NCBI GenBank assembly: GCA_041677685.1
Contig: JBAYPN010000020.1
Span: 1 to 13,314, forward strand
From: an archaeon
GTDB lineage: Archaea > Iainarchaeota > Iainarchaeia > Iainarchaeales > CSSED10-239
Direction of reading: 5' to 3'
Length of the DNA: 13,314 nt
Positions 1-13,314 of this stretch are shown here, piece after piece. Under the pieces are notes generated by a model. That model saw only the letters and a list, made by a program, of their open reading frames with translations. It ran no database searches and had not been told where the DNA came from. A program made the position numbers and the translations under genes. Positions within the stretch are counted from its first letter, which is position 1. Every line of letters starts with the position of its first letter.

Positions 1-83
1 ACAATTAAAATTAAAACAATTAAAATTAAAACAATTAAAATTAAAACAATTAAAATTAAAACAATTAAAATTAAAACAATTAA
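1..83. repeat. Tandem direct repeat with a 15-bp unit ACAATTAAAATTAAA, five copies plus an 8-nt partial copy. It runs off the left edge of the window.
   Basis: Read directly. Positions 1-75 are five perfect 15-mers. Positions 76-83 repeat the first 8 nt, and the match ends at g84. The array ends 12 nt before the SD (GAGGT 96-100) of the 108..596 gene. Confidence 0.95.
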
Positions 84-107
84 GAAAATAAAAAAGAGGT
101 TTTGTTT

Positions 108-596
108 ATGAAATTTAAATTTTTATTAGTTCTTTTCGGACTAATAGCTTTTACTAGTATGATTTTTGCAAATGCAAATATTACAGAGTTAAAAGATTTT
201 CAAGAAAATTATAACACAACAATTAACAATTCAAAAATTATAACTAAAGGGTCGATAGACATCTTTGTAGATAACATACATTCTAATCAATCCCCAATTA
301 ACATAATTGTAAATCATGCAAATAATATCTTTCTAAAAAGTGTTATTTTAAAAGACATAGGTGTTACAGGTTCTGCTCATTTCTATAATAATGTATTTTT
401 TGATTTAGGAGAAGTTGTTTTCAATTCAACAGTTACAATTAAATCAAAAGCAACTGTAGACACATTAAGCACAAACAATTTAAATGTAAATTCTTTAAGA
501 GGAAATGGTTCTGCTTTTGCTTGTCTTGATGCGGAGGGAAATTTATATAGAAGCTTAAAACCATGTGTCCATACAGGAAACACAAATGGGAAATAG
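108..596 (+). CDS. Secreted or surface protein of unknown function, with a signal peptide, an Asn/Ile/Val-rich beta-type body and a C-terminal Cys-bracketed motif.
   Basis: The ORF track gives 102..596 from a TTG. I prefer the ATG at 108 because GAGGT (96-100) lies 7 nt upstream of it. The N-terminus MKFKFLLVLFGLIAFTSMIFANA has a classic n-h-c signal peptide shape. The C-terminus reads GSAFACLDAEGNLYRSLKPC. I recognise no family. Confidence 0.7.
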   Translation: MKFKFLLVLFGLIAFTSMIFANANITELKDFQENYNTTINNSKIITKGSIDIFVDNIHSNQSPINIIVNHANNIFLKSVILKDIGVTGSAHFYNNVFFDLGEVVFNSTVTIKSKATVDTLSTNNLNVNSLRGNGSAFACLDAEGNLYRSLKPCVHTGNTNGK

Positions 597-607
597 ATAT
601 TCTAGTT

Positions 608-630
608 ATTTTCCTTTTTCCTTTTTTTTC
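608..630 (+). terminator. Oligo-T / T-C-rich tract, a candidate archaeal intrinsic terminator, downstream of 108..596.
   Basis: The tract attttcctttttccttttttttcc includes a T8 run at 622-629 and starts 12 nt after the stop codon. Confidence 0.4.
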
Positions 631-811
631 CAATTTCAATTATCTTTTTCTTAATAATTTTCAGTTTGCTTTTTCTAATTCCACATCTCTATAACTTAAT
701 TTAAATTATTAATACTCAATTGCAATCACTTATCTTACAAAACAATATTTATAAACTATTTCTCTCATAATTACTTATTATTTAAAAAAGAAAAAATGAG
801 TTGAGAATTAT

Positions 812-2215
812 ATGTTAAGAACACATACTTGTGGAGAGTTAAGAAAAGAAAATAAAGATCAAGAAGTAACTTTGACTGGGTGGGTTAATTCAATTAGAAG
901 TGCAGGGAAAAATATAATGTTTATTGACCTAAGAGATAGATATGGAATAACCCAAGTTGTTATTTTAAAAGACTTGATTGAAAAGTTAGATTTTTTAACA
1001 GAAATTAAAAACGAATATGTTCTAAAGATAGTTGGAATTGTTCAAGTTAAACCAAAAGCTAATGAAAAATTAGAGACTGGAGAAATTGAAATTCTTACTA
1101 AAAATATAGAGATTTTAAATAGTTGTGATGACCTACCAGTTGAAGTCTCAGGTGAACTAAAAGCAAATGAAGATACTAGACTAAAATATAGATATTTAGA
1201 TTTAAGAAGAAAAGAGATGACTGAGAATTTTATATTTAAACACAAAATTGTAAATGCAATTAGAAATTCTTTAGACAGAATGGATTTTTTAGATGTTGAT
1301 ACTCCAATGTTAGCAAGAAGTACACCAGAAGGTGCAAGGGACTTTTTAGTTCCAAGCAGAATCTATCCTGGTAAGTTTTTTGCTTTACCTCAATCCCCTC
1401 AAGTCTACAAACAGACTCTTATGGTTTCTGGCTTTGATAGATATTACCAAGTTGCAAAGTGTCTGAGGGATGAGGATTTAAGAGGAGATAGGCAATTGGA
1501 ATTTACACAAATTGATCTAGAGATGTCATTTATTACAAAAGAAGATATTCAAAATGTTTTAGAAATTTTTATTAAAGAGACTTTAAAAGAAGTTATGAAC
1601 TTAGAAATTAAAATTCCTTTCCCACATATTTCTTACAAAGAGTCTATGGAAAAATATGGAAATGATAAACCTGATCTAAGAAAAATTAAAGAAGATAAAA
1701 ACGAATTTGCTTTTGTTTGGGTTGATAACTTCCCATTATTTGAATTGAATGAAAATAAGAACAGATTAGTTTCTGCTCATCATCCATTTACTCAAGCAAC
1801 AAAAGAGGCTTGGGAGAATATAGGATCTTGTAAAAAAAATGAAGATTTTTTAAAATTATTTTCTGAATCATTTGATTTGGTTTTAAATGGTGTGGAGTTA
1901 GGTTCTGGGGGTATGAGAATACATGTTCCTGATAAACAAAAAACTATATTTAATATTTTAGGATTAAGCGAAGAGGAAGCAAAAGAGAAGTTTGGATTTT
2001 TATTAGATGCTTTTAGATTTGGTGCTCCTCCTCACGGTGGGTTTGCAATTGGTCTTGACAGGTTTATTATGCTTCTAAAAGGTAAAGATTCTTTAAAAGA
2101 TTTTATTGCTTTTCCAAAAACAAAATCAACTATGAGTATAATGGAAAATTCTCCAAATACAGTGTCAGATGAACAATTAAAGGAACTACATATTAAGCTT
2201 GATTTAGATGAATAG
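812..2215 (+). CDS. aspS: Aspartyl-tRNA synthetase of the bacterial sequence type, lacking the GAD insertion domain (467 aa).
   Basis: It is near-colinear with bacterial AspRS. Matching segments are [70 protein letters not shown] (motif 2), [22 protein letters not shown], and [19 protein letters not shown]...FIAFPKT (motif 3). Only 8 residues separate DKPDLR from [13 protein letters not shown]. Confidence 0.95.
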   Translation: [467 protein letters not shown]

Positions 2216-2648
2216 TTTCTATATTCCTTTTCTTTCTTTTTATATTAAAATTTCTTTTCTAGAAAACAAGATTAAAAGAATTGATTTTGTGAAGTCTGCT
2301 AAAAAATCAGAACTTAACCTTCTATCTAAAAAGTTTGAAGATTTTTTAAAAGGAAAAGTTTCAAGAAAAGAGATGTATTCTTTTTTAGATTTTTCTGGTT
2401 GTTCTTTTTTTCAAAAAAAGATCTATAAGTCCATGTCCTCTCTTAACTCAACAATAACTTATAAAAATTTAGCAGAAAAAAACAAAACCTCCCCAAGAGC
2501 AATTGGAGGGGCTATGAAAAGAAATCCATTTTTATTAGTTGTTCCTTGTCATTTGGTTGTTTCTAAAAATGGGTGTGGAGGTTTTTCTGCTCTTAATGGT
2601 TTTGAAACTAAAAAGAAATTAATTGATCTAGAACCTTATTTTCTATAA
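2208..2648 (+). CDS. ogt: Methylated-DNA--protein-cysteine methyltransferase (Ogt/MGMT family) with a variant active site, PCHLV.
   Basis: The C-terminal half, TYKNLAEKNKTSPRAIGGAMKRNPFLLVVPCHLVVSKNGCGGF...KKKLIDLE, matches the alkyltransferase DNA-binding domain pattern (Y..lA....paRAvG.A...NP..ivPCHRVv...G.lgGy....K..LL..E). The ATG overlaps the aspS stop by 8 nt (ATGAATAG). Confidence 0.8.
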   Translation: MNSFYIPFLSFYIKISFLENKIKRIDFVKSAKKSELNLLSKKFEDFLKGKVSRKEMYSFLDFSGCSFFQKKIYKSMSSLNSTITYKNLAEKNKTSPRAIGGAMKRNPFLLVVPCHLVVSKNGCGGFSALNGFETKKKLIDLEPYFL

Positions 2649-2656
2649 TTTTAAGT

Positions 2657-2932
2657 TTATTTATTTTTCACAATAAATTCAACAATTTCTTCAACAGGCT
2701 TATTAGTTGCTGTTGCAATTTCTGTAATTATTGTTTTTAAAAGAGCAGGATTAATATCTTTTCCATTTTTACATAATGGAATTTTATGCCCCTTTCCATC
2801 GGTAAAAACACGATGTTTACTTTGTGCCTTTTTTTCTTCAAACCCTAATTTTTGTAAAGCTCTATTCATTTGTTTATGTGTAAGAATTGGCATTTTCTTA
2901 AAGCAATTAATACTTCCTATTGGTTTTGCCAT
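2657..2932 (-). CDS. hicA: HicA-like (YcfA/HicA family) putative mRNA interferase toxin with a 13-aa N-terminal extension.
   Basis: MPILTHKQMNRALQKLGFEEKKAQSKHRVFTDGKGHKIPLCKNGKDINPALLKTII fits the HicA pattern (k.l.kaLek.GF......GSH..f.......vP.h..kdl..gtlk.Il). A strong SD, AAGGTGA, lies 6 nt upstream of the ATG at 2932. The gene starts 14 nt after the stop of the HD gene. Confidence 0.55.
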   Translation of the reverse strand: MAKPIGSINCFKKMPILTHKQMNRALQKLGFEEKKAQSKHRVFTDGKGHKIPLCKNGKDINPALLKTIITEIATATNKPVEEIVEFIVKNK

Positions 2933-2946
2933 AATCTGTCACCTTT

Positions 2947-3507
2947 TTAAAATTCCATATTTTCTTTAATTCCATTTAAGATTGCTTCAATAAATTTATT
3001 AATCTCTATCTTTGTTTTTTTTTCACAAACATATATTTCTTCTCTAGACACTGATGCTGCAAATGCCTTATCTTTTAATTTCTTAGTAATTGATGAAACT
3101 TTTGCAAGTTGTACATCCTTGTCAGGTCTCATCAAAACATATGCTCTAATAATTCCTGTAAGTCCATCACAAGAATAAAGAAGGTGTTCAATTTCTTTTT
3201 TTCTTTCAATTTTAAGAGCATCATTATGTGTTTTTATTATTTCAATAATGTCTTTATCTACATTTTCTAAATTTAATATTCTTTCTCCAACAACACAATG
3301 TTTAGTAATATCATTTTCATATTTCTCAATATCAATATCATGCAAGGTTCCAACAACAAACCAGTAATTTTGTTCTTCTTCATTTTTATTAAGGTATTTG
3401 GCTAGACCCTTCATTCCATACCCAACCATCAAACAATGTTCACGGTTTGCTTTTTCTTTAACATGTCTGTTAAGTATCTCTATAGTTTTTTCTTTTGTTG
3501 GAATCAT
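2947..3507 (-). CDS. HD-domain (HDIG-type) metal-dependent phosphohydrolase.
   Basis: The His...HD...H spacing is present: REHCLMVGYGMKGLA, then GTLHDIDIE, then KTHND. The ~186 aa size is typical of stand-alone HD hydrolases. Confidence 0.8.
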   Translation of the reverse strand: MIPTKEKTIEILNRHVKEKANREHCLMVGYGMKGLAKYLNKNEEEQNYWFVVGTLHDIDIEKYENDITKHCVVGERILNLENVDKDIIEIIKTHNDALKIERKKEIEHLLYSCDGLTGIIRAYVLMRPDKDVQLAKVSSITKKLKDKAFAASVSREEIYVCEKKTKIEINKFIEAILNGIKENMEF

Positions 3508-3556
3508 AATTATTTCATTTTCTAGATTTATTTAATTTATTTTTTTTAAAATTATT

Positions 3557-4075
3557 TTAATTTGTTCTTTCTACATTTATGTTAGTAACATCATTTTCTT
3601 TTAAAAATACTTCAAAAGAAATTTCTTGTTTTGCAGGCAATATTTCTACAAAGTTATTTAGTTTAATATTAGTTTCAAGATTAAGAGTAAACACAATCAT
3701 GTTTTCTTTCTTACTAATATTTAAGTTCCCAAAATTAATATATTCCTTTTGTTTTTCATAGAATCTTTGGTTTCTAATTTCTTGTTCAATTATGACAACA
3801 TTATTTATGTTATCAAAAGTAATAACATTTGTTGGTTCTATGTTTATCTTTTTATAAGATCCAGTCTCTGCTGTTTTTAGATCAATTAATATGTTATTAA
3901 TAATTGTTAATGTGTTTTTATTATTTTTATAAATTTGCATATCTTCAAGTGAATTAAAATATCCAACAATAAAGGCAATCATAATTCCCATAAACATAAT
4001 TCCAATTATAAAGATTAATATTCCAGTAAACATTGATGCTATTCCTTTTTGGTTTTTAAACAATACTTTAATCAT
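3557..4075 (-). CDS. Small archaeal prepilin-like protein: class III signal peptide plus a ~130-aa domain, with no lectin modules.
   Basis: The N-terminus is MIKVLFKNQKG|IASMFTGILIFIIGIMFMGIMIAFIVGYF, a short basic leader ending in KG followed by a long hydrophobic helix. The following domain shares the pattern seen after the helix in the two upstream genes (..I..L.DL.....GS..KINI.....ITFD..NN..I). It starts 3 nt after the stop of the 520-aa gene. Confidence 0.7.
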   Translation of the reverse strand: MIKVLFKNQKGIASMFTGILIFIIGIMFMGIMIAFIVGYFNSLEDMQIYKNNKNTLTIINNILIDLKTAETGSYKKINIEPTNVITFDNINNVVIIEQEIRNQRFYEKQKEYINFGNLNISKKENMIVFTLNLETNIKLNNFVEILPAKQEISFEVFLKENDVTNINVERTN

Positions 4076-4078
4076 ACT

Positions 4079-5641
4079 TTATCTAATTTCTATTTCTCCA
4101 ACAGTAATTAATTTTTCTATATTATTAATTGTGTTATATTCAGTTTTAATCCAATCATCTGATCTTGCAATTTTTGAAATTCTAAGCTCGCAGATTGCTC
4201 CTGTCAAAGAACTTCCAATTGTAACATTTGTGGTATTACTTAATGCTAAGTTTGAAAATAGTTTTGGGTTATATTTTTGTTCACCATTAACATATAATCT
4301 TCCATAATTATTACTAATTGTAAATGCTATTTGATTTTCTGTATATTCTGTGAAATTTGTGTTGTATTCATTACCTGAAAAATTATTCCCACCTCCAGCA
4401 TACCCACCTTCAGTATCCCCAAAACAAGTGTATTTAAATCTATTACCATTATTCCTATTATCATATTTAAACCAAATTCCTGTGTGTGGGTTAGGAGAAT
4501 CAGGTTGTCCTTTTAAAAAAATAGAAATTAATTTTCCTGTGTTTGTTGAATAATCTAATTCATTAAAATAATTTACTGATGATATTGTTACATTTTCTAA
4601 TGTGTTTAAAGATTCAGAATTGTTAACAACTAAATATTGGTTTTTTGAGGAATCTAAGACAACACAATTTCTATTATTTACTTTTGTAAATACTGCATTG
4701 TTTACATTGTTAACTATATCATTATTATTATTTGTTGAATCAAAAGAATCATTAAAGTGTAATACCATTAAAAAATCATCATCCCAAGTCTGAGTATCAT
4801 TTGTTTCAGTCCCATTCTCATTCCCATAATACATATAGATATTAGTATTTTTATTCCCATCAAGATCACCTGGAATTTTTACAAAAGCAATTAGCTCTCC
4901 ACTTTCAGAGTTATAATCCTCAATTTCTCTTGAAAGCTTTGTAAATCCATCAGCACTTGTAAAAACAACATCACTACCATCACTTTTCCCCTTCTGTTTA
5001 AGGGCAAGAGATGTTAAAGAGATAGGTACAGGGAAGTTAGTTACTGTTCCTGAAACATAATTAGAATCAATTATTAGAAGTTGCCTGTACTCCCAATTAC
5101 TATTATACCAGTTATTTGTTCTTTCTCTTTTTGGAACAATATCAATTTGTATTTTTTCAGTTTGAGAATTATAATCAAAATAAGAAACAGTAATTGTATT
5201 TTTTCCTTGTTTTAAATTAAGATTATTGCAATTTAGATTAATTAGATTATTAGAATTATTTATTTCTTTTTCAAAAAATACTTTTCCAAGTTTCTTATAT
5301 AAAATAATATTATTAACATTCACATTTTGGTCTGTTCTAAAATTAGAACCATAAACTACACTTCCAATTATCTTATTATTTTCACAATCAATTGTAAGCT
5401 CTTCAGGGTTATTAACAATTACCTCTTGTCTTTGAAATCTGTTGTTTGAAACTTCTTGTATTTTTTTGTCAAGACTATCTATTGTTTTTAACATTAATTC
5501 ATAATTGTTCTTTTGTTTATTTTTTTCAATAATGTTTAGAGATCCACTAATAACTATTGCTAAAACAGACAGAGCAAGCAATATATAAAAAATATATGCA
5601 ATTAAGTTAACTACGCCTTTCTTGTTTTTAATCAGATTCAT
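4079..5641 (-). CDS. Prepilin-like surface protein carrying one DUF2341 module and one LamG/ConA-like (Laminin_G_3-type) lectin module (520 aa).
   Basis: The leader is MNLIKNKKG|VVNLIAYIFYILLALSVLAIVISGS. The DUF2341 signature spans aa 178-285: WYNSNWEYRQLLIIDSNYVSGTVTNFPVPI...DGSDVVFTSADGFTKLSREIEDYNSESGELIAFVKIPGDL...NIYMYYGNENG. The LamG-type module spans aa ~290-505 and ends in GAICELRISKIARSDDWIKTEYNT. The gene overlaps its upstream neighbour by 14 nt. Confidence 0.8.
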   Translation of the reverse strand: MNLIKNKKGVVNLIAYIFYILLALSVLAIVISGSLNIIEKNKQKNNYELMLKTIDSLDKKIQEVSNNRFQRQEVIVNNPEELTIDCENNKIIGSVVYGSNFRTDQNVNVNNIILYKKLGKVFFEKEINNSNNLINLNCNNLNLKQGKNTITVSYFDYNSQTEKIQIDIVPKRERTNNWYNSNWEYRQLLIIDSNYVSGTVTNFPVPISLTSLALKQKGKSDGSDVVFTSADGFTKLSREIEDYNSESGELIAFVKIPGDLDGNKNTNIYMYYGNENGTETNDTQTWDDDFLMVLHFNDSFDSTNNNNDIVNNVNNAVFTKVNNRNCVVLDSSKNQYLVVNNSESLNTLENVTISSVNYFNELDYSTNTGKLISIFLKGQPDSPNPHTGIWFKYDNRNNGNRFKYTCFGDTEGGYAGGGNNFSGNEYNTNFTEYTENQIAFTISNNYGRLYVNGEQKYNPKLFSNLALSNTTNVTIGSSLTGAICELRISKIARSDDWIKTEYNTINNIEKLITVGEIEIR

Positions 5642-8141
5642 TTTTCTCTAATTCTCCAGTTTTAAAAAGATAAGCAGAATATTTCTGAGTAAGGTATTCT
5701 GTTTTTAACCAATCATCTGACCTTATGGTGCTTGAGATCTTAAGTTCATCAATCATCCCTTTAAAATATTCAGCTCCACTATAAGCTTTACCAAGCATTA
5801 ACAAGCCATTTGAAATATTATCCTCTCTTGTAACTTCTACTTCTCTACTCTTATGATCGTCTACATATAGTTTAAGAGTCTGTTTATCATATGCCCAACA
5901 AACATAATGATTTTCATGTTTTAAAATATATTCACCATATGTTGTGTGATATCCTGCTGAAGGTAAGCCATTACGTAAATAGACTCCAAAGTTAGGATTT
6001 GTAAAATTTATTACATAATTAGAGCCACTGTTATAAACTACTCTTTTATATTCTTCAAATTCTTTATTTACCCACATACAATAAGTTATTTCTTCAATAA
6101 CATCTTGGCTAATGGAAAGGTAATCATCAGTTCCATCAAATTTAATTCCTCTTCCAATAATTCCATAAACATCTGTGTTTGAATCTATATTAAAATCAAA
6201 ATTATAAAGAAAGCCATTATGTTTATTTTTTGTAGAATCAAAATAACCAAGTCCATTTGTGGTTGGCTTTTCTGAAAAATGTAAAACTGTATTATAATAT
6301 TTGTCCCAAGAATCAGTATCATTAGTTTCATTTGCTTGATTGTTTCCAAAGTATATGTAGATTGAGCTATTTAGATTTGCATAGATTTTTGGGATCTTAA
6401 CATATGCAATTAATTTTTTTCCTACCTCTTCAACTTCTCCAAGTGAGTAAAAGTTATCTGGATCATTTTGATTTTCATATTCAGTTTTTATCCAATTGTT
6501 TGTTTTTGCTTTGCTTGATATTCTAAACTCATCAATATATCCAAAATGTGTGTAATAAAGATTGTTTAGATAACCAAAACCAAGATACAAAGAAGTGTTA
6601 TTCTGTTGTAAATAATCTGACACTCTGTTCTGTTCTCCAGAAAGCACACCATCAACATAAATGTACTCTTTATTTTCTTCTGAGTTATAAACATAGGTTA
6701 TAAGATGCCACTGATCAATATCAAGAACAGGGTTTGTTGTAAAAAAGTTTCCATTTCCATTCTCATATAATATTTTTTTACTTGCTTGAATTAAAACTCT
6801 CCCAACATCATTAGCATTATGTTTATACCAAATCCCTGAATAATAGCTTAAGGTTTCTCCACTCCAGTTAACCCAAGCACTAACACTCAACTGATTCCAA
6901 TTTCCAGCTTGACTAGCATCTCCAAAATCAATATATTCATTTCCATCAAAGTAATTTGCTTTTCCAATCTTTCCAGAAACATCTGTGTTTGAATTATTAC
7001 CTAAGTCAAGATCATTATAAGTCCCATTAAGATTATTTAAAGTAGAGTCTTTATATGCTCCAACAACACCATTACCTCCATCTTGACTTAAATGTTGGAC
7101 AATCTTGTAATCCTCAGTCCACACAAATTTAGAATTTTCAACCCTTTGGTTCTTGTCTCCAAAAAACATATAGATAACTGTGTCTTCATCTTTTAAAAGT
7201 TCAGGAACCTTTACCCAAACATTAAGTTTTCCACTCTCAAAATTATAATCTTCAATTTCTCTTTCTAAAATTGTTAGACCATCAGAAAGTGTAAAGTAAA
7301 TGTCAAGCCCATCTTCTCTTGTATGATTAATAAGGTCACTATTGGTTATTGAGACTAAAACAGCAAAATCATTTAAATTATCATATACTTTGTTAGAGTC
7401 AATTGTAATTTTTTGTTTATAGATTAAATTTTGAGAAAAATAATCAATTTCTCTTTTTAATTTAAAAGTTCCATTGTCCGTAGTAAAGACAATATCCTTT
7501 CCATCTTCTTTTGCAAAATAACCTAAGTCTTTATCAATTATCTCTACAGGAATTGTAAAGTTATTTAAGTCTGCAGATATAAAATTAGAATCTAATAATA
7601 ATCTTTTTCTATATTTCCAATTTTCATCATACCAAGAGACCTCTTCTATTGCTTGTGTACTTATCTTCAATTTATTTTTTTCAAGTTTAGTAATATAAAG
7701 TTCAATTTTTTTATTGTTTATTAGTTCATCTGAAATTATGTTAATGTTAGTATATTCAATTCCAGCAACTAGTTTTTGTTTATCTCTGTAAGTGTATAAA
7801 CCATTCTTTATAATTTCTGTTGTTTCTTTATAAAATTTAGAATTTGTAATTTGGTAGATTTCTATTTTATTTTGATTTGAGTCAATAAGTAAATATAGTT
7901 TATCTAGATCTATGTTTATTTTAGTTGTTGATCCATTTGGTAGTGCCATAACCTCTTTTATCTTTTGATCTAAAGTATTTATATAGTTTTTAGACAACTC
8001 ATGTTTTTGTTTTGCTTGTTGGTTTGAGACACCAGGAATAACACCATTCATAATTAATGCAACTGTTAAACTTATAACTAAGATTACCATTGTATAACCT
8101 AATATCTCAGATGCTCCTTTATTATTTTTTTTTAAGCTCAT
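5628..8141 (-). CDS. Large prepilin-like surface protein with two DUF2341 modules, one nested inside the other, and two LamG/ConA-like lectin modules (837 aa).
   Basis: The leader is MSLKKNNKG|ASEILGYTMVILVISLTVALIMNGV, which resembles the archaeal Pilin_N domain. DUF2341 N-half copies lie at aa 170-236 and 240-299, and C-half copies at aa 300-335 and 575-615. LamG modules at aa ~345-560 and ~617-820 end in FGYIDEFRISSKAKTNNWIKTEYENQ and FKGMIDELKISSTIRSDDWLKTEYLTQ. Confidence 0.8.
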   Translation of the reverse strand: MSLKKNNKGASEILGYTMVILVISLTVALIMNGVIPGVSNQQAKQKHELSKNYINTLDQKIKEVMALPNGSTTKINIDLDKLYLLIDSNQNKIEIYQITNSKFYKETTEIIKNGLYTYRDKQKLVAGIEYTNINIISDELINNKKIELYITKLEKNKLKISTQAIEEVSWYDENWKYRKRLLLDSNFISADLNNFTIPVEIIDKDLGYFAKEDGKDIVFTTDNGTFKLKREIDYFSQNLIYKQKITIDSNKVYDNLNDFAVLVSITNSDLINHTREDGLDIYFTLSDGLTILEREIEDYNFESGKLNVWVKVPELLKDEDTVIYMFFGDKNQRVENSKFVWTEDYKIVQHLSQDGGNGVVGAYKDSTLNNLNGTYNDLDLGNNSNTDVSGKIGKANYFDGNEYIDFGDASQAGNWNQLSVSAWVNWSGETLSYYSGIWYKHNANDVGRVLIQASKKILYENGNGNFFTTNPVLDIDQWHLITYVYNSEENKEYIYVDGVLSGEQNRVSDYLQQNNTSLYLGFGYLNNLYYTHFGYIDEFRISSKAKTNNWIKTEYENQNDPDNFYSLGEVEEVGKKLIAYVKIPKIYANLNSSIYIYFGNNQANETNDTDSWDKYYNTVLHFSEKPTTNGLGYFDSTKNKHNGFLYNFDFNIDSNTDVYGIIGRGIKFDGTDDYLSISQDVIEEITYCMWVNKEFEEYKRVVYNSGSNYVINFTNPNFGVYLRNGLPSAGYHTTYGEYILKHENHYVCWAYDKQTLKLYVDDHKSREVEVTREDNISNGLLMLGKAYSGAEYFKGMIDELKISSTIRSDDWLKTEYLTQKYSAYLFKTGELEKNESD

Positions 8142-8224
8142 TTATTTTTTCTGTTTTTACGTATAGTTTTTCTGTTTTTCTTAATTAAAATATATTTAAG
8201 TAATTATAAGTAATTATATTTGTT

Positions 8225-8242
8225 TTAGAAAATCTTTAAAAA
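8225..8242 (+). promoter_or_regulatory. BRE/TATA-like promoter motif TTAGAAAATCTTTAAAAA, upstream of 8276..8746.
   Basis: A purine-rich stretch is followed by CTTTAAAAA, ending 33 nt before the ATG at 8276. Nearly the same 18-mer recurs at 8732..8749 and 9612..9628. Confidence 0.35.
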
Positions 8243-8275
8243 GGTATTTACTACTAGGTTTATTGTGAATGACCT

Positions 8276-8746
8276 ATGTTAAGGCTAAGAAAAAGGATTA
8301 TCCCTAAAAGAAAGAAAAAAATATTAAAATTAAATTCAAATTTAGAAAAATACATTAGAGATTATAAAGCCTTTTCAGAATTAAGTGCTTCTCAAAAATT
8401 AGAAGTTCATAGTTTTATTAAGAAGAACCATAAATACTTAGCAGATAAAGAAGTAGTTACTTCTTTATTAGAAAAAATAAGTTCTTATGAAAAACAAAAA
8501 TCAACAAATCCTTTACCTTTAGAGAAGAAAAAAGAAAATTTAAAATTATTTTACAAGTCTTTAAGTTCTATAGAAAAAGAATATATAGATTCCCATATGA
8601 GACTTTTTAACTTAGGACAAAGAATAAAAGAAAGTAATATAATTAGAAATGGATATGTTGATGTTTTATATAAATTAAATTCAGAAAATATTAATAAATT
8701 GTATAAAAAGATATTAGAACACTTCTTAGATTTAGGAAATCTTTAA
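8276..8746 (+). CDS. Hypothetical Lys-rich protein (156 aa) with a strongly basic N-terminus.
   Basis: This is a long ORF in a plausible context, divergent from the pilin-like cluster. The N-terminus is MLRLRKRIIPKRKKKILKL. I recognise no family. Confidence 0.55.
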   Translation: MLRLRKRIIPKRKKKILKLNSNLEKYIRDYKAFSELSASQKLEVHSFIKKNHKYLADKEVVTSLLEKISSYEKQKSTNPLPLEKKKENLKLFYKSLSSIEKEYIDSHMRLFNLGQRIKESNIIRNGYVDVLYKLNSENINKLYKKILEHFLDLGNL

Positions 8747-8749
8747 AAA
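8732..8749 (+). promoter_or_regulatory. Second copy of the BRE/TATA-like motif (TTAGGAAATCTTTAAAAA), upstream of tRNA-His.
   Basis: 17 of 18 positions are identical to 8225..8242. It overlaps the stop codon of 8276..8746 and ends 42 nt before the tRNA-His 5' end. An alternative TATA-like taatatatat (8761-8770) lies closer to the tRNA. Confidence 0.3.
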
Positions 8750-8791
8750 CTTATTTAGTCTAATATATATGTATATTTCTTATGTTTTTGT

Positions 8792-8864
8792 GGTCCGCAT
8801 AGTGTAGTGGTTAGCATAGGAGTCTGTGGATCTCCTGGCCCGGGTTCAAATCCCGGTGTGGACC
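8792..8864 (+). tRNA. tRNA-His (anticodon GUG) with a genomically encoded G-1 opposite C73. No CCA is encoded.
   Basis: Folded by hand. G-1 is at 8792. The acceptor is GUCCGCA/UGUGGAC with one G-U pair, followed by U8. The D arm is GUGU/GCAU. The anticodon stem is GGAGU/UCUCC with U31-U39 unpaired, and the loop CUGUGGA places the anticodon at 8826-8828. The variable loop is 4 nt. The T arm is CCGGG-UUCAAAU-CCCGG. The discriminator C is at 8864, followed by a T-rich tract. Confidence 0.9.
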
Positions 8865-8880
8865 CTTTTTTCTTATTTTT

Positions 8881-9468
8881 TTAAAATAATGGGATGTCTA
8901 TTCCTAATTTCTTAATTAAAAAATAATACACAATTATTATTAAAATTATTATAAATGTAAATATTAATAATTGATATTTGTTTACATGTTTATGATACTT
9001 TTTTCTATCCTTATGTAACTTTACATCCATTAGTTCATCAGCAAACAAAATGGATAAAAAAGTTCCAATCCCTGAAAGAATTATTATTATCCAAAAGGGC
9101 CAAGGGTTTGTAAGTATTTGTTTAAATAATGATAAAAGTATTGTGGAGTTATAGATTTGCGGATTTAGAAAAAAGAAAAAAACATTAACAATAGCAGCAA
9201 CAATCCAAACAATTATTTCTGTATATACCATTTTCAATTTTGTAATTAACCTTATTGGAAAATCTATCAAAAAACCAGCATCTGCAATTGGTGTACAGAA
9301 CACAAAGAATGACCAAGTAAGAATTGTAATTGAAATTCCGTCTTTAAATCCAAGCTTTAGACTTGTCAATAGAAAGTACACAATTATAACTAATAATATA
9401 AATAAAAACTTTCTAAGAGTATGTTTTTTAGTTTCGTGTTTTAGATTAAATTTTTCTTTTGATTTCAT
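8881..9468 (-). CDS. Polytopic integral membrane protein of unknown function (195 aa, about 5-6 predicted TM helices).
   Basis: There are several long hydrophobic stretches: FLFILLVIIVYFLLT, ITILTWSFFVFCTPIA, IIVWIVAAIVNVFFFFL, PFWIIIILSGIGTFLSILFA and LLIFTFIIILIIIVYYFLI. I recognise no family. Confidence 0.6.
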   Translation of the reverse strand: MKSKEKFNLKHETKKHTLRKFLFILLVIIVYFLLTSLKLGFKDGISITILTWSFFVFCTPIADAGFLIDFPIRLITKLKMVYTEIIVWIVAAIVNVFFFFLNPQIYNSTILLSLFKQILTNPWPFWIIIILSGIGTFLSILFADELMDVKLHKDRKKYHKHVNKYQLLIFTFIIILIIIVYYFLIKKLGIDIPLF

Positions 9469-9611
9469 CTTTAATTTTCTATAAGTTTTTCTCTTTCTCT
9501 TTTTGAGATATTTTAGTTATCATTATTTGTAATTATAAAAGTTATTAAAAACTTTTTGGATTTTTTAATTTTAGATTAAATTTTTCTTTTTTTGTAAAAA
9601 TTAACCTTTTT

Positions 9612-9628
9612 TTAGAAAACTTTAAAAA
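9612..9628 (+). promoter_or_regulatory. Third copy of the BRE/TATA-like motif (TTAGAAAACTTTAAAAA), in the hsp20 upstream region.
   Basis: It is the same as 8225..8242 apart from one missing T. It lies 91 nt upstream of the hsp20 ATG. A second TATA-like element, aaatatatatta (9664-9675), lies closer. Confidence 0.3.
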
Positions 9629-9719
9629 TCTTTTTAATAAATCTTTTTATTTTTTTTGTTTCAAATATATATTAGAAGTTCTTTTTTAATAAACAATTTA
9701 GAAAATAAGAGGTGATGTT

Positions 9720-10193
9720 ATGAAAAGATATACAATTTGGGATGAAATGAGAAGAATGCAAAGGGATATGGATTCTTTATTTGAAGACTTTGTATATTCT
9801 AAAAACCCTTATCTTCTTGTAGATTCTAAGAACAAAAATGAACTAGAAACAAAAGAAAACTATAGAGAACCAGTATGTAACATAGAAGAAGATAAAGAAA
9901 ACTATAATTTTTCCTTAGAGATTCCTGGATCTAAAAAAGAGGATATTAAGATAAATATAAATGATAATATCTTAGAGATAGAAGTAGAGCATAAAAAGGA
10001 AGAAAAAAAGGATGATGAAAAGAAAGGATCTTATAGTTATTCAAGAAGCTATTCTGGATTTTACAGATCTTTTTCTCTTCCAAGAAACATTGATAAGGAC
10101 AATGTAGATGCAGAGTATAAAGATGGTGTTTTAAAAATAAAGATTCCAAAAAAAGAAATCTCTTCTTCTCAGAAGCAAATTGAGGTTAAGTGA
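9720..10193 (+). CDS. hsp20: Small heat shock protein, Hsp20/alpha-crystallin family.
   Basis: The alpha-crystallin domain pattern is present: PVCNIEEDKENYNFSLEIPGSKKEDIKININDNILEIEVEHKKE......GFYRSFSLPRNIDKDNVDAEYKDGVLKIKIPKKE. The SD AAGAGGTGA (9708-9716) lies 3 nt before the ATG. A T7 run (10194-10200) directly follows the stop. Confidence 0.9.
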   Translation: MKRYTIWDEMRRMQRDMDSLFEDFVYSKNPYLLVDSKNKNELETKENYREPVCNIEEDKENYNFSLEIPGSKKEDIKININDNILEIEVEHKKEEKKDDEKKGSYSYSRSYSGFYRSFSLPRNIDKDNVDAEYKDGVLKIKIPKKEISSSQKQIEVK

Positions 10194-10208
10194 TTTTTTT
10201 AACCTCTC

Positions 10209-10751
10209 TTATTCTTTAAGTAAATAATAAAGTTCTTTGTTTAGAACAATATTATTTACTTTTCCTAATTTTTCTTTTTTAATAATATTATTGTCCTCTA
10301 AATTTTGAATAATTCTATGTACTTTAATTTTGCTTAAACCTTCAATATAGGTAAGTTCATATTGTCTAATTCTACCATCATTTTCTAATATTTTTTCAAT
10401 TATTTTTTTCTCAGTATTTGAAAGTAAATTTAAAATTATTTTATTTTTTGATTTAATTTTTAATTCTGTTTTATATATTTTTTCAGACATAATATAATAT
10501 GTTAAAATTCCAACAAAGAGCCCAAGAAATGCACTGATTGGTATTAGATAAAAAACATAATTTGGTTTTGAAGGCTTATTTAGAATATAGTCTTTTAATT
10601 CATCAAATGAATAAAGATCAATTGTTGTAACATCAATATTCCTTTCACTTCTATTTATTTTCTGTTGTGAGGAGATAAATAAAAGTAATGATGTTATTAT
10701 TAAAATAAATGAGAGTAATAAAGCTAGTCCAGTAATTATCTTTTTATTCAT
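10209..10751 (-). CDS. Membrane-anchored winged-helix (wHTH) transcriptional regulator of the archaeal COG2512-like architecture.
   Basis: The first TM segment is MNKKIITGLALLLSFILIITSLLLFISS. A ~35-aa loop follows, then the second TM segment YVFYLIPISAFLGLFVGILTYYIM. The C-terminal part, LLSNTEKKIIEKILENDGRIRQYELTYIEGLSKIKVHRIIQNLEDNNIIKKEKLGKVNNIVL, looks like a MarR/TrmB-type wHTH. Confidence 0.6.
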   Translation of the reverse strand: MNKKIITGLALLLSFILIITSLLLFISSQQKINRSERNIDVTTIDLYSFDELKDYILNKPSKPNYVFYLIPISAFLGLFVGILTYYIMSEKIYKTELKIKSKNKIILNLLSNTEKKIIEKILENDGRIRQYELTYIEGLSKIKVHRIIQNLEDNNIIKKEKLGKVNNIVLNKELYYLLKE

Positions 10752-10934
10752 ATTAATCTATTAATTATAATTATAAAAATTATTATAAAGTGTGTGTATT
10801 TGGTAATCATTTTGTTTTTCTAATCAATAGTTTCACTCTTTTGTAACATAGTTTCAATAATTGCTATATATGGTAACAATCATATATTTTTATATGTACT
10901 TAAAATAATCAAAAGTACAAAAGGAGTTGAAAAT

Positions 10935-11384
10935 ATGAATAAGAACATAAAAATTATAAGTTCAATTTTAGTGTTATTAAGTTTTGTTTTAACACTAGGG
11001 TTTGTAAGTGCTTATAGAGGAAATGTTAATCAGGCAGGTCCAAATTATGACATAGAGGTTCACGATTCTATTCAGGTTGCAATTGAGTCAAAAGATTACT
11101 TAACATGGTATAGGTTAATGTCTGAGAAAGGAAATTCTAAAATAACATCTGTAATAACAGAGGATATTTTTTCAGAATTTAGTTCTGCTTATCTAGAGGC
11201 AGTTTCAGGAAATGTAGAAGCTTTAGTTGAATTTAGAGAGTCTGTTGGTTTAGGTCAAAAAAATCAGTTTAGGAAAAACAATTTAGAAGGTAAAAGGTTT
11301 AGAAACAATCAAGATTCTAGTATGAATAATGGATCTTTTCAAAAAAGAGGTTTAAATAATTCTAATTGCAATTGTTTTAATTAG
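10935..11384 (+). CDS. Small secreted protein of unknown function (149 aa).
   Basis: The signal peptide is MNKNIKIISSILVLLSFVLTLGFVSA. The SD AAGGAG (10921-10926) lies 8 nt upstream of the ATG. The gene is divergent from the membrane wHTH regulator. Confidence 0.6.
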   Translation: MNKNIKIISSILVLLSFVLTLGFVSAYRGNVNQAGPNYDIEVHDSIQVAIESKDYLTWYRLMSEKGNSKITSVITEDIFSEFSSAYLEAVSGNVEALVEFRESVGLGQKNQFRKNNLEGKRFRNNQDSSMNNGSFQKRGLNNSNCNCFN

Positions 11385-11418
11385 TTTTATTTTTTTTCTT
11401 TCTTTCCTTTTTCTTTTT
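11385..11418 (+). terminator. T/C-rich oligo-T tract, a candidate archaeal terminator, after 10935..11384.
   Basis: The tract ttttattttttttctttctttcctttttcttttt starts immediately after the TAG stop. Confidence 0.4.
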
Positions 11419-11498
11419 AAACTTATTTGTTCATAATATATTTGTAAGTTTTAGTATTTATATTATTTAATTTAAAAATATTTTAAAATTTAAGATTT

Positions 11499-11570
11499 GC
11501 TTCTGTGGCTCAGTGGTAGAGCGCAACCTTGGTAAGGTTGAGGTCGCGGGTTCAATTCCCGCCAGAAGCT
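11499..11570 (+). tRNA. tRNA-Thr (anticodon GGU), discriminator U73, no encoded CCA.
   Basis: Folded by hand. The acceptor is GCUUCUG/CAGAAGC, followed by UG. The D arm is GCUC-AGUGGUA-GAGC. The anticodon arm is CAACC-UUGGUAA-GGUUG, with the anticodon at 11531-11533. The variable loop is AGGUC. The T arm is GCGGG-UUCAAUU-CCCGC. The discriminator U is at 11570. Confidence 0.92.
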
Positions 11571-12376
11571 TGTCAAACTATTTCTCTTGATGCCTTTAAA
11601 ATAAAGGTTTTAGAAGAAAATCACTCTAAAGGATACTATAAGTCTCTTGCTAAATTAAACAGCATCTTTAGTAAAAATATATATAAAAACCATCAAGAAC
11701 TGCTTGAAGATTATAAAAAAAACATAGATTTGGTTAATAATACTCAAAGTAGTAGAAAAATTGTGTCAAAGTTTTTAAATTACCTTAAAGATGAAGGATT
11801 CTCTCAAGAAAACATAGTTTCTTGTAAAAAACTATTAAAAAAGGATATAAATTTTTCAAATGACACTTATGTTCCAACAGATCAAGAAATAAAAGTTACT
11901 TTATCTAAGCTAAGAGAAGATTTAAAGCCATTATATCTTCTTTTCTTATTTAGTGGAATAAGGGTGTCAGAAGGCATATATACCTTTTAAACAACTTAAA
12001 TAATTTAAAGATACAGTGTAAAGATAATTACTGCAAGATACACCTAGATTACAATAGACACAATAAACGCTCCTTTTTTTGTTATATACCTCACTTTATT
12101 TACACACAGATAGGTGTCCAGAAAACAGAACTAAACAATATTCGTATATTTATTAAAAGAAATAAGCTTATTCCTTTAAAGTACTGCAGAAAATGGTTTT
12201 ACACTAAATGTATTGAGTTAGGTATACCAGAGTCTATTGCTGATTTTTATGAAGGAAGGGTTGCAACTTCTGTTGGTTCTAACCATTATCTTTCAAGACA
12301 GGCATTGGCTGATAAGAACTACATTAAATTATTAGATTTCTTTAATAATTTTTATAATGAGATAAAGGAGGTATAA
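11520..12376 (+). pseudogene. Tyrosine recombinase/integrase (archaeal SSV-like type) that lacks an ATG start, is open through the 3' half of tRNA-Thr, and is broken by a 1-nt frameshift near 11976-11990.
   Basis: Frame A (11520..11990) encodes ...KFLNYLKDEGFSQENIV...YVPTDQEIKVTLSKL...PLYLLFLFSGIRVSEGIYTF*, with the box I Arg in SGIRVSE. A frame shifted by -1 is open from 11954 to the TAA at 12374-12376. It encodes ...IYLLNNL...CKIHLDYNRHNKRSFFCYIP...LKYCRKWFYTKCIELGIPESIADFYEGRVATSVGSNHYLSRQ..., which carries the box II-like R, a GR, and the catalytic-type HY. Confidence 0.7.
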
Positions 12377-12379
12377 AGT

Positions 12380-12499
12380 ATGATAGATAAAAAAACTATT
12401 GAAAGTTTTAAGAAAACAGACCCTGAGATTTTAAAAAGACTTCCAAAGTGGCAACAGAAGTTGCATAAGATAATTTTGGAATTAAATAAAAATAGATAA
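12380..12499 (+). CDS. Small hypothetical protein (39 aa: MIDKKTIESFKKTDPEILKRLPKWQQKLHKIILELNKNR).
   Basis: It is not in the ORF track because it is too short. A very good SD, AGGAGGT (12366-12372), lies 7 nt before the ATG at 12380, directly after the integrase stop. The TAA is at 12497-12499. Confidence 0.45.
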   Translation: MIDKKTIESFKKTDPEILKRLPKWQQKLHKIILELNKNR

Positions 12500-12540
12500 A
12501 TTAGTTTGTTTTTTTATATTTTTCTACATATAATTATAAT

Positions 12541-13176
12541 ATGGATAAATTATTAAAAAAAGAAATAATTATTATTCCTTGGTTTCATAACTCTAAATCT
12601 ATTATTCATAAAATTATATTATCTGAATTAAATAAAATAAATTTAAAAGTATTATTTATTGAAGGGAGTTCAGATAAAAAATTATTATCAACTGTACTTA
12701 ACACTAAAGATTTTTATATTAATTATTCTGAGCCTCAAATAAATATGCTTGAAGCAAGTTATCAATTATTTTGTTTAAAAATAAATCATAAAATTCCTTT
12801 AGATTCTTTTGAATTACATAAAAAATGTGAATATATAAAAAAAGAATTTAGTACAAATATAACTATTGAAAATTTTAATAAATTAAGAAATGTTTCTTTA
12901 GAACGTGTAAAAAAATGGATTGATGTAATTGAAAAAAATAATCATTTTAAAAAATTGTTTGCTATTGTAGGTATGAGTCATTGTATAGATTTTAAACATG
13001 AATTAGAAAAAAAAGGTTATAAAGTAGAAATTCTAAATTATATATTTGGCAGTCTTAAACAAAAGGTTGAAGATTATACTACTATTTGGGATGAATTTTG
13101 GAACTTAGAAAATATTAAAGATATTAATCAAAAATGGTTTTTTTTAGATTCTTTTTCTTTTGAAAATAATGATTAA
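12541..13176 (+). CDS. Hypothetical protein (211 aa), possibly of the Tiki/TraB/PrgY/GumN-like superfamily.
   Basis: The N-terminal IIIIPWFHNSKSIIHKI...LKVLFIEG and C-terminal LFAIVGMSHCIDFKHELEKKGYKVE resemble the paired motifs of TraB-like proteins (llGT.H.s......i.......v.vE and vvvGagH..g....L...Gy.v). The match is by eye only. Confidence 0.5.
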   Translation: MDKLLKKEIIIIPWFHNSKSIIHKIILSELNKINLKVLFIEGSSDKKLLSTVLNTKDFYINYSEPQINMLEASYQLFCLKINHKIPLDSFELHKKCEYIKKEFSTNITIENFNKLRNVSLERVKKWIDVIEKNNHFKKLFAIVGMSHCIDFKHELEKKGYKVEILNYIFGSLKQKVEDYTTIWDEFWNLENIKDINQKWFFLDSFSFENND

Positions 13177-13258
13177 AATATGGTGATTTTGTAAAATAAA
13201 GCAATTTATTTAAATACAATTACTTACTATATAATATATAGGAATTAAGTGATTTATA

Positions 13259-13314
13259 ATGTATGAACAAATATTTAGAAATATAGATAATGTCTTAAGA
13301 CAAGATTCAGGATG
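13259..13314 (+). CDS. 5' end (18 codons) of a gene truncated by the window edge. It is possibly an N6-adenine DNA methyltransferase of a restriction-modification system.
   Basis: MYEQIFRNIDNVLRQDSG resembles the conserved N-terminal helix of HsdM/type IIG methylases (..iw...d.LR.d.g...). This is very short and therefore weak evidence. Confidence 0.3.
   Translation, partial: MYEQIFRNIDNVLRQDSG

Follow-up and report, generated by a model that had tools for sequence, protein, structure and literature searches.

Little is known, to our knowledge, of how DPANN archaea recognise and hold partner cells, and their surface proteins mostly lack annotation. The archaeal DNA analysed here (GCA_041677685.1, JBAYPN010000020.1:1-13314; the whole stretch of 13,314 nucleotides is referred to as the window) raises the question of whether three adjacent genes, two of which combine a pilin-like N-terminus with lectin-type modules, encode such an attachment device. 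The trio is a concrete and testable candidate for DPANN attachment, with a conserved three-subunit scaffold and exchangeable lectin-type cargo. It was examined in silico through gene structure, domain content, N-terminal motif, fold layout, the prepilin peptidase gene, conservation of the trio and variability of its cargo. The DPANN-like origin proposed in an earlier sequence-only reading is supported, as NCBI labels near-identical proteins 'Candidatus ainarchaeum sp.', a name taken here to mean Iainarchaeum (Iainarchaeota, Nanobdellati), and the organism is thus taken as an Iainarchaeota-like DPANN archaeon.

The trio consists of three tightly packed minus-strand ORFs located at 5628-8141, 4079-5641 and 3557-4075, which encode proteins of 837, 520 and 172 aa (A837, B520 and C172). 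The first two ORFs overlap by 14 nt, B520 and C172 are spaced by 3 nt, and the ORF map contains no other intergenic gap within the operon, exactly the layout that had been read from the sequence. A837 and B520 are A-type and B-type modular pilin-like proteins according to ORF, motif, hydropathy and Pfam evidence, supplemented by AlphaFold for B520, while C172 is a bare C-type protein according to AlphaFold and its orthology to the N-domain of a relative's protein (P0021). Upstream of A837 lies an AT-rich divergent intergenic region of 134 nt (8142-8275) with TATA-like runs, which is likely the promoter of the three-gene operon; a sigma-70 and terminator scan was uninformative because it gave 46 sites against 45 expected and no terminators, and because the organism is archaeal. 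An HD-domain protein of 186 aa (2947-3507, minus strand; Pfam HD, 1.3e-6) is encoded 49 nt downstream of C172, and the HD gene is found 3' of the trio in most related loci (L007/L017, L010, L014, L020 and L021, not L015). The synteny around the trio, comprising HD, PDDEXK_1, RadC, TGT, A24 and SRP54 genes, is kept across species. A mobile-element origin, considered on account of a nearby tRNA-Thr and an integrase fragment, was rejected on the basis of this conserved chromosomal synteny.

All three proteins start with a short basic leader, MSLKKNNKG/ASEIL in A837, MNLIKNKKG/VVNLI in B520 and MIKVLFKNQKG/IASMF in C172 (the slash marks the predicted cleavage site), and these N-termini had been quoted correctly before. 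The motif KG/A, KG/V or KG/I at residues 8-10 is followed by approximately 25 hydrophobic residues, which form the single hydrophobic stretch of each protein (mean Kyte-Doolittle 2.0-2.7), with no further TM-like segment. Moreover, the residue at +3 after the predicted cleavage site is Glu in A837 and in the A-type orthologues inspected. A class III rule, calling for a short leader with charged residues, [KR][GA] at -2/-1, an allowed residue at +1 and then about 20 hydrophobic residues, was applied in our own FlaFind-like implementation, which is not FlaFind itself. Among all ORFs of 60 aa or more in the window and in five loci, it matched the operon proteins only; the heavily overlapping DNA amounts to ~35 kb of distinct sequence from the genome carrying the trio and ~22 kb from a related species, and the result was unchanged with ORFs down to 35 aa. 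Motif, hydropathy and rule together support an archaeal class III signal-peptide layout, as the sequence-only reading had put it.

Beyond the N-terminal part, A837 and B520 carry DUF2341 and LamG modules, an assignment borne out by Pfam matches above the gathering cut-offs of 23.4 bits for DUF2341 (PF10102) and 27.6 bits for Laminin_G_3 (PF13385). In B520, DUF2341 (1e-8, 35.8 bits) is accompanied by one Laminin_G_3 domain (1e-7, 32.8 bits), and the AlphaFold model contains a helix at residues 7-66, a head modelled with low confidence (pLDDT 31-52), a DUF2341 beta-sandwich (pLDDT 95-98) and a LamG jelly-roll. Membership in the TafC (Tat-fimbriae) family was rejected, since the weak NCBIfam match is confined to the LamG part and reaches 30 bits against a cut-off of 410. 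A837 contains two copies of each domain (Laminin_G_3, 1e-26, 94.3 bits; DUF2341, 4e-11, 43.5 bits), which are not arranged as a simple tandem: one DUF2341-LamG unit sits inside a hairpin of an outer one. All on the minus strand, alignments and profiles place the leader, hydrophobic helix and A-type beta head in residues 1-165 (7647-8141), and unit alignment places the N-terminal half of the outer DUF2341, ending in REIDYF, in residues 166-240 (7422-7646) and a complete inner DUF2341-LamG unit in residues 241-573 (6423-7421). Residues 574-837 (5631-6422) then comprise the C-terminal strands of the outer DUF2341 (LIAYVKIP...IYIYFGN) and the outer LamG, whose Pfam Laminin_G_3 match spans residues 669-811. 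Splicing the two outer parts (166-240 and 574-837) gives a unit that matches the B520 unit from one end to the other (E 6e-37), and the inner unit can be aligned along its full length to that of B520 (E 2e-30) as well as to the outer one (E 3e-34). A PDB sequence search with A837 returned only noise.

C172, in which zero Pfam families were detected, is modelled by AlphaFold (pLDDT 89, pTM 0.76) with a helix of 66 residues (2-67) followed by approximately 10 beta strands. The model confidently gives the pilin "lollipop" of a long N-terminal helix and a beta head as far as overall layout is concerned, and the earlier view that the 172-aa protein is a pilin-like partner free of cargo is supported. 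The C172 head is unassignable to a known pilin family because a Foldseek comparison of the model with the PDB gave no significant match (best E 0.056, all Ig/Fab noise); the resemblance to the pilin fold is therefore one of overall layout only. The N-domain profile likewise gave only noise against PDB sequences. DUF7289 was rejected as the identity of the head, as the individually inspected matches cover the helix region only and are below threshold; no literature on DUF7289 was found. The head domain that the three proteins had been proposed to share, of ~100 aa, is only weakly visible in pairwise comparison within the window (BLAST E ~0.01; shuffle z 1.7-3.5) but emerges at profile level once orthologues are included, where helix-free head profiles connect A with C (probability 95%, E 4.5e-8), A with B (72%, E 3.5e-5) and B with C (34%, E 4e-4). 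These profile comparisons support the A, B and C heads as distant paralogues.

The conserved unit in related archaeal MAGs is a set of three ~170-aa pilin-like heads in the fixed order A-B-C, and its members are 1:1 orthologues across genomes whose TGT proteins share only 64% identity. For instance, the N-domain of A837 has its 1:1 orthologue in a 991-aa protein of L007 (E 3e-14), the B520 orthologue in L007 is a bare 167-aa protein (E 1e-18), and the C172 orthologue is the N-domain of the cargo-bearing 633-aa P0021 (E 9e-20). In some genomes (L014 and L020) all three subunits are bare, and elsewhere the cargo is carried by another subunit or replaced by another adhesin domain. The lectin modules are variable cargo, and the trio of heads is the conserved part. 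The proposal of pilin-anchored or pilus-tip lectins thus holds for the class III layout and the lectin modules but needs amendment in that lectins, which on any of the three subunits may be present, absent or different, are not what is conserved.

The same pattern extends to the wider pilin-like family, which comprises 381 clusters at 50% identity; an exhaustive HMMER search was needed to reveal it because a word-indexed homologue search with the N-domain profile returned its own clusters only. The family domain nearly always begins at residue 1, and approximately 40% of the members bear cargo, which includes LamG, DUF2341, CHB_HEX_C_1/Fn3_assoc, PKD, fibrinogen_C, beta-propellers, DUF285 and InlB repeats. 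The A/B/C head family is limited to MAGs deposited only as 'archaeon' and to 'Candidatus ainarchaeum sp.', and it provides a handle for adhesin-repertoire surveys across metagenomes. Between strains, the cargo varies even within one protein. Compared with the sister strain L010/P0002, B520 is 87-95% identical over residues 1-280, 57% over 281-320 and 17-35% over 321-480, while the last 40 aa are 82% identical and the flanking genes 73-85%. The LamG core of B520 (residues 281-480; 4202-4801, minus strand) is thus replaced as a cassette in the co-occurring strain, and such a replacement suggests that binding specificity is being retuned.

The trio is probably, though by no means certainly, a minor-pilin-like tip complex with adhesive cargo, placed on a type IV pilus-like fibre or a short stalk. 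The three genes would encode a heterotrimeric set of type IV pilin-like subunits, each with a class III signal peptide; a prepilin peptidase of the A24 family is predicted to cut after K-G, leaving a long hydrophobic helix that bears a small beta head. Through their helices, the A, B and C heads might join into a staggered complex, as would be expected by analogy with GspI/J/K, PilI/J/K and Streptococcus sanguinis PilA/B/C, and this complex might prime and cap the fibre or the short stalk. Adhesive cargo would be grafted onto the C-termini, with two nested DUF2341-LamG units on A, one on B and none on C. The ligand of the LamG jelly-rolls may be a glycan, or some other surface molecule, of a partner cell or a substrate, and the DUF2341 beta-sandwich may serve as a spacer comparable to the Ig-like module in PilC. 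Exchange of cargo by recombination among subunits, species and strains would then retune binding specificity. An episymbiotic lifestyle and the recognition of host glycans are what we infer beyond this. Should the trio prove to be a tip complex, archaea would also come under the 'modular pilin' principle known from a Gram-positive bacterium, and DUF2341 would acquire a definite structural role.

Judged by analogy, the trio is most likely an archaeal variant of the tip complex characterised in Streptococcus and not a new kind of system. The earlier statement that no characterised pilin has this architecture was too strong, since S. sanguinis PilC, part of a PilA/B/C trio, combines a pilin with an Ig-like and a ConA-like lectin module and binds glycans (PMC9934059). 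As here, PilA/B/C are three co-encoded class III proteins, one small and bare and two modular, and the order of pilin, Ig-like beta-sandwich and ConA-like lectin in PilC parallels that of head, DUF2341 beta-sandwich and LamG. However, the S. sanguinis proteins are bacterial, have another type of leader and share no sequence similarity with the trio heads in their pilin moiety; their genes belong to a complete pil locus that also supplies major pilins and machinery, whereas the trio stands alone, and the module of PilB is vWA and not a lectin. The S. sanguinis cargo is fixed, while that of the trio shifts from one subunit to another, is nested and is exchanged between strains. Moreover, glycan binding is established for the PilC lectin and is a prediction for the LamG modules here.

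Among archaea, a role as pilus-tip adhesins was predicted for DUF2341 proteins in 2016 (PMC4858521), and LamG proteins linked to T4P loci have been noted in DPANN (PMC5498576). The DUF2341 proteins of arCOG03508 in methanococcal and thermococcal clade 1 (Epd) T4P loci share this domain with the trio and act alongside minor pilins of class III and a prepilin peptidase of their own, and transposon insertions in the Methanococcus maripaludis epd-locus DUF2341 gene were recovered in a transformation-defect screen (PMC4858521; PMC10133366). Unlike the trio, the Epd genes lie in T4P loci with an ATPase and TadC, and the A/B/C head family is distinct from them. The trio also resembles GspI/J/K and PilI/J/K (PilV/W/X), fixed minor-pilin sets that prime and cap the fibre and present a large adhesin (PMC12918778); homology of the trio heads to GspI/J/K was not detected. 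In those systems PilC/PilY1 and MshQ are separate non-pilin proteins attached by beta-strand complementation (PMC12918778), whereas the adhesin is fused covalently to the pilin-like subunits here. Membership in the PilC/PilY1/MshQ-type non-pilin adhesin family was rejected for A837 and B520, which have their own pilin-like N-termini and LamG ends. In Nanosynbacter lyticus TM7x, an ultrasmall host-dependent episymbiont, the minor pilins PilX1 and PilX2 similarly bear C-terminal lectin-like domains with jelly-roll or propeller folds, efficient binding to the host depends on PilX2, and glycans of the host cell wall play a part (PMC11623550). TM7x differs in being bacterial (Patescibacteria), with defined T4P loci and other folds, and its host dependence is established, while that of the archaeon here is conjectural.

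A bolder view, less likely than not, is that the trio is a previously undescribed, lineage-specific DPANN 'universal adaptor', a self-contained three-pilin tip complex in which cassette swaps between strains, such as that of the B520 LamG core, set host or partner specificity. In this view the heads are unrelated to any solved pilin, and adhesin modules of any sort (LamG, DUF2341, propellers, PKD or fibrinogen-like) could be grafted onto them or nested by recombination. If it were true, the trio would be a readable genetic marker of attachment partners in uncultured DPANN-host pairs.

The tip-complex reading has to be weighed against the surroundings of the trio, which lies outside any recognisable pil locus. 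At every trio locus, Pfam context tables were combined with a Walker-A regex and with scans for small ORFs, and none of these detected a FlaI/PilB-type ATPase (PF00437), a TadC/FlaJ platform protein (PF00482) or a small major pilin within ~10 kb of the matched or queried gene at any distinct locus; in the genome carrying the trio, the loci jointly cover ~35 kb around the trio. Such surroundings would suit peptidase-processed proteins in a short, surface-anchored lectin display, pseudopilus-like or similar to the bindosome discussed in PMC4858521, without a long fibre. In archaea, class III signal peptides are indeed also found on surface proteins other than pilins, for instance the sugar-binding proteins of the Sulfolobus bindosome. 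Even a bindosome requires a T4P-type ATPase and platform protein, however. A fixed trio with bare members is most like priming or tip complexes (PMC9934059; PMC12918778). The short display is unlikely, although a short stalk and a long fibre fit the data alike. Should a fibre be absent, display at the surface by prepilin-type anchoring would remain an unusual feature of the family.

Plain uncleaved Sec signal anchors, which would turn the proteins into type II adhesins tethered to the membrane and without relation to type IV filaments, are less probable still and would surprise us. Each protein does have one N-terminal hydrophobic helix, the head is without a solved pilin homologue, and the window proteins are below the threshold of every pilin HMM, with zero matches to PF07790 (Pilin_N) or TIGR02537 (arch_flag_Nterm) at E <= 1. 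However, the long uncharged stretch is immediately preceded by [KR][GA] in 120 of 141 members of the family (85%), against ~9% by chance, and the leaders are very short (median, 6 aa). Sub-threshold matches recur specifically to pilin N-terminal models: ComGF (0.011) and UpsA (0.15) on the helix of the window proteins, and arch_flag_Nterm (only 15-17 bits, cut-off 20), ComGC, GspG, GspI and DUF7289 in relatives. Nor is it obvious what a conserved trio, with cargo-less members of 170 aa among it, would do as a set of independent anchors. In addition, the sequence-only reading had staked its proposal partly on a prepilin peptidase in the genome, and one is encoded ~10 kb from the operon on the same contig (L011:1790-2644). 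This 284-aa protein, named 'A24 family peptidase' by NCBI, matches PF01478 at 1.6e-11 and has both catalytic Asp motifs (...YTD... and GGGD). Its position relative to the trio is shared by related genomes; this closeness may be mere conserved housekeeping synteny, together with SRP54 and TGT.

It is very improbable that the ConA-like modules are catalytic (glucanase- or lyase-type) and the operon encodes surface-tethered polysaccharide-degrading enzymes, for although the ConA-like lectin/glucanase superfamily includes enzymes and the top Foldseek matches fall within glycoside hydrolases (such as AbnA, sialidases and galactocerebrosidase), the matched parts are non-catalytic lectin-like/CBM domains (for example AbnA domain 4, 5hon_A, TMt 0.70), Pfam points to Laminin_G_3 rather than to a GH or PL family, and relatives carry typical adhesin material (PKD, fibrinogen_C, propellers and InlB repeats). 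The structural neighbours of the B520 LamG domain are carbohydrate- or receptor-binding jelly-rolls, with LamG-type domains at E 1e-9 to 1e-6. DUF2341-LamG also occurs in independent fusions, with a canonical archaeal Pilin_N in P0035 and with the N-terminus of a bacterial prepilin in P0060, and one further DUF2341-LamG homologue (P0072) is named MshQ by its source.

The operon consists of three consecutive minus-strand ORFs encoding A837 (837 aa, 5628-8141), B520 (520 aa, 4079-5641) and C172 (172 aa, 3557-4075), of which the first two overlap by 14 nt and the last two are 3 nt apart, exactly as the sequence-only reading had placed them; the 134 nt of divergent intergenic DNA upstream of A837 are AT-rich, and the GC content of the window is ~25%. 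Pfam searches identified two copies of Laminin_G_3 (1e-26) and two stretches of DUF2341 (4e-11) in A837, as well as DUF2341 (1e-8) and Laminin_G_3 (1e-7) in B520, in agreement with the families proposed from sequence, whose accession numbers were also correct; no Pfam family was matched by C172. Each protein begins with a ~170-aa pilin-like N-domain (the A-, B- and C-type heads), to which other modules, here called cargo, are grafted C-terminally.

The trio was found in the same order in a related species (GCA_029563035.1; an 813-kb JGI contig, Ga0116249_10000002), followed likewise by genes for an HD protein, PDDEXK_1, RadC, TGT, the A24 peptidase and SRP54, with TGT 64% and the peptidase 49% identical to those of the window's genome. 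Between these two genomes the heads are 1:1 orthologues (A-A 3e-14, B-B 1e-18, C-C 9e-20), and cross-type pairs were not significant once the helix was removed. The B head was used to scan species-representative genomes and JGI metagenomes, which yielded further trios. The order A-B-C is kept, and the cargo varies by locus. In the window, A carries two nested DUF2341-LamG units, B carries DUF2341 and LamG, and C is bare; at L007/L017, the loci of the related species, a 991-aa A carries DUF2341 and LamG, B is bare (167 aa) and a 633-aa C combines CHB_HEX_C_1/Fn3_assoc, DUF2341 and LamG. All three heads are bare at L014 and L020 (A ~167 aa, B 165-170 aa, C 166-170 aa), and L015 has a bare A (181 aa), a bare B (~162 aa) and a 327-aa C with CHB_HEX_C_1/Fn3_assoc. 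Two loci are cut by contig ends: L019 has a 517-aa A with DUF2341 and LamG and a B of at least 198 aa, its C lying beyond the contig, and L016 has no A on its contig, a 168-aa B and a C of at least 239 aa. The sequence-only observation holds, and its interpretation is upheld in part, namely at its core; the lectins are not the conserved element, and the emphasis should move from a lectin operon to a pilin-like trio with exchangeable cargo.

The C-type gene also differs between strains of one species: the 633-aa fusion at L007:10001-11902 corresponds at L021:10504-15657 to a bare 166-aa C head, ~800 nt and a separate 1282-aa NHL beta-propeller ORF before the HD gene, with a 991-aa A and a bare 167-aa B. 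In one sub-lineage, an ATPase gene (428-429 aa) immediately precedes the B-type gene (L019:4153-5442, between A and B; L016:96-1382); it is AAA_14 plus DUF4143 by Pfam in L019, was assigned in L016 by similarity to that of L019, and may be of a mobile or defence type.

The exact proteins of the trio are present on at least nine contigs (ENA, JGI, Logan, NCBI), including JAQUEP010000002.1 (88.5 kb) of GCA_028685115.1, and roughly ten metagenomes carry the locus, with JGI 3300028602 among the source sites. The proteins are labelled “archaeon” at NCBI, and cluster members at least 90% identical are labelled “Candidatus ainarchaeum sp.” at NCBI, which is read as Iainarchaeum (Iainarchaeota, kingdom Nanobdellati, DPANN). 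On this contig, a Peptidase_A24 gene (L011:1790-2644; Pfam 1.6e-11; catalytic motifs YTD and GGGD present) adjoins TGT and SRP54, ~10 kb from the operon and ~6.5 kb beyond the window. The sequence-only reading would have counted the lack of a prepilin peptidase in the genome against itself, and this gene removes one ground for rejecting it. SRP54 and the peptidase are separated by a 320-aa ORF that matches no Pfam family (L011:825-1787) and is missing there at L007.

The best reading, which we regard as moderately probable, is that the A24 peptidase would process three minor-pilin-like subunits, whose N-terminal helices would assemble into a priming or capping complex, presumably at the tip of a type IV pilus-like fibre, and that this complex would display adhesive cargo, with LamG modules binding putative glycan ligands and DUF2341 serving as a β-sandwich spacer. 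Of its elements, the signal-peptide and fold layouts, the peptidase gene, the conservation of the trio, the modularity of the cargo and cassette exchange are shown in silico. The ~35 kb of the window's genome that was read contained neither a FlaI/PilB ATPase nor TadC nor a small class III ORF. A bindosome-like or short-stalk display with no long fibre is considered rather unlikely.

The class III-type layout proposed earlier was seen in all three proteins: a basic leader of 9-11 residues ends in K-G and is followed by a single hydrophobic stretch, beyond which no second TM-like segment was found. Cleavage is predicted after G9 in A837 and B520 and after G11 in C172. A FlaFind-like rule selected the operon proteins only, first among ORFs of 60 aa or more and then down to 35 aa, both in the window and in loci fetched from this genome and its relatives. 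With the N-domain alignment as the profile, an exhaustive search collected 381 clusters at 50% identity, 72 of them with E <= 1e-10, in nearly all of which the domain starts at residue 1; [KR][GA] stands directly before a long uncharged stretch in 120 of 141 family members, against ~9% by chance, and the leaders (median length 6 aa) have K at -2 in 88% and G at -1 in 78%. The trio scored below the thresholds of curated pilin HMMs, and the proteins are therefore termed pilin-like rather than members of Pilin_N. That the N-termini are plain Sec signal anchors, which would also supply one hydrophobic stretch, is improbable beside the [KR][GA] motif. Helix-free profile-profile comparison (A-C 95%, E 4.5e-8; A-B 72%, E 3.5e-5; B-C 34%, E 4e-4) shows the heads to be distant paralogues; the shared N-domain claimed earlier thus holds for profiles that include orthologues, although pairwise similarity within the window is marginal.

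Among the family members listed, ~60% are bare (150-210 aa) and ~40% bear cargo (up to 1650 aa), and both kinds occur in each of the three head types. In 57 long members, the cargo is of kinds typical of adhesins: Laminin_G_3 (26), DUF2341 (14) and CHB_HEX_C_1/Fn3_assoc (8), in addition to PKD, fibrinogen_C, NHL/WD40/PQQ propellers, DUF285 and InlB-type repeats. In A837, a hairpin of the outer DUF2341 is interrupted after “REIDYF” by a whole second DUF2341-LamG unit (residues 241-573), and the remaining outer strands (“LIAYVKIP...IYIYFGN”) and the outer LamG follow. Once the insert is removed, the outer unit matches the B520 unit over its whole length (E 6e-37), as does the insert by itself (E 2e-30). 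The 991-aa A-type orthologue appears, from its sequence, to be nested more deeply, and an unrelated DUF2341 homologue (P0007, 825 aa) carries a large insert in that hairpin too, a loop at which the family may in general be prone to take up domains. Compared with its orthologue in L010, a sister strain from the same metagenome, B520 is 87-95% identical over residues 1-280, 57% over 281-320, 17-35% over 321-480 (the LamG core) and 82% over the last 40 residues; A837 is uniformly ~85% identical to its counterpart and the flanking genes 73-85%. In B520, the putative ligand-binding module has been replaced as a cassette, with putative recombination breakpoints near residues 285 and 480.

The AlphaFold model of C172 (pLDDT 89, pTM 0.76) places a helix at residues 2-67 before ~10 β strands, a predicted pilin “lollipop” layout, and neither structure nor sequence searches gave its head a significant neighbour in the PDB. 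In B520, a helix (7-66), a DUF2341 β-sandwich (pLDDT 95-98) and a LamG jelly-roll were predicted, with the head, where the alignment is shallow, at low confidence. Its structural neighbours in the PDB are modules of the LamG type that serve to bind carbohydrates or receptors, including AbnA domain 4 (TMt 0.70), a trans-sialidase lectin domain, clostridial neurotoxin Hc domains and a phage tailspike. A catalytic role for the ConA-like modules is very improbable.

Both bacteria and archaea commonly have the DUF2341-LamG unit, usually behind Sec-type signals, often in tandem and occasionally fused to MotA/ExbB. Type IV pilin N-termini have been joined to it more than once, as in P0035, with a canonical archaeal Pilin_N (PF07790; ...SLG/VSEVVGTIILVG), and P0060, with a bacterial prepilin N-terminus (G/QSLIELLVAISIG; Glu at +5); a further homologue, P0072, is named MshQ at source. 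MshQ is a predicted PilY1-like tip adhesin (PMC12918778). The closest characterised system to the trio is PilA/PilB/PilC of S. sanguinis, where a single small minor pilin accompanies two modular ones and the three have been modelled together at the pilus tip, their modules forming “open wings”; PilC joins a pilin to Ig-like and ConA-like lectin domains and binds sialylated glycans and glycosaminoglycans (PMC9934059). In archaea, two large DUF2341 proteins of clade 1 T4P loci were predicted to be tip adhesins (Makarova et al., 2016; PMC4858521), and transposon insertions in a DUF2341 gene of the M. maripaludis epd locus were recovered in a transformation-defect screen (PMC10133366). Moreover, LamG-like proteins are expanded in DPANN, some linked to T4P loci (PMC5498576), and the bacterial episymbiont TM7x binds its host via lectin-like minor pilins (PMC11623550). 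The principle is therefore already known, and the novelty first claimed for this architecture was overstated in view of PilA/PilB/PilC and the predicted archaeal DUF2341 tip adhesins. What appears undescribed is the head family, with its fixed A-B-C trio that is not part of a pil locus, together with cargo that moves freely and nests among the three subunits and a LamG that is replaced between strains.

Several other genes accompany the operon. The HD-domain protein (~186 aa) is encoded on the same strand after the trio in most related genomes (window 2947-3507, minus strand; L007:11927-12490; L014:1788-2351; L020:2493-3071; L021:15664-16227) and not in L015. Directly downstream of it in the window lies a HicA-like toxin gene (2657-2932, minus; Pfam 2.8e-6), with no obvious HicB partner called alongside. 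Two further proteins are kept beside the operon across strains: a 195-aa multi-TM protein (8881-9468, minus) that weakly matches a fragment of Voltage_CLC, and a winged-helix protein anchored in the membrane (DUF7343/HTH_24; 10209-10751, minus). A 153-aa ORF (11529-11990) starts within tRNA-Thr (11499-11570), where other strains have a 274-287-aa Phage_integr_3 integrase, so the site looks like an integration hot spot with an integrase truncated in the window. The DNA past this position differs completely by strain: an RM system in L002, DUF4411/Peptidase_M78 and methyltransferases in L001, and other genes in L004 and the window.

Follow-up and report, generated by a model that had tools for sequence, protein, structure and literature searches.

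Can a complete protein module be housed inside a loop of a second copy of itself? The question arises at a three-gene cluster within a 13,314-nucleotide stretch of DNA (the window) from a DPANN-type archaeon. One gene (5628..8141, minus strand), taken from the ORF list and with an exact match in public collections, encodes an 837-residue protein, A837, that scores above the Pfam gathering cut-offs for both DUF2341 (PF10102; 43.5 bits against 23.4, in two stretches, the best at aa 277–333) and Laminin_G_3 (PF13385; 94.3 bits against 27.6, also in two stretches). It adjoins a paralog of 520 residues, B520 (4079..5641, minus), which has a pilin-like N terminus and one uninterrupted DUF2341-LamG module (N-half at 181–243, C-half at 250–274 and LamG at 275–518 by part HMMs; Pfam DUF2341 score 35.8 bits) and which served as the empty-site reference inside the window. 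The third gene of the cluster (3557..4075, minus) encodes a small protein, C172, with a pilin-like hydrophobic N terminus (KNQKG/IASMF...); on the contig of one relative, P0002, a gene of similar size also follows the pair. The original prediction held that A837 has the order N1-[N2-C1-LamG1]-C2-LamG2, in which N and C denote the two halves of DUF2341 and the bracketed module interrupts an outer domain.

That order is correct. We built an HMM of the DUF2341-LamG module (321 positions) from seeds that included neither N1 nor C2-LamG2, and it matches A837 three times in succession: positions 1–65 at aa 173–239 (E=5e-21), positions 1–321 at aa 237–571 (E=5e-132) and positions 69–321 at aa 572–832 (E=2e-42). 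The inserted segment is a complete module, and because the profile stops at 65 and resumes at 69 around it, the outer pieces are exactly complementary, as expected for halves of one DUF2341 domain. Read from the N terminus, all on the minus strand, A837 consists of a pilin-like module that is kept in relatives (aa 1–166; 7644..8141); N1, the β1–β4 half of the outer DUF2341, ending ...KLKREIDYF (aa 167–236; 7434..7643); the complete inner DUF2341, N2 plus C1 (aa 237–335; 7137..7433; part HMMs N at 237–299 and C at 306–329); the inner, concanavalin-A-like LamG with the module tail NFYSLGEVE that ends the inserted copy (aa 336–571; 6429..7136; LamG HMM positions 1–228 at aa 330–571, 271 bits); C2, the β5–β6 half of the outer DUF2341 (...KLIAYVKIP...IYIYFGN) with its linker (aa 572–611; 6309..6428); and the outer LamG with the C-terminal tail (aa 612–837; 5631..6308; Laminin_G_3 at 669–811, LamG HMM at 602–832). 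The interval first proposed, nt 6420–7433, corresponds to aa 237–574, and the profile-defined insert is aa 237–571, or nt 6429–7433. The break falls at the β4–β5 hairpin of the outer domain, with both junctions in a single 4-residue turn. As only 3 residues separate N1 from N2 and about 4 separate the module tail from C2, neither junction has room for a hidden half-domain.

Pairwise alignment of the pieces to the paralog gives the same picture. In Smith-Waterman comparisons scored against 500 shuffles, N1 (aa 168–236) aligns with B520 aa 176–244 (z=27), the inner DUF2341 (aa 238–345) aligns over its full length with B520 aa 182–290 (z=37) and C2 (aa 569–614) aligns with the C-half and linker of B520 (z=17); the two LamG domains of A837 resemble each other (z=19), and N1 has no similarity to C2 (z=-1.3). 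Joining the sequence across the insert recreates a paralog-like hairpin, as had been proposed: with aa 237–571 taken out, A837 is colinear with the empty sites of the relative P0007 (KLKKEVESYSDGNLVAWVKVP) and of B520 (REIEDYNSESGELIAFVKIP). Additionally, the insert tail NFYSLGEVE matches the ends of whole proteins, LITVGEIEIR in B520 and LFKTGELEKNESD in A837 itself. The insert thus duplicates the C-terminal module in full, terminal tail included.

Structure prediction did not return the split halves as independent units. In the full-length AF2 model (pTM 0.72, from a shallow alignment of 30 rows, 6 of them nested), N1 has a pLDDT of 89–96 and C2 of 91–95, the strand pattern of the outer DUF2341 mirrors that of the intact inner domain, and the strand at 565–586 runs unbroken from the inner tail into β5. 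When C2 and LamG2 were deleted, the pLDDT of N1 dropped by 15–20 points to 69–82 and all N1 strands were gone, although N1 might depend on LamG2 instead of C2. The inner DUF2341 was unchanged by the deletion (pLDDT 93–97, same strands), with a pLDDT of 91–98 across both runs. These models lend indirect support to direct packing of N1 and C2 into one fold. Foldseek matches of the AF2 model include LG/LNS, neurotoxin Hc and sialidase lectin jelly rolls (E about 1e-8), as well as the lectin-bearing minor pilin PilC (7oa8); a sequence search of the PDB with B520 found no solved relative.

The nested architecture is conserved. The order N-N-C-L-C-L, with L for LamG, recurs in 10 distinct relatives whose identity falls as low as 34%; one has a third nesting level. 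The complementary 1–65, 1–321 and 69–321 profile coordinates hold for A837, P0002, P0003 and P0004 and likewise for L008 orf1, L033, L038, L039 and P0056; nine proteins in addition to A837 have a host domain split in this way. Orthologs at 85%, 35% and 34% identity retain it, the first being colinear with A837 without a gap. Conversely, DUF2341 is continuous and lacks the insert in P0007, P0050, P0121, L034, L036 and B520; P0007, P0050, P0121 and L036 are empty-site relatives that share the N-terminal domain of A837. An alignment of four nested orthologs, as little as 34% identical, shows no change at the core residues of N1 and C2, and dN/dS against the 85% ortholog is 0.08 for N1 and 0.17 for C2, compared with 0.15 for the whole gene. 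Both split halves are under purifying selection.

Could the same order have come about without a nest? N-N-C-L-C-L would also result if parts of the module had been duplicated in tandem, the N-half in one event and the C-half plus LamG in another; an N-half and a C-half would then be left over that form no domain together. MAFFT favours opening two gaps and placing un-nested relatives on N1 + C1 + LamG1, the mosaic similarities of LamG, linker and tail between P0003 and P0050 do not fit one clean insertion, and the family does include partial units in offset register, for which L004 and L008 provide B-type examples. However, leftover halves should decay, whereas N1 and C2 are among the best-conserved parts of the protein; two separate duplications would have had to place their junctions in the same 4-residue turn; and AF2 gives both halves a pLDDT >90, with N1 dependent on the C-terminal part. 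We therefore consider leftover halves improbable, although two events are possible as a historical route to the same final nested structure.

A more exotic arrangement is that the split halves are complemented crosswise (N1 with C1, N2 with C2) or in trans, with N1 of one subunit paired to C2 of its neighbour in a donor-strand-like polymerisation. Nothing points to this directly. A837 is a pilin-like protein with, presumably, other subunits as neighbours, and a second chain could in principle complete a split domain. Against both forms, N2-C1 is unchanged and highly confident in both AF2 runs, N1 does not capture C1 when C2 is absent, and the monomer, the state that was modelled, is predicted with both halves confident. 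Either form of exchange thus seems very improbable. Finally, an artefact, whether a chimeric assembly, a sequencing-error fusion of adjacent paralogs or a tandem array with unrecognised divergent halves, is already refuted by independent assemblies and can be set aside: A837 and B520 adjoin and could in principle be mis-joined, and divergent halves in the L004 and L008 B-type proteins did escape our part HMMs, these proteins looking split at first, but an identical or nearly identical 837-residue protein occurs in several NCBI MAGs, JGI data and Logan assemblies, the order persists in the three orthologs and the junctions leave no space for hidden halves.

How the nest arose is less clear-cut. 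Close relatives that share about 91% of their residues as far as the hairpin have dissimilar architectures, and the same is true of sister proteins over a range of 69–92% identity; between P0056 and L036 the resemblance breaks off exactly at ...REIENYN. P0050 combines a LamG like the inner one of P0003 (77%) with a linker and a tail like the outer ones, and similarities of LamG, linker and tail are mosaic among relatives. We tried to date a single insertion by inner/outer orthology, using pairwise identities of the N, C and LamG pieces; the pattern was inconsistent and mosaic, so we claim no date. DNA repeats within the A837 gene are only 70–77% alike and thus give no sign of a recent DNA-level duplication in this genome. 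Of the proposal that one insertion or offset duplication produced the arrangement, the nested order stands, and a single insertion is at most plausible: the LamG cassettes are mosaic, and an identical order would result if two parts had been duplicated or if paralogous cassettes had recombined. Taking the evidence together, we think it likely that A837 has a nested, pilin-like architecture that arose when a whole C-terminal module was copied into the hairpin, or by an equivalent recombination between paralogous cassettes.

Self-nesting appears confined to a narrow group. Among 199 fetched relatives that we scanned with the module profile, the N-N-C-L-C-L order was found only in a small pilin-like family; all those outside it were either head-to-tail arrays, (N-C-L)n, or carried a foreign insert in the hairpin. 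For example, unrelated domains occupy this hairpin in other DUF2341 proteins, with Gly_rich_2 in P0182 and two cases in P0113. An exhaustive search with the N-terminal profile returned mostly giant multi-module proteins and yielded P0049, in which β6 is present in duplicate, as well as P0050, P0056 and P0094; second and third word-indexed homolog searches found no further nested proteins, and the N-terminal domain of the family turned up at just two loci when genome representatives were scanned. Two B-type paralogs, of 1113 aa in L004 and 807 aa in L008, were considered as split DUF2341 domains with foreign inserts and rejected. Their inserts consist of divergent units that resemble a C-half, ConA and an N-half and lie in offset register, and these proteins are best described as sequential arrays with hybrid domains, not nests.

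Beyond the nest itself, A837 has the look of a type IV pilin of modular build that bears two putative lectin heads. Its N terminus comprises a short basic leader (MSLKKNNKG/ASEI), a hydrophobic helix and a small β-sheet domain, and MSLKKNNKG/ASEILGYTMVILVISLTVALIM has the features of a type IV pilin-like N terminus with a class III signal peptide; AF2 places a helix at 7–65 and strands at 72–164. The N termini of B520 and C172 are of the same kind, and one homolog, P0012, combines a prepilin N-methylation domain with DUF2341-LamG. Curated pilin and prepilin models gave no match at threshold (ComGF for A837 at E=0.011, 15.9 bits against a cut-off of 80; for C172 only a weak UpsA match, E=0.15), A837 matched no Pfam pilin family, and neither a prepilin peptidase nor an assembly ATPase or platform protein is encoded within the 13-kb window. 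A837 is probably incorporated into a pilus, and its LamG domains may bind glycans.

The nesting of PSI, hybrid and βI domains in integrin β, which reaches three levels, and split PH domains both follow an A1-B-A2 order in which the host halves reunite in three dimensions. There, host and insert have unrelated folds, unlike the paralogous copies of one module in A837. A close precedent is the SI3 region of cyanobacterial RNA polymerase β', where sandwich-barrel hybrid motifs are inserted recursively into the same fold, a domain lying inside a loop of its homologue over several levels (A1-B1-C-B2-A2) (PMC13114784; PMC11515920). The interrupted host keeps its fold, as is predicted for A837, and as in A837 un-nested versions exist in relatives, in the case of SI3 those of other lineages. 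In contrast to SI3, the insert of A837 is a two-domain module (DUF2341, LamG and tail) of about 335 aa that exceeds its roughly 100-aa host, whereas inserts in a domain-insertion survey are typically smaller than their hosts (PMC13114784; PMC11515920). The A837 family also differs in showing at most three levels, in being surface or pilin-like rather than part of a core enzyme and in varying in architecture among close relatives. A narrow literature search on 'self-insertion' and 'nested domain' found nothing relevant, and a broader one gave the ECOD insertion survey. Nested, even recursive, same-fold insertion is therefore already known, and A837 is a real and conserved further case.

Two other comparisons bear on function. 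PilC and PilB of Streptococcus sanguinis are modular type IV pilins onto which lectin or adhesion modules have been grafted (PMC9934059, PMC8179133; PDB 7oa8), and like A837 they have an N-terminal pilin module followed by a concanavalin-A-like lectin module and a proposed adhesive function in the filament. They are bacterial, however, and lack both DUF2341 and nesting, their single added module being joined on end to end, whereas the pilin role of A837 is predicted from sequence. Large DUF2341 proteins (arCOG03508) in archaeal type IV pilus loci have been proposed as pilus-tip adhesins (PMC4858521). These and the giant tandem DUF2341-LamG surface proteins have both Pfam domains of A837 as well as its N-C-L module, and a tie to class III signal peptides or prepilin N termini, as in P0012, is a further shared feature; they differ in lacking the self-nested order of the A837 family, the module being repeated head to tail, (N-C-L)n, or a foreign insert occupying the hairpin.

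We propose that A837 is a modular, pilin-like surface protein in which two DUF2341-LamG modules are nested and not chained. The outer DUF2341 β-sandwich would be built from two distant segments, aa 167–236 (strands 1–4) and aa 572–611 (strands 5–6), with the β4–β5 hairpin hosting the whole second module of DUF2341, LamG and tail strand (aa 237–571). In this arrangement the tail strand would return beside the first strand of its own module, so that the module ends are adjacent and insertable in a hairpin. The connectors, aa 230–247 and aa 565–586, most likely form a two-stranded β-ribbon that would fix the inner module rigidly relative to its outer counterpart. A filament subunit would then present its two LamG heads as rigid branches, probably to adhere to glycans of a host or a surface.

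Archaea and ultrasmall bacteria widely carry the uncharacterised DUF2341 domain in giant surface proteins and in candidate pilus-tip adhesins, and our findings show that inserts as large as a whole DUF2341-LamG copy can be accommodated in its β4–β5 hairpin. The module acts as a closed unit, its two ends meeting, which provides a concrete structural hypothesis and a design for rigid, branched two-lectin display. There are also consequences for annotation, as sequence-based domain callers report an orphan half-domain in such proteins and multiple aligners misplace un-nested relatives across the nest. More tentatively, and with a good deal of doubt, the hairpin may be a recurrent, possibly reversible docking site, at which modules nest (to as many as three levels) or un-nest and LamG cassettes are exchanged, a process that would continually vary filament-tip adhesins, in role like cassette-based pilin or adhesin variation; the differing architectures of sister proteins, the collapse of identity at REIENYN and the mosaic LamG, linker and tail are compatible with such a site. 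If active cassette exchange underlies this architectural lability, it would be one way in which host-dependent DPANN archaea diversify their adhesins.

The 837-aa protein A837 (window 5628-8141, minus strand) carries the order N1-[N2-C1-LamG1]-C2-LamG2 put forward in the original prediction, in which a complete DUF2341-LamG module separates the N-half (β1-β4) of another DUF2341 domain from its C-half (β5-β6), as confirmed by BLASTP, shuffled alignments and a module HMM. The coordinates first given for the insert correspond to aa 237-574. Pfam DUF2341 and Laminin_G_3 are present both in A837 and in its adjacent 520-aa paralogue B520 (4079-5641, minus strand), whose module is uninterrupted. BLASTP of A837 against B520 returns two alignments: aa 1-571 spans all of B520 with aa 167-236 skipped, and aa 562-832 pairs with aa 231-518 of B520. 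When local alignments were scored against shuffled sequences, each piece matched the expected part of B520: N1 (aa 168-236) the N-half of its DUF2341 (z=27), aa 238-345 the entire domain (z=37) and C2 (aa 569-614) the C-half plus linker (z=17); N1 and C2 show no similarity to each other in such alignments. The HMM describes the contiguous module in 321 positions and was seeded with P0007 (an un-nested relative), B520 and the inner module from each of three nested proteins, excluding N1 and C2-LamG2. On A837, its positions 1-65 fall at aa 173-239, 1-321 at aa 237-571 and 69-321 at aa 572-832. The two outer pieces thus complement each other exactly, as expected of two halves of one DUF2341 domain, with the hairpin turn alone missing. 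The insert tail, NFYSLGEVE, corresponds to the extreme C-termini of B520 (LITVGEIEIR) and A837 (LFKTGELEKNESD), and the whole C-terminal module, including its tail, was therefore copied. With N1 separated from N2 by just 3 residues and the tail from C2 by about 4, hidden divergent half-domains are excluded.

The same nested order occurs in relatives, namely P0002 (85% identical), P0003 (35%), P0004 (34%), P0056 (a truncated protein), L008 orf1, L033, L038 and L039. One protein, P0049 (985 aa), adds a third nesting level: its first 268 residues are ~68% identical to P0094, a 305-aa protein with a pilin-like module and one DUF2341, its final 35 residues correspond to the end of P0094, and the 665-aa segment between, flanked by a duplicated β6 segment, shares 51% identity with P0003's two-level nest. 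Empty sites are found in P0007 (KLKKEVESYSDGNLVAWVKVP), P0050, P0121, L034 and L036, which share the N-terminal domain and have an uninterrupted DUF2341. Outside this pilin-like family, a scan of 199 fetched proteins with DUF2341 gives nothing but head-to-tail (N-C-L)n arrays and proteins with foreign inserts.

Some large proteins have DUF2341 domains that host unrelated domains. The β4-β5 hairpin is the site of a Gly_rich_2 domain in P0182 (aa 458-677; PF21722, E=2.5e-14) and, twice, of a 160-aa domain of unknown kind in P0113 (aa 1643-1803 and 2164-2328), while a CBM_4_9-like piece lies within the β3-β4 loop in P0147 (aa 499-693). Separately, the B520-type paralogues downstream of the nested gene in L004 (8469-11828, 1113 aa) and L008 (2000-4420, 807 aa) were considered as split DUF2341 domains and rejected; they are arrays in which modules of a divergent type follow one another, joined in offset register at the hairpin. 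One or two divergent units lie between their normal N-half and normal C-half, each running from C-half-like (PYYIEE..IWIKT) through ConA-like (FFDDFD..KW) to N-half-like (FYEIVITN..LTDYQVSIP) sequence. These arrays contain hybrid domains and no nest.

Predicted structure supports the nested arrangement. Full-length A837 was modelled with AF2 from a 30-row alignment in which un-nested relatives were entered as two pieces, so that the pairing of halves was not biased. The model (mean pLDDT 78.9, pTM 0.72) is confident for N1 (89-96), the inner DUF2341 (91-98) and C2 (91-95), and the outer domain mirrors the inner one: strands at 177-183 and 192-203, a helix at 204-209 and strands at 218-220, 230-235, about 576-586 and 592-598 have inner counterparts at 240-247, 256-266, 268-273, 282-285, 294-300, 305-315 and 321-327, respectively. 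One unbroken strand (aa 565-586) leads from the tail of the inner module into outer β5. Because aa 230-247 and aa 565-582 match in length, we infer that they may form a two-stranded ribbon joining the two domains. In a control ending at residue 571, which removes C2-LamG2 and keeps the same alignment, the inner domain is unchanged (pLDDT 93-97, identical strands), N1 falls to pLDDT 69-82 and all its strands are gone from DSSP. In the model, therefore, N1 needs the C-terminal part for its fold and does not capture the adjoining C1. The modelled halves thus do not behave as independent units, and the model, together with homology, supports a nested fold, in which N1 and C2 may be in direct contact.

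Nor are N1 and C2 decaying remnants, judging from their sequence conservation. Their core residues are invariant in four aligned nested orthologues, and Nei-Gojobori dN/dS, computed for the A837 gene against the DNA of its colinear 85% orthologue, is 0.08 for N1 and 0.17 for C2, with 0.21 for the inner N-half, 0.27 for the inner C-half and 0.15 for the whole gene.

A module copy inserted once into the β4-β5 hairpin would be the simplest account of the origin of the nest, with a single event unproven. Pairwise identities of N, C and LamG pieces give no clean split into inner and outer classes. DNA identity between paralogous pieces in the window is only 70-77%, and the nest is therefore old in this lineage. 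Sister proteins (P0056/L036, P0003/P0050 and P0049/P0094) are 69-92% identical over the pilin-like domain and N-half and differ in architecture, being nested, plain or without LamG. Nested P0056 and un-nested L036 (2495-4048) are about 92% identical until ...KLKREIENYN, and identity collapses exactly at the hairpin. Un-nested P0050 is 91% identical to nested P0003 across the N-terminal domain and N1; beyond it, the LamG of P0050 is closer to the inner copy of P0003 than to the outer (77% versus 32%), whereas its linker (47% versus 65%) and tail (67% versus 75%) are closer to the outer, a mosaic that suggests cassette exchange. In a tree of N-terminal domains, nested and un-nested proteins interleave in at least four sister pairs; architecture is therefore subject to frequent change, with junctions recurring at the hairpin.

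The window has a G+C content of ~25%. Proteins identical to its own are deposited under 'archaeon' or 'Candidatus ainarchaeum sp.', a label that probably stands for Ca. Iainarchaeum, a DPANN archaeon. A837, B520 and a third gene, C172 (3557-4075), are consecutive on the minus strand, and at the N-terminus of each product a long hydrophobic stretch comes after a short basic leader. The end of A837 and the start of B520 share 14 nt (5628-5641), an overlap of a kind also present at the loci of P0002 and P0003 and in keeping with an operon from which both paralogues are co-translated. C172 has a pilin-like N-terminus, and the P0002 contig has a gene of comparable size after its pair. Upstream of A837 lies a 156-aa ORF (8276-8746, plus strand), with a 156-aa gene at the equivalent position in the P0002 contig. 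A family match was sought for C172 and for this ORF, and none was found. Neighbours of the cluster include genes for aspartyl-tRNA synthetase, an O6-methylguanine methyltransferase-like protein, an HD-domain protein and Hsp20, and two tRNAs. Within 11499-11990, tRNA-Thr (11499-11570) is directly followed by a truncated integrase-like ORF ending ...LFLFSGIRVSEGIYTF*, with the downstream frame broken, which may be the remnant of a tRNA-integrated element.

A837 is most likely a modular minor pilin or tip adhesin with two predicted lectin heads. In shape, its predicted N-terminal part resembles a type IV pilin: the KG|A leader is accompanied by a helix predicted at aa 7-65 and a small sheet at aa 72-164. 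Curated pilin models gave no match at threshold to the window proteins, and the 13-kb window contains no pilus machinery. The module is tied to pili by the bacterial homologue P0012, which joins a prepilin N-methylation domain to two DUF2341-LamG modules, by Foldseek and by the proposal of Makarova and colleagues that DUF2341 proteins are archaeal pilus-tip adhesins (PMC4858521). Foldseek matches the LamG parts to laminin LG, neurexin LNS, clostridial toxin Hc and sialidase lectin domains, and to PilC, the lectin-bearing minor pilin of S. sanguinis, in which modular pilins carry grafted lectin modules (PMC9934059, PMC8179133). Nesting would present the two lectin heads as a rigid branched unit rather than as beads on a string.

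A recent ECOD survey puts domain insertion, a common phenomenon, at about 20% of multidomain proteins, and recursive insertion of one fold into another of the same type reaches up to six levels in cyanobacterial RNA polymerase, in its SI3 region (PMC13114784; PMC11515920). Particular to A837 are an insert that is a two-domain module, bigger than its host domain and paralogous to the host module, its setting in an uncharacterised family of DUF2341-containing, pilin-like proteins from DPANN archaea, and a nesting depth that varies among close relatives. The nested order is confirmed and its interpretation supported, with three-dimensional packing of the halves inferred from the confidence values and strand pattern of the models. 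The principle is already known; the A837 nest provides a clean, conserved and recursive example of it, and a structural handle on DUF2341.

What the first reader, a model, noticed from the sequence alone, without database searches (positions are those of the whole stretch)
11499..12376. Integrase ORF with no ATG, open through the 3' half of tRNA-Thr: the signature of an SSV-type integrase partitioned by its own integration
Seen in sequence: the frame encoding the integrase is open from 11520, inside the tRNA-Thr D-stem. It runs through the anticodon loop, T arm and acceptor end, translated as ...VRLRSRVQFPPEA, and straight into integrase sequence. This frame contains no Met codon anywhere in its ~150 aa; the start in the ORF track is a TTG in the anticodon loop. 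From the tRNA to the stop at 12376 there are about 280 codons. Established knowledge: SSV-type (type I) archaeal integrases carry attP inside the int gene. Integration into a tRNA therefore splits int into an N-terminal piece at one end of the provirus and a larger C-terminal piece abutting the att copy at the other end. The att core equals the 3' portion of the tRNA. For SSV1 the split is roughly 65 + 270 aa. Inference: 11529-11570 is attL, this ORF is int(C), and the element extends rightward beyond the window to an int(N)-attR junction. This also supports an archaeal origin of the contig.
Basis: partly seen in the sequence, partly recalled or inferred. Interest (0 to 1): 0.6.

Follow-up and report, generated by a model that had tools for sequence, protein, structure and literature searches.

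The report
Split integrase at a tRNA-Thr site
This is the left end of a mobile DNA island in a tiny DPANN archaeon: its SSV-virus-type integrase gene was cut in two by its own insertion into a tRNA-Thr gene, a known mechanism seen here in an unusual host, and this copy is also broken by a 2-base insertion.

Summary
tRNA-Thr(GGT) lies at 11499-11570. An ATG-less frame opens at 11520, reads the tRNA 3' part as LVRLRSRVQFPPEA and runs into integrase sequence.

It stops that frame at 11988-11990 and puts the catalytic residues in another frame, ending at 12376.

The repaired protein matches only Pfam PF16795 (E 1.6e-33). Its nearest solved relative is the SSV1 integrase.

Host DNA is 99.95-100% identical to six sister contigs up to 11523. 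Divergence begins inside the tRNA. Two sisters reach a right end:
- L004 has a perfect 48-bp repeat of the tRNA 3' part 9.1 kb downstream.
- L053 has the repeat 15.7 kb downstream.
- In both, an ATG-started ORF reads in frame into that repeat.

Joined, the halves are collinear with an intact 344-aa integrase on 4.77-kb circular plasmids. That gene holds a 44-nt tRNA-Ala segment inside it. An integrated copy and empty sites also exist.

The window's own right end lies off the contig, and this copy is probably immobile. It is a new member of a known kind, in mesophile-like, AT-rich Iainarchaeota.

The parts
11499..11570 (+). tRNA-Thr(GGT) gene. The 5' part is host DNA. The 3' part, T-arm GCGGG-TTCAATT-CCCGC, is probably donated by the integrated element.
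   Evidence: ARAGORN. The T-arm differs with compensatory changes among contigs whose host flank is 99.95-100% identical.
11524..11571 (+). attL core. It runs from the anticodon stem to one base past the discriminator and corresponds to the 48-bp direct repeat of L004.
   Evidence: Perfect 48-bp repeat at L004 9987-10034 and 19112-19159. L053 attL is 4709-4754 and attR is 20384-20429. Host identity ends at 11523.
11520..11990 (+). int(C) segment 1. It has no ATG and is open from inside the tRNA. It encodes the core-binding region and catalytic Arg I (SGIRVSE), and ends at a premature TAA at 11988-11990.
   Evidence: Translation; Pfam PF16795 on the repaired protein; alignment A2.
11976..11981 (+). 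2-bp (TA) insertion within catatatacc that shifts the integrase frame.
   Evidence: Alignment with L004, L007, L015 and L006, which lack it. Present only in the window and L001/L049.
11982..12376 (+). int(C) segment 2 in the shifted frame. It holds catalytic K, KYCRK (YxxR), GR and HY (the Tyr nucleophile). The stop is at 12374-12376.
   Evidence: Translation; alignment to SSV1 Int; invariant columns.
12380..12499 (+). 39-aa ORF immediately after int. A 39-41-aa ORF sits in the same position in L053 and L015. Function unknown.
   Evidence: Only a weak PHROG hit.
12541..13176 (+). 211-aa cargo ORF with no family match. It is specific to this variant of the island.
   Evidence: Absent from L004, L053, L007 and L015.
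13260..13314 (+). Start of a type I restriction-modification methylase (HsdM) gene. This is island cargo and runs off the window.
   Evidence: The longer copy in L001 hits HsdM_N and N6_Mtase. The homologous L053 island continues with HsdS and HsdR.

Best explanation
Positions 11524-11571 are the attL junction of an integrated mobile island carrying an SSV-type (type I, 'suicidal') tyrosine integrase. The island sits in the tRNA-Thr(GGT) gene of an Iainarchaeota (DPANN) archaeon.

Mechanism. Steps 1 and 2 are established for the family and shown here in relatives. Steps 3 and 4 are inferred.

1. In the free circular element the int gene contains attP, a 44-48-nt copy of the 3' part of a tRNA. 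It lies between an N-terminal domain of about 60 aa, possibly ribbon-helix-helix-like, and the core-binding plus catalytic domains.

2. Recombination with the tRNA gene splits int. The promoter-less, ATG-less int(C) is left abutting a regenerated tRNA at attL. The ATG-bearing int(N) is left reading into the att copy at attR.

3. The T-arm of the window's tRNA is the element's copy, so the tRNA is a host/element chimera that keeps its base pairing.

4. Excision would need an intact integrase supplied in trans.

In this window int(C) also carries a 2-bp insertion that separates catalytic Arg I from K, YxxR and Tyr. A reconstituted gene would therefore be dead, and this copy is most likely an immobilised relic. 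Its cargo is a 39-aa ORF, a 211-aa ORF and a type I restriction-modification system. By analogy with sister contigs, int(N)-attR should lie roughly 9-16 kb to the right.
For: Family membership:
- The repaired protein hits PF16795 only, E 1.6e-33.
- The best PDB sequence hits are the SSV1 Int catalytic domain at E about 3e-14, with R, KYxRK and HY aligned.
- The AF2 model of the intact relative P0064 has the SSV1 Int structures as its top four fold hits, TM 0.75-0.78.

Boundary of the variable region:
- Host DNA is 99.95-100% identical to L004, L046, L047, L048, L049 and L007 up to 11523.
- Of the 10 window-versus-L001 mismatches, 9 cluster at 11549-11849, starting in the T-arm.

Right ends in sister contigs:
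- L004 has a perfect 48-bp att repeat 9,125 bp apart, with an ATG ORF reading in frame into attR.
- L053 has attL and attR 15,675 bp apart with the same int(N).
- L008 shows another int(N)-attR junction in a different host.

The two halves are one gene:
- Joined int(N) + att + int(C) is collinear end to end with intact P0064: 37% identity overall, and 43% over the N-terminal 44 aa at E 1e-9.

Intact and integrated forms in a related clade:
- Circular plasmids L041 and L042 have terminal overlaps of 127 and 119 nt, equal to the assembly k values in the contig names.
- Their int ORF contains a 44-nt exact tRNA-Ala segment.
- L024 is the integrated form, starting exactly at att.

Mobility and recurrence:
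- The same island, 97% identical, sits at tRNA-Thr in a host whose flank is only 75% identical. Empty sites L013 and L011 exist.
- In 5 of 5 DPANN-type genome loci a tRNA abuts int.

Literature:
- PF16795 integrases are the suicidal class and their att sites are 40-50 bp (PMC8371274).
Against: - The window's own right end is not available, so int(N)-attR is inferred from sister contigs, not seen.
- No circular (attP) form of the tRNA-Thr-specific element was found in metagenome or viral collections.
- The islands in L004 and L053 are composite, with an inner int(N) and a truncated att. What moved, and when, is therefore not simple.
- Some family members (P0025 type) show no tRNA-like segment in the 5' part of the gene, so partitioning is not universal in PF16795.
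- No activity has been tested.
Confidence: 0.9

Rival explanations
1. A conventional, non-partitioning (type II, pNOB8- or XerA-like) integrase gene sits next to its tRNA target. It is translated from a non-ATG start at or after the tRNA.
For: A TTG exists at 11529. Gene callers annotate homologues as starting with M inside the tRNA, for example P0001 and P0003.
Against: - The only in-frame NTG before codon ~68 lies in the anticodon loop of a tRNA gene.
- The protein hits PF16795, not PF00589.
- The missing N-terminal ~60 aa is found as a separate ATG ORF at attR in L004, L053 and L008. It is homologous to the N-terminus of intact plasmid integrases.
Confidence: 0.03
2. A fixed relic. The region once was such an element but is now a permanently resident, decaying defence island. 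Cargo is exchanged by homologous recombination among strains rather than by site-specific integration or excision. This differs from the best explanation only on present-day mobility.
For: - A frameshift in int(C) is present in the window and L001/L049.
- int(C) is truncated or fused in L006 and P0002.
- int(N) is degenerate in L012.
- An inner int(N) with a truncated att occurs in L004, L053 and L006.
- Every contig of this host species found has the site occupied.
- The pattern is mosaic: the window has the L053-type T-arm but an L004-type int(C).
Against: - int(C) is intact in L004, L007, L015 and L053.
- The island occurs at 97% identity in a host with a 75% identical flank, and empty sites exist. 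This implies fairly recent site-specific transfer of at least some variants.
Confidence: 0.6
3. Assembly artefact. A chimeric contig joins a tRNA to an unrelated integrase fragment, and the 2-bp insertion is an assembly error.
For: Contigs often break at this locus: L002, L003 and the contig ends in L008, L009 and L020.
Against: The same tRNA-int junction is found in more than ten independent assemblies from different sources. The 2-bp insertion is present in two assemblies that differ at 10 other positions.
Confidence: 0.02

Closest known systems
SSV1/SSV2 fusellovirus integrases (type I, SSV-type; Sulfolobales)
   Same: - Same Pfam family, PF16795, and the nearest solved structures by sequence.
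- The relative P0064 also has them as its best fold matches.
- Size of about 340 aa against 335 aa for SSV1 (the SSV1 figure is from memory).
- attP of 44-48 bp lies inside the gene after roughly 60 codons and equals the 3' part of a tRNA.
- Integration yields int(N) at attR and int(C) abutting the tRNA at attL (PMC8371274).
   Different: - The host is an AT-rich (~25% GC) Iainarchaeota (DPANN) archaeon rather than a hyperthermophilic crenarchaeon.
- The carrier is not a fusellovirus but a plasmid-like or defence island. No virion genes were recognised, and cargo includes type I R-M, M78/DUF4411 and a prim-pol-like gene.
- The N-terminal domain may be ribbon-helix-helix-like: a weak CcdA hit at E 5e-4 (below the Pfam cut-off) and two predicted helices.
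- Identity to SSV1 Int is only about 25% in the catalytic domain.
pTN3 / pT26-2 family suicidal integrases of Thermococcales, Methanococcales and Archaeoglobales (Badel et al. 2020, PMC7253208)
   Same: - Plasmid-borne PF16795 integrases that target the 3' ends of various tRNA genes.
- The att-encoded peptide is a tolerant segment that can be read in alternate frames. Here LVRLRSRV... and VERNLGKVEVAGSIPARSL are both read from the same tRNA-Thr att.
- Hybrid int(N)/int(C) combinations and mosaicism occur.
   Different: - A different sequence clade and a different host phylum.
- Here a relic of tandem integration (an inner int(N) plus a truncated att) is preserved. That paper says tandem integration had not been observed for suicidal elements.
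- No biochemical data exist here.
pNOB8-type (type II) archaeal integrases and XerA
   Same: Tyrosine recombinase fold. Often tRNA-targeting.
   Different: Those genes stay intact on integration, with att outside the ORF, and they carry PF00589-type domains. Here the gene lacks its 5' end at attL and hits PF16795 only. XerA ranks well below SSV1 Int in the fold search.

Membership tests
SSV-type (type I, 'suicidal') archaeal tyrosine integrases, Pfam PF16795 | The catalytic domain matches the Phage_integr_3 (PF16795) profile above the curated cut-off. | tested here: met
   116.3 bits against a cut-off of 27, E 1.6e-33, profile positions 1-160 of 161, on the frame-repaired protein. All 75 homologues carry PF16795.
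SSV-type (type I, 'suicidal') archaeal tyrosine integrases, Pfam PF16795 | Catalytic residues are present: Arg I, Lys, (Y/H)xxR and the Tyr nucleophile. | tested here: met
   SGIRVSE, K, KYCRK, GR and HY are invariant in alignment A2 and align with SSV1 Int. In the window itself they are split between two frames by the 2-bp insertion.
SSV-type (type I, 'suicidal') archaeal tyrosine integrases, Pfam PF16795 | attP lies inside the int ORF of the free element. | tested here: inconclusive
   Met for a related clade: circular plasmids L041 and L042 have a 44-nt tRNA-Ala segment inside the 344-aa ORF. For the tRNA-Thr lineage it is only inferred, from the in-frame join of int(N) and int(C) in L004 and L053. 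No circular form was found.
SSV-type (type I, 'suicidal') archaeal tyrosine integrases, Pfam PF16795 | The integrated form has int(C) without a start abutting att/tRNA at one end, and int(N) with a start reading into a direct att repeat at the other end. | tested here: met
   The left half is seen in the window. Both halves are seen in same-species contigs L004 (48-bp perfect repeat, 9.1 kb apart) and L053 (15.7 kb apart). The window's own right end lies off the contig.
SSV-type (type I, 'suicidal') archaeal tyrosine integrases, Pfam PF16795 | The att core is about 40-50 bp and equals the 3' part of a tRNA gene. | tested here: met
   48 bp for tRNA-Thr, from the anticodon stem to the discriminator plus one base. 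44 bp for tRNA-Ala. The literature range is 40-50 bp (PMC8371274).
SSV-type (type I, 'suicidal') archaeal tyrosine integrases, Pfam PF16795 | Site-specific integration and excision activity of the full-length protein. | not testable with these tools
   Needs biochemistry or read-level detection of attP and attB junctions.
pNOB8-type (type II) / XerA-like non-partitioning integrases | An intact int gene with its own start codon after integration, with att outside the ORF. | tested here: not met
   There is no ATG in the frame, and the only early NTG is in the anticodon loop. The N-terminal ~60 aa is encoded separately at attR in sister loci.
pNOB8-type (type II) / XerA-like non-partitioning integrases | A Phage_integrase (PF00589)-type catalytic domain. 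| tested here: not met
   No PF00589 hit at E <= 0.01. XerA ranks below SSV1 Int in the fold search.

The most novel reading that the evidence does not exclude
Suicidal (self-splitting) integrases are not a hyperthermophile speciality. They are the working integration module of small plasmids and defence islands in mesophile-like, AT-rich DPANN archaea (Iainarchaeota).

At the tRNA-Thr hotspot, successive integrations leave tandem relics. The leftover int(C), int(N) and M78/DUF4411 segments would then serve as homology anchors through which strains swap defence cargo and replace the tRNA's T-arm. Cargo seen includes type I R-M, prim-pol, CARF-like and Schlafen-like genes.

This would undercut the thermostability-based explanation for why such integrases persist.
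Probability: 0.4. Interest if true: 0.55.

Novelty: new member of a known kind. Interest (0 to 1): 0.4.

Why it matters
It is a clean, comparatively verified example of a self-partitioning integrase outside the hyperthermophilic Sulfolobales and Thermococcales, where the phenomenon was defined. The 2021 review (PMC8371274) attributes the system to hyperthermophiles and does not mention DPANN.

The data supply most stages of the life cycle from public sequence:
- a free circular plasmid;
- integrated forms;
- empty sites;
- tandem relics;
- decaying copies.

The locus also marks a strain-variable defence-island hotspot in a poorly known archaeal phylum. For annotation, it shows that 'integrase' genes called with starts inside tRNA genes are int(C) fragments. 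It also shows that the tRNA 3' half can be element-derived.

Tried and rejected
- I looked for a second att copy inside the window. There is none: one match only, and the contig ends 1.7 kb after int.

- I tried to extend the window through exact-protein look-ups. The 13,391-bp contig (L001/L049) first looked like the window's own contig. It differs at 10 positions, including the T-arm. No longer contig with the window's exact sequence was found.

- I scanned IMG/VR for the att pattern and for relatives of the reconstituted integrase. Nothing was found, so there is no support for a virus and no circular form of the tRNA-Thr element.

- I considered a non-ATG start after the tRNA. Rejected, as set out under the first rival explanation.

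- I considered assembly error for the 2-bp insertion. Rejected, because two assemblies that otherwise differ both share it.

- I checked whether the longer homologues (P0025 type, 314-335 aa) are intact forms with an embedded tRNA att. Their first 300 nt are uniformly AT-rich with no tRNA-like segment and no repeat in the locus. This was left unresolved.

- Literature searches for SSV-type or suicidal integrases in DPANN or Iainarchaeota found no description.

Full report
**Observation**

ARAGORN places tRNA-Thr(GGT) at 11499-11570 on the + strand. In the frame of 11499 a TAG lies at 11517-11519. From 11520 the frame is open and reads SATLVRLRSRVQFPPEA across the anticodon loop, T-arm and acceptor end, then ACQTISLDAFKIKVL.... 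The mechanical ORF starts at TTG 11529, which overlaps the anticodon. The frame contains no Met.

The rest of the integrase, including the catalytic Lys, KYCRK, GR and HY, is in another frame that ends at 12374-12376. Alignment with five related contigs shows a 2-bp TA insertion in catatatacc (11975-11984). It is shared only by the window and L001/L049. Those two assemblies differ at 10 other sites, so the insertion is a real mutation rather than an assembly error.

**What the protein is**

With the two bases removed, the 268-aa product hits only Pfam PF16795 (Phage_integr_3) at 116 bits, E 1.6e-33, over the full profile. Its best matches among solved structures are the SSV1 integrase catalytic domain (3VCF, 4DKS, 3UXU) at E about 3e-14, with the Arg, KYxRK and HY motifs aligned. 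In an alignment of 26 family members, R208, K242, Y281, R283, R306, H315 and Y316 are invariant.

An AlphaFold model of the intact relative P0064 has mean pLDDT 83. Its top four fold matches are the SSV1 integrase structures (TM 0.75-0.78), ahead of XerA and lambda Int. The review PMC8371274 states that the SSV, pTN3-like and pT26-2-like suicidal integrases are the PF16795 families, and that their att sites span 40-50 bp.

**Where the mobile DNA begins**

Six other contigs carry the same host genes: AsnRS/AspRS-type synthetase, two large Laminin_G_3 proteins, tRNA-His, HSP20 and others. They are 99.95-100% identical to the window up to position 11523.

From the T-arm onward they differ:
- There are three T-arm variants, each with compensatory stem changes.
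- Integrase identity ranges from 82 to 99%.
- The cargo is unrelated between contigs.

Between the window and L001, 9 of the 10 mismatches fall at 11549-11849. The boundary of the variable region therefore lies inside the tRNA, at the start of the att core.

**The right end, seen in sister contigs**

L004 comes from a Candidatus 'ainarchaeum' (Iainarchaeota) MAG, GCA_028708135.1. It has a perfect 48-bp direct repeat at 9987-10034 and 19112-19159: CAACCTTGGTAAGG...CCAGAAGCTT, running from the anticodon stem to one base past the discriminator. Shuffles expect no second copy. Immediately upstream of the second copy, an ATG-started ORF (18928-19221) reads MARPKKLEKNKK...DPNLSTLVRLRSRVRLSPEA into the repeat. 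This is the same frame as int(C) at the tRNA.

L053 is a 97-kb contig of the same host species. Its attL T-arm is identical to the window's. The same int(N)-attR junction lies 15,675 bp downstream. L008 and L009 show a further int(N)-attR junction in another host, with ...STLVRLRSRVQFSPEA.

Joining L004 int(N), att and int(C) gives a 340-aa protein. It is collinear end to end with the intact 344-aa integrase P0064: 37% identity overall, and 43% over the first 44 residues at E 1e-9.

**The free form, shown in a related clade**

P0064 is encoded on contigs L041 (4,897 bp) and L042 (4,895 bp) from different samples. Their ends overlap by 127 and 119 nt, equal to the assembly k values in the contig names. 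The two contigs are circular permutations of each other, so they are circular molecules of about 4.77 kb. They also carry a D5_N/DUF5906 primase-helicase.

Inside the int ORF lies a 44-nt exact copy of positions 32-75 of a tRNA-Ala(CGC). L024 has that tRNA-Ala followed by int(C) at 95.7% identity, and the similarity starts exactly at att. In the P0064 model the att-encoded residues (about 46-69) form a low-confidence linker. It sits between two N-terminal helices and the core domains. The helices fit a weak CcdA/ribbon-helix-helix hit. This matches the report of Badel et al. 2020 (PMC7253208) that the att-encoded segment tolerates change.

**Mobility**

The L004-type island occurs at 97% identity next to tRNA-Thr in L006, whose host flank is only 75% identical to the window's. 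L013 (98.3% identical upstream of L006) and L011 (99.4%) have the tRNA followed by unrelated DNA, so they are empty or differently occupied sites.

In the GTDB genome scan all 23 hits are archaeal: Iainarchaeum/'ainarchaeum', Bathyarchaeia and a few others. In all five DPANN-type loci with upstream DNA, a tRNA (Thr three times, Met, Ala) abuts the integrase on the same strand.

**State of this copy**

The frameshift separates Arg I from the other catalytic residues, so a reconstituted gene would be inactive. Decay is common in the family:
- int(C) is truncated in L006.
- int is fused to a prim-pol fragment in P0002.
- int(N) is degenerate in L012.

The islands in L004 and L053 are composite. 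A second int(N) copy is followed by only the first 13-19 nt of att, and then by methyltransferase and redox genes, before the outer int(N)-attR. I read this as a relic of tandem integration, stabilised by deletion of the inner att 3' part and the inner int(C).

The window's cargo (39-aa ORF, 211-aa ORF, HsdM) is a variant of the L053 cargo (39 aa, M16 peptidase, 419 aa, HsdMSR). I therefore expect the window's island to continue for 10-20 kb to an int(N)-attR junction. That is inference.

**Comparison and novelty**

The mechanism is the known SSV-type self-partitioning integration. The distinctive points are these:
- The host is a ~25% GC DPANN phylum. The literature I could search does not describe such integrases there, and the review attributes the system to hyperthermophiles.
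- The carriers are small plasmids and defence-type islands rather than fuselloviruses.
- A tandem-integration relic is preserved.
- The T-arm replacement is clearly visible.

I rate it a new member of a known kind, of moderate interest.

**Limits**

- No circular form of the tRNA-Thr element was found.
- There are no read-level data and no biochemistry.
- The sample temperature and environment were not verified.
- The taxonomy rests on MAG labels.

Noticed in passing
window 11544-11564 (T-arm); L004 10007-10027 and 19132-19152; L053 4729-4749 and 20404-20424: Within one host species (flank 99.95-100% identical) the tRNA-Thr T-arm at attL has three variants with compensatory stem changes: GCGGG/CCCGC with loop TTCAATT, the same stem with loop TTCGACT, and GCGAG/CTCGC. 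attR in both L004 and L053 carries GCGAG/CTCGC. This suggests that GCGAG/CTCGC is the host-native arm, that the attL arm is donated by the incoming element, and that crossover occurs in the first 25 nt of att.
   Followed up: partly
L004 14133-14348; L053 15406-15621; L006 (tRNA orientation) about 5620-5870: A second int(N) copy, 90% identical to the outer one, is followed by only the first 13-19 nt of att and then by unrelated genes (methyltransferases, SpoU, Pyr_redox, flavoprotein/aldolase). It looks like a relic of tandem integration with the inner att 3' part and inner int(C) deleted. Badel et al. 2020 state that tandem integration had not been observed for suicidal elements.
   Followed up: partly
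window 12380-13314; L004 10842-14036; L053 5567-15309; L007 1077-5448: Cargo between int(C) and the M78 peptidase/DUF4411 pair is swapped among strains. L004 has a prim-pol-like 445-aa protein. L053 has a type I R-M system with an M16 peptidase. The window has a 211-aa unknown ORF plus HsdM. L007 has CARF-like/HFX_2341_N, M16 and Schlafen-AlbA_2/HATPase_c_4 genes. This is a strain-variable defence-type hotspot.
   Followed up: partly
L041 and L042 (whole contigs); L045: Circular plasmids of about 4.77 kb carry a D5_N/DUF5906 primase-helicase, an intact 344-aa PF16795 integrase with a tRNA-Ala att inside the ORF, and a few small ORFs. They were recovered from several independent samples. The integrated form (L024) is binned as Methanosarcinales, which may be a mis-binning.
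   Followed up: partly
P0020, P0028, L014 1953-2024, L016: Another integrase subclade uses the same tRNA-Thr att but reads it in a different frame (VERNLGKVEVAGSIPARSL instead of LVRLRSRVQFPPEA). This parallels the alternate-frame att reading reported for pT26-2-type integrases.
   Followed up: no
L055 10001-10978 (P0025); also P0014, P0023, P0036, P0038, P0047, P0049: These PF16795 integrases of 314-335 aa have a different N-terminal extension (...IVIVNNIY.N...). The first 300 nt of the P0025 gene are uniformly AT-rich with no tRNA-like segment. They lie next to large unknown proteins (1023 aa, 548 aa). They may use a non-tRNA att or may not partition. The C-terminal 40 aa of P0014 is identical to that of the L004 integrase, which suggests recombination between subclades.
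   Followed up: partly
window 2657-2932 (-): A HicA-toxin-like 91-aa ORF lies in the host flank.
   Followed up: no
L004 19242-19684: A 69-aa ORF plus a 73-aa HicA-like ORF lie just right of attR in L004.
   Followed up: no
window 4079-8141 (-): Two adjacent large proteins (520 and 837 aa) with DUF2341 and Laminin_G_3 domains, probably surface proteins, lie in the conserved host flank. They contain an internal repeat at about 74% identity (window 6127-6239 against 6937-7049).
   Followed up: no
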